From Podarcis muralis (Eukaryota): a stretch of 64,000 bases of DNA. Positions 1-64,000 of this stretch are shown here, piece by piece; position 1 is the stretch's first letter, and every line of letters starts with the position of its first letter. Below the pieces are notes generated by a model that was not told where the DNA came from, made no database searches, and worked only from the letters and a program-made list of their open reading frames with translations. The stretch lies in the NCBI RefSeq assembly GCF_964188315.1, contig NC_135669.1, forward strand, positions 42,408,001 to 42,472,000, given 5' to 3'. Position numbers and translations under genes: made by a program.

Positions 1-399
1 GTATTTTACCTCCCCAAGACAAATATTAAGCCCCCTGACACCTCCATGCAGTGCTGCTACTGCTGGACAGAGCTGCAGAGCAGCGGGTGTGTGTGTGTGT
101 ATGCCTCTTGGGGCTGCGGCGGCGCCGTCACCATGAGTCTCGCTGCCCCCCTGCCTCCCCTGCTGGGTGGGGGGGGGGGAGATGCAAGGGCCCATCCTCT
201 CCCAGCTCCTGCTTGGCGTGCTGCCCAGGTGAGGCAGACGGGACGGAGAGCACATCCGTTCAGGGCGGCAGCTGCAGAGGCATGCCCCTCAACATTTTTG
301 TGCCCAGGGCAATTGCCCCGGTAGCCCCCCTCCCATGCTGTGCAACTGACACAATCAATTTAGCTCTGATCTCCAGATGGAATGCTAGTTGATGTTGCC

Positions 400-400
400 A

Positions 401-457
<57 letters not shown>

Positions 458-1165
458 TTACTATTTACAGCCTGCCCATCTGGCTGGGTTTCAACCCAGC
501 CACTCTGGGCGGCTCCCAGTAGAATATTAAAAACACGATAAAACATCAAACATTAAAAACTTCCCTAAACAGGGCTGTCTTCAGATGTCAGATAGTTGTT
601 TATTTCCTTGACATCTAATGGGAGGGCGTTCCACAGGGCGGGCACCACTATCGAGAAGGCCCTCTGCCCAGTTCCCTGTAGCTTCACTTCTCACAGTGAG
701 GGAACCTCCAGAAGGCCCTCGGAGTCGGACCTCAGTGTATGGGCTGAACAATGTGGGTGGAGACGTTCCTTCAGGTCTACTGGGCTGAGGCCGTTTAGGG
801 CTTTCAAGGTCAGCACCAACACTTTGTATTGTGCTCAGAAACATACTGGGAGCCAATGTAGTTCTTTCAAGACTGGTGTTATGTGGTCTTGGCGGCCGCT
901 CCCAGTCACCAGTCTAGCTGCCGCATTCTGGATTAGTTGTAGTTTCCGGGTCACCTTCAAAGGTAGCCCCACGTAGAGCGCATTGCAGTAGTCCAAGCGG
1001 GAGAAAACTAGAGCATGCACCACTCTGGCGAGACAGTCCGCAGGCAGGTAGGGTCTCAGCCTGCGTACCAGATGGAGCTGGTAGACAGCTACCCTGGACA
1101 CAGAATTAACCTACGCCTCTATGGACAGCTGTGAGTCCAAAATGACTTCCAAGCTGCGCAGTGGG
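400..1165 (-). mobile_element. L2-clade LINE 3' fragment with (ATT)n tail
   Basis: HALVFSRLDYCNALYVGLP..LQLIQNAAARL..HITPVLKELHWLP, the typical L2 ORF2 end. Confidence 0.88.
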
Positions 1166-1207
1166 AATGAGTGTGCCTGTTCATTTCAAGCAGCTCACAC
1201 AACCTAC

Positions 1208-1506
1208 CTGTATCTTCCCAGTCTTGGCCGCCAGGGTCAGCGGTGTCAGCCCCCTTCGGTTGGCGATATCTTCCAGCTTGAGGGTGGGGTTGAGCCTGGC
1301 TCCCAGGATGAGGATGTCGTTGTACATCTTGGTGACAAACTTGGTGTTGTCCTCCGTGTTGTCGGCGATCTCCACCAAAGCGTGGAGGACGGTGTTGCCT
1401 ATGGAATCCTGGGCGGCAATGTTGGCCGGGTGGTAGGGGTTATCGAGAAGGTACTTCACGATGTTGAGCTGGTTCGTGCAGGCAGCCAAAGAGAGCGGCA
1501 GTTCAC
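1208..1506 (-). CDS. TRPV1: TRPV1 coding exon 5 ([13 protein letters not shown]...LAAKTGKIQ); the rest of the gene lies beyond the left edge
   Basis: [12 protein letters not shown] and GNTVLHALV motifs; 299 bp; canonical ag/gt. Confidence 0.97.
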
Positions 1507-1788
1507 CTGGTGGGAACAACGATGGACCATCAGAGTCACATGAACATCAGAGTCACATAAAAACCTATCCTGCCCTGGATCCTGCCAGGTGGAGAACTTG
1601 AGCTCAGGTTGTGGTTTCTACCCAAAGCTTTAATGTTTGGATCCTCTTCCTCAGGCTCTCCTGACCCGGCTAAAAACCTTCCCAGCCCACGGGGTCCCAC
1701 CTTGGGGGTCTTCTGTCGGCCTCTCCTCCTGGCTCGGCCAGCCCCCACCCAACTCAAGACCTAGGACCCTTCCAAAGACAGCGCCTAC

Positions 1789-1929
1789 CAAAATAAAACC
1801 CGGGCCTGCCGCTGATTTTCTGGAAGAACTCCCCGTGGGCTTTCGCATGGACGTCGGCGCCGTTCCTGACCAGGAGGTCCACAAGGTACATGTTTCGTCT
1901 CTCGATGGCGATGTGCAGCGCAGTTTGGC
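1789..1929 (-). CDS. TRPV1: TRPV1 coding exon 4 ([13 protein letters not shown]...GRPGFYFG)
   Basis: TRPV ankyrin motif [11 protein letters not shown]; 141 bp; canonical ag/gt. Confidence 0.97.
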
Positions 1930-2036
1930 CTGAAGAGGAGGCAGAACCGTGAGCTGGAAAGTCGGTCTTCACCCTCTGCCCCCCATTAATAGCTCCATAC
2001 ACGTCCCACCACCCACGGCAATCGCACACGCCTTAC

Positions 2037-2189
2037 CCTTGTAGTAGCTGTCTGTGTACTCGGCATTCACAAACTCCTTCAGGTTGTCCGTCTTCTCCGC
2101 AATCTCCAGCAGGAGAGGGATGGTGTCGTTCCGGCCGTTGTGGAGGTTCAGCATGGCTTTCAACAAGCATGTCTTCCCAGTATCTGGTT
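2037..2189 (-). CDS. TRPV1: TRPV1 coding exon 3 ([16 protein letters not shown]...TDSYYKG)
   Basis: [16 protein letters not shown] ankyrin motif; 153 bp; canonical ag/gt. Confidence 0.97.
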
Positions 2190-2217
2190 CTGGGGGAGGA
2201 AACACACAAAATTTATA

Positions 2218-2576
2218 AAAAGGTAAAGGTACCCCTGCCCGTACGGGCCAGTCTTGACAGACTCTAGGGTTGTGCGCCCATCTCACTCAAGAGGCCGGGG
2301 GCCAGCGCTGTCCGCAGACACTTCCGGATCACGTGGCCAGCGTGATGAAGCTACTCTGGCGAGCCAGAGCCGCACACGGAAACGCCGTTTACCTTCCCGC
2401 TAGTAAGCGGTCCCTATTTATCTACTTGCACCTGGGGGTGCTTTCAAACTGCTAGGTTGGCAGGCGCTGGGACCGAGCAACGGGAGCGCACCCCGCTGCG
2501 GGGATTCGAACCGCCGACCTTTCGATCGACAAGTCCTAGGCGCTGAGGCTTTAACCCACAGCGCCACCCGCGTCCC
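2218..2576 (-). mobile_element. Sauria SINE, subfamily A (gggcaggggtacc tail)
   Basis: tRNA-like head; (ACCTTT)n tail; TSD cacaaaatttata. Confidence 0.9.
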
Positions 2577-2946
2577 CACCACAAAATTTATACACCCAGG
2601 CAAAATGGGAGCAAGCAGTGGAGGTCCATAATGAGGGCACTTGTCTCCAGGTCTGGCGCCAGAGGATGGCAAGATGTGGCAAGACAGGGCATGTGCCAAG
2701 ACTCCCAAGAGCAGCAGAGGGCGCCCTTGCCATGACAGTGCTAACGTTGCCACTCTGCAAAATGTACCCAAGGAGATCAGATGCAGCCTAAGAGAATCTT
2801 AGCTTGCAGGTCCTTCCCCGTTCAAGGGGTCACTGAGGATGCCAGGCCCAAGATTTCCCCTTTGTGTGTATATGTGTAAATCCTGGAATCCGCACTGGGC
2901 AGCAGAGGCCCAGGCAAAAAATAGATAGAAAATATAGCTGTCAACC

Positions 2947-3305
2947 CACAGCGGGTGGCGCTGTGGGTAAAACCTCAGTGCCTAGGACTTGCCGATCGCA
3001 TGGTCGGCGGTTCGAATCCCCGCGGCGGGGTGAGCTCCCGTCTTTCGGTCCCAGCTCCTGCCCACCTAGCAGTTCGAAAGCACCCCTAAGTGCAAGTAGA
3101 TAAATAGGTACCGCTTTATAGCGGGAAGGTAAACGGCGTCTCCGTGTGCTGCGCTGATGCCGGCTCACCAGAGCAGCTTTGTCACGCTGGCCACGTGACC
3201 GGGAAGTGTCTCCGGACAGCGCTGGCCCCCGGCCTCTTAAGTGAGATGGGCGCACAACCCTAGAGTCGGAGACGACTGGCCCGTACGGGCAGGGGTACCT
3301 TTACC
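2947..3305 (+). mobile_element. Sauria SINE, subfamily A
   Basis: TSD tatagctgtcaacc (2933-2946 / 3306-3319). Confidence 0.9.
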
Positions 3306-3705
3306 TATAGCTGTCAACCAGGCCTGTAAATCCGAAGCTGAGAACCTGAGTCCCAAATGTGGCCCTCCATACATCTCTACCTGGCCCTCAGGTCTCTGCT
3401 CAGGCCACACCCCTCATTGACTCTGCTCCACCCCTTCCTTGAGTGTCTTTCCTTAACTGGAAATTTGTGACAATCCCTCATGCTTGTCTAGATGGGTGGT
3501 GGTGGTGTGTGGGTGTGGTCTGTGGCCCCTGGAAGGTTGTTTGGGAGGAAATGTGGCCCTCAGGCCAGTCAAGCTTCCCCCCACTCACCCACTCATTGCT
3601 CTATGTCTTACTCGGTGCCTTCCAAGGAAATATCCTCCACGCTCTAGAAATGGCTTTCGCGTCCCAAACCCCGGAAGGGAGCAATGGCGCACGATCCCCG
3701 CTTAC

Positions 3706-3887
3706 CTTTGAACTCCTCATCCGTCAGGTTTTTCAGGGTCTCCAGGAGGTAGGTGAGCAGGTCGTCCAGCTCGCTCGGATCCCCCTGGGCCACCGCGTCA
3801 AAGAGCCTCCTTCGGTCGTAGATCCGGAACGATTTCTCGGGGCGCACGCCCATGGAGGCTCCTCGGCGAGCCCCGCGATGGAGAAGT
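3706..3887 (-). CDS. TRPV1: TRPV1 coding exon 2 (..EKSFRIYDRRRLFDAVAQG...LTDEEFK)
   Basis: YDRRRLFDAV ankyrin-1 motif; cag|...g|gtaag; 182 bp, phase 2 to phase 1, consistent with flanking exons. Confidence 0.93.
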
Positions 3888-4210
3888 CTGCCACGAGGAA
3901 GGAGGACTGTGGGTTACTGGCTCCTCCTGGAGAACAATGGCTCAGGCCACAAATATATCGCCCCCCCCCCCCACATGTACCACCATGACAGCCTGAGGGC
4001 CACATTCACTTCTGGGTAACCTCCCAGGGGCCACATGCCTTTGGTGGGCAGAGCAGCACATGATGCCAATTTTACCTTTGTCCGGATGGCTGGTTTCTAG
4101 ACACACACTCACACCTCCCTCTCTCTATGTGCAGGGGCAGGGGGGAAGCTCAACAACTTTTGTGTCCAGATTTACACTTTTTGAAACAGGGCAACCCTAC
4201 CAGGGCCAGT

Positions 4211-4568
4211 AGGGACGCGGGTGGCGCTGTGGGTTAAACCACAGAGCCTAGAACTTGCCGATCAGAAGGTCGGCGGTTCAAATCCCTGCGACGGGGTGAG
4301 CTCCCGTTGCTCAGTCCCTGCTCCTGCCAACCTAGCAGTTTGAAAGCACGTCAAAGTGCAAGTAGATAAATAGGTACCACTCAGGCGGGAAGGTAAATGG
4401 CGTTTCTGTGTGCTGCTCTGGACTAAGCCAGAAGCAGCTTAGTCATGCTGGCCACATGACCCAGAAGCTGTACGCCGGCTCCCTTGGCCAATAAAGCGAG
4501 ATGAGCGCCGCAACCCCAGAGTCGGCCACGACTGGACCTAATGGTCAGGGGTCCCTTTACCTTTACCT
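4211..4568 (+). mobile_element. Sauria SINE, subfamily B (ggacctaatggtcaggggtccc tail)
   Basis: Full length; TSD taccagggccagt. Confidence 0.9.
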
Positions 4569-5198
4569 TACCAGGGCCAGTTAAAGAGGCATTGAGGGCC
4601 TGAATATCTACTGGCTGACATGCGTAGTTAAGAGGGCTTAGTTTATTTTTTGGCTGCTATTTTGTTCATGTTGGCAATGTTGCTTTATAAGTGCTGATTT
4701 GTCAATCATACAGTTTTTTAAGTTGCTAACATTGTTTTGTAGCATATCTGTTTCACAGATGATTTGTAAATCATTTGGTATTATTTATGCTGCGTTCTAT
4801 TCTGTTCTATCATGCTAAAGTCAAACCTCGGCTCTCGAATGGCTCCGTTTTCGAAAGTTTCGGCCCCCGAACGCTGAAAACCGGGAAGTAAATGCTCCGG
4901 TTTCAGAACGTTCCTCAGAACTCGAACGTCCGACTTGGCTTCTACCCAAGTGCAAGAAGCTCTTGCAACCAATCGGAAGCCGTGGCTTGGTTGTTGAACG
5001 TTTTGGAAGCTGAACGGTCTTCTGGTACGGATTACGTTCGACAACCGAGGCTTGTTTGCAAGCTGCTTTGGGATTCCTTCGAATGAAAAGCAGCATAGAG
5101 CTATGAAAAAACAGATCAGGTCGAATCCTGGCAGCCAGGAACAAACACCACCTTCCTGGTCTCCCTTCCTCGGCTGGTGCACTTCAATTCACATGTTA

Positions 5199-5643
5199 CA
5201 GTGGTACCTCGGGTTAAGAACTTAATTTGTTCTGGAGGTCCGTTCTTAACCTGAAACTGTTCTTAACTTGAGACACCACTTTAGCTAATGGGGCCTCCTG
5301 CTGCCGCTGCGCCACCACTGCGCGATTTCTGTTCTCATCCTGAAGCAAAGTACTTAACCCGAGGTACTATTTCTGGGTTAGCAGAATCTGTAACCTGAAG
5401 TGTCTGTAACCCGAGGTACAGTGGTACCTCAGGTTAAGAACTTAATTCGTTCAGGAGGTCCGTTCTTAATCTGAAACTGTTCTTACCCTGAAGCACCACT
5501 TTAGCTAATGGGCCTCCCTCGATTTCTGTTCTCATCCTGAAGCAAAGTTCTTAACCCGTTACTATTTCTGGGTTAGAGGAGTCTGCAACCTGAAGCGTCT
5601 GTAACCTGAAGCATATGTAACCCGAGGTACCACTGTACCACTG
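5199..5643. mobile_element. Two nested copies of a Tigger-like MITE (cagtggtacctc family)
   Basis: Copy 2 (5419-5635) sits in the TA of the right TIR of copy 1 (...gaggTA[copy 2]TAccactg-TA). Confidence 0.85.
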
Positions 5644-5823
5644 TATTTTGGAAAGTGCGAATGATATAACTTCATTTTGAAATCTGAACCGAATTGGAGT
5701 TCTTCTCCCTCCCTAGTTTTTCTACAGAGGGTGGTGTTAAGGGCAGGGCATCTTAGACCCCCAATCGTAACTCAAAGCCCCCCCCCCAGGGGACCCACTC
5801 ACTTTGGAGAGTGGTTGCCACAC

Positions 5824-6092
5824 CTCCCTCGCTCCAAGCTGAGGCTGAACTTCAGGATGGGGCTGGACACCATGTGGTCCATCTGGTAGAAGGAATCCAT
5901 GGGAGCCGTGTCCTTGTCTCCGTCCCCAATCCCAAACCGCGCCCGCTTGGCGAAGATGCTGTGCATGGTCGACCTGTTGCTGCCGGGTGTGCATGCGCCC
6001 GACTCCTCGCCTTCCAAGTGGTCGTCCATCGATTCCGAATCCTCCAGGTCGGAGCTCCCCAACTTCCGCATTTTCCCCAGGATTCCAGACAT
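5824..6092 (-). CDS. TRPV1: TRPV1 first coding exon (MSGILGKMRKLGSSDLEDSE...KFSLSLERG)
   Basis: N-terminus resembles avian/reptile TRPV1 (MSxILxKMxKxGSSDxE; DKDxAPMDSFYQMDH). ATG at 6092, acceptor AG just upstream (6136 or 6143), donor AG|gtgtgg at 5823. Lies next to SHPK as in the amniote cluster. Confidence 0.9.
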
Positions 6093-6742
6093 GTTCCGGA
6101 GAACGAGGCTGGGGGGGGGAGTGTTCCGACTCTCCCTGAAAGCTAAGGGAAAGAAATAAAAAAGGAAATTAATAATAGCATGCTGGATCAGGCCCGCATC
6201 GCCCATCTGTTTTTTCTTCCTCAATTTTTTAAATGAATTTTCAAAAATTCAAAACAGACAAACAAACATGCATACATCCTGTTTAAATCTGGGTAACATT
6301 ATTAAGTGACTTCCTCAAATCCCCTTGGTTGAATTTCATTATATATCATTTTTCCAAAATCAATTTTCTCAAAAAATTAACCTGATCTCTTAACATCTTT
6401 CATTCTTTCTAATGTAGCTTTAAACATCTTATCCTTACATATTTAAATCCTAAGCCTATCTATTTTTTTTGCAAGCTTTTCCAATTAAGTTATCTTAACA
6501 TATTTAGCTAATCGGTCTTTAAATTTCATCTGCATCACCCATCTGAGCTGCAAGAAGGATCTGAGCGCAAGAGTTCTTTCCCCCCTTCCTGCAGTTTCAA
6601 GCAACTCGCATTTAGAAGCCCTGCTGCTTCTGCAGAACAACAGTCGTCATGACCAGCAGCCACTGACAGCTTTCTTCTCTTCCTTGAATTTGTCTATTCT
6701 TCTTTTAAAGACATCCAAGTTAGCAGCCATCACTGTCTCCTG

Positions 6743-6832
6743 CATAGCTGTCAACATTTCCCTTTTTTAAAGGGAAATTCCCTTATTCTGAATAGGATTC
6801 CTCGCAAGAAAATCAAAAAGTTGACAGCTATG
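6743..6832. mobile_element. 90-bp hAT-type MITE
   Basis: Perfect 13-bp TIR catagctgtcaac; 8-bp TSD gtctcctg (6735-6742 / 6833-6840). Confidence 0.88.
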
Positions 6833-6843
6833 GTCTCCTGCAA

Positions 6844-7199
6844 AGGGATGCGGGTGGCGCTGTGGGTTAAACCACAAAGCCTAGGACATGCCGATCAGAA
6901 GGTCAGCGTTTCGAATCCCCGCGACGGGGTGAGCTCCCGTTGCTCAGTCCCTGCTCCTGCCAACCTAGCAGTTCAAAAGCACCTCAAAGTGCAAGTAGAT
7001 AAATAGGTACTGCTCCGGCGGGAAGGTAAACGGCGTTTCCGTGCGCTGCTCTGGTTCGCCAGAAGCGGCTTAGTCATGCTGGCCACGTGACCCGGAAGCT
7101 GTACGCCGGTTCCCTCGGCCAGTAAAGTGAGATGAGCGTTGCAACCCCAGAGTCGGCCACGACTGGACCTAATGGTCAGGGGTCCCTTTACCTTTACCT
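6844..7199 (+). mobile_element. Sauria SINE, subfamily B
   Basis: TSD tatggtctcctgca. Confidence 0.9.
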
Positions 7200-7727
7200 T
7201 ATGGTCTCCTGCAGAAAGGAGTTCCATAGTTCATACACTGCGTGAAGAAGGGCTTTATCTGTCCTGAATCTTTCACAAGTTCTAGCGTTAGGGGAGAGGG
7301 AGAAATTTCCCCCTCAACCTGCTTCCTCCCTACCATGCAGAAGTTTTATAAACTCCTTTTCACACTGCCTTTTCTTACTTGCCTTTTCTCTCAACTAAAA
7401 GGTTCCAAACGCTCCAATCTTGACGCCATCCTTCCAATCATTTGCTTGCCCTTTTCTGAATCTTTACCAACCCTGCAGTATTCTTTCCCAGGCGACCAGG
7501 ACTGTCCACATTACTCCGAATGCAGTTGCACCAGAGATTTGTGTAAAGGGTTTTTGGTACCATGCTTCCAAATCCTTTCCTAATGATCCCTAGCGTGGAT
7601 TTTGCTTTTTTCACAGCTGCCACAAACTGTGCTGTGCGAAGGAAGTCCTTTCTTTTATTTATTTATATTTATATAGACTAGAGCATTTGTACCCTGCTCT
7701 TCAGCAAAAAAATTGTTCCCAGAGCGC

Positions 7728-8213
7728 AGGGCCAGATTTAGGTTTGATGAGGCCCTCAGCTCCTGAAGGTAAAGTGGCCCTTTCTATGTCCAGCTGTCCT
7801 TTGTCAACAACAAATTGTCGCTGATTTTTTGTGTTGAAGATACGCTATATGTTAATTTGTGGACCTAATAGGTATCTAAAGCCATTGGCACGTAACAAAA
7901 TATGTATTTTATCAAAGTAATTGAACTGAAATACAATTAAGAAGTATATTAACAGTGAAATACTTAAGAAGCAGTATATTAAGTGAAATAATTATTAAGC
8001 TCCAACTTAAAATGATTGGGGGCCCATTACTTACATCCTAGGAGCCTACACAACACAAAACACTGTTGCTGTATGTAGGTTTTATTTTATTTGTTTTTTA
8101 TCTTATATTTTGGAAATGTACGTTGGGTTTTTTCCTTTCAATTTTTTGGGGGCCCCCCAAGAGACGGGGGCCTAAGCTATAGCTTGTTTAGCTTATACAT
8201 AAATCCAGCTCTG
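7728..8213. mobile_element. hAT-type MITE (486 bp)
   Basis: Imperfect TIR cagggccagattta / taaatccagctctg; 8-bp TSD ccagagcg (7720-7727 / 8214-8221). Confidence 0.8.
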
Positions 8214-8689
8214 CCAGAGCGGCTTACACACAATCTTTTGTCTCTCCTGCATCTTCCAGCGTTGCGCCTCAATAGATTACCCCAAGTTCTAGTATTCATT
8301 AGAGTATTTACTTTCTCCCCATCATGCATAATCTTCTACACCTCTGTCATGTTCAAGGGTTTGGACTAGAACTAGATCATCCCTGTGGTCCATTCAAAGT
8401 CTATGAATATTTGAGAGTGTCTGTGTGTGTGTCCCTTAACTCACCTTTTTAAAAAAAACATTATTTTTTCAAAAGCCCCAAATGCTGTACCCTGCCTTCA
8501 CGAGAGAGTTGCTGCAGCCCTCATAATAATTTCAGTTAATGTTTTCTGAACTTTCCCCAGCTCATAACAATATCCTTTTGGAACGTGAGGTGACCAGAAC
8601 AGTACACAGTATTCCAAGTGTGATCTTCCCGCATGTTCTACCTACAACAGCTCTGCAAGGTAGGCTTAATAATAATAATAATAATAGGA

Positions 8690-9110
8690 AGAAGAAGAAG
8701 GCTATTTATGTATGCCACTACTGCGGCTCCTGTTTGGTTAGCCCCAAAGTGGAAAAAGAGCGAAGTCCCAACCAAAGAAGAATGGCAACTTAAACTGATG
8801 GAATATGCACAGCTTGCGGACCTATCAAATAAGAGAACATGTTTAAAGAAGGTTGGAAAATGTTTATTGAATATATGTAGTCAAATTGTGTATATCTGAA
8901 AACGTGGGCAGCATTAAGATAAATTCAACAGTGTAAATAAATTTTGATGGATGTTATAATGGAATACGGAATGGTTTAATTTATATAAAATATGCAGGCA
9001 TTTATGATATGCAAAATATACCATGGAAAGAGAAGAAGGGAAGTCATTGATATTTTAAGGTTGTTTAAGTGAATATTTTAAAATGTAAAACAGAAATTTA
9101 ATAATAATTT
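8690..9110 (+). mobile_element. L1/Tx1-like LINE 3' fragment
   Basis: YATTAA..LAPKWK..VPTKEEWQLKLMEYA resembles squamate L1-clade ORF2 ends; AT-rich tail. Similar pieces at about 6230-6520, 14100-14370, 32030-32410 and 41120-41410. Confidence 0.5.
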
Positions 9111-9496
9111 GGTTTTTTTACCATTGTAACTCAAAGTGACTTACAGTATAAACAAACACATCCATTAAGACCAGCATAAAGCATGAAGGAATCTAAAAGA
9201 CAATTCTGTCTTCAAAAAGCTGAATAAAGACACCCCAAGCACTCAAGAATGCCATAGGTAACCTGGTGAAAAAAGAAGTGGTTTTGCCTGGTGCCTAAAG
9301 ATACTATAATCCCTAGTACCGCAGGTTGGTGTGAAGTTGCCGGGGAATGTGGGTGGGTAAGGAACTGAGAATAGTAATAACAATACTGTAATAGCAGTAT
9401 TGGGACGGTGCAGCTGATGGTAGCAACCGATGGAAGTCAAAAGGACATATCCAAACTGGATTTCATGAGCATTGCATGCACAGCAAGCAAACAACC

Positions 9497-9940
9497 CTAG
9501 CTCAGTGGCAGAACACCTGTGTTCAGAACCATGAGGACTAGAATCCCGATTTATTTTTAGGGGAAGAGCTGTAGCTCAGTGGCAGAACACCTGCTTTGCA
9601 TGCAGAAGGTCCCAAGTTTGATCCCCGGCATCTCCAGGTAAGGCTGAGACCTTCTGCCACTGAAGCTAGATGGACCAATGGCCTCTCTCTATAAAACAGC
9701 TTCTGGAGTCCCTATTTAAATCAGCCCATAATTCACAACAAAGAGGACTAGAACCATGATTAATTTTAGGGGGAAGAGCTGTGGCTCAAGAGCCTGCTTT
9801 GCATGCAGAAGGTCTGTGGTCCAAACTCCAACCCAGGGATAATGCTCCTTGCCTGAAACCCTGAAGAGATGCTGCCAGTCAGTGCAGACAGAACTGAGCT
9901 GTATGCGCCCCATGGTTTGACGCTGTATAAGGCAGCTTCC
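9497..9940 (+). mobile_element. Head-to-tail tRNA-SINE multimer with CCATGAGGACTAG linker
   Basis: aggggaagagctgtagctcagtgg..ctgctttgcatgcagaaggtccc heads separated by the linker. Confidence 0.7.
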
Positions 9941-10589
9941 AGCGTTCCTAGGAAAGTAAATCGCAGAACTTACAGCTCTCGAAAGGGTCCTTCTTCTGCA
10001 ACTGGATCCTCGTCTCAGCAAACTTTTCGCGTCCTGCAAGAGCGTCTGAAGCCAAATCGCCTCTTTTTAGGCGTTGGCTGGAGGGGTGGGGGATATCAGA
10101 AGCCTGTTTCTCTCTGTGCTTGTAGATTGGACCATACAGTGGCGGTTTTAATAAGCAGGCGGCAGTGATGTGGAGCGCAAACCCGGACTTGAGTGATACA
10201 ATAATGGAGAAATCGGCCCGGGGAAGCCAAAGCGATTGCTATTCCCAGGAGTCCTCCAGAGGCTTTTTGCAAACAAACAAATCAAATAAATCTTTGCTCG
10301 GGATTTTATTCCCCACTCCCCAGCACACTTACAGTTTAGTGGCAGACATTTCCTGAGACAATGGAAAAAATACATTTAAATTGCAGCCATCATCTGGGGC
10401 TCGAATAGTTACAGGTTTCTGCACAACCACACTCCTGTGCAGCCTACCGTATCCATTCTCTGCCTACTTTTGCCTCTGGCCTCCAGAAGGCTGTGCAGAA
10501 GGGAAGGTGGCCACTGGTCTGAAAAATGTAGTATACGGGGCTGAGCGATCATTAAAATCTGAACCTTAGCTAGGAAAGAGGAACGCAGA

Positions 10590-11020
10590 AGTTAGAGGAA
10601 GCTGCATCATACTGCCTCATACCATTGGTCCCAGTATTGCCCACACTGACTGGCAGTGTGGCTCTCCGGGGTTTAAAGCAGGGGACATTCCCAGCCTCTA
10701 CTAGTTGATGCCAGGGAACCCGAGACGCCTTCTGAACCTGGGACCTCTATCACTAAGCTCCAGCTCTTCCGTTAAAAAATAAAGCCAAGATTCTAGTCCT
10801 CATGGTTCTGAACTAAAGAATGATTGAATAGGAACAGCTGCCTTCTATTGAACCAGATCACCTAACACAGTACACAGCCTACAGGGACTGGCAGGAGCTT
10901 CCCCGAATTTTAGGCTGGGGTCCTCTTTCCCAGCCCCACCTGGAGACATTAAGGGTGGAATCTGGGACCCTCCTCACGCAGAGCAGATGCTCTGCCACTG
11001 AGCCAGAGCTCTTCCCTTCG
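10590..11020 (-). mobile_element. tRNA-SINE dimer with the same linker
   Basis: gattctagtcctcatggttctgaact at about 10790-10815 between two SINE units. Confidence 0.7.
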
Positions 11021-12669
11021 AAGGAGGAGAAAAATGGGGCCGTTTAGACTCTGATCTCATCTTCTCGTCTGCATGCATCTTTGAGGGCCCAGCCCCACTG
11101 CTGCAGCCAGACTGGTGTCTCGGCTGTTTCCTCTGAGGCAGGCCACGCTTCCAAAGAGCCCTCTGCGGAATAAGTAATTTAAAAAGAAAAAGCGACCGGG
11201 GAAAACGACAGAGAGCAGAAATGATAATGGCAGCAATAAAAAAGCAACGGAAATGCACCATTTGTCGCAAAGCTCTCTTGATGGAAGGCTCAAATTGGTG
11301 GAGGGAAAGAGGGGAGGTTAGCGACCTGTGCTTCAAAGGGGAGTTTCAGTACTGCTGATGTGTTTTCAAGGCCCATTATCCACACAGGAAGCTACCTTGC
11401 CAAGAATCAAGCCACTGATCTATCCGGCAAAGCATTACTCTGCTCTGGGATGGGGAATCTTTTTGTGTCCCGAGGACCACGCTCCCATCTGAGCAGACCT
11501 TCTGGGGTCCACGTGCCAGTGGTGGGCAGAGCAGTGAATGCCACTGTCATCTTTGTAAAGATGGCTAGTTTCTGCAACCACCTCCACCTCCCTCTATGCT
11601 CCGTCCAGGCAAGTAGAGGGCATTATCAGAGGGCAAGGACATATTTCTAGTTTGGGGGGAGGGGGGAGGAAGTTTAAGAGTTAATAGCAGATCTCGTGGG
11701 GTGTGTTGCTTGGGAGAGAAGGGGTGGGGTCTAGGGAGGGAGTCCCAAGGGCCTGACAGAAAGGCCTGAAGGGCTGCATTTGGCCACTGGGCCAAAAGGT
11801 GCCAACCCCAACTTTAAACTCTTAAAAGTGTTCCTGTTGCATTTTGCGATGTGTGTGGTGCTTCTCTGATTTGAGATAAAACAAGTGCAACCCTGTGGAT
11901 GCTGCATTTGATAAATATATCAAAAATAAAAAACTGGCACCTGCTCGTTTAGGACATTTCAGCCAGCCTCCTACACCTAGAACTTGTTTCCGCACGTTGA
12001 CAAGATTCATGGACCCCCTTGAAAACCGTTAAGGGTCTCAGAGCAAGACCTTTTAGCAAAAACCTTTCTCACTTCAATCCTGACATTTACATACACATGG
12101 TGCTGGTTTTGACAATCCGCCACTGAAAAGGGTGCTTTTAAATGTTTAGGGTTAGATTAGTAGATTGCATCACTGGTGCGTTGAGAAAACCACGGGTTTT
12201 CTCCCTGGGATGGAAGAATTTGATTTGGTGTGCGTTTGCTGCAAACCAATCAAAGCTGCACTTTCTGGAATGGTTGAGAACCGAAACACAGCTATACTTC
12301 AAAATTTGCACGTATCCAAATGCCATCCAAACTGGAGGGCTATGGATGCCCCATCCCTGAATTTTTAGACACAGCTTCCCTCCGGGCTGTTGTTTCCACC
12401 TGACTGCTTCCTCCCCCCCATATTGTGGCTCCAAGCCCCATTTTCCCTCCCCATTTGGAGAGACATGAGCGAGTGCAGGTGGCCTGGAGAGAGAGGCAAG
12501 GACGACAACAGCACAAAAATCAGCACAGGCGAGTTTTCTTATTCCTGTTGCACGGAGACATCTTCAGGCTCTACGAAGCAGAAATGCTTCTTGTATGCAA
12601 GGGGGGGTTTCCTCTTCGGTATGGGAAACCCCTCCACAAAAGCTACCAAAGGCAAGAGGAATAACAAAC

Positions 12670-12671
<2 letters not shown>

Positions 12672-12703
<32 letters not shown>
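12672..12703. repeat. (GT)n microsatellite
   Basis: Direct reading. Confidence 0.95.
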
Positions 12704-12705
<2 letters not shown>

Positions 12706-13125
12706 CCCCACCTCCCAGATTTAATTCTGAAATGTACTGCTGCACTGGGTTTTGATCCACCCCGAAGATCTGCAAAAGGAAGGAACCTCTCAAAGGCCCA
12801 TGGCTGCCATCACAGGCGCCAACAAAGAGTCTGGCGAGATCTGAAGGCATCACTTCCCTGTCCCTATAACAGAATAGCAGATGACTGCAAAAACAGAGGG
12901 ATAAATATCTGGTTCCTTTTTGCAATGGAAACACAGAACTGCCTGTATATAACTTGGAGGGGAGGGGGTACAGAATGGGCAACAAAAGTCTTCCCCAAAA
13001 AACTTTCAGTGGTGTCTGAGGCCTGCATTAACCCTCTACTGCCAGGGATGTGTGGGGAGCAGATAGCTCCAGGAAGGATCTGATTTTTGGGTAGACAGAT
13101 GGGATCGTTCTGAATCCACTGCATT

Positions 13126-13131
13126 TTTATT
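13126..13131 (-). terminator. Candidate SHPK polyadenylation signal AATAAA
   Basis: tttatt on the + strand, about 120 nt past the SHPK stop. Confidence 0.55.
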
Positions 13132-13250
13132 CCGGGGCAGGGGGTGCCTACTCTCTCGCCTTCCCTTTCTCCCTCTGCCCTGCAACATTTGGCCCTCTAT
13201 GTGTTCACGAACCCTCTTTCCAGAGGAAGCGCTTTCTTGCGGCCCCAAGG

Positions 13251-13645
13251 TCACTTCCTGCGCAGCATGGCCAAGGCGGCGCCCACGGCTGCATCCACAT
13301 TTCTCCCATAGACCACGGGAAACGGGTAGGCCTTCTCCACTTCCTGACGCATCACCTCGTTCTTGCCCAGGGCGCTCCCGCTGGCCAGGATCCGCGTGAC
13401 CCCGGCTTCCTTCAGGTGCTGCGAAGGCAGCATGGAGTGCAGGTTCTGGACCACGCCGTGGCACAGCGCCCGGGTCACGTGGCCCAGGGAGAGGTCGGAG
13501 GCCGCAATGCCCATCACCGAGGCCAACCTTTCTGGCATGTGCCTCTCCCCGAAGATGGTGGGGCAGATGTTGAGGTCGGTGTCCGTTTGGGCCAAGGCAG
13601 CGCTGATTATACGCGCGTAGAGATCTGATTCTGGGACTTGGAGTC
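13251..13645 (-). CDS. SHPK: SHPK last coding exon (..GERHMP..SGSAL..DAAVGAALAMLRRK*)
   Basis: C-terminal FGGY motifs; spliced CDS totals 1398 bp = 465 aa plus stop. Confidence 0.96.
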
Positions 13646-13740
13646 CTGCAGAAGGAGATTAAAAGGGTTGGGAGAGGAAGACTGATCAAATGACTAAAAG
13701 GCACTCCCACTCCAAAAGAATGGGAGTGCCTAAATGAATA

Positions 13741-14045
13741 CAGTGGTGCCTCGTAAGACGAAATTAATCCGTTCCGCGAGTCTCTTCGTCTTGCGGTTTT
13801 TTCGTCTTGCGAAGCACGGCTATTAACGGCTTAGCGGCTTAGTGGCTATTAACGGCTTAGCGGCTATTAACGGCTTAGCGGCTTTAAGAAAAAGGAAACA
13901 AACTTGCAAGAACTCGCAAGATGTTTTGTCTTGCGAAGCAAGCCCATAGGGAAATTTGTCTTGCGGAACGACTCAAAAAACAGAAAACCCTTTCGTCTAG
14001 CGAGTTTTTCGTCTTGCGAGGCATTCGTCTTGCGGGGCACCACTG
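13741..14045. mobile_element. Tigger-like MITE (gcaagacg family)
   Basis: cagtggtgcc TIRs; TA TSD; internal short tandem ttaacggcttagcggc. Confidence 0.85.
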
Positions 14046-14434
14046 TACCTCAAAAGTCAAGGTTCGAGGACAGAAATCTGGCTGAGTCTGGAATAACCTT
14101 GTGAAGCGAAAGGATATGAAAGAGGGATTTACATCTAGATGTTAGGATAGAGATGATAAAGAAAACAGGAAGACACAATGAGAGATAAAGGAGGTGCTGT
14201 GGGATTGGTGGAAGTCAATGTCTTGTTCTCGTTGTTTTAGTGTCTATAATATTAACTTGTAAGATATGGATTCGGTTTTTTTGTTTTTGTTTTTTTGTTG
14301 TTCCTTCCTTTTTTCGATATCTTTCGTGTTGTTGTGTGGAAAATACTATTAAAATTTATATTAAAATTAAACCAAACCCAAATAACTGAAAGGAAGAAGG
14401 AGAAAGGAGGTCCCCGTCTTATCCCTTCCTTTAC

Positions 14435-14635
14435 CCAGCTCAGCCATCCACCGCACGAGCATGTTCACGAACGTCGCCACCACGTTGCCGCCGTTGAGGG
14501 AAGCAGCCACCACCAGGTAGGTGTTGTTGAAGTACGGGTAGTAGGCCAACGGGGAACGAGGGTTCGGGGAATCAGCCGGCTGGAAGCCCGAAGGCATCAG
14601 GAGGGTGAGTTGCGCAGAAGTACTGATGTTGAGGA
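14435..14635 (-). CDS. SHPK: SHPK coding exon 6 (VLNISTSAQL...AASLNGGNVVATFVNMLVRWMAELG)
   Basis: LNISTSAQL and ASLNGGN motifs; 201 bp. Confidence 0.96.
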
Positions 14636-14766
14636 CTAGGAGGATGGAGAGGAAAGCAAGAGTTGGAAAACACCCGGTGGGCTCAAATTCTGCTTAAAGA
14701 GGCATGTAACACTGGCCTTCAATGGGTGAGGCTGGACCCACAAGGGAGCTTCAACAGGGGTCTTGC

Positions 14767-14813
<47 letters not shown>

Positions 14814-15135
14814 TTATTATTTGTACCCCGCCCATCTGGCTGGGTTTCCCCAGCCACTCTGGGCGGCTTCCAACAAAGATGAAAGATACACTAAAATGTC
14901 ACAGATTAAAAACTTCCCTGAACAGGCCTGCCTTCAGATGTCTTCTGAATGTCAGGTAGTTGTTTATCGCTTTGACATCTGATGGGAGGGTGTTCCACAG
15001 GGCGGGTGCCACTACCGAGAAGGCCCTTTGACTGTTTCCCTGTAACTTGGCTTCTCGAAGCGAGGGAACTGCCAGAAGGCCCTCGGAGCTGGACCTCAGT
15101 GTCCGGGCAGAACGATGGGGGAGGAGACGCTCCTT
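14767..15135 (-). mobile_element. L2-clade LINE 3' fragment
   Basis: RAFSVVAPALWNTLP..FRRHLKA; (ATT)n tail. Confidence 0.85.
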
Positions 15136-15244
15136 CAGATATTGCATGGCCTCAGAAACTCCCTAGAGGGAGGGGAACCTCCATCAGGCACTTCCTGCCC
15201 CTGAACTGGGCCAGCTCATCATTATAGCATCTACTGCTACTGTT

Positions 15245-15484
15245 GCCAGTGTGGTGTAGTGGTTAAGTGCAGTGGACTCGTAATCTGGTGAACCGGGTTC
15301 GCTTCCCCGCTCCTCCACATGCAGCTGCTGGGTGACCTTGGGCCAGTCACACTTCTCTGAAGTCTCTCAGCCCCACAGAGTGTTTGTTGTGGGGGAGGAA
15401 GGGAAAGGAGAATGTTAGCCGCTTTGAGACTCCTTCGGGTAGTGATAAAGCGAGATATCAAATCCAAACTCTCCTTCTTTTTCT
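15245..15484 (+). mobile_element. Squam3-like tRNA-derived SINE
   Basis: gccagtgtggtgtagtggttaag head with A/B boxes; ...gatatcaaatccaaactc(ttc)n tail; family name recalled. Confidence 0.75.
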
Positions 15485-15669
15485 ACTGTATAGAAATGGG
15501 TACCTGTGTTTTTATTCTCCTCCTCCTTCCCTCTCCCTTTTTGCTTGCATCTCATATTTTTTTTAAGATTGTAAGTTTGAGAGTAGGGACTGTCTTGTTT
15601 TGACTGTATGTAAGCTGCTCTGAGAGCCTTTTCTGCTAAAGAGCAGGTACAGCTGCTCCAAATAAATTG

Positions 15670-15895
15670 CAGTGGTACCTCGGGTTAAGAACTTAATTTG
15701 TTCCGGAGGTCTATTCTTAACCTGAAACTGGTCTTAACCTGAGGTACCACTTTAGCTAATGGGGCCTCCTGCTGCCGCTGCGCGACTGGAGCACGATTTC
15801 TGTTCTCATCCTGAAGCAAAGTTCTTAACCCGGGGTACTATTTCTGGGTTAGTGGAGTCTGTAACCTGAAGTGTCTGTAACCCGAGGTACCACTG
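15670..15895. mobile_element. Tigger-like MITE (cagtggtacctc family)
   Basis: TIRs cagtggtacctc / gaggtaccactg. Confidence 0.85.
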
Positions 15896-15925
15896 TATTT
15901 CCAGAAGGCTGCCTTGTGCCCCTAC

Positions 15926-16101
15926 CTGCACTTGTGCTGTCGGACATGCAGGAGAACACTGAGCACTGGAAGTCCCCCAATGCAGCCCCGACTTCCGTCC
16001 CCTTTGGTATCTGATGCCACACGCAGGCGGTCTCCCCGGCCAGTTCTCCCGGCTGGACCACTTCAGGAAGCAGGTGGGTGGGGAAGTGGGACTCTTTCAG
16101 G
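15926..16101 (-). CDS. SHPK: SHPK coding exon 5 (LKESHFPTHLLPE...ALGDFQCSVFSC)
   Basis: ALGDxQ FGGY motif; 176 bp. Confidence 0.96.
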
Positions 16102-16478
16102 CTGAAACCAGAGGCAGAGGTCAATGGGGAGCCGTCCGTGTTGGAAGGAGAAGGGCCCGGCTACTGGACATGCTTGGAGGGGAGGCGGAAGGAGGGATCT
16201 CAGGCTAACACAGCCGTGCAGATTACAGTTGCATCAACTCACTGCTCAAATTATGGGGGAGAAGGTGAAAGGGGAGGCCCTTGGTGGAAGCCAGAAACCA
16301 GGGAAGTTAGGAACCTAGGAAGCAAATGCGGCCCTCCATGCCTCTCTTTCCGGCCCTCAAACCTCTCCCCTGGCAACACCTTCACCAGGCCTGCTTTGTG
16401 TCCTCACTGAGGGTTTTTGCCAAGCTGGGAAATGTCCTTGACCTCTATAAGTGCCTTTTGCTTCCTTGGATGGAGAAT

Positions 16479-16824
16479 AAAGGTAAAGGGACCCCTGACC
16501 ATTAGGTCCAGTTGCGGACGACTCTGGGGTTGCGGCGCTCATCTCGCATTATTGGCCGAGGGAGCCGGCGTACAGCTTCCGGGTCATGTGGCCAGCATGA
16601 CTAAGCCGCTTCTGGTGAACCAGAGCAGCGCACGGAAATGCCATTTACCTTCCCGCTTGAGTGGTATCTATTTATCTACTTGCACATTGACATGCTTTCG
16701 AACTGCTAGGTTGGCAGGAGCAGGGACCGAGCAATGGGAGCTCACCCCGTCGCGGGGATTCGAACCGCCGACCTTCTGATCGGCAAGTCCTAGGCTCTGT
16801 AGTTTAACCCACAGCGCCACCCGC
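16479..16824 (-). mobile_element. Sauria SINE, subfamily B
   Basis: Reverse complement of the consensus; TSD gatggagaata. Confidence 0.9.
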
Positions 16825-17775
16825 TGATGGAGAATAGAAACACTAAAATTTACATTTGTTGCTTCGTCTGCTTTTGCCTCTGGCCAAGCCCACCACTGGC
16901 GATGGGAGTTGGAGGCCAACAAAATCTGGAAGGTCACAGCTTCCCTGCAAAGGGTTCCAGATCAGCTTTCCTTGTCAACAGCAGTGCAAGTCTAGAAACA
17001 CCTGCCCACGTTCCCCAGCGATATGGGGCTGATTATCCTGGCACCTACCTTGCAGGGCTGTTGTTAAGAAAATGTATGGGTGGTACTTTATAAACATGCA
17101 CAGACATGCTGGATAAATTGAGCTACTGCCCTTAAAAAGCAGAGAGCTGTGTGTGAACACATCGCTCCAAGGGTTAAGCCTTCAGAAAGTTTAAAACACA
17201 CACAAGCAATTAGACCCAACAAGCACCCCTTGGACAACCCCTACCCTGTCATGGCCACCGTACACCGCTGTTGCCACACCAGGTTAGCCCCGGAAACACA
17301 CACACACACACACACACAAGCCAAACCCAAGTTGTCCGCAACCTTGAGTCGGATTTAGGAAGCGGATTCTATCTTCCCTGGCAGGGTTGTGCATGTGAGA
17401 ATCTTCCCTTCGGGGAGTCAGCTGGAGGCCTCAGATGCCTGTCCCTGGAAAGAGCAAACCGGGCCACTTCAAATGGCAGCTAACACAGCTTTTCTGGGTG
17501 GAGGGGGAATGATCGTCGGGAATGTAATGTTTTCAGTCCGTCAAGGGGTTGGATTTTTTAAAATGAAAGGCGTTTCTGGTTTGCTAGAAAAGTTGCTCCT
17601 GATTCAGTTACAAAATAAAATAAAATTGAGCAGGTGGGTGGGGAGGGGGGAATCAAAGAAAAGACATTCCCCCTTCTCTCATATCCCGACACACAGAATC
17701 GAAAAATGAAATAATGACACACACACACCCCGCTTTGTAATAGTGGCTCCATCTGAGTCCACAGCGCTAACTTAC

Positions 17776-17928
17776 ATGTCCATATTCCAGCTTTCGCTTG
17801 TGGTGTTGAAGTAGCCCCAGCTGGCTGCGTTCTGGACAGACATCTGTGGCCTTTCCTGGCCACACAGCATGGCCACAACGTAGTCTTGGATGGTGCCGGC
17901 AGCATTGTAACGCTTCAGGAAATCTGGG
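17776..17928 (-). CDS. SHPK: SHPK coding exon 4 (PDFLKRYNAAGTIQDYVVAMLCG...NAASWGYFN)
   Basis: SHPK-specific motifs; 153 bp; canonical splice sites. Confidence 0.96.
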
Positions 17929-18341
17929 CTGTCCAATAAACATACAAACAAACAGTTGATGAACCTGGGCTTCTGCTGGTTAATGCACCTTTTAATTTGT
18001 GACTGACTCTGGGTGGAAAAAACGACTTGTATATAATGAAAGAGAACTCTCTCTCTTCCTCCAAGAAACTCAAAGTATTTCTTTGCCCACCCAAAAAAAA
18101 CCCAAACATTTTTAATCCACAGAACAGCCCTGTGAAGTAGGTTAGGCCAAGAGAGCGTATGTGCAACTGACTCAAGGTCACCCGTGAACTTTCCTGGTCT
18201 GAGTCCCACCGCTGCACCCAATTGCTTCTCCCCCATGACTGAACCCACCAGGAAGGCCACCCCAGCCTCTGGCTGCAAATAAATCATCACAGAATCGCAG
18301 GCGACAAAGCAAGATGCAGAAGCAGGAAGGGGCAGCAGTAC

Positions 18342-18525
18342 CTGTTTTTCAAGTACCAGTAGATTGTGGCGCAGCCGAAGCCCGTGGCCACGCTGAGGTG
18401 CGACTGCGGCTGAGGCAGCGAGGACAGGAAGGGGCTGCTGCAGCGGCCATCTTGCCATGTGATCAGGTGACTGACCTCTTCAGGCTCAAACGTCCGCCCG
18501 TGCCCGCTTTCGATCCACTTGCAAC
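18342..18525 (-). CDS. SHPK: SHPK coding exon 3 (CKWIE...SHLITWQDGRC...ATGFGCATIYWYLKN)
   Basis: ITWQDGRC and TGFGCAT motifs read manually; 184 bp; phases consistent. Confidence 0.95.
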
Positions 18526-18637
18526 CTGGAACGGGAAGAGAGAGCTGGTGAAGGAGGACCTGTTAGCCTCGTGTGGCTCATTCAAAGTGACCCAGACCTT
18601 CCTGAGACGTGTTTATCCATCAGTGTCTCCTCCAAAA

Positions 18638-18890
18638 GAGCCAGTGTGGTGTAGTGGTTAAGAGCGGTAGTCTCGTAATCTGGGGAACCGGGTTCGCGTC
18701 TCCGCTCCTCCACCTGCAGCTGCTGGGTGACCTTGGGCCAGTCACACTTCTCTGAAGTCTCTCAGCCCCAGTCACCTCGCAGGGTGTTTGTTGTGGGGGA
18801 GGAAGGGAAAGGAGAATGTTAGCCGCTTTGAGACTCCTTAAAGGGAGTGAAAGGTGGGATATCAAATCCAAACTCTTCTTCTTCTTCTTC
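18638..18890 (+). mobile_element. Squam3-like tRNA-derived SINE
   Basis: Same family as 15245; (CTT)n tail. Confidence 0.75.
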
Positions 18891-19385
18891 AAAAGCACCG
18901 TGTTGTCTGCACGGACACAAGGACCTTTATTTTCAATGAAGTGGGGGGGGGGACCTGGGGCATTCCATTTGCCCCCAAGTTAGCAGAATGATTCCCTATC
19001 TTCCACCCCAGACAACACTGTCCCAATAAACTCTGCAAATTCCAAGCACTGAGGCTTGCAAAGTCCATTGCTGACTTGCACCCAGCGAGAACCTCCTGGC
19101 GTCTTGAGAGGGATGGGTGGAAAGCAGGGCCATTTTGTTGGCTCTGCAAAGACACCACCTCCTTTGGGCTTCTCCAACCGGCAACAGACAATACATATTC
19201 CATCATGCTGCGGCAGAGGTAGATGAGAAGCAGGGCCCCTCCATTGGCTCAGCTGAGAGACCAGCTCCATTGGGTCCCTCCTCTCTCTGAACGGTTTCCA
19301 TCCCAGCTGGTCATTGCGAGAACTGCATGAACTTTAGAAATGGTATGCTTGTTTTTCTCTACAAACAGAACACCGCTTCCGATTA

Positions 19386-19642
19386 CCGTATTTTTCACTC
19401 TATAAGACTCACTTTTTCCCTCCTAAAAAGTAAGGGGAAATGTGTGTGCGTCTTATGGAGCGAATGCAGGCTGCGCAGCTATCCCAGAAGCCAGAACAGC
19501 AGGAGGGATTGCTGCTTTCACTGCACAGTGATCCCTCTTGCTGTTCTGGCTTCTGAGATTCAAAATATTTTTTTCTTGTTTCCCTCCTCCAAAAACTGAT
19601 GCGTCTTGTGGTCTGGTGCGTCTTATAGAGTGAAAAATACGG
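19386..19642. mobile_element. TcMar (Tc2-like) MITE
   Basis: TIR ccgtatttttcactctataagac / gtcttatagagtgaaaaatacgg; TA TSD. Confidence 0.85.
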
Positions 19643-21897
19643 TATGTTGGAAACCAGGTATCGCCTAGCCCTCACACACATTGTGATTTGTGATATATTG
19701 CCAGCTCAAATATTATGAGAAACAGTTATCACGATGTGAACTTCAAACCGGCTTTGGACAATATATCAATATATCGCCCAGTCCTACTGGCTGGCAGCAG
19801 CTCTCCAGGGTTTCAGGCAGGCTTATTTCCCAGTCCTATCTAGAGACCCCAGGGATCGTACCAGGGACCTTCTACATGCAAAGCAGATGTTCAAATCCTG
19901 AGCTACGGCCCTTCCCTGCGCACAAAACCAACCCACTGGTGTAATGGTGTTAAGGGCAATCCTCTCTTGCGGAACTACATTGCCTTAATTTTCGGAAGAT
20001 GCTTAGCTCTTCAGACATTAGATAAATGAAGATTAAAACCACAGAAAAGCAAGAAAAAAGACCTTTCTTTTGTTTTCCATATAAAAAGTTGCTTTTCAAC
20101 CATGCTGGGTTGTCCCTCCCTTCCCATTTATCTCTTCCTAACATGAAAATGGGTTCTTTGAAAGGACATTAATGGTAATCAGTTAAAAACAAAACAAAAA
20201 AGATAAAAATCATCATTTACAGCAAAGAAGATGTGATTTCGGCTAATCCACTCAGGACAAGGGAGAAAGAGAGATTGCATCCATTTACATCTGGGCAGAG
20301 ATCAAAACCAAACACTCATGGCTTTGGAGAAAGGTAAAAATTAAGCATTTCCACTCAGAAGCACACGCAAATAGTGACCTCCAGATTTTATTTTATCTTA
20401 CGCCCGCCACCCACAGGAAATCTGGAAAACGGAGCAAGTTTGTCTGTCAACCTAATAGCCATTTCTGATTGCTTTAGCATTCCAGGAATAAAATCGCTTG
20501 GGAACCCTGCTAGGCTATTAAAGACCACATTCATCTCTGACAAGAAGCAGCTAATTCTTTCAGGAAATCAGTCCCCACGACCCGATCTGCAATGCCTTTC
20601 TGATGGGAGAGAGACTTTCTGCAGGCAATGGCTTCTCCACCCGCCTTGCAACCTCCAGTCCCAGACCGTGGCTTTGCGAACAGCACAAGCAGCTGGGAAG
20701 AGAGGAGTTCAGGGATAGTTTTTGAAAATAATTTTATAACTTGTGTGTCGTTGTTTCTCAGTTTGGTCCTTTTACATGGTTTTGTACATTTTCTGGTATT
20801 TTGTGCATTGTGATTTGCTGTTATTTTATTGCTACTATTTTATTGATTATTATTGTTTTTATTGATTTATTAGTAATTCTTTATTGTAATTGATAGGTGT
20901 AAACTGTTTATTATTTGCTGGCGCTTAATTGTACTGTTTACTACTGGATTCTAATGGATTCTTGAATATTGCTTTATTTGACAAAAGTTCTTGTGACTTT
21001 TTATATAGGATCTGATTATTACTATTAATGTTTGATGGTGATGATGATGATTATGTGTGTTGGAAGCTGCCCAGAGTGGCTGGAGCAACCCAGACAGATG
21101 GATGGGGTATTAATTAATTAATAATAATAATAATAATAATAATAGTTCCTCTAGGTAATATTTATCATTCTGAGGGCCACGTGCCCTTCTGGGATGCTTT
21201 CCGGGGGCCAGATACCAGTGCTGGGAGGGGCCACAGGCAAAAATGGGCGGAGTAGCAGGCTTGCTTGCTTCAAACCTCCCTCTGTCTAGGCATGCAAGAG
21301 ACATTACCAGAGTTCAAGGACGCATTTCAAGCCAGGCAAAAGCACTCAAGGAGGATGCAAAGCAAGACCAGTAAGGTGCTTGGTTGCAAAGGGCATGTGG
21401 CCCAGGGAGAGTCACACGGGCGGAATGAGAGGCCTGACAGGCCACATTTGCCCCCTGGGCACCTGAGGTTCTCATCTCCTGATTTACACTATCATTGCTA
21501 ACAGCCCTTAACCTCCCCTCTGTGAATTTCTCCAGTGCTTTTTAATGCTACCTTGGCCCTGACTTTGAGAAGGAAAAAGAACACGATAGAAAAGAGAACA
21601 TGTACACACACACATTCACACTTGCGAATACAAACAGTGTAAGGAAAGTCCTGAATATCTTTGCTTTTATTTATTTAGACACAATCTTAGCTTCAAGCTG
21701 CCTGGGGGTTGGGTTTTGTTTTTTTCCTGCACCATTTTGTTAGAATCTGGGAACAGGGAGATATTAGGCTTGAAAACGTTAAGTTTTGATTTATTTAATT
21801 TATGTTTGTATTTTTAAATAGGATGCCACCACACAAGTGTTGAGGAAGGAGTGGTGCTGGATTTGGAAAGTAGGATTCTGCAAACCAGCTCTCTCAC

Positions 21898-22039
21898 CTT
21901 GACCTGTTTTCCAAAACACGACTCCGTGCATTTGTCCGGTAACGCCAATGCGGCAAACCCTTCCCAGGAGTTGCTGGGGGAGACCGGCGAGGCAGTCATT
22001 CAAGGCTGCGACAATTTTGCGGACATCTTGCTCGTTCCC
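21898..22039 (-). CDS. SHPK: SHPK coding exon 2 (GNEQDVRKI...IGVTGQMHGVVFWKTGQG)
   Basis: GQMHG FGGY motif; 142 bp; canonical splice sites. Confidence 0.96.
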
Positions 22040-22047
22040 CTGCATGA

Positions 22048-22074
22048 GCAGAGAGAGAGAGAGAGAGAGAGAGA
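22048..22074. repeat. (GA)n microsatellite forming the SHPK exon-2 polypyrimidine tract
   Basis: agagagagagagagagagagagagag directly upstream (on the - strand) of the acceptor at 22040. Confidence 0.9.
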
Positions 22075-22248
22075 GTCCATAGGGAATGAAGCTTGGAAAC
22101 AATCTTACCTGCTTTCTGTGATAGCAAGGCAGCTCCCATCTTGGCATGCCAGATTTATTTTAGAAGAAGTGCTCTATCAGTTGGATCAACGGCTGTTGAA
22201 TGTAGAGGAGCTCTAGCAGGGGGAGAAGCGTGGCAACCTAAGTCCACA

Positions 22249-22351
22249 GCCAGTGTGGTGTAGTGGTTAAGAGCGGTAGTCTCGTAATCTGGGGAACCGG
22301 GTTCGCGTCTCCGCTCCTCCACATGCAGCTAATGAACATTAGGAAGATGCA

Positions 22352-22402
<51 letters not shown>

Positions 22403-22817
22403 GGTTCCTCTAGGAAATATGCAGCTAATGAACATTAGGAAGAACTTCCTGACAGTAAGAGCTGTCCGACAGTGGAATTTGCTGCCAAGGAGTGTGGTGG
22501 AGTCTCCTTCTTTGGAGGTCTTTAAGCAGAGGCTTGACAACCATATGTCAGGAGTGCTCTGATGGTGTTTCCTGCTTGGCAGGGGGTTGGACTCGATGGC
22601 CCTTGTGGTCTCTTCCAACTCTATGATTCTATGATTCTATGATTCTAGCTGCTGGGTGACCTTGGGCTAGTCACACTTCTCTGAAGTCTCTCAGCCCCAC
22701 TCACCTCACAGAGTGTTTGTTGTGGGGGAGGAAGGGAAAGGAGAATGTTAGCCGCTTTGAGACTCCTGAAGGGGAGTGAAAGGCGGGATATCAAATCCAA
22801 ACTCTTCTTCTTCTTCT
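22249..22817 (+). mobile_element. Squam3-like SINE interrupted by a CR1 insertion (22331-22646)
   Basis: SINE sequence resumes after the CR1 tail; agct duplicated at both junctions. Confidence 0.8.
22413..22646 (+). mobile_element. CR1 LINE 3' fragment
   Basis: NIRKNFLTVRAVRQWNLLP..SPSLEVFKQRLD; (ATTCTATG)n tail. Confidence 0.92.
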
Positions 22818-23143
22818 CTGAACCCCAATGGACTTGGGCAGAGCCAAAGCTAAGGGGCAGAGCATCTGCTTTGCATGCAGAAGGTCCCGGGTTCAATCCT
22901 GGCCTCTCCAGCCACGGGTGGGAAGACTCCCTGCCTGAATCCATGGAGAGCCAATATACCAGTCAATGTAGATTATACTGAGCTAGATGGAGCAATGGTC
23001 TGGTTCAGTATAACGCAGCTTCCAATGTTCTTGAGAATGTAACGCTGGATCAAACCAAAGGTCCCTCTGATCCATCTTGCTAGATCGGACCAAAGGTCGA
23101 TTTAGTCTAGCCTGTGTTCCACCACAGCCTACAAGATGCTTTA

Positions 23144-23494
23144 GTAAAGGTCAAGGGACCCCTGACCATTACGTCCAGTTGTGGCCGACTCTGGGGTTGT
23201 GGCGCTCATCTTGCTTTACTGGCCGAGGGAGCCGGCGTACAGCTTCCGGGTCATGTGGCCAGCAGGACTAAGCCGCTTCTGGCGAACCAGAGCAGCGCAC
23301 AGAAACGCCATTTACCTTCCCGCCGGAGCAGTACCTATTTATCTACTTGCACTGGTGTGCTTTCGAACTGCTAGGTTGGCAGGAGCAGGGACCGAGCAAC
23401 GGGAGCTCACCCCATCACGGGAATTTGAACCACCAACCTTCTGATTGGCAAGTCCTAGGCTCTGTGGTTTAACCCACAGCGCCACCCGCATCCC
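23144..23494 (-). mobile_element. Sauria SINE, subfamily B
   Basis: Reverse complement of the consensus; TSD gatgctttag. Confidence 0.9.
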
Positions 23495-23633
23495 TTCAGG
23501 ATGCTTTAGGGAAGCCCACAATGTGCTGCTGGTATTCAAAGGTAGACTGCTCCTGCACTTGAAGGTATCATGGGCCACTCACGACAAATAACCACCCAAT
23601 TGATTTCCATTAATTTATCTCATCCTCTTTCAC

Positions 23634-23780
23634 CTGTGGCCCGGCACTGGCGCTCTCCACCTGAGCCCGGGTTTCCCTGGCGCAGCTTGCGACCACGGTG
23701 GGTCCCTGCTCCATCTCTTGCAGCAGGATGGTTTTCACCGATGAAGTGCCCAAGTCGATCCCCAGGACGCAGGCCGCCAT
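23634..23780 (-). CDS. SHPK: SHPK coding exon 1, sedoheptulokinase (MAACVLGIDLGTSSVK...AGPQ)
   Basis: FGGY-kinase LGIDLGTSSVK motif; strong Kozak gccATGG; donor cag|gtgaaa; acceptor upstream at 23847 implies a non-coding first exon. Confidence 0.95.
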
Positions 23781-24226
23781 GGCAGGATTCAAACCCTTGT
23801 CTTGAATTTTGGGAGGCATCTTCCTTATACAAAACCACCTGGGTCACTGAAGGGAAGGAAAGGGATGGTTTTGATGCTGTACAAGAGTGAAAAGTAGCTA
23901 TAATCTATGACCTGACATTGAGTAAGCCCAACTGATCAACGCAGCTTACTCCTGAGTAAACTTTTATTGAATGGTGCCATCAGCTATGCTATTTCTATTT
24001 AATTACTGCACAGTAACAAACCTGTATCCTACCTTGCCTGCGCGAGAGGCAGCTTACAACGAAGCTAATAAAAGAATGTAAGAACAAAACTAATTAAAAT
24101 ACAATTTAGAGGGAGGGAGGAAAACAGGTAGGTAAATCAATGCAAAGGAGGCTAAACGCTTGTCGCTGCTAACAACCCCTCCAACGTCAAAATGGGAGCA
24201 GAGTTAAGACGATGGAGCTAAAATAC

Positions 24227-24912
24227 TGTGATAGGAATTTTATGGTCTTAGATATATGGTAATGTTCATAACTGCACATACATAGATCAACACAGGAAGG
24301 CCAACCTGGAACCATTTTGATTCCTAAACTGACCAAATCCTTTCTCTGCAAGGTTAAACTGGAAAAGCCTCCCCATTGTCTCTTTCCTCACAAATCCTGT
24401 CTCAAGGATATGTCTGTTTGAATAAGGTGTGAGGCTGTGACCTGGCCCAGGAAATAAATATTTTACCACTACAAAAGAATGGCCAGGCTCCCCGGGAAAT
24501 CCAATCAAGTAACTTGCCAGACAGGAGATAAACTGTGACAAGAGAAAAACAACATTTAAATTTCTGTGATGTAGGTGGGATGTATCTGAGGGGTGGTCTT
24601 AGATTACACCCCTTCTGTGATGTATGCATAATGTTTCTGGGGGTGGTCTTGATCTAGATAATGGGAATTTCAAAAGTCTTTATAAGCTCTTGCACACCAT
24701 CTTTCTGGGTCCTCCTCCTCTCCTGCGTGTGAGGGGAGCACCCTGTTGCAACAGATCAATAAAGATCAAGCTTACTAGCTGCTTTGCTTCTCAATATTCT
24801 CTGGTTGGCCTCTGTTATTTTCTCCTACCAATAGGGAACCTATGTAAGGACTCTATATGGGCTCTTGGGTACCCCATAAAGGAAAAGGGTATATATATTT
24901 TTATTTACAACA
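24227..24912 (+). repeat. 5' LTR (686 bp)
   Basis: tgtgata...acaaca; TATA-like tataag at 24681; AATAAA at 24758; identical by eye to 30233-30918 (ORF translations identical at offset 6006). Confidence 0.93.
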
Positions 24913-24914
24913 GA

Positions 24915-24936
24915 TGGCGACCACGCACGAAGGGAC
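24915..24936 (+). other. Primer-binding site, tRNA-Arg(UCG)-like, with a CACG duplication
   Basis: TGGCGAC-CACG-CACG-AAGGGAC, 2 nt after the LTR. The recalled vertebrate tRNA-Arg-TCG 3' complement is TGGCGACCACGAAGGGAC. Confidence 0.75.
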
Positions 24937-25635
24937 TTTTGGTTACCCAGATTCTGGAAGCGAGGAAGGACTGGTTATCCAGCGCGCACCAGGCAGTTTG
25001 CCAGGAGGAATAACCAGTCTTCCATCGATCCCAGGGTCTGGAAATAACTGGAGGTTCAGCGGGGCTAACCAGAGGAAGCAACGCTTGATCAGGCCGGCCT
25101 TAAACAACCAGTCAAGAGATCCCGGGATCACCAGGACAGCGCTTGCGAAGTGAGTATGAGTAGGAAAAACGGGTAGTGGGGTGGGATTCTGAAAACCACA
25201 GCAAACCTATACTTCTCAAATCCTTACTTCTTTCCTCACTTTAACTCTTGAAAAATTGCCTTCTCCTCCTTTCTGTCCTCTTGATCTCAACACCAGCCCT
25301 AGCCCTTCGGAGTATGCCCAGGCACAAGGTTGTGTGTGATTTCTTCCACTTAATTCTATATGCCAACCTATTCCTTCGGAGTTTTGCCCAGAAAGGTTGT
25401 GCAATTTCTTCTGCACTGAAAACTATAACTCCCAGCGCAGCCGCACCTCTGCCATGGCGATCTTTGTTAGAAATGACCTGTGAACAGAGAACGCAAGGGC
25501 GCTGAATTCCTTTCCATCTTTCATATTCCAGAGTCTCAATCTGGCATTGCAAGTGTGCAAGCGTTCAGTAGGGACTCTGAGTTAGATTGTAAGAGGCAGG
25601 GAGGTTGCTGTGGGTTGTAGAATAGAGATTAAGTG

Positions 25636-26110
25636 AGGTATCCCCAGGTTTTTCCCCTCGGAGATTTGTCCAGGTGTCCCCAGGTTTTTCCCCTTCGGAG
25701 ATTTGTCCAGGTGTCCCCAGGTTTTTCCCCTTCGGAGATTTGTCCAGGTATCCCCAGGTTTTTCCCCTCGGAGATTTGTCCAGGTGTCCCCAGGTTTTTC
25801 CCCTCGGAGATTTGTCCAGGTATCCCCAGGTTTTTTCCCTCGGAGATTTGTCCAGGTATCCCCAGGTTTTTCCCCTCGGAGATTTGTCCAGGTGTCCCCA
25901 GGTTTTTCCCCTCGGAGATTTGTCCAGGTATCCCCAGGTTTTTTCCCTCGGAGATTTGTCCAGGTATCCCCAGGTTTTTCCCCTCGGAGATTTGTCCAGG
26001 TATCCCCAGGTTTTTCCCCTCGGAGATTTGTCCAGGTATCCCCAGGTTTTTCCCCTCGGAGATTTGTCCAGGTATCCCCAGGTTTTCCCCCCTCGGAGTT
26101 TTGTCCAGAT
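25636..26110 (+). repeat. 36-bp minisatellite (about 13 units) in the LTR-element leader
   Basis: Unit GGAGATTTGTCCAGGT(A/G)TCCCCAGGTTTTTCCCCTC; gives 12-aa periodic ORFs. Confidence 0.95.
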
Positions 26111-29100
26111 TTCCCCTTTTCCGGACCCTTCGGAGTTTTGCCCAGGTCCAAACCCCTTTTAATTGAAAATGGGTGCACCTCAATCAAAAGAAAAATAGTC
26201 CTCAGACCCCTGGCGTGAAAGAAGCCCAATTGGTGCTTACTTCCCGCCTGGACTCTGACAGAAACATTTTTCCTGTGTTTAAATTGTACTTAGGTAACAT
26301 CCAGCAGCTGCTTATCTTAAATGTCCCATCTAAAATAAAAATGCAAGCTTGCTCCTCTTAAAACCAGACAAAATGGAGAATGAAGTGTGCAAATGTTTGT
26401 TATTTGAGAGAGGCTCTAAAAGAGAGTTTTCCTCCCAAGTGGTAAAATCCTGTATACGTGCTACTTGTGTTCTGAAAGAAGGATTACCCCACCTCCTTCC
26501 TCTAGATTAAGTGAGGAGGGTGATTGTAAGTCTATCTAATGGTAAATGATGTTTTGTAACTTTTGAGTTTGTGAGTACACCTGTGTTCCAGTCTATTTTG
26601 GAATGTGAAGTTAACCTAATGTTTCTGCTGCAAAAGCCTAGTTGAGCCAACTGCTCTCTCAAGCTAAAATGCAGTGTATGTATTTCATTAAGCATATGCC
26701 TATGAAGGTATGGTGTTCTTTCTAAGAAAAATTGATATTAAATGTAGAGTCTTCCATGGCCAGCAAAATTCTATGAGTCCAGTCCAGATATCAGTCTCTA
26801 TAAGACTTCCTGGCCTCTTTTCTTAGAAAATGCCCCCTTGTTTCATTCTGTCTCTTTCAGGTTTTTTTCTTCTTTTCTTCTCCTTCTTTCTTCTGTGCCA
26901 GGTAAATTTACTCCCGAGTAAGCTTCCTTTAAAGGAAACTGCAAAAGGGGGGGGGCATAGATTAGGCTTACTATTCCTCTGCAAGTTCAGGAAAATTTGT
27001 TCACTTTTGTATTCCTTTTAAATCAAATCTATGGCTGTTTTAATTATTTGTGAGTGGTTATATCAATTGAATTAACTTTGCTTTATAAGGGATCCTCTCC
27101 CTATCTTAGGAAAAATGTTCACTTCAATCTTCCTTTAAAGATACTTTCTCTAGGAACTTGCACTCATTAGTCTAAGGAAGTAAACTCTCACTCAAACTAG
27201 CTTCAAGATCTGCTAAAAGGGTTCTGTATAAGTTGGGTACTTTTATTTTCCTCTTCATTAGTACATGATATGCGCATGGCTTGTGATAGGTGCATGGCTT
27301 GTGGTCTCTTCCCCAGTTGTGTCTGTGTACATAAGAATGTGTGTGTTTCTGGTTGTACAAATCTTGCTATGAACCCTGTATTTTGGGGTTGGACTAGATG
27401 ACCCCAGGTCCCTTTCAACTTTCCCAATTTGTGGCTGATGAGTTGAAATTCAGCCCAGATTTGCTCTTTGTTTTTAAAGGTGAGAGGTGAAAGCTGTGAT
27501 GTTTTGAAGCAGAACTGGTGATATCAGGCATTTGAGTGATTACAGTGTTTTTCATTTTGTCTATTATTTTGAATACTTGAATTGCTGAGTTTCTCTTTTT
27601 TGTTTTAAAAATCTAACCCTATTTTAAAAAACTACTCCTTACCCTTCCCTTCCCTTATTCAAATTCTAATTTAGCCAAAAGATGCAACATTTTCAATAGT
27701 ATAAAAGGTTTGCTGAGACATGAACTCTGCACATGCACAGAGGCTAGATCAGCTTACAAAGAGAGAAAGGAGGGGGGAGAGAGGAGGTTTGGAGAGCGTG
27801 CGCTGCAAGGAGACCATCAAAAGTCAAGAGGTTGCCAAGTTTCAAATCTTAACATGCCAAATTCTTTTCACAGGTAAATATCAAAGCACTCCTACTGTGA
27901 GTTCCTCTCTTGAGTAGTTTGCCTCCCCAATGGGATTTAAATTTTATAACAATTTTTTTTTGTTTGTGTATATGCCTATGCATTTTAGGAACAGCATTTC
28001 CTGACAGACTTCTCACATGAAATAATTTTCCCTTTTAACAGGATATGTGAACCCCATTAACAAAGTGTTTGTCCCTTCTTTTCTCCCACAGCACAAATGA
28101 TAATGAGGGGATGCAAACAGTGATTTAAATACTCTATAAAAAGTAATTGCATTTGTATTTCTTCTTGTCTTTCTTCCCTTAAAGCCAAACAGTCACTTTC
28201 TTTCTGTTCAGCAAAACAAGTCTGAATCCCTGCTATATTAGTTGATTTCCCTCTATCTCTTTGTGGTTTTGACACTTTTTTAGGTTACAAATAATCTGTT
28301 TTTCATTTATTAATCAGTTTTTCATTGGGTTGTTAGAATGGCAAAACAGGTTACTTCAGGTTTAATATATATATATTGTGTGTCTTAGCATTTATTTATT
28401 TTTGGTTCCTCATAGGTCATTGTGTGCATGTGCGTGTGCGTGTTACTTTTGGGACATGTCCATCACATGTTGAAAGTCATTTTTATCAAGTTCTACTTAT
28501 CAGACAGCACATGCTGAATTTTAAGCCTTTTTCCATTGTTTTCCCATTTTTTTTAGTCCAGTAGTAATCTGTGGTTTTGATAATATCTTTGTATTTAATA
28601 ATAATTCTTTTCTGAATCTGATGTCTTTGTGTCAAGTCCATTTTCATCTGAATGGTAATCTAATTTTTTGCTTTCTTTTTATTTTTTAAACTTTCTTGTA
28701 TTTTTTTTTTTTACAGTTCTCTTTCTCTACACGTGGAGTAATTTTTAATGTAATAATATGGGGGGGAAACAACAAAAACTAAGTGAAGGAAAGCAAACAA
28801 ACTTAGCAGATAATAACAGTAATTATATGAAAATGTGATAATAATATTAAAATGAGTAAAATGCTTAACATGCTAAGATTTTATTATTTGCAGCTAATAA
28901 CTCAAGGAGATTTTCTTGGGGAGGGGGCTTTTGCCCCTTCTTTTCTAACTTCTACAGATGTGCTACTACAGATCCGATGAAAAGCTTCGCCACCACAAGA
29001 CTATTACCTGCAGCAGCAACAACAGACGCCAAAGTTCTCAAAGTGGCCACAGCAATTTCTTTCAAAGGGGAAGTGGGGCTGACAAAGGGGGGAGGAGTTG

Positions 29101-30219
29101 AATTGCAAGGACATTTTCTCACTTTTGAAACTCAAGCCTCTGTGCTCCAGGATTCAAAAGATACATGCGTAAAAGATCACAATTGTGTCAAGATATGCAA
29201 CTGATATTTAATTAGTTTGTTTTGTATTATGTGTTATTATGTAGGAATGTTGAAATGTGTCTGACAGTGTGATTTCCACAAAGGGGGGGGGGCTATTTTT
29301 GTGTGTAATTGGTTTTATGTTTAATGTCTTATTCCTTACACCCCAGTGGAGGATTCTCATACATTTTATACTTTCTAATAGCTCACACTATTGTGTCGTC
29401 CAATGTTTAGATCAATTTATAACCACATTTCATTGTTCCACCTGGCACTATGCCAACCTTCCCTACCCATTTTAAAAAAATGTGCCAAAACTTGCTTTAC
29501 GAAGGAGAAGCTTCTAAGAAACATGAAGGTGGATATGCTTTGGTTTAGCAGGAATGATCCCCTATAGAGTTAAATTAACTAATTTGGACAAGTGCCCTTT
29601 TAAGAATGGTTGTTTTAACAGATTGGTTTGGAAAGTTGAGAACCATGGGCATATATAAATTATAATTGGACTCAGTTTGAATTGGGCAAGTGTATCCAGG
29701 CTGCAATTAGCTTTTTGGTCCTTTAAGTGCAAGTGAGCAACTTCCCATGAGTGCAAGACCACAGCCTATAATAAAATCCCATAGAAAGGCCAAGGCCAAG
29801 GCATCTCCCTCACGAGATGTCCAAACCTGTGCCAGCTATGGTGAATGCCAGGCGACATGGTTAAATGAAAGCCCCGAGGGGATTCAACAGACAGGATGTG
29901 TTGCTGTAGCACTATGTCAGTGTGAGACCACAGAAGAGCTAGCTTGACACCTGAGAAACACACAAAAATGGCGAAGGACAAAACACCAACTGCATTTTTC
30001 AGTCATTAGTGGACCTTCCTGCTAGGTGTAAAGCATAGAACACTATTGAGTAAATAGTCTCTCCCAAAGTGTTAGAATGTCACAAGTAATTTAGTAGCAA
30101 AATGCAACATGTGTTATTTTTATATGATATATTTATACAAAGACATCCAAAGACATCCATTTACAACATACGATGTTATTATTTGTGGGGCAAAAATTTT
30201 TAAGAAAAATTCTAGCCCC

Positions 30220-30232
30220 AAAGGGGGGATAA
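30220..30232 (+). other. Polypurine tract
   Basis: aaaggggggataa immediately before the 3' LTR. Confidence 0.75.
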
Positions 30233-30918
30233 TGTGATAGGAATTTTATGGTCTTAGATATATGGTAATGTTCATAACTGCACATACATAGATCAACACA
30301 GGAAGGCCAACCTGGAACCATTTTGATTCCTAAACTGACCAAATCCTTTCTCTGCAAGGTTAAACTGGAAAAGCCTCCCCATTGTCTCTTTCCTCACAAA
30401 TCCTGTCTCAAGGATATGTCTGTTTGAATAAGGTGTGAGGCTGTGACCTGGCCCAGGAAATAAATATTTTACCACTACAAAAGAATGGCCAGGCTCCCCG
30501 GGAAATCCAATCAAGTAACTTGCCAGACAGGAGATAAACTGTGACAAGAGAAAAACAACATTTAAATTTCTGTGATGTAGGTGGGATGTATCTGAGGGGT
30601 GGTCTTAGATTACACCCCTTCTGTGATGTATGCATAATGTTTCTGGGGGTGGTCTTGATCTAGATAATGGGAATTTCAAAAGTCTTTATAAGCTCTTGCA
30701 CACCATCTTTCTGGGTCCTCCTCCTCTCCTGCGTGTGAGGGGAGCACCCTGTTGCAACAGATCAATAAAGATCAAGCTTACTAGCTGCTTTGCTTCTCAA
30801 TATTCTCTGGTTGGCCTCTGTTATTTTCTCCTACCAATAGGGAACCTATGTAAGGACTCTATATGGGCTCTTGGGTACCCCATAAAGGAAAAGGGTATAT
30901 ATATTTTTATTTACAACA
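30233..30918 (+). repeat. 3' LTR (686 bp)
   Basis: Direct repeat of 24227-24912. Confidence 0.93.
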
Positions 30919-30949
30919 ATACGAAGTAAAAAAGCAGATCACAGGAGCA

Positions 30950-31650
30950 GAATCGGGTTGAAGAAAGTGAACTTTGGACCAATGTCCGAGGGGTCGCGCC
31001 ACACCCAAGATGGCGACCTCAGGACGCGACCGCCATCTTGGGTGTGTCGTTCCCCTTCAGGAGCTCGATGTGGGAAGTACAGTACGACGCACCGAAGGTG
31101 GCGGCCGCCATCTTGGGCGTGTCAGCTGCCTTCTTTCAGACCCGCCTTACTTCCTCACTTCCCCAAGCTTACCTTACTTCACAGGTGTCCTCAAATCACT
31201 ACTTCGCCTGAGAGGGCGGGAAAGAGAAACCCACAAAAAGATTTCACAAGCCGGGAAGGAGAGAGGGGGCGGGGGGAGAGCGGGGACTTTGCCGCACCCA
31301 AGATGGCCGCCGAGGGAGAGAGAGGAAGGCCTGAGGCGCGGCCGGCCATTATATAAGGCCCGTCTCCTTGGTGACGACGTGAAAGGCTTCCGTGGGAGCA
31401 ACGCCGGGGAGGGGAAAGACGGCAGTCGCGGGAACCGCTTGGCAGGAGGAGACGCCGCTCCCCGCCCCGCTGCGGTGAGTTATGGGGCCGTTGTGAGGAT
31501 TGCCAGGCGGCCTTTTAAGTTTATTTCTGACAGGGGGGAATCAGACCGAGGAGGACTTCGACTCCCAGTGTGCATTGCGGTGCGCTGCCGCCGGCATTGG
31601 GAAGCCTCGGGTGCCGCGTTGCATGACGGGGCTTGTAGTCTATAACAGCG
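30950..31650. promoter_or_regulatory. CpG-island bidirectional promoter of SHPK and CTNS, with inferred non-coding first exons
   Basis: CpG-rich; GC box 31265-31276; TATA-like tatataa 31350-31356; four CCCAAGATGGC (YY1-like) motifs; + strand donor g|gtgagt at 31475 (CTNS); - strand donor aag|gtaagc at 31172 (SHPK). Human SHPK and CTNS are head-to-head. Confidence 0.8.
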
Positions 31651-34214
31651 GTGCTTTCCCTTCAGGCGCCCTTTAACTTTTAAAATTGGGGCGCTTTGGT
31701 CTGGGAAGGGGGTCGTGTGTGAGAGAGAAGTGTCTCCCTTTCATTCCTCCCCTCCTCCTCTCAGCCCTCAGCAGCACCCTATGGCCACAGGGGGCATGAC
31801 ACCCCAATCCCCACCCAAGGGTGCCCGCACCATTGAGACCCTTCAAAACTTTATTCCCGCCTCCCCCAAAAAACAGGGATCCAGGGAATGAGACACTGAA
31901 GCAAGGGTCCGAGAGCCCCTCTGAGCACATACAGAGTTCAGTCCAAACGCCCACACCCAGCTCCTGTTTTCAACATCTCGCTTCTAAACCTGCCCTTCCT
32001 TACTTGTATTTTATTTTATTTTATTTTTTATAATTTTTTTATTAGGGTTTTTACAATATTACAAAATAGAAAAAGAAAAAATACAAATAAAAACAGTTAA
32101 AAACAGTCAATCTTTTTATCACTTATTTTTCATTTACTTGTTTCTTGGACCTCCTCATACCTCCCTTTTTTGTATTCCAGTTCTATTTATTAGTTCAGCA
32201 GTTTCTTTCCCTCTTTATTTTACCCTGATCTTGAATCTTAAATTATTATTACCTTGAATTTTTACTTCTAAAAAACCATTTTTTCATATTCTTTTATACC
32301 ATTACAGCTAGAAACCACTTAATTTCAATCCAACATCATTCTAACATTCATTGATTTTACAATATCTCTGTAGATAGTCTTTAAATTTCTTCCAGTCTTC
32401 TTCCACTGACTCTTCTCCCTGGCTTCCTTACTTGTATTTTAAGCCATACTGGCATTTTTTAAATACTCGGGGTGGGGTGGGGAATCTGCATTGAAACAGT
32501 GCAGTCGCTGGACGCTGAGGTGGTTGGCACAGTTGATGGTTTTGATAATGATAAAATGGTGATGATAATAAGTGTTTCTCCTGCTCACTTCCGCTTTTGA
32601 TGCGATTCAAAATTTGGTCAAGCTGTCATTTTTTTATGCTGGAGCTTTTTCATTTATTCTGGTTGCAATATAACTTTGCCCATGAGGGTGGTGGTGTTTT
32701 TAAAGCAAAGGTTAAATAATAATTATGATTATTCCTATTATTGTTATCATTTTCATCCCACCCATCTGGCTGGGTTTCCCCAGCCACTCTTGAGTGGCTG
32801 GGCTGTCCGTATTGGAATATGTCTCCTCTTATAAGTAAGCCCCATTGAGTTCAGCAGGGTAAGAGGGTATGGGATTTCCACCTCAATTTAATGGGAGCAT
32901 ATGATTTTGTACAAATGCACAATCATGACTGTTTGATGATGCAAGAGTCCGCATTAAGTGTCTGTATTGCTTCATTTTATTGTCCTTCAATTTGGGATGT
33001 TGTAAAACTTAAATATCTCTTGAGAAAAAGAGTTTTTATCCTCCTTTTTTATCCTGCCCTTTCTCCAAGGAGCTCAAGGTGGCAGGAATGTTATCATCAT
33101 CATCTCCCAACCCGGGATTCAGTCACATGCTGGAGGGTTGAGAAATTATAGTTGATTAGGAGGTATTGCACAACAAGCCCATTTCACTTCAAAATCAGGA
33201 CTTTCCTGCGACAAGGATGGGGAAATGCGCTGGTGTAGGCATGGGGTAATGATTGCTTGATGCGACACAAACAATTCGTAACTAATGCTCTATAAGCAGG
33301 TCATCGGAAGCCACTGTGTAGCCTTATGAGGCTTTGCCCTCGGGTGGGGAAAATATTGCGCCCGGGAAAGGGAGATGGGAGTCAACAGACACTCAAGGAA
33401 TAGTTTCGGAGAAAAAGCTTTATTTCTACCATCCATGAATTGGTAGAAGGAGCAAGTGTGATAACTCACAAAAACATGCGCCAGTTCACAGTCATTTGCA
33501 CAGAGTATATATTCCCCTTCCAATTCCCTCCCCTTTCTCCTCCCTCAGGAGTCCTGCCCCATGAGTTCCTCTGAGCATGAACAGAAAGCTGTCTTGGGAC
33601 TCTTGGACTCTTGGCACCCTTCCCAGGAAAGGGGAGTGAGAGCCAAGGGGTCGAGGAGCCCTGGTGGTTCAGCATGTCCAAAATGTTGCAACCGAATGAG
33701 ATAAGATTCAGTTCTCATTCATTCAGAGTCTATTCATTAGCTTTTTGAAGCCTTCTTGTGCTGATAAAAGTAACGTTTTTTCCTATGTACCAGCATCTTG
33801 TGAGAATCCACAGAAAATCTGTAGCTGTGGATTTTTAGAAGACAAAGGGAATTTTGGACAGTTTTGAGGCCTGGTGTGATTATTGAGTGGGGGGGTGACT
33901 TCGGGCCTAGGTGGGGTCACCTGTCCTCACCTTCCTTCAACTGTACACTTTTACCTTCTCAACAACCCTGCGAGGTAGACTGCTGAAAGACGGCGATTAG
34001 CTCCTCGATTAAGCTTTGCACCTGAGCTGGCATTTGAACCAAGGCCTACCTACTTTTAAGACTCATGCCTACCCCTAGACTAACATAATTTTTTCTATTT
34101 ATTTTTTTAAAAAGCTTAGTTTTGTCTTGGGACATCAGCCCTCACTCCCTGCCTCTCTAACCAGGACTTCCTCTTTTAACTTGCCGTTTTGCAGCTGCCA
34201 GCTGTTAGGAAAAA

Positions 34215-34278
34215 ATGGTGCACAGAATCGGCCTCTTCCTTCTGCTGGGCCTGTCTCTCGTGTCCTTGGGAGCCTGTG
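34215..34278 (+). CDS. CTNS: CTNS first coding exon, cystinosin signal peptide (MVHRIGLFLLLGLSLVSLGAC)
   Basis: Hydrophobic signal peptide; donor g|gtaagt; phase 1 matches the next exon. Confidence 0.88.
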
Positions 34279-34870
34279 GTAAGTCATCCCTCATCCATCA
34301 AAGGACGGAGTTTCACCTCCGGATAGATTCCTTGCCGTTTCAAGCGAGTGTGATCTTGTCATGGGACTCACAAACCAGCAGTGCTTGCTCCAGAGACCAT
34401 CACTTCCTGGGTCTAAGTAGGAATGGCTTTTCCGTGGCTTTAAGGCTGGGGTGGGAAGCCCCCAGTTCAGGGTGCTGATCTGCTCTCTCTCAAAACGCAT
34501 TTTCCTGCCCGCTCCTTACAAGACTCCACCAATTTGGGTGGTAGCTGTAAATAGGTGGGGGGGGGGGATCAAAAGTACTTCCACTGAGTTGGAAAGAGCT
34601 CATTTATCCTGCTGTGGGTGTCTGATGATGCTCATTCTTTGACCCTGCGGCAGGCATACCTTTCCTTGAGACAGGAATATAGTATAATAGTGGTCTCCCT
34701 GTAAATGTTTAAACAATGTCCTTTCAACAGGGGTTGGGGAGTCTTTTTCAGTCTGAGGGCCACGGTTTTTTCTGAGTGGTCTTCTGGGGGCTGCTTGGTA
34801 CAGGCCAAAAGTGAGAATGGAAATTGTGGTTTTGTATTGTGCTCTACTTTCTACACACACACACTCGCAA

Positions 34871-34874
<4 letters not shown>

Positions 34875-34913
<39 letters not shown>

Positions 34914-34925
34914 TCTCTCTCTCTC
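34875..34925. repeat. (GT)n(CT)n compound microsatellite
   Basis: Direct reading. Confidence 0.95.
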
Positions 34926-35819
34926 GCACCCCTCTCTATCGCTGGTATTATAAGAGTTCCAGGCTTGCTGGCCTGACAGAGAGATCGGGGGGGGGGGGTG
35001 ATTGGTGTCCACTTTCAGCCCCTGCTGCTTGTTGTTCCCCATCCACAAAGAAATGTAAAATTCAGGCAATGTCTTACATTGGTTGGACAGTCAAATCTAT
35101 TTGTTAGAAGCGATTGGTCATTGCAAAACTGCAACTGGGTTCAGCACTAGTCAATAAGGGCATCGGATCCTTATTTCCTGTAATTATGGTTTTGTCTGAT
35201 CTGTTAGAGCAAAAACAGAAACCTAATTTGTGGCATATTTATCCCTAACCACCGATAAACACTCATGGGCACCATAAAGATTCAGTCCAGTGTAGAAGTT
35301 TACTAGGTAGGTATAAAAGCATATTGGTAGCAAATATATACAGACATTCACCACTGGTCAAGGCAGGCTTAGAGTCCAACAAGAGTCCAAGACTCACTCT
35401 CTGCTTCTCTCACCGCAAGACGCAAGCAAAAGACTCGCAGCAAGTTACTACAAGTTACACAGAACCTTTGTTATCAGTGCATCCTGTCACACTGCGCATG
35501 CCAGTTCCCACAGAAAAGGTCCTTGCATAGACAAAAAAAATCTCAGCCTTCTGCTGCTTCTTGAAACTTCTTCTCTGTTCTTCTCTGTTTCTGGAACAAA
35601 TGATTCACACACAGAGAGAGAATATCCAACACCCCCTCTCATTTTTACAGAAACAGTGGGAACCATGACCATGTACAGAGCGCTTACACAGCATGCACTG
35701 CAAACCCCAACATTTAAACCAGTTGAGCATGTCTCTGAAAAATTAAGATTTGGTTACACACTGGCAACAGGGTTTGCTTCCTGGACTTCTACCACACCAA
35801 GAAATTGCTAAACTGAAGC

Positions 35820-36080
35820 ACCATACTATGATGATGATGATGATAATAATAATAAATTTATTAATTATATCCCGTCCATCTGGCCAGGCCTCCCCAGCCA
35901 CTCTGGGCGGCTTCCAACAAGATAAAGAACACAACAAAAGATCTAACATTACAAACTTCCCTAAACAGGGCTGCCTTCAGATGTCTTCTAAATGATGTCA
36001 GGTATTTGTTTATTTCCTTGACATCTGGTGGCAGGGTGTTCCACGGGGCAGGCACCACCACCAAGAAGGCCATCTGCCTT
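35820..36080 (-). mobile_element. L2-clade LINE 3' fragment
   Basis: Same 3' end as 14767. Confidence 0.8.
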
Positions 36081-36571
36081 CCAGACTCCCAGTCAGGCAA
36101 GTTGGACCAGTCACTACATACAAAGTAGCCCCCTCCAGGCTACTACAATACGAATACTTGCAAACCTTACTCAAGATTCTAACAGAGTAACATAATCTGG
36201 TCTACTCTATTAAGAAATATAAAGCAAACGTCCAATAATCAAAGTGATGCAGCTCAGAATCCACTGGCTCTGAGCTGTCCCCCTCAATCTTGACACCACT
36301 TGCTGAACACACAGTTTCAGGTTAGGGCACAGGTTAGTCCAGCAAATCTCTCCTCTAAATATTCTACACAGCATCAAAGGAGGGTGCGGGAACCTATGTT
36401 CATACGATCCTCCCCCTCGCCCCCCGCTCTTTTGGGGTTGCCATAAAATGCATGATTCATGTGGCAGTTGGGATTTAACATGCCTCCTTTCTCTCCCCCA
36501 AGCCAGAAGTAGCTTGTCTCAAGCTGGAAAATGCCTTCTAGCTCTCTTCCCCCTGCCCTTTTCTATTTAAG

Positions 36572-36650
36572 ATGGACCACCGACCCTTTCTGTTCCTGAG
36601 GAGGTTTCACTGGAGAATGGTGGCGTGATGGACATTGCGGTGACTTTAAG
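36572..36650 (+). CDS. CTNS: CTNS coding exon 2 (DGPPTLSVPEEVSLENGG...VTL)
   Basis: 79 bp; V.LENG motif of the cystinosin luminal domain; ag/gt. Confidence 0.88.
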
Positions 36651-36751
36651 GTGAACTCTCAGGGTTTCTGATCTCTGTCCTTGAAGGTTACAGGGTGGGA
36701 TGGTGGTGGTAAGAAATAACTGTGGTTTTCAGTTCCCTATTTGCCTAGTTA

Positions 36752-37104
36752 AGGGTTGCAGGGGGCGCTGTGGGTTAAACCACAGAGCCTAGGACTTGCC
36801 AATCAGAAGGTCGGCGGTTCGAATCCCCACGACGGGGGTGAGCTCCCGTTGCTTTGTCCCAGCTCCTGCCAACCTAGCAGTTTGAAAGCACGTCAAAGTG
36901 CAAGTAGATAAATAGGTACCGCTCCAGCAGGAAGGTAAACTGCGTTTCCGTGCACTGTTCTGGTTTGCCAGAAGTGGCTTAGTCATGCTGGCCACATGAC
37001 CCGGAAGCTGTACGCCAGCTCCCTCGGCCAGTAAAGCGAGATGAGCGCCGCAACCCCAGAGTCGGTCACGGCTGGACCTAATGGTCAGGGGTCCCTTTAC
37101 CTTT
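36752..37104 (+). mobile_element. Sauria SINE, subfamily B
   Basis: TSD tatttgcctagtta. Confidence 0.9.
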
Positions 37105-37335
37105 TATTTGCCTAGTTACATCACTTCTTCCTTTGCAAAATAGCCAGAATATAGCCTCTTCTTTCTTCCTCCAGGACAAAGGTCAACCCCCTAGAGATAA
37201 AATTCCCAGCTTCCTTAAAGACCTAGAGTTCCCAGGATTACCCTCGAGAGACTTATTTAACAGTCAGTCCCTCTTCCTGGAGAACTCTGGAACTGTAGCT
37301 CTGCGAGGAGAATAGAGGTCTCCTAACAACTCTCA

Positions 37336-37694
37336 CACGGGTGGCGCTGTGGGTAAAAGCCTCAGCGCCTAGGGCTTGCCGATTGAAAGGTCGGCAGTTC
37401 GAATCCCCGTGGCGGGGTGCGCTCCCGTTGTTCGGTCCCAGCGCCTGACAACCTAGCAGTTCGAAAGCACTCTTAAGTGCAAGTAGATAAATAGGTACCG
37501 CTTTATAGCGGGAAGGTAAACGGCGTTTCCGTGTGCGGCTCTGGCTCGCCAGATGCAGCTTATCACGCTGGCCACGTGACCCGGAAGTGTCTCCGGACAG
37601 CGCTGGCCCCCGGCCTCTTGAGTGAGATGGGCGCACAACCCTAGAGTCTGTCAAGACTGGCCCGTATGGGCAGGGGATACCTTTACCTTTACCT
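37336..37694 (+). mobile_element. Sauria SINE, subfamily A
   Basis: TSD taacaactctca. Confidence 0.9.
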
Positions 37695-37840
37695 TTTAAC
37701 AACTCTCAGCTTCTTGAACAAACTAGAGTCCCAGAATTCTTTGGGGGAAGCCATGAAAGTATAAAGTTGGTAATGCTCTTAGAAATGCTCTGCGGTTCTG
37801 CTAATGTCTCTCCTATTCCCCCCCCCCCCATCTTTTCCAG

Positions 37841-37928
37841 CACCCCGCTCAATCAGACGCTGGTGATCACGTTTAATGTTACATATTCATCCAGGGGAAA
37901 CGGCACCATCGTCGAGCTGCCTGATCAA
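37841..37928 (+). CDS. CTNS: CTNS coding exon 3 (TPLNQTLVITFNVT...IVELPDQ)
   Basis: PLNxTLVITF and ELPD motifs; N-glycosylation sequons; ag/gtaagt. Confidence 0.93.
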
Positions 37929-38427
37929 GTAAGTCCCGGAACGAACACCTGCCTTTGGGAAATTCCCGGGTTCCATCCCAGATAAGGGCTGGGAAAGATT
38001 CCTGTTTGAAGTCTGGGAGTACCACTGCCAGCCCACGTGAATCTGGCAAGGAGGCCTGGGGGCCGCTTTCCCTTGTGGGTGAGCTTCCGGGGGCCACTTG
38101 GCTGTGGTGGGTGGGACCAGCGGGGAAAAATAGGTGGACCCAACTGTGTACTGCAGGCTGCATTCCAACCGAGCCAGAGTCTAATATGTTGTTTATGTAC
38201 ACCAACCCATATCCCTGTGCAGGCAAGCAAGAGGCATCCATGCAATTCAGTTGAGCAGGGCAGTGCAGCATTAGAGTTGCACATGTGTCATGTGTTCCTA
38301 TGTGCACAGCCCTCTCTGTCCAGGTGTTATCAAGAGGTCAAGGCAAAAGCGCTTGAGGAAGACATAGAGCATGTCCAGTGAGGGGTGTGTGGCGCAGGGG
38401 AGTCCCAAGGGCCAGGCAGAGTGCCCT

Positions 38428-38428
38428 G

Positions 38429-38483
<55 letters not shown>

Positions 38484-39110
38484 TTTTATTTATACCCCGC
38501 CCTCCCCAGCCAAGGCCGGGCTCAGAGCGGCTTACAAGCAATAATGAAAACAAGTTGAATGATTACAACTTAAAAACAAAATTAAAATACAGCATTAAAA
38601 CATTAAAACATTAAAACATTAAAATGTAGCCTCATGGCAGGAGGAGAAGGAAAAGAAAAAAGAAAGAGAGGGAGGGAATCAAATTGGCTCCAAGCCAAAG
38701 GCCAGGCGGAACAACTCTGTCTTACAGGCCCTGCGGAATAGTTAGTTATTTGTTTATTAAATTTGAAGATCACAGGGCAATTCGCAACATATAAATACAA
38801 AATGAGAACACAAAATACATAAGAAAAACAAGAACAGACCAGAACCCCCTCCCACAAACACATTTAAAAGGATATAGAATATTAATTAGCCAAAGGTCTA
38901 GGAGAAGAGGAATGTTTTTGCCTGGCACTTAAAGATATATAACGAAAGGCACTAGGCGGGCCTCCCCGGGGAGAGCAACCCACAAACTGGGAGCCACCAC
39001 AAAAAAGGCCCTGTTCTCACATTGCCGTCCTCCAGACCTGTCAGGAAGAAGGGCCTCAGAGCTTGATCGCAGGGTCTGGGTCGGTTCATATGGGGAGAGG
39101 TGGTCCTTGG
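38428..39110 (-). mobile_element. L2-like 3' ends with (ATT)n tail
   Basis: ataccccgccctccccagcc...agagcggcttaca after an (aat)n run; second fragment at 38880-39110. Confidence 0.55.
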
Positions 39111-39148
39111 GGAAGAAAGCGACTTCCGTTGTCTCCGTGCCTTAACAG

Positions 39149-39252
39149 GTAATCGTAACGACAGGCGTAAAGAAGGTGAGCTTCCTAGTGAGAGCAAAAG
39201 AAGTCGGGCAGCTGACGGTGTATCTTCAGTCCAACTCGTCCAACCAAACAGG
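39149..39252 (+). CDS. CTNS: CTNS coding exon 4 (VIVTTGVKKVSFLV...VGQLTVYL..NQTG)
   Basis: VGQLTVYL and NQTG motifs; 104 bp. Confidence 0.93.
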
Positions 39253-40083
39253 GTAAGCAGTTGAGTCAAACTTTAGTGTTTTTCTATCCTTGTTACCAGA
39301 GCCATAATGCTCCTTGGAACAATTTCGGGATTTTTAAAAATTTCTTAAACTTGGCCTCCCTTCCCACTGAGGACCAGAAATTTTCCGTTCCTACCTAATT
39401 GTTTTATGTTATGGCTTGTGAGGCAATTCTGGCCAAACCATGCCCACCTGCCCTACAGCTGACTTTGTGCCTGCCTCGCAGGGTTGTTGTGAAGAAAAAT
39501 TGTAGAGGAGGGTGAGGCATTCACACCAATTTGAGCTCTTTGGGGGAAAGGTGGGATATACAAAATGCCAGAATGCAGTGATATAATATTGTATCATAAC
39601 ATTTATATACTGCTTGGCTGACAAAAAACAAACCTCAAAACAGTTCGCGAAAAGACTAAAACCATGAAGTCATAAGTAAAAACATTAAGAGCAAAAATTC
39701 AAAATTAAAATCGAGGGTAACCTAAAGGCCAAATTAAGAACACATTTTTTTTGTCTGCCTGAACAGAATTATTTTTAGGAGGCAGAGTAAATTGGGAGAT
39801 GCTTGCTAGTATGGAAATCTGCTTTAAAAAAACCCCAAACAGATGTTTATCCCAGACAGTGCTCCGTTTGAGGCTGCCCCCTCTGTCCTAGGTTTGGCAG
39901 GCCCCTCCCAAGAGAAACCTATGGGGGCCTCCTCTTCCCTGTCTTTGAAATGGACTTCCATCCCACTGGCTCCAGGGTGAGCCTCCTTGAGCCCGATGGC
40001 TTTTAAATACCAGAGTTGATCCGTATAATGGATTGTGCTGTGAGCTTCCCTTTGGTGACCTGCTGCCCCTGCCTCTTCTGCAG

Positions 40084-40215
40084 GCCCAGAATCCGCTTCC
40101 TCGTGATCCACAGCAATGCAGTGAGGATCGTGGACCAGGTGATTGGCTGGATCTACTTTCTGGCTTGGTCAGTCTCCTTTTACCCTCAGGTGTTTGAGAA
40201 CTGGAGACGGAAAAG
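40084..40215 (+). CDS. CTNS: CTNS coding exon 5 (PRIRFLV...[24 protein letters not shown]), first PQ loop
   Basis: FYPQ PQ-loop motif; 132 bp. Confidence 0.97.
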
Positions 40216-41449
40216 GTAAAAAGGAAGCAGAGGGGTCTTGCTTTTGGGGTGCCCATGATACATTTATCAGATTTCCAAAAGGCTGGGGACCCTGTGCATA
40301 AGCTAAAATACAATTCCCACTCCCTTCTAGCTACCACTAGAGGGAGATCGCATATAGAAAAACAACTTTTATTTTTTGCTGTACAGACTTGCTTGTTCCT
40401 CCTTTGTCCCGTTTTCTCCTGGACACAGCAACTTTTGCCTCCCTTGGAAGGATCAGCCCCACAGCCACTGTGTCCCCCTCTCAGCTTCTCCTCTGGCCTC
40501 TGACTTTACAGCGGACCCCTCTTGCAGGCTTCATTCAGTCTTAAAATCTCTGCAGTCCTGAGGTCTAGGAACTTGACATTCTAGCATTGGTTGAGCAGAC
40601 AGGCAAGTTCAGAGTTGGCTGTCGCTGTGAGACGATGCACAGCTCCTGGAAGTTAGCCGATGGCATTTTCCCTGTTGGGCCAAAAGACTGCCTACCAATG
40701 TGTACATTTGAGTAACCTTTTGATTGATCTGAAAGGCCACCTCTTGCCCTACAGACCCTCTCAGGTGTTGAAATTGGGGAAAGGGGGGTCCCTCTTGCTT
40801 GTTCCACCACCCTCAGAAGCTCAGGCAGCAGTCCAGAACATTCTCTCTGGAGGCCCCAAAGTCAAATAACTCCCTCCCTATTGAGGTGGCTGACACCTTC
40901 AAGATAGTTTCTGGCCAATGCAGAAGGCTCCTCTTTACTCTGGCCGTTGTCACCTGAGATGCATATGGTTTTAGTGCCCACCCTGTTGCTGAGATTGTAA
41001 GTTGTTCAAAACAGTCCCTTGATCCTGTATTTTAAATTGTTTTTACCCACCCGTTCTGGGTCCTTAGAGTGAAGGGTAGGTAACAAATTTAAAATACTAA
41101 GTAGCAATAATTTTCTTTCTTTTTTTAATTTTTAATTTATACTTTTCCGATTTAGACATTTCACTGATTTTACAATCATTCTGACATTTCAAAACTTGAC
41201 TTTCTTCCCCCACTTTCTGCGGTTCTTTAAATTTACTTTTAATACCTTCGGCATATCCAAATTAACTAAATTTATTCATTTACTCATCTTGTTTAAATAT
41301 ATACTCTTATGAAACTGCCAATGTTTTTATCTGTTACAATTTATTCAATAAACCATTTCCATTCTTTTATAAAAATGTTGTCTTGATTTCTTATTCAAGA
41401 AATCAAGTCGTAATAATTTTCTGGGTTTTTATCCCCTGTCGCCTTCCAG

Positions 41450-41549
41450 TGTCGTGGGACTCAGTTTTGACTTCATCGCCCTGAACCTTACCGGCTTCAT
41501 TGCCTACTCGGTCTTCAACGTTGGCCTCTTCTGGGTCAAATCTGTGAAG
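41450..41549 (+). CDS. CTNS: CTNS coding exon 6 ([33 protein letters not shown])
   Basis: GLSFDF motif; 100 bp. Confidence 0.96.
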
Positions 41550-41638
41550 GTAGGTGGGAACCCCTCTCGTCCCTTCCATTGGGGCTTGGCCATTGCCTCA
41601 TATTCCCAGTTCTGACCAGCAGCCGCCTGCCTCCTTAG

Positions 41639-41758
41639 GAGCAGTTCCTGCGCTCCTATCCCAATGGTGTGAACCCGGTGGACAGCAACGACGTCTTCTT
41701 CAGCCTCCACGCTGTCGCTGTGACTCTCCTCATCATCTTCCAGTGCCTGATCTACGAG
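41639..41758 (+). CDS. CTNS: CTNS coding exon 7 ([25 protein letters not shown]...LIYE)
   Basis: [17 protein letters not shown] motif; 120 bp. Confidence 0.97.
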
Positions 41759-41899
41759 GTGAGCTTGGACCCTTCAGATCGCTCTCTCGGAAGCTCTTTT
41801 GAAGGTTAAGATCGTACACCTGCGCCTTTTCTGACTGCCGGCATGCCATCTATATTGGTTTAACTCAAAGGAAAAGCTTTTTCACTTTAGAAACCCTTT

Positions 41900-42290
41900 A
41901 GAAACATAGGTAGCCTTATAGAGTTGGATCATTGGCCCATCTAGCACATTGCCTGCACTGGCTGGCAGCAGCTCTTCTAGGGTTTCAGGCAGGGGTCTCT
42001 TCTGGCCCTCCCTGCCTCGGATCGAACCTGCACCTTCTGTGGGCTCTACCACTGAGCCACAGCCCCCTTCCTCCCGCCCAAAATAAAGCAGGATGCTAGT
42101 CCTCATGGTTCCGACTTAAGAGCAGATTTAAAGAGGAATGCAAGAAAGTGACTTAGGGTTGAGTGAGACCATCTAGCTCCGTGTCTACACTGACTGGCAG
42201 CAGCTCCCTAGGGTTTCATATGGGGGCTTGAATCTCGGACCTCCTGCCTGCACAGCAGATGCTCTAACCACTGAGCCAGGACCCAAAGAA
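41900..42290 (-). mobile_element. tRNA-SINE dimer with the same linker
   Basis: gatgctagtcctcatggttccgactt at about 42092-42118. Confidence 0.7.
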
Positions 42291-42369
42291 ACCCTCTACC
42301 CAACGTGCCAACTCCTGGTTCTGCATATCTCATTTGTAAGTTGTTTATGCTGATGATCTGGCCTTTCAG

Positions 42370-42540
42370 AGAGGGACCCAGAAGGTCTCCTGGGTGGCCG
42401 TTGGCTTGCTCGTCTTCGCCTGGCTCTTCGCCTTCACCACCTTGTCCGTGGCTGCTGCCGGGAAGATCACGTGGCTGGCCTTCCTCTTCTACTTCTCCTA
42501 CATCAAGCTGGGCGTCACCCTTGTCAAATACTTCCCACAG
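42370..42540 (+). CDS. CTNS: CTNS coding exon 8 (RGTQKVSW...[15 protein letters not shown])
   Basis: KYFPQ second PQ loop / lysosomal YFPQA motif; 171 bp. Confidence 0.97.
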
Positions 42541-42863
42541 GTAAGTGGGGATGGACGGACCCATTCTGAGTTTCATGGCTGGGCTTCGCCTCTGTCTGTC
42601 ATCAAGCCTCTGCCTCCTTTCTTAATTTCCATACCAAACAGTATTATGAAAGTACAGTGCAGGCAGCAATTGCTTTAGGCGTGTCCCATATGCGTGTGAC
42701 CGTGCGTACACGCCAGACCTGGAAGTGACCCCAAAACACCACAAAAAGGGACAGAGGGGGTGTTTGCAGGCTTTTTCAATGGGTGTCCCAATAATATGCA
42801 ATTTCACGCAAGCACACAGTGACCCAGAATGCAGCCCCTGCGCAAACAAAGGAGTCGCCTGTA

Positions 42864-43065
42864 CAGTGGTACCTCAGGTTACGGACGCTTCAGGTTACAG
42901 ACTCTTGCTAACCCAGAAATAGTACCTCGGGTTAAGAACTTTGCTTCAAGATGAGAACAGAAATCACGTGGCAGTAGCAGCGGGAGGCCCCATTAGCTAA
43001 AGTGGTACCTCAGGTTAAGAACGGACCTCCGGAACAAATTAAGTTCTTAACCCGAGGTACCACTG
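42864..43065. mobile_element. Tigger-like MITE (cagtggtacctc family), reverse orientation
   Basis: TIRs with TA flanks. Confidence 0.85.
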
Positions 43066-43582
43066 TAATGCTGATTAGGGTATAAATATAAACATGACTA
43101 TCCCCTCCCCACAAACAGAATTCAGATGACACAATATAGGATTAATAATCCTATATTTTAACCTGTATTTTAAATTGGTCCCCCCCCCTTATGTTTTTAC
43201 TGTGATTTTATTGGTGTTAGCTGCCCTGAGCCCGGTTCTGGTTGGGGAGGGCGGGGTATAATTTTTTTATTATTATTAATAATTAACATAATCATCTGAT
43301 ATACAATGATATAAATTACTACTTTTTCCTTTACAGCGTTCGTGGTTTTCTATAGCCTGACATCAAAACAAATAACGCCATTTAACTAGATCCACGTGTC
43401 ATTTTCCTTAATTCATTCAGTCGGTCCCATTTTCCCACACCATTTTGTATGTAGTTGGGCCTGATCTACCAGAAAACCAGTGCCAGCCTACCAAAAACAC
43501 GTCTTTTGAAGCTTGGGAGACCATCTTCCTTCCCAGTGGGAGTTCCCTTGCCCTGATGCCTTCTCCCTTCTCCCTTCTCTAG

Positions 43583-43700
43583 GCTTACCTGAATTTCCGC
43601 CGCAAGAGCACCGAGGGCTGGAGCATCGGAAATGTTTTGCTGGACTTCACGGGAGGCACCTTCAGCCTCCTTCAGATGTTCTTGCAGTCTTACAACAATG
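43583..43700 (+). CDS. CTNS: CTNS coding exon 9 ([25 protein letters not shown]...QSYNN)
   Basis: [18 protein letters not shown] motif; 118 bp. Confidence 0.97.
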
Positions 43701-43779
43701 GTAATTATTATTTTTATTGATAAATTTATTAGCAGCCGCCTTTTCAACGCAGCAACTCAGAGACTTAAAAAAAAAAAAA

Positions 43780-44280
43780 CCTACTGTACATACATACGTT
43801 AAAACCAGTGGGGGAATACAATAAAACATCCCACCCCATCAAAAAAGCCATGGACAGTTCAAAGGGGCTGGTTAGAAAGGAATGCCTGTCACGTGACACC
43901 TGAAGAGGGCACCATGTGAGCCTTTTTGGGGAGAGCATGCCACATACGGGGAGCCACCATTGAAAAGGCCCTGTTCTCGTGTTACCGCCCTCAGGACCTC
44001 TTCCAGAGGAGGCACACAAAGGAGAGCCTCAGAATGATGATCACAGATTCATATGAAAGGAGGCGATCCTTGAGGTATTGCTGTCCTGAGCTATTTAAGG
44101 CTTTATATGTCAAAGCCAGGACTTTGAATTGGGCCTGGAAACTAATTGGCGGATAGTGCAGTTGGGCCAGGATGGCATTATATTCTCAAACTGTCTTGCC
44201 CCTGTGTGCAACCTGGCTGCTGAATTTCTGGACCATCAGCCCCACATATGATGTGTTACAGTAATCTAACCTAGAGCTAA
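43780..44280 (-). mobile_element. Older L2-like LINE fragment
   Basis: Degenerate similarity to the L2 3' region (aaaggccctgttctc; gtcaaagccaggactttgaattgggcctggaaac). Confidence 0.55.
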
Positions 44281-45304
44281 GCAAGCTTGATCAAGCCAGA
44301 GGTTTGTCCTCCACAGTTCTGTTTTTTTTCTGATACTGACCTTTCACAAGAATCTAAAGATGGGCAAGGAGGTGGGAGATGATCTTCCTCATATGCTGCT
44401 GTACGCAGAGCATGAGTGGGGGAGCAACCTGTGGTCCTCCAGATATTGCTGGCCCCTATCACCCATGCTAGGTGAAGCTGATGAAAATATTGGTATTTAC
44501 TTTTTGCCATCTTTTTTTTTTTTTTTGAATGATTGTCGCATTTATTATTATACTAATATGCTGTTCACTTTGGGGGGCTGTCTTTGGGCCAAGAAGCAGT
44601 GAATAAACGAACCCTTAAAAACCCCGTAATCCTTTTCCATTCTTGAAACTTCTGCACTGGGTTTAGTCTTCCTCTAAAGCGGCAGAGCCCTGTCTGACCC
44701 TCTCATTCCCTTGCATGTATACACTAGGCCTAAGCTACTGCCCACTGCCCCATCCTGTCAGGGTGAATTCATACTGTGATGTCCCCCCTCTCTTTTTTAT
44801 AAAAACCCAATTATCTGCTTAAGCAGCTTGGGGCAGAAATCCTTTTTCTTTCCGTTGCACTCCTTTTAAGACATTTGTAACAGGGATGGGACATTCCAGG
44901 CACCACATACCATTGATGGTGTGGGGCACAGGGACAAAAGTGGGCAGTCCCAGGTGTGTTGCCTTTTGCACAGAACACTGCAATCCAGCCCCACAAGTCT
45001 GCAGTTTATAGAAACAGGCGCCCTGCCATCTAAGCAAACAAGTCCTCCTCCTCCTTTGGCCCATTCTGCCTAGGCAAAAGTGCTTCAGCAGAGGGGTGGA
45101 GCAGGGCTGCCTGAAGAGTGCCTTGGGGAAGAGTCCCTGGTGGCTAGACAGAGCTCTAGACTGCATTGGCCTGGAGTTTCCCCTACTCTGCTTTTAGAAA
45201 CCACAAAATATGATTGGGTTTGGGGGGGAGATGTGTGTGTGAATCTGTCAAGGGATGCCTTGTGTGAAGATGCAGGCTATTTTTATTCTTTGCCCTTTCA
45301 ATTA

Positions 45305-45505
45305 TTATTATTCGCCCTCCCATCAGATGTCAAGGAAATAAACAACTATCTGACTTTTAGAAGACATCTGAAGGCAGCCGTTTAGGGATGTTTTTAATGT
45401 TTGATGTTTTATCACTTTTTTATTATTAATTTTCTGTGGGGAGCCGCCCAGAGTGGCTGGGGAAACCCAGCCAGATGGGCGGGGTATAAATGAATTATTA
45501 TTAAT
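45305..45505 (+). mobile_element. L2-clade LINE 3' fragment
   Basis: ALPSDVKEINNYLTFRRHLKA..agccgcccagagtggctggggaaacccagccagatgggcggggtataaat. Confidence 0.8.
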
Positions 45506-45690
45506 TATACATTTTGGTATATCAGCTTTTCATTGTATGACCCCCAAGTTTCAGCTTCAGGTGGACAGGAGGGGTACAAATTTGGATAAGCTTTCGTGTC
45601 CCTTCCTCTTCTATCCTTTAATCTTTTCTCAACTTACTCTGTCGCTGATACACAATCTGTATTGTGTTCCTTCCCTGCTTTGCTTTTCAG

Positions 45691-45821
45691 ATGAATGGCG
45701 GCTGGTTTTTGGGGACCCCACCAAGTTTGGGCTGGGAATCTTCTCCATCATCTTTGACATTGTGTTCATCGTCCAGCATTACTGCTTGTACCGTCCCCAA
45801 GAATACGAGACTTTTGAGTAA
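45691..45821 (+). CDS. CTNS: CTNS last coding exon ([16 protein letters not shown]...[15 protein letters not shown])
   Basis: [10 protein letters not shown] motif; spliced CDS totals 1107 bp = 368 aa plus stop. Confidence 0.97.
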
Positions 45822-48800
45822 CAGTCTGCCCTGCTGGGACGCTCCCTCTGTGCTTGCCTTCGCCAGCTGAGCTTCCTTGAGGTGGATAACGCTACAGGAA
45901 TCAGACTTGGTTGTCTGAAAAGCACAGCGACTCCGACCTATTCCTCACGTGGACTTGGTTACTACAAACCTCATTTTGCTGCTCCAAATCGCCTTCCGGT
46001 GCCTTAATGCCTTCTGAGACTGCAGCACAACTCCTGCAGAGGGAAATCTCTTGGGGGCTTTTCAGGCAAGTGGTGCTCGCAGCTGCTTCAGAAGGAAGAT
46101 GGGGGTTACTTCTTCCTCTCCAGCTGTTTACAGCTATGAGTATGGGCCATTATCTTGCCATCTAAAAGTTTGCAGCTGGCTGCAAGGAAGGAGAAAAGGG
46201 TGGCTTCTCTGAAGGAATCCATGCCACGATGAAAACTACTTATATACTTGAAGGTTATTTGTGCCACAGACGCAAGTCTTCCTTTGGGCTGGGGGAAGAG
46301 GAAGGAAAAGGGGTTAATGGAGGTTGCTTTGAGTCAACCTCTTCCTTCCCTTATTAGCTTTGCTGTTGAGATGAAGAACTGGTGATCTGGCCTTTTTTAA
46401 AGAAAATAAAAACAACTTTGTACAAGGGCGGTCTGACTCCAAACTCATCCAGCAAAACCTGAAGCGGTGTGGTTGTGACTGATAAAAGCAGCCTTTGGTT
46501 AGTCTCCAGCCGTGGGGCGGAGCGGCTTATATTGGGGAAGCGCTGTCACTCAGAGCGCAAAGTGCTGCGTTCTCTTCACTGCATCTCCAGGTCAGGAAGG
46601 GGAGGAAAGTTCCCATATTGGAGATGGGTGCTCAAACTCGCTCCCACGGGAGACAGTGATGGCCACCAAGTTGGTTTGCTTCAAAAGAGGAATAGAAGCC
46701 GAGGCCATTGATGGCGCTGCGCTGCTCTGCTCCACAGTCAGACGCAGCTATGCTTCTGAACATCAGTTGCTGGAAACAGCAGCAGGGGAGAGGGCTGATG
46801 TGCCCAGGTCTTGCTTGCATGTTTCCCAGAAGAGGCACCTGGTTGGCTCTTGTGAGAACACGATGCTGGATTAGATGGGCCAGTGGCCCCCTCCAGCAGG
46901 CCCTTCTCATGTTCACTGTGGTTGCCTAAATCAGGGGTGGAAGGAAATCATTGGCCATGCTGCCTGTGGCTGTTAAGAGTTGGAGGGCACCCAACTTAAA
47001 TGCCTTCCCATTCTCCTGCAGTGAGAACAAAGCAACGCTTGTGGAACCACTTCTTCATAGTTGGCTCTTGTCCTCCAACGCTTAACACGTCAACGAAAGC
47101 AGTGACAGAAATACATTCCAGACAGAAAATCCAGCTTCCTTTTATTGTGTAAAATGAGACGCAGCAGAGCTGTACAGTTGCTTGCTCCCCTCCCTTACAA
47201 AAAAACGAAACAGTTGAACATGCAAGCCCCACCCCACCCCACCAAGGCTTCCTCACGGAAGTCTGCCAAAAGAGAGGTAGTCCCTAAACTACCTTGGCAT
47301 CATCAAAGTACAAAATGCAGTGATTTAAGAGGCATCTAGTGGTATTTGACAAGACTGGCAACTTCTTTTCAGCTTGAAGGTTAACATCACTGAAGTAAAA
47401 TCAGCACAAAAGTGGAATAGCAGTAATATACTGAAATAAGTTAGAGGTACAAACTTTGCGGGGGAGGGAGAGAGAAGGGCTTATTTACAGTGGATTAAAA
47501 AAAAAAAAGTAATGTGGACCGTTACATTTAATACAAAAACTGTGATTGGAAGCAAATTCCAGAAAGGCCGTATACAAGATCAATCAAAATGGGTGTACTA
47601 GGATAAACCACTGGAAGAGTGTGGCAGGGAGATGCCTTCAGCCCTCTAAAAGATCCAGACCGCTTGCCCTTTGGACAAACTTCACAAATGCAGCTATTCC
47701 CTCAAGCAGGTATGGGAAGACAATTCTGGGGGAGCGATAGCCCTCCCAAAGCATGATTTAAGGCTTCTGTCCCAGAAAAAGACCTAGCGTGACCGTGGGG
47801 GACCTGTGACCTTCCAGGCCTTTTGGGGGACCCCCAGCTCTTATGACCCCAGTCCCTTGGAGCAGGGCTGATGGGCATTGGAACGCAACAGGCTCTCTGA
47901 CCTCAACCGAGATAAACGCGGAAGAGAATCGGAGAGGTTTCCAGTTACAAGACAGGTGCCCCCCCCCCACGGGCACCCAGAGGGGCTGAACTCCCAGCTG
48001 CCTTCAGCCAGCATTGCCAAGAGTCAGGGATGATGGGAGCTGGAGTCCAGTGAAATCCAGGGGGCCACAGGTGAGCCACCCCTGATTAAAATAGCAATAA
48101 AGGCCTTTTATGCTAGAGTTATTTATCATTTTACAGTTCAGCACTTCCAGTCCAGGGTGCCACTAATCTGCCACGTACAGGTTGAAAGGGGACTCGCACA
48201 CGGCGCTTTGGCACAACAGAAGGTTTCATCTTAATCTGTGCATCCCAAGTGTCAAGAGTAGGCTTAGACTCTCTCCTGTGGGCTGTTTTTGCTATCCTAA
48301 GCCTTAGAATTAGAATTGAGGACACACACAGAGGGAACAAGGTTATTTACAAGAATGCCTTTGCTATAAAAATTGAAATGTGGGCTTTCTGCAAAATGAC
48401 AACTTTTAAGAGCCTTTGGTGTTTAAGCCACAAAGAGTTTCCTGGGACACATTTTATGTTAGAGGGCACTCTAAAGGAGCTAAGGTATTGGAGCTTGTAA
48501 AACTGTCCCCTGTCCCGCCCAACCCCCATATCCTACCCCACTCCTTCCCCCTGGCTGTATGATGAAGGCTCTCTAGGCTTGGAACTCAGCCAGCATTAGG
48601 AAGAGAAATTCACCAGGAGAAGCTGGATGCTGTCCATTTGTGCAAGAGAAGGGCAGGGCAGGTTATATACAAGGGTCGGTCCTTAAGCCAAAACATTTCC
48701 CTGCACAGCTGGTATCAATGTCGCCACCCAAGGGAGCACCTCACTTTGACCCCTGCTGGACTGGAGTGGGGAACCAGGGGCCCTCCAAATGTTGCTAGAC

Positions 48801-49120
48801 TCCAACTCCCAGCAGCCTCAGCTGAAGGATCAGTCCAGCAACACCTGGGGAGGCAGGGAATACAGGATCCCCACGCCCACCCATAGCTGCTGAGCTTGCC
48901 AGGCCAAACTGCTACTGCACTGGTGTCATTTTAGTACAACCGAGAGGGGGGCAAGTCTCTCAACAAAGATACCACCTCCTTTGTGGAAGGGATTTTCTTC
49001 AGTGGGGGGAGGGGGGTTGTGCAGCAGTCTTCCAAGCCCAGCTGGCTGTGGTCCCTGATCAGCATCCTGCCCACCCCATTTGAGATTATCCACCCCCCCC
49101 CCCCAAACTCAATGGCACGG

Positions 49121-49258
49121 TTAGGACATCATGGACTCCCGCACAGCTTTCTGTAGGGAGTGCCTGGTCACCAGGAGGCGGACCACTTCCTCGTTCCTCT
49201 TGGTCAGCCTCTTCCGGGCTTGGTCGTGGGTCACCATCGTCATATCCCAGCCGTTCAC
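49121..49258 (-). CDS. TAX1BP3: TAX1BP3 exon 4 (VNGWDMTMVTHDQARKRLTK...SMMS*)
   Basis: C-terminal PDZ motif of TIP-1; cag|gtgaac acceptor. Confidence 0.97.
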   Translation of the reverse strand: MNGWDMTMVTHDQARKRLTKRNEEVVRLLVTRHSLQKAVRESMMS

Positions 49259-49675
49259 CTGCAATACATTTGCAGCGTTGCTTGAGGAAAGGCCCACCAC
49301 CAATTCAAAGCATACTAGGAGCAGCAGGACAGCCAACCGAGGGGTGTTGGCAGTCAGAAGCTGGGAGCCAGTTCCTAACATCCCACATCCAGGGGTGGCC
49401 TCTGCCTGCACACGGAAGTTCTGTTTCACCACCACAACCATCACCCACAGACCTCAACAAATCTGGGTGAAAACACTTCTAAAACCAAGCAAGAGGCCAG
49501 CACCACATTCTTTGTGGCAGTGAACAGAATACTTTAATCTTACTCTGCGGCTTCCCTCAACCTGATTTCTAATGAGCTTCATGGTGTGAGTGTGGATGTT
49601 AATATCAGGCTAGAATTCCCCATGCCGCTCTTTATTACACTGGCATCCCATCCCTCCTGAGAGCAGCTCAAAGTA

Positions 49676-49946
49676 CAGTGGTGCCCCGCAAGACGAATGC
49701 CTCGCAAGACGAAAAACTCGCTAGACGAAAGGGTTTTCCGTTTTTTGAGTCGTTCCGCAAGACGGAATTTCCGTATGGGCTTGCTTCGCAAGCTTGCGAG
49801 TTCTTGTGAGTTTGTTTCCTTTTTCTTAAAGCCGCTAAGCCGTTAATAGCCGCTAAGCCGCTAATAGCCGTGCTTTGCAAGATGAAAAAACCGCAAGACG
49901 AAGAGACTCGCGGAACGGATTAATTTCGTCTTGCGAGGCACCACTG
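49676..49946. mobile_element. Tigger-like MITE (gcaagacg family), opposite orientation to 13741
   Basis: cagtggtgcc TIRs; TA TSD. Confidence 0.85.
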
Positions 49947-50139
49947 TAGTGTACAAGATTCTTGCACTGCCATTTATCATTGCAACAGCCCAGCAGGGCA
50001 TGTAAGGCTATGAGTGACTGGTCCAAGATCCAGCAATGAGCTTTCTGGATCCTGGTCCAATAACCTCACGGGTTCTAGTTTTAAACATTACTCCTTTAAT
50101 GTGTCTCCTTCAACTTTTTTCTAACCCGTACAGCCCTAA

Positions 50140-50580
50140 ATTCAGGGGAAGAGCTGTAGCTGAGTGGTAGAGCATCTGTTTTGCATCTAGAAGGTCACAG
50201 GTCCAATCGCTCATCTCCAGGTATAGAGCGAGGAAATGTCTGAAACTCTGGAGAGCCAGTAGATGGGGAAATGATCAGCATATGACAGCTTCCTATTTAA
50301 ATCACCCCTTAATTAAGAAACATGAGGACTGGAGTCTTGGTTTTGTTTCTAGGGGTTCCTTTGTGAGGAAGAGGGGGATATAAATTAAATAAATAATAAA
50401 ACAGCAGCTCAGTGTTTGAGCATCTGCTTTGTATGCAGAAGGTCCCATGTTTAATCCCTAGTGTCTCCAGGAATGACAGTGAATCCCCCTGCCTGAAGCC
50501 CTGGAGAGCTGCTACCAGTCCGTGTAGACATTAATGAGCTAGATATATACTCAGTATATATAAGGCAGCTTTCTGTGTTT
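50140..50580 (+). mobile_element. tRNA-SINE dimer with the same linker
   Basis: gaaacatgaggactggagtcttgg at about 50317-50340. Confidence 0.7.
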
Positions 50581-50880
50581 TTGTTTTGCCTCTTAAGGAA
50601 GGTCTTCAGCAACTTAATTCACAGGATGTAGCGATTAAAGCTTTAATTTGAGTCCATAAAAACAGACCACTCAGAAGAGTCACTAGCGTGGTGTAGCAGT
50701 TAGGGTGTTAGGCCTGAACCTGAGAGATCAGGGTTCAAATCCCCACTCATCCATGAAGCACACTGCGCCAGTCACGACCTCTCAGCCTAACCTCCCACAC
50801 TTTAAATGGGAAAGCCTGGCAGTGGAAGAAATCTGGGACGCCCCCCCCCCCGCTGCTTCTTAAACCAGTCTGGGATTTAC

Positions 50881-50958
50881 CTGCATGATCTTGTCTCCGA
50901 CCTGGAGGCCGGCCACTTCGGCGGGGCCACCTTCCGTCACTCTGGTCACATAAATGCC
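50881..50958 (-). CDS. TAX1BP3: TAX1BP3 exon 3 (GIYVTRVTEGGPAEVAGLQVGDKIMQ)
   Basis: PDZ core read manually; 78 bp; ag/gt. Confidence 0.96.
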
Positions 50959-52164
50959 CTGAGAGGAGAAAAAGACGGACTACATAAAGATACCACCACG
51001 GAGGTCCCCCACTGGACATGCAAATGAAATGAGAACTGGAGGTGGGGAGGTAGTTCCGGGCTCATTTTGTAACAAGGCCCTGATCCACTTGCACGATCGG
51101 CTCTAGATGACTTTGTTCACTGGTGGGAAACCTTCAGGAGCCAGATGCAGCCCTCCATACTTCTTGATCAGGCCCTCAGGACTCTTCCCCAGGCCACAAC
51201 CCTCACCAGCTCCTTGCGGGCTTTTTCCTGGGTGAAAATGTGCCCTTGAACTCTGATCCTGCCTCTCGACTGTCTGGATGGAGGGTAGAGAGGGGTGCTT
51301 GACTGAATGCAGAAACTGGCTCTCAGAAGGTTGCCCAGAAGTAGGGGTGTCTGAGAAAGATCCCTTTGGCTTACTGCTTCTGGGAGGCACCTCTGTGAAG
51401 AGAGGAAGGCTTCATCCAGTGGAATCTCTGCTAAGCAACTCCAGGCAGCCACCCTCCAGACGGGCCTGCACAGGAGTAAGCAAACGCTACAGAGAGATCT
51501 AGTTTATAAAAGCCAGGGCCAAATCCTATGCCCTCCCTGCTCGTTCGTCCTCAGAGCCACTTGGCCATCCCTGTACCAGGGCTTTTGTAAGCTCCGTCAA
51601 CTGAGTATTTTGATTGCACAAGCCCAAACAGCCCTGCAAGTTGCTAGTCCACAGTGAAATAGTCCATCTGTTGTCTACACATACCCAGCTACACTTGTGG
51701 CATAAAAGAAAAAGGAGCAATTGCCATTTCCTTCTTCCACATCACAAGTGGGGAAGACGAAGGTTCCCCCAGCCCTTTCCTGTCTGGTTGCCTGGGGAGA
51801 TGTCTTCTTTCTCAAGAACGGGCCAGGTGAGTGGATCTTGACCAGTCTACTCCAAAGAAAGCCAATCAAACAGACAAGAGTTGGCATGCCCGGAAGTCTC
51901 CTGTTACACTGCCAGAGTCTTCTCTACAGCCTGTAGAAATTGCCACCCCCTCAAAAAGGCTCCCTGCATGATCAGCCTGGCTCCAGACCAAGAGTGATCT
52001 TTTCAGAGCGGATTTGAGCAACAGCAACAGAGGCATTTTTTTGGACCCAGTCAGGATCCAGCCAAACTCTGGAGCCAGGCAGCCCAAATCACACCAAGGC
52101 CAGACCCACGCGAAACCAGCCCAGCCCAGGCCTTGGGGCCTTTTAAGGCCTTCGAGATACTGAC

Positions 52165-52284
52165 CTTGTCAGTCTTGTCCTCCGAGAAGGGATTCTGCGT
52201 GGGGTCCTGGTCAATGCCGCCTCCAATGCTGAAGCCCAGGATCAGGTTTTCCCCCTGGCGGAGCTTGTGGATTTCGACCCTTTG
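52165..52284 (-). CDS. TAX1BP3: TAX1BP3 exon 2 (QRVEIHKLRQGENLILGFSIGGGIDQDP...DKTDK)
   Basis: ILGFSIGGG carboxylate-binding loop; 120 bp. Confidence 0.97.
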
Positions 52285-55200
52285 CTGAAAGAGAAGGGAA
52301 AGGTGAGTCGTGTGAAACGCGAGGACTCTTCGCAGGCCCTCGTACACCCCTGCGGCTTGGGATTCATCTATTCTGGCTCTTGTGAGACGCTTGATAACAT
52401 GACAAAGAGGTGCTCTTGTTCAGGAATCTGGAGCCAACAAGGCCTTTATTTTAAAAAGAGACATATGGCAAGCATGCGATGACACCATGGGTCACATCCT
52501 GCTTGGTTCAGAAAGGGGAAAGGGTTCTGAAACTGCAAAAGGGGTGGGTGGGTGTCTCAATAGGAGGTTGTGTGTCACAGCATAAAGGCCTTTGCTGTTG
52601 TACTGCCAGACACAACACCTTGCACAAAACCACCATCTGCTCTTCACAAAGCCCTGCTTCCCATCTGCCCCCCCCAAAAAAAGCAGAAGAATTTTTCTCT
52701 CTATCCCATCCTTAACTACAAAGAGCAACTGAGCCAGCTATGCGTTTTTCTAAACCAAAGCAGCTTCGTCTGAGCCCAGCGTGGGATTTGGTGGGGGCAG
52801 AGGAGCCCTCAGCAGTGATTGGTTGACCTGCCCTTGTGTCACAGAGGGAGCAGAAAGGAGGAGACATAGACAGCTCAGAAGAGCCCTGCTGGATTGGACC
52901 AAATGCTCTAACACAGGGGATGGCAGGGGAGAAATTTGGGAAAAGAGGGTTGAAAGGAAAAATAGACCACGAGAAAAGGGAAATACTTTTAGGGAAGGGC
53001 AGTAGTTTAGGGTAAAGATTAGGGTAATCTGCCAAGGCTTGGGCCGCAGGGATTTTTGGAAACAAAAAGCCCCCATCTTCCCAGAGCGTGCCTTGCTCCC
53101 ATTCTTTCTATCCAAGATCATTTCCTCGGGGGTCAAGAACGGCCAGTTCTGAAATGAGGGGAAGCATCGGATTTCACCCGTGTAAACAAGCACCCTTTTA
53201 TTGGAGACGGGGGTTATGAGCTCATTGAGGGGGGAAAGAGAAAAGCACTTTCAGAAAGAGAGAGATAAAAGGCGAGAGAGACCAAAGGGAAGACAGCCAA
53301 ACAAGGCAGAATGGCAGCAGTGACTCCAGAGATAGCGCTAAGTGGCTCGCTGCCTCGTGAGATGGACAAAAGGTTAGAGGGGATGAAACGGCACCATCAC
53401 TTGGCATTTCTATTGGACAGGTCTAAAGCCAAGTGGGCTCACTCTCCTGCCTGAAGGGAACAGTCAATTTCAGTTTTAAAATGAAAACCGTCAGTGTTTC
53501 TCTCCCACGATCACAGAGCTGAGCAGGGGTAGCTGAACTTGAGCCGCTCCTGATGGCATTGGGCTGTCCTGCCCGTCATTCCTGACCCCCTGGTCATGCT
53601 GGCTGAGAGAAGTCGATACCACACTCCCTAAAGGGTCACAGCTTTGCTACCCTCAGAGCGAAAGAATCCCAGATCCGTTATGGCAGGAGTGGCTAGCTGT
53701 GGCGCCCCCAAACACCAAGGAAGTTCTTATCTGGCAACATCTGGAGAGCCGCGCGTTCCCTGCCCCTGACGATAAAGAGTTGATTCCTGGAGTAGAGAGG
53801 GGAATTGTAGAAAAGAGTAGCGTTGTCGGACTCCAAAACCCTTCATCCAATGGTCAGGCATGCCTGGAGCCCAATAACATCTGGAGGACTACCTTGTAGG
53901 GGACAGAGAAACCCAGATGTTTAGGGGAAGGGGGTGCAAAAACACACAGACCTGGACCAATGCTGAGCTTTCGGCTGCAATGCTTACTATGCATCCTTAC
54001 TTGGAGGGGTGAAGCCTCACTAAACCAAATGACACAGACTTCCAAGTAAATCTGGGTAGAATTGCACTTGACGTCTGGGAACAAGCCTCACCCCGCCTCT
54101 TATGACTGTTATTTCTGGATTGCTTCATACCATGAGATAAGATAATGCCACGCTCCCTCCATCTTTAGCACTTTCAGACAGCATTCACGGCCTGTTAGAA
54201 AAGCAATCAGAAAGGCTCTTTCCAGTGCTTTCGCCACTGGTATCCCATCCACACCCCAAATTCTTATGATGCATGACTAATGCGCTCGCTCTCTGTGAGC
54301 TCAGTGGGGTGTAGCAGTGCAAAATGTCAGACCAACAAGGCTTGGGTTGCAATCTCCATTCACTGGGTGACCTTGGGCGAGTCCTCTCGCGTTCTCATCT
54401 TAATCGACCACACGGGGCCATTGTGCACCCCATTTCACCTACATTGCCCTGAGGAAAGGGGGGACATAAATGCAATGAACAAGTGCCAGTTTTCAGCAAA
54501 TCTCATCTTTTCAAACCCTTCCTTCCACTGTTCTGTTCCACATGATCAGGAGATACACCACATGCCTACTACGGACTTCTCCAAGCTGTTTCCCTCCAGA
54601 AGTTCTAGACTAGGGGCTGTTGGGAGCGATACTCCAAAACCTCCAGAGGGCACCAGGTTAGGGAAGAAGGGTCCACAAAGTTTTCTGCTTTGTTCGCATT
54701 TAAAAGCCGTTCCCTGAACTTCACAGCTGCCTCACTCTTTGGGAAATGGGATTTCCAGGGCCAAACTTTCCCCACCACACCCATACTCTACCAGTCTGTG
54801 CCATTCACCATTTTGTTTTTTTAAAAAATCACCACTGGACTTGTAAGCACTCAGGCTAGACAAGCCATTATTGACTCATCCATGTCTTTTCCCAGGATTC
54901 CTGTCAAGGTATACTCATCAAACACCCCAGACCTTAGGCTAAGGAGAGGGTGTTACTCTTGTGATCAGACACAGACTACGGTTTGCTCTGTATGGTGGAG
55001 GGAGTAGGTTATGGGCCAGGCTGCCCTGAGGGTTCTCTCTCTTCCTGTACCAGTCAGCAACAAAACATACGCATACACATTATGCTTATTCAGTGCCCTG
55101 ACCACAAAAAGAGCATTTTTCACTCCTCCCAGCTATTTGCTCAACCAGCCATGAATCACCAACCACTCCCAAAGGAGACTGAACCGATCAGATGGAATCA

Positions 55201-56042
55201 AACAGATCTAATCTAGGGGAAACTGGCGGCCAGAGGGAGGGCAAGGTTTGGAGGGTGGGGCAGGCGGAACCAGGTAAGGATAAAGCATAAAGATTTGCAA
55301 TTGTGGGGCAAGGTTGGAAGTAGAAGAGAGACACAAAACGAGGGAGAGAGATTTAAGACCCTGATCAGGCAGGGCAAGAGAGGAATTTACCCAGGAGTAC
55401 ATCCATGGAATGCAAGAGCCACACACACACACGGCTTCTGGAACTTTTAGCCGGAACACTTCTGAGATTGTGGGGGTCTGATCAACTGGTAGTGTTGGAA
55501 GAATGCAGCAGGGTTTGAGATTGGGAGTCCAGACCCCTGCTCAGCAGCTGGAGGAAGACCCCTGGATGCAGGAGACTTAACAGGCTTTTGGGGCCAGCCA
55601 GATGTTGCAGAACTGCAGTTCCCAATGGCCAGCATGGCCAACGGTCAGGGATGATGGGAGACGGCAGTTCAGCAGCATCTGGAAGGGAAAGGAGGGGAGA
55701 TAAGAACAAAGGAAGTAAGTGAGGTAATGGAATAAGGGGAGAGAGCAAGAGAGGGAAACATCCCTCAAGAGACTACAGAATTGTGGGCAGCCTCCTAATA
55801 AAGCAGAAGTAGAGAACGTTTGGCACCTCTTCCTTGCCCAGAAATGTCGCCCACAGTGACCGTCCCACCAGGTCATTGCAAGGATTCCTATTAGGCCGGA
55901 ATCAGTGCCTCAATTTGCTTGCCTTTCCACGGCCCTTTCTATGGTCCCTTTTTGTCTCGCATAGATAAAACTGTAAGCAGGGAGAGTGTCTTGGAAACTC
56001 TCAAGTGCAGTGCCTTGTAAACGTCTATCTGAGATTCAATTA

Positions 56043-58780
56043 CAGTGGTACCCCGCAAGACGAATGCCTCGCAAGACGGAAAACCCGCAAGACGAAAGGG
56101 TTTTCTGTTTTGGAGGCGCTTCGCAAGACGAATTTCCCTATGGGCTTGCAACGCAAGACGAAAGCCCATAGGGAAATGCTGGCGGTCGGGAGCAAAGACT
56201 TTCGCCCACAGCCGGCCTTCAGAAGAGGACCTCTTCTGAAGGCCGGCGGGGGGCAAAAGTCTTTGCTCCCCCCCGCCTGCCTTCCCCCCGCCTGCCGGGG
56301 GCGATCTTAAAATGCTGGCGGGCGGGAGCGAAGCGTTCGCTGCCGACCCCCAGCATTTTAAAATCTCCAAGGGACAGCAGAGAAGTCTCTGTCCCGGGGA
56401 GGTTTTAAAATGCTGGGGGTCGGGAGCGAAGCGCTGCCGACCCCCAGCATTTTAAAATCTCCCCGTGTCCCGGGGAGGTTTTAAAATGCTGGGGGTCGGG
56501 AGCGAAGCGCTGCCGACCCCCTGCATTTTAAAATCTCCCCGTGTCCCGGGAAGGTTTTAAAATGCTGGGGGTCGGCAGCCCGACCCCCAGCATTTTAAAA
56601 TCTTCCCGGGACACGGGGAGATTTTAAAATGCTGGGGGTCGGCAGCGCTTCGCTCCCGACCCCCAGCATTTTAAAACGCTGTTCCGAAGGGGGGGGGTGG
56701 GGACACCTGCCCCAGCCGCCCCACTTCGGAAAGCTGTTCCGAAGCGGGGAGGGAGGGCGGGGACACCTGCCCCAGCCGCCCCACTTCGGAAAGCTGTTCC
56801 GAAGCGGGGAGGGAGGGCGGGGACACCTGCCCCAGCCGCCCCACTTCGGAAAGCTGTTCCGAAGCGGGGAGGGGGGGCGGGGACATCTGCCCCAGCCGCC
56901 CCACTTCGGAAAGCTGTTCCGAAGCGGGGAGGGGGGGCGGGGACACCTGCCCCAGCCGCCCCACTTCGGAAAGCTGTTCCGAAGCGGGGAGGGGGGGCGG
57001 GGACACCTGCCCCAGCCGCCCCACTTCGGAAAGCTGTTCCGAAGCGGGGAGGGGGGGCGGGGACATCTGCCCCAGCCGCCCCACTTCGGAAAGCTGTTCC
57101 GAAGCGGGGAGGGGGGGCGGGGACACCTGCCCCAGCCGCCCCACTTCGGAAAGCTGTTCCGAAGCGGGGAGGGGGGGCGGGGACACCTGCCCCAGCCGCC
57201 CCACTTCGGAAAGCTGTTCCGAAGCGGGGAGGGGGGGCGGGGACATCTGCCCCAGCCGCCCCACTTCGGAAAGCTGTTCCGAAGCGGGGAGGGGGGGCGG
57301 GGACACCTGCCCCAGCCGCCCCACTTCGGAAAGCTGTTCCGAAGCGGGGAGGGGGGGGCGGGGACACCTGCCCCAGCCGCCCCACTTCGGAAAGCTGTTC
57401 CGAAGCGGGGAGGGGGGGCGGGGACACCTGCCCCAGCCGCCCCACTTCGGAAAGCTGTTCCGAAGCGGGGAGGGGGGGCGGGGACATCTGCCCCAGCCGC
57501 CCCACTTCGGAAAGCTGTTCCGAAGCGGGGAGGGGGGGCGGGGACATCTGCCCCAGCCGCCCCACTTCGGAAAGCTGTTCCGAAGCGGGGAGGGGGGGCG
57601 GGGACATCTGCCCCAGCCGCCCCACTTCGGAAAGCTGTTCCGAAGCGGGGAGGGGGGGCGGGGACATCTGCCCCAGCCGCCCCACTTCGGAAAGCTGTTC
57701 CGAAGCGGGGAGGGGGGGCGGGGACACCTGCCCCAGCCGCCCCACTTCGGAAAGCTGTTCCGAAGCGGGGAGGGGGGGCGGGGACACCTGCCCCAGCCGC
57801 CCCACTTCGGAAAGCTGTTCCGAAGCGGGGAGGGGGGGCGGGGACATCTGCCCCAGCCGCCCCACTTCGGAAAGCTGTTCCGAAGCGGGGAGGGGGGGCG
57901 GGGACACCTGCCCCAGCCGCCCCACTTCGGAAAGCTGTTCCGAAGCGGGGAGGGGGGGCGGGGACACCTGCCCCAGCCGCCCCACTTCGGAAAGCTGTTC
58001 CGAAGCGGGGAGGGGGGGCGGGGACACCTGCCCCAGCCGCCCCACTTCGGAAAGCTGTTCCGAAGCGGGGAGGGGGGGCGGGGACATCTGCCCCAGCCGC
58101 CCCACTTCGGAAAGCTGTTCCGAAGCGGGGAGGGGGGGCGGGGACATCTGCCCCAGCCGCCCCACTTCGGAAAGCTGTTCCGAAGCGGGGAGGGGGGGCG
58201 GGGACATCTGCCCCAGCCGCCCCACTTCGGAAAGCTGTTCCGAAGCGGGGAGGGGGGACGGGGACATCTGCCCCAGCCGCCCCACTTCGGAAAGCTGTTC
58301 CGAAGCGGGGAGGGGGGGCGGGGACATCTGCCCCAGCCGCCCCACTTTGGAAAGCTGTTCCGAAGTGGGGAGGGGGGGCGGGGACACCTGCCCCAGCCGC
58401 CCCACTTCGGAAAGCTGTTCCGAAGCGGGGCGGGGGCGGGAACACCTTCTGAAGGCGGGCGGGGGGCGAAAGTCTTTGTCCCCCCTGCCTGCCTTCCCAG
58501 GGGCTTTTAAATCGCCTCGGAGAGCGGAGAAGTCCTCCGCTGTCCCGGGGTTTTTTAAAATGCTGGGGGTGGGAAGAAAAGCCCTTGTCCCCCCCCCCCA
58601 GCCTTCAGAAGAGGTCCGGGGACAGACTGTCCCCGGACCTGGTCTGAAGGCGGTTTCCCTAGGAACGCATTAATTGATTTTCAATGCATTCCTATGGGAA
58701 ACCGTGCATCGCAAGACGAAAAAACCGCAAGACGAAGAGACTTGCGGAACGAATTAATTTCGTCTTGCGAGGCACCACTG
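56043..58780. mobile_element. TcMar-Tigger-like non-autonomous element expanded by internal tandem repeats (TAX1BP3 intron 1)
   Basis: TA-cagtggtaccccgcaagacg ... cgtcttgcgaggcaccactg-TA termini, the same as the short copies at 13741 and 49676. Confidence 0.85.
56690..58440. repeat. 60-bp GC-rich minisatellite, 29 units
   Basis: Unit gggaca(c/t)ctgccccagccgccccacttcggaaagctgttccgaagcggggagggggggcg; one extra G near 57350. Confidence 0.97.
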
Positions 58781-58974
58781 TATAGGAAAGGTCAAAGTGC
58801 TTTAGGAATAAAAACAATCTTCACTGCTATTTTTATGAATACACAAAGTATATGCGAAGTTCATACACATATTTGCACAATGGGTTATATCCAACAGTAA
58901 TCAGCAAGCCCATTGAAATTAAGCAACCACTAAGATGTTCTGGCAGCATTTCCAAGAGAGCAGCCAAAGAGTAG

Positions 58975-59140
58975 AATAACAGTGGAAAAAACCTCCCATG
59001 AGAGGTGGCAGACTCTCCTTCCTTGGAGGTTTTTAAACAGAGGTTGGATGGCAATCTGCCATGGATGCGTTTAGCGGAGATTCCTGCACTGCAGGGGTTG
59101 GACTAGATGACCCTCGGGTCCCTTCCAATTCAATTCTATG
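58975..59140 (+). mobile_element. CR1 LINE 3' fragment
   Basis: tctccttccttggaggtttttaaacagaggttgg...gggttggactagatgacc...attctatg. Confidence 0.8.
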
Positions 59141-59492
59141 CATCCATTCAAATTAAAGGAGGCAAGAAGAGTTAGGGTTGGAAAGGAGCAGCAAAATAGC
59201 TGATTTTTCTACACACACATTCAGGCCCATTTTCCATCCCCAGCATTTTTTTAAAAAGCCGGGGAAGAAAAGAGGTGGGATGGGCTAAAATGCCCCCCTC
59301 ACCCTCTTTTTCCTGAATGAAAAAGACAGGTCTTCCACTATGCATTTCAGGGAGATTATAGTATGTTTTTAATATATCAACAATTTAATAAATTATTACA
59401 TTTTTCTTTTAATACATCAAAACCCATTTTCCTTAGCTTTTGACACTCGACGTGCCTGCTTTGAGAACCCACTCTACTTTTGTGAAGGTGAG

Positions 59493-59563
59493 CAGTGCTT
59501 TTTTCCTGGAGGTACTCGGGGGTACGCAGTACGGGAACCTTTTTTCCTAGAAGAAAAGCACTG
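59493..59563. mobile_element. Tiny hAT-like MITE
   Basis: TIR cagtgctttt / aaaagcactg; degenerate 8-bp TSD (aaggtgag / actgtgag). Confidence 0.5.
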
Positions 59564-59956
59564 ACTGTGAGCTGTTTTAAACTCCTTTTAGCGCTGTTTT
59601 AATCGTTGCAACCCGCCCTGGGCCCTCAGGGTGAAGGGCGGGCAACAAATCGCCACCAACGAGCGTGACGTTTGTTATTACTGCATTAACACATTATTCC
59701 TATCCAGAGCAGATGGGTTTTATTTTAAATCCGGATTTAAATCCAACGGTTCTTCCATTAGAATTGCATACCGCTTGTGGCTGTTTTTGCCCCAAAGCGG
59801 TTTACAAAACGATTAAGAGCAACGTTAATCACTGTAGCAAATCCTTGGTTTTCCCACTCCCCGCCCCCAGCCCCAAAGAGGAGAATAAAACTGGGGGGAA
59901 GGCTGGGTTTTGGGGGGTCCCACACCGGGGGGGGGCAGGGCGTCTCCCCCACTCAC

Positions 59957-59995
59957 CACCACGGCCGTGACCGGCTGACCGGGGATGTAGGCCAT
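59957..59995 (-). CDS. TAX1BP3: TAX1BP3 exon 1 (MAYIPGQPVTAVV)
   Basis: Matches the TIP-1 N-terminus; donor gtgagt; spliced CDS 375 bp = 124 aa plus stop. Confidence 0.95.
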
Positions 59996-60269
59996 GGCCC
60001 CCGCTGGCCTGGCCTCCCCGCCTCGGGCGCCGCGCCTCACTCGCTCGCCTCCCACGGAACAAAAGGCGAAGAGCGGCCCGATCCGACCCAGGCGGGACAC
60101 GAACACGCCCCCTCGGGGGATGGACACGCCCACGGCCACGCCCTCGCCGCCCGCTCGCCCCGCCCCGTGTCGCTCACGCGCCCGCCGCGGCGCCGGAGGC
60201 GGAGGCGGCACACCCCCCTTGCCCGGCGCCGCTCTCGCCATGGGCCACGCCCCCTCCGCCGCGGCCGGG

Positions 60270-60612
60270 CCACGCCACGCCCCTCCAACGGTCGCCACGC
60301 CCCTCTTCGCGCGCACATACTCGCCCTCGCGACCTCCTTTGGACACGCCCCCTCCCGCGCCCGGGCCACGCCCCTTCCAACTGCCGCTACTCGTGGCCAC
60401 GCCCCCGCGCACGGCAACGTCTCTTCGCCTACCAGGAGACCACGCCCCTCTCCTCCAACGGTCGCCACGCCCTTCTTCGTGCGCACATACTTGCCCTCGC
60501 GACCTCGTTTGGCCACGCCCTCCCGCGTCCGGGCCACGCCCCTCCCAACTGCCGCTACTCGTGACCACGCCCCCGCTACCGGCAGCGTCTCTCCGCCTAC
60601 CAAGAGGCCACG
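60270..60612. repeat. 170-bp tandem duplication (2 copies) in the TAX1BP3 promoter
   Basis: tccaacggtcgccacg at 60284 and 60454; the alignment extends over the whole unit. Confidence 0.88.
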
Positions 60613-61579
60613 CCCACTCCCCTCAGCCCGCTCCCTCGCTCTCCTCACCTGACCACGCAACTCCTCTCAGTTCCTTTCACTAGACTGTTATTTTAACTGT
60701 CTGGGGTTTTTTTTTTAAATGAACCCACGACAAAGTGCTCCAAACAACTCTCCACAACAACCTTGTGAGGTAGGATAGTAACTGGCACAAGGCCACCCAA
60801 TCAGCTTTCAGCGCTGAAACTTACACGCCAAATTCAGACCGGAAATCCGGTCTACGAAGAAGCGGTCGCTCTAGCTCGTATCATATCTATGGTATCCAAA
60901 GGCGTCTTTAAGGATTTCGACGGACGTTACCGGAAATGGGGCGTGAAGACGCCGGAAGTGTGGCATAAAGAAGCCGGAAGTTTCAAACAAACCCGGAAAT
61001 TCCAAATAAGGCACGCGAAAATATCCCGGTGGCCAAGTCCCGTGGGGCTCATGTGAGAAGCGGGGCGGAGTCACGCCGCGGCGCGCTGAAGGTGACGTCA
61101 CCCGTGCTCCCAGCATCCTTTCTGCTGTAAGATGGCGGCGCCTACCCACTTCCGGTAAAGCCGGTTGGAAGGGAAAGACTTTTTCGGTCGGCATTAGAGA
61201 AGGGAAAAAGGCGACCCAAAACTGGTAAGCAGGATTCTTGGTGTGCGCGGGGAGGAGGGGGCGGCGGTCCTCTTTCTCGGAACCGAATGGGTCACTCATG
61301 GCGTTTATTTCAGACATCATGGCAGAGGACCCTGACGCCATAACCCGGGGCTCTGACGTCATCCCGGAGCGGGACAGAGGCGGGCTTCCAGTGGAGGGGG
61401 ACGAAATGGAGTTGTGCTGAAGGAGGCTTGTGGGATGGCGTCAGCGTTGTTTGGCTTGCAATAATCAATCATGATCATGCTTTGCGGGAGACAGAATCCA
61501 GTCTATGCTTCAAGGCTGTCCGCATGTGTGGAAGGATCACTGCCTAGTTCCCCACACAACTGTTTGGACGTTGTAGAAC

Positions 61580-61870
61580 TATACAAAGTTGTGCCTCTCC
61601 AGGGTTTCAGGCTGAGAAACATTCCCCATCTTTGCTTGGAGTTACTGGATATGAAGGCTTTGCAAAGCAGGTTCTCTGTCCCTGAGCTGCAGCCTTTCCC
61701 CTGACAAATAAAGCAAGTTTCCAGTCATCATGGTTCTGATTAAAGGGCTTATATAAACTGCCTTACAGTTTATGGCTTACTGGTGGCTGCCCTCTAGGGT
61801 TTCAGAGAGGGGACTTTTCTGGCCATCCTGGCAGGGGTTGAACCTGCCATTGAGCTACAGCCCCTTCCAA
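61580..61870 (-). mobile_element. Degenerate tRNA-SINE dimer with the same linker
   Basis: tttccagtcatcatggttctgatt at about 61718-61741. Confidence 0.55.
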
Positions 61871-61949
61871 AGGAACAGGGAAAGCTACCTCATGCCATAT
61901 TTGTCTGTTCAGTCCAGGTACTGGGAACCTGGTGCTAACAGCAACAACA

Positions 61950-62310
61950 ACTTATTTATACTCTGCCAATCTGGCTGGGTTTCCCCAGCCACTCTGGCAG
62001 CTTCCAGCAAAATATTAAAAAATACAATCAAACATTAAAAACTTCCCTAAACAGGGCTGCCTTCAGATGTTTTCTAAAAGTCAGATATCTCACTCCACAG
62101 GGCGGGTGCCACCACCGAGAAGGCCCTTTGCCTGGTTCCCTGTAACCTCACATCTTGCAGTGAGGGAACCGCCAGAAGGCCCTCCTCGGAGTTGGACCTC
62201 AGTGTTCGGGCTGAATGATGGGGGTGGAGACGCTCTTTCAGGTCTACTGGGCTGAGGCCGCTTAGGGCTTTAAAGGTTAGCACCAACACTTGGAATTGTG
62301 CTTGGAAACG
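61950..62310 (-). mobile_element. L2-clade LINE 3' fragment
   Basis: FKALSGL..LKERL..RAFSVVAPALW. Confidence 0.8.
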
Positions 62311-62891
62311 TACTGATTTTGTTGGACTCCAGCTCCCTGCAGCAAGCATGGCCATGAATTATGGGCATTGTAGTTCAACAATGTCTAGAAGGTCATGTGT
62401 CCTCCCACCCCTGATCAGGCCATTATTGTTTATTCTGTCTTGCATTGGTTCTCCAGAAGTTCAACCATGGGTCTTCCCCATCATCAGCTACCTGATCCTT
62501 TTAACAGGAGGACTAAACCTGGGACCTTCTGCAGGCAAAGCACATGTCCTTCCCTTATCGTTTGTGCTTACATTTCTAAGAGGGCAGAGAACCTAGGAGG
62601 TTTAGGAGAGGAATGAGAAGCACTCTCAGTCAGTTATGATGAACCAGTGGTTTGTGATTTGCAGCCAGAACCTCATAGCTGACAATATGGTTTTGTTTTA
62701 ATTCAGGGAGCGAAAGGGCAATCTTGCCTATACAGAGCTGTTTTGTGGTATGAATGTAATAGTAGTATCCATCTGCCTTGAGAGACAATGGAGTGTGCCT
62801 CTGGGGGTGAAGCCAAACTGCTGCATGGTACCGCCTGGTGTTTCCTGACTAATCAATATTTCCTGCTCTTCTTTACACAGGAGTGCAGTAA

Positions 62892-63260
<369 letters not shown>

Positions 63261-63816
63261 GGGAGGGCGGAAGAGGAGAAGCGCCGAGTTAGAACGGTTC
63301 TCGTGGAGTGACAGGACTTCGGGGGAAATGATCACCTTGTCTCCTAGGCCAGACGTCTGGGGCTGTTGATCCGTTGCTTGTGCTGCTTAACCCTGCCAGT
63401 AACTTCTGTCGGGAAACGAGCCTGTAAAACCCTGCCAATTAAACAAAATGTGAAATCCCTAAGAAGGTGTGATGAGAAAATAGTGCTCCTTCTATGCCTT
63501 TCTTTCAGTCACGGTTTTATTGTATTGTATTTGTTCATTTGAGTTCATGTGGCCTTCAAAACCTGTTTGTCTGGCCGTCAGAACTCTCCTCTGGCCGTAC
63601 GCTTTCTCCAGCTGCACTCCTTACTGGGCCTGTTTCACACCCTCCTTTAGTGTTTTCATCTGGCTGGGAATGTGTCCTTGAACTCTGATCGTGCCTTTGC
63701 TTGCCTGGATGGAGAGAGGTGTGGGTGTAGAAAACTAGCTCGCTCCCTGCAGAAAGGCAAAATTAAATGCATTGCTCCATCCACTTTCCCTTTTGGCTCC
63801 ACCTACCACCAACCTA

Positions 63817-64000
63817 GGGACGTGGGTGGCGCTGTGGGTTAAACCACAGAGCCTAGGGCATGCCGATCAGAAGGTCGGTGGTTCGAATCCCTGCAACAGG
63901 GTGAGCTCCCGTTGCTCGGTCCCTGCTCCTGCCAACCTAGCAGTTCGAAAGCATGTCAAAGTGCAAGTAGATAAATAGGTACCGCTCTGGCGGGAAGGTA
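63817..64000 (+). mobile_element. Sauria SINE, cut by the window edge
   Basis: gggacgtgggtggcgctgtgggttaaacc head. Confidence 0.9.

Follow-up and report, generated by a model that had tools for sequence, protein, structure and literature searches.

A long terminal repeat (LTR) element of about 6.7 kb lies beside the head-to-head promoter of SHPK and CTNS in the wall lizard Podarcis muralis, and the question is how recently it arrived and what it does to the two genes. The locus was analyzed in a window of 64,000 nucleotides, the whole stretch of DNA to which all positions refer. In human, CTNS and CARKL share a promoter. They are described as neighbors in that genome (PMC6437787). The reading we favor, with a probability of roughly 70%, is that the 630-bp first intron of SHPK harbors, in antisense orientation, a very young protein-less ERV1-type element that is absent from the other wall lizards sampled, was likely mobilized through enzymes of a retrovirus family with coding capacity, and is likely without effect or lowers SHPK modestly.

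SHPK runs along the minus strand with seven coding exons from 23819 to 13254. Its first coding exon (23634..23846, in-frame ATGs at 23819 and 23780, acceptor AG at 23848-23847) is a 97% match to the P. muralis sedoheptulokinase P0001, and its non-coding exon 1 (31173..31350, minus strand, donor at 31172, right end, i.e., the start, unmapped) was placed with RNA contigs of runs X15 and X17. The acceptor (last intron base 23847) and the donor (first intron base 31172) predicted in a preliminary description of the locus are both used in these runs. In X17, a contig with a depth of 13.3 fits 31173-31473 and is preceded by 28 unfit letters, and the same depth was found at 23843 in a stretch computing to approximately 23819-23848; in X15, 27 unfit letters stand at the same point before 31173. 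The joint of 31173 to 23846 was pieced together from two separate placements, matched by depth and length. The spliced contig at 31173-31473 puts SHPK exon 1 to the right of the element, as had been supposed, and the 5'-UTR intron measures 7326 bp with the element and 630 bp without it, in line with the earlier estimates of about 7.3 kb and 630 bp.

CTNS lies on the plus strand with a non-coding exon 1 (31320..31474, start approximate, the depth of run X23 being 0 at 31283 and 20 at 31377), a first coding exon at 34195..34278 with its ATG at 34215, and membrane-domain exons at approximately 40127-45791; the splice from 31474 to 34195 is supported by RNA contigs. Both first exons are embedded in a CpG island (31000..31600, GC content 0.62, CpG observed/expected 0.84-0.87) containing four AAGATGGC motifs, which we take to be YY1-like, a GC box at 31266, and a two-way TATA-like sequence at 31349-31356. 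The element ends to the left of the island and of both first exons, and the island is uninterrupted. The element is 254 and 380 bp from its neighboring exons, the former being the distance to SHPK exon 1 previously put at about 250 bp, and its 3' LTR stops about 400 bp short of the CTNS start, itself approximate.

The element (24227-30918) is bounded by direct 5' and 3' LTRs of 686 bp with TG...CA termini (24227..24912 and 30233..30918, plus strand), which had been described as identical-looking and proved on pairwise comparison to be exact, with 0 differences. The reported ATAC target-site duplication was found at both ends (24223..24226 and 30919..30922). A tRNA-matched primer-binding site for tRNA-Arg(TCG) with an internal 4-nt duplication (24915..24936, plus strand), together with a polypurine tract read from the sequence before the 3' LTR (30220..30229, plus strand, the same in 11/11 other copies), sets the element on the plus strand, antisense to SHPK and sense to CTNS as first proposed. 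The interior comprises a leader block common to coding ERV1 relatives, a candidate packaging region (25436..25630, plus strand), a 36-bp tandem array of 13.3 copies with 96% matches (25636..26116, plus strand), and an AT-rich non-coding stretch with no notable open reading frame (ORF) (26117..30219, plus strand).

No gag, pol, or env frames were present in the element, its only ORFs being those of the tandem repeat, and a tblastn search with 66 translated open frames, taken from 50 Gag/Env loci of ERVs, gave no match to it. Coding remnants were rejected on the same tblastn result and on a blastn comparison with the 50 Gag/Env loci, which returned only a 43-bp match. An Rfam search with a cutoff of E 0.1 gave 0 matches. 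By these sequence features, it is a non-coding ERV1-type LTR element. A 4-bp target duplication is a criterion of class I (gamma/epsilon-like) ERVs and was seen in 12/12 paired copies, the window copy included; as the element itself is without pol, a placement by RT or integrase would have to go through relatives that have the same primer and leader block and carry Gag_p30, MLVIN_C, and TLV_coat.

The element belongs to a dispersed, young family of at least 37 copies bearing the internal region and without coding capacity; the count leaves out 20 of 29 perfect-primer matches, with an LTR less than 90% like that of the window copy or absent. LTR pairs of the other copies differ by 0 substitutions in 7/11 and by at most one in 10/11, all 11 with a 4-bp target duplication. 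Identical LTRs are common in the family and thus do not single out the copy in the SHPK intron. The read depth of X23 over the LTR indicates that related copies are transcribed. CpG-island-like 5' flanks were found in 5/36 copies, against a background of 20/71 window tiles that is inflated by GC-rich repeats. The family was not found in the titles and abstract openings of the lizard and Podarcis ERV literature; Repbase and Dfam lay outside that search, and it may already be named there.

The perfect 18-nt primer site of the family is complementary to the 3' end of a tRNA-Arg(TCG) gene. The 4-nt duplication within this site is carried by 28/37 copies, and the perfect sites (9/37) are scattered on the tree, with 9 changes for 9 perfect rows, as apparent revertants. 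A tRNA gene matching the duplicated site was sought, with 0 matches in an assembly that may be incomplete.

The coding ERV1 relatives encode Gag_p30, RVP, RVT_1, RNase_H, rve, MLVIN_C, and TLV_coat, and their own LTR pairs are 99.8-100% identical. Their primer site is that of the element, the purine tract is similar in 3/4, and the leader block is common to both, with an identity of approximately 72-76% over the BLAST-aligned part; on these grounds they are likely helpers of the non-coding element. The link is loose: their LTRs and those of the element align over no more than about 50 bp, with 77% identity, and most covarying pairs in the leader block come from the window row alone. L157 was discarded as the closest coding relative, its ORFs being copia-type and LINE-type, i.e., of other elements. 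The element would have been packaged and integrated in trans by enzymes of the coding family in the same genome, and an MLV-type integrase would bias its targets towards promoters.

The suggestion that the insertion was recent and possibly polymorphic was borne out by precise empty sites in runs from other animals. Four of five informative runs (X3, X7, X11, and X17) show only a clean empty site. In X17, letters 1-95 of one 254-nt contig (depth 4.06) fit 24132-24226 and letters 91-254 fit 30918-31080, leaving one ATAC. An unbranched 1617-nt contig of X11 fits up to 24226 and continues for 862 further letters, two allelic contigs of X7 both leave at 24226 with 48 further letters, and in X3 155 unfit letters precede 30918; the empty joints were derived from two separate contig placements. 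In X1, which is possibly the source animal of the assembly, a flank contig at 30.7x ends at 24226 and the filled junction is present at 18x with 0 differences; the bin depth of 37.5 implies a second branch of approximately 17x, presumably the second allele. The insertion is polymorphic among wall lizards. LTR dating is weaker evidence of youth than this polymorphism: 0/686 differences bound the divergence at 0.44%, i.e., an age below 0.4-2.2 Myr if rates between 5e-9 and 1e-9 per site per year are assumed. The rarity of the insertion, with only empty sites in 4/4 independent runs, fits youth and equally fits purifying selection.

The likeliest outcome is no effect or a modest drop in SHPK, the size being a prior expectation. 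The likeliest route of an effect would run through SHPK, whose intron is 11.6 times longer with the element and in which Pol II would reach an AATAAA approximately 260 nt past the donor; spreading of methylation to the island edge would be a second route, and LTR-driven gain of CTNS a less likely one. On the SHPK strand of the element, no donor-like site reaches 8 of 9 and one acceptor-like site is present, and antisense is described as the tolerated orientation for young intronic ERVs (PMC1794541). Against a mild effect count the seven AATAAA on the SHPK strand of the element, compared with one in the native intron, and its position. The near-exon zone of 2-5 kb is reported as depleted of full-length LTR elements, and of the mouse polymorphic elements within it 19/44 gave chimeric transcripts and several strongly affect the gene (PMC3088655); an insertion 254 and 380 bp from exons lies deep in this zone.

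That the allele is a clear SHPK hypomorph, through premature polyadenylation, mis-splicing in the element, or antisense LTR transcription with CTNS unaffected, is possible but rather unlikely. It would draw on the same AATAAA signals, the first of them 262 nt past the donor (30906-30911), on the acceptor-like site at 26939, and on the transcription of related copies in X23, but U1 bound to a strong donor close by generally keeps such polyadenylation sites silent, and no strong donor was found on the SHPK strand of the element. The X23 reads over the LTR do not have the bases of the SHPK-intron copy at 30440 and 30665, so they are uninformative on that copy. The closeness to both exons (PMC3088655) speaks for a hypomorph and the antisense orientation (PMC1794541) against it.

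The 3' LTR as a promoter or enhancer changing both SHPK and CTNS, as originally put forward, is improbable. The LTR is intact and aimed at CTNS at the distance given above, and the TATA-like TTTATAAG (30685), the AATAAA (30764), and both kB-like 10-mers listed in the preliminary description are present, but the kB-like motifs do not rise above chance: 0 exact matches and 6 with at most one mismatch to the kB consensus, compared with a shuffle mean of 2.84, 14% of 300 shuffles scoring as high. An RNA started in the LTR and running into CTNS exon 1 would contain six ATGs ahead of the CTNS start, of which that at 31010 is open through exon 1 and after splicing overlaps the CTNS ATG out of frame, so that interference rather than added protein is predicted; the uninterrupted CpG island also argues against such rewiring. 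In X23, the depth is about 0-1x over 30906-31207, and no LTR-to-34195 joint was found among 15 of 17 joints. At 31442 and 31445, the bases of the window are missing from 30/30 X23 reads and from the contigs of X15 and X17; these animals probably are without the insertion allele, and the X23 read-through is thus no test of it.

Equally improbable is a segregating two-gene cis-variant in wild wall lizards, in which a still-spreading element, helped by a bulged primer site to escape silencing by tRNA fragments, would truncate or dampen SHPK and interfere with CTNS. An assembly artefact from collapsed repeats or homogenized LTR copies is barely conceivable: polishing can homogenize identical repeats, but the filled junction stands in X1 contigs with 0 differences, the target duplication agrees with the single ATAC of the empty site, and the LTR has at least nine substitutions from its nearest relatives that are common to both ends.

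With a young, protein-less insertion of little or modest effect on SHPK as the preferred reading, the locus offers a natural insertion allele that is well documented and marks an ERV1 burst still under way in the wall lizard. In heterozygotes, the two alleles could readily be compared to learn what a full-length LTR element in antisense does at a distance of 254 bp from a head-to-head promoter.

Among known systems, the insertion resembles the polymorphic intronic IAP/ETn cases in Trpc6, Kcnh6, Wiz, and Adamts13 in being full-length, segregating, and within the near-exon depletion zone (PMC3088655). Unlike these, it lies in a 5'-UTR intron next to a head-to-head promoter, and any effect of it on transcripts is putative. 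Mouse VL30 is a non-autonomous class I ERV, and the lizard element shares with it an LTR-bounded non-coding interior, a gamma-type purine tract, a 4-bp target duplication, polymorphic intronic insertions, and a coding gammaretrovirus-like helper, which is only likely for the lizard element. A VL30 in an agouti intron is, as summarized in PMC6677723, not by itself the cause of the phenotype. The likeness to VL30 is one of properties, the lizard element differing in its reptile host, tRNA-Arg(TCG) primer, and 36-bp leader array. ETn/MusD of mouse, which is class II, likewise pairs a non-coding element with a coding partner that moves it, such a partner being only likely in the lizard. It is reported to use a Lys primer, the most frequent form of its primer site is imperfect, perfect ones occurring here and there on its tree as apparent revertants, and a trade-off of priming versus silencing has been proposed for mouse ERVs (PMC7472051). 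The lizard family differs in its defect, a 4-nt duplication, and in its MLV-type coding relatives, and it repeats the pattern, with 28/37 imperfect sites and scattered apparent revertants. To specialists, this primer-site pattern may matter more than the locus, since an imperfect majority with perfect sites as apparent repeated revertants would make the priming-versus-silencing trade-off testable in a reptile.

The element is a real and young insertion that is still segregating, and it belongs to a non-autonomous ERV1-type family of the VL30/ETn-like kind. It lies at 24227-30918 (6692 bp), sense on the + strand, with paired 686-bp LTRs at 24227-24912 and 30233-30918, both +, which start with TG and end with CA. 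The structure claimed in the preliminary description was confirmed, with no differences between the LTRs on pairwise comparison across 686 bp and an ATAC target duplication on either side. The interior has a primer-binding site (24915-24936, +) after the 5' LTR, a tandem array of 13.3 copies of a 36-bp unit at 25636-26116, and a purine tract (+) ahead of the 3' LTR. Since long frames derive only from this array and tblastn with 66 distinct open-frame translations, taken from 50 ERV Gag/Env loci in this genome, found no match in the element, the element is non-coding.

Five sequencing runs were informative at the insertion site, namely, X1, X3, X7, X11, and X17. A single 254-nt contig of X17 (depth 4.06), with letters 1-95 corresponding to 24132-24226 and letters 91-254 to 30918-31080, shows the empty site precisely, with ATAC in a single copy. 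The fit of an unbranched 1617-nt contig of X11 ended at 24226 with 862 letters beyond, two allelic contigs of X7 each departed at 24226 with 48 letters beyond, and in X3, 155 letters before 30918 did not fit. In X1, the flank contig (30.7x) stopped at 24226 and the filled junction 24197-24251 was found at 18x with 0 differences; to reach the bin depth of 37.5, a second branch of about 17x must exist, and we therefore infer that X1 is heterozygous. As this run may stem from the source animal, it was counted as not independent. The empty site alone was present in 4/4 independent runs from four studies (X3, X7, X11, and X17), so that the earlier guess of polymorphism proved right. The empty allele is present in other animals; as contigs lose rare variants and X17 is shallow, a low frequency of the filled allele is at most suggested.

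Of the 3981 first-look candidates in the LTR search, 40 were scored, and these gave 43 matches. The 11 other paired copies picked as closest to the element differed between their LTRs by 0, 0, 1, 0, 0, 0, 0, 0, 1, 10, and 1 substitutions. All 11 had the element's purine tract and a target duplication of 4 bp, with neither a long ORF outside the array nor a nested insert. Identical LTRs are common in the family and therefore ordinary here. Among the copies examined, the closest LTRs were at least 9 substitutions apart from the window's, so the direct parent is not among them. The family copy L041 (G000:C13:10881099-10888888) has a rearranged interior, most of which, together with a third LTR with primer site, is inverted between two same-strand LTRs. 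Loci L151, L159, and L160 combine the element's non-coding interior (71-93%) with another LTR type, which resembles the element's only at LTR positions 384-599 (about 80%); this suggests LTR swapping between lineages. Searches of the literature for Podarcis or lizard ERVs brought up no paper on the family.

In its perfect form, the 18-nt primer site matches the tRNA-Arg(TCG) 3' end. Counting exact matches only, this form occurs 29 times in the genome, 9 of them behind the element's LTR (over 90% alike). A form with a 4-nt duplication was counted 28 times, in every case behind the end of this LTR. The duplication was thus carried by 28/37 family copies, and the perfect sites were dispersed among them, revertant-like. 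On a tree of 37 rows (33 different) built from the 450-nt leader that follows the primer site, the nine perfect sites take 9 changes, 4 of them forced by well-supported branches, and 500/500 shuffles were as low; the LTR tree was comparable (8 changes). Two sets of identical leaders include both forms, and the leader clade of the window's copy was duplicated in 9/9. No tRNA gene matching the duplicated form was found in the genome. Most simply, the family descends from a founder with the duplication, followed by repeated tRNA-templated reversion. An identical pattern would arise if co-packaged copies recombined or if repair were biased. The perfect share (9/37) was below the 50:50 expectation (p 0.003, in a test treating non-independent copies as independent).

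The remaining perfect-site loci include proviruses that encode Gag_p30, protease, RT, RNase H, integrase with MLVIN_C, and TLV_coat, and the LTR pairs were 99.8-100% identical in 4/4 examined. Common to them and the element are the primer, a leader block (about 140-200 nt, 71-76%), about 50 bp of LTR (77%) and, in 3/4, a similar purine tract. RNAalifold predicted 58 pairs in the leader block, with weak support: 15 show a two-sided change, mostly in the window row alone. As likely helpers, these coding ERV1 relatives would mobilise the element in trans. Genome-wide, 150/150 scored Gag_p30 matches (of 564 candidates) were stop-free within the domain, and >100 of them were near-equal in score, their open frames spanning 644-652 aa; gamma-like ERVs have thus expanded here on a large scale and very recently. 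Of 78 TLV_coat matches, 20 were grouped at G000:C7:1.17-3.36 Mb (2.2 Mb; open frames 329-496 aa), either amplified in tandem or forming a co-opted family of env-like genes. MLV-type integrases prefer start sites and CpG islands via BET proteins (PMC4027182, PMC4121521), and the landing at the island edge therefore needs no special cause; island-like 5' flanks occurred in 5/36 family copies, a count without a valid background rate.

Seven coding exons of SHPK were placed on the - strand, with exon 23634-23819 resembling Podarcis muralis sedoheptulokinase (97%). An in-frame 13-codon extension precedes the second ATG (23780-23819), as in the sedoheptulokinase protein P0001. The contigs of RNA runs X15 and X17 fit from 31173 onwards, after 27 and 28 letters without a fit, respectively; judging from depth and length, the 28 X17 letters would be explained by an equal-depth (13.3) contig over about 23819-23848. 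Non-coding SHPK exon 1 therefore lies right of the element, as anticipated, and the first intron measures 7326 bp with it and 630 bp without. The cystinosin family gave six + strand matches at about 40127-45791. CTNS exon 1 is spliced from 31474 to 34195 (GT..AG) in X23 (16 reads), X15, and X17, ahead of the ATG at 34215 (+). In X23, + strand RNA depth was 0 at 31283 and 20 at 31377, with the CTNS start approximately at 31320. The X15 and X17 contigs are continuous over both first exons (31173-31474), so the 5' ends abut or overlap, and the CpG island is not interrupted by the element. A TATA-like two-way motif lies at 31349-31356, and AAGATGGC occurs four times within 31007-31307. In CTNS intron 1, X15 and X3 carry a 30-nt insertion at 31888 relative to the window, and one X15 contig passes through this intron. 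At 56595-58673, about 2 kb of GC-rich tandem repeats, with open frames >600 aa on both strands, are probably a minisatellite.

Altered output of SHPK or CTNS is a candidate effect. With exons 254 and 380 bp away, the element falls in the 2-5-kb zone where full-length LTR elements are depleted and where 19/44 polymorphic mouse elements yield chimeric RNAs, mostly minor (PMC3088655), and it adds seven AATAAA to the SHPK strand, beginning with one at 30906-30911. However, the element lacks a strong donor on that strand and has a single acceptor-like site there, kB-like motifs in the LTR do not exceed chance, and young antisense ERVs are a tolerated class (PMC1794541). RNA begun in the 3' LTR would meet six ATGs ahead of the CTNS exon 1 donor, and the frame from the ATG at 31010 stays open until exon 1 ends and then runs out of frame across the CTNS ATG; such RNA is therefore predicted to interfere with CTNS, not boost it. 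At 31442 and 31445, the three RNA runs differ from the window, and X23 LTR reads differ from this copy at 30440 and 30665. Re-wiring of both genes by the element is improbable.

As for the duplicated founder with reversion, escape from 3' tRNA fragments may account for the duplicated site in this family, a tentative reading by analogy to which we give roughly one chance in three. Like mouse ETn/MusD, in which the same pattern is ascribed to such escape, the element's family mixes imperfect and perfect primer sites (PMC7472051).
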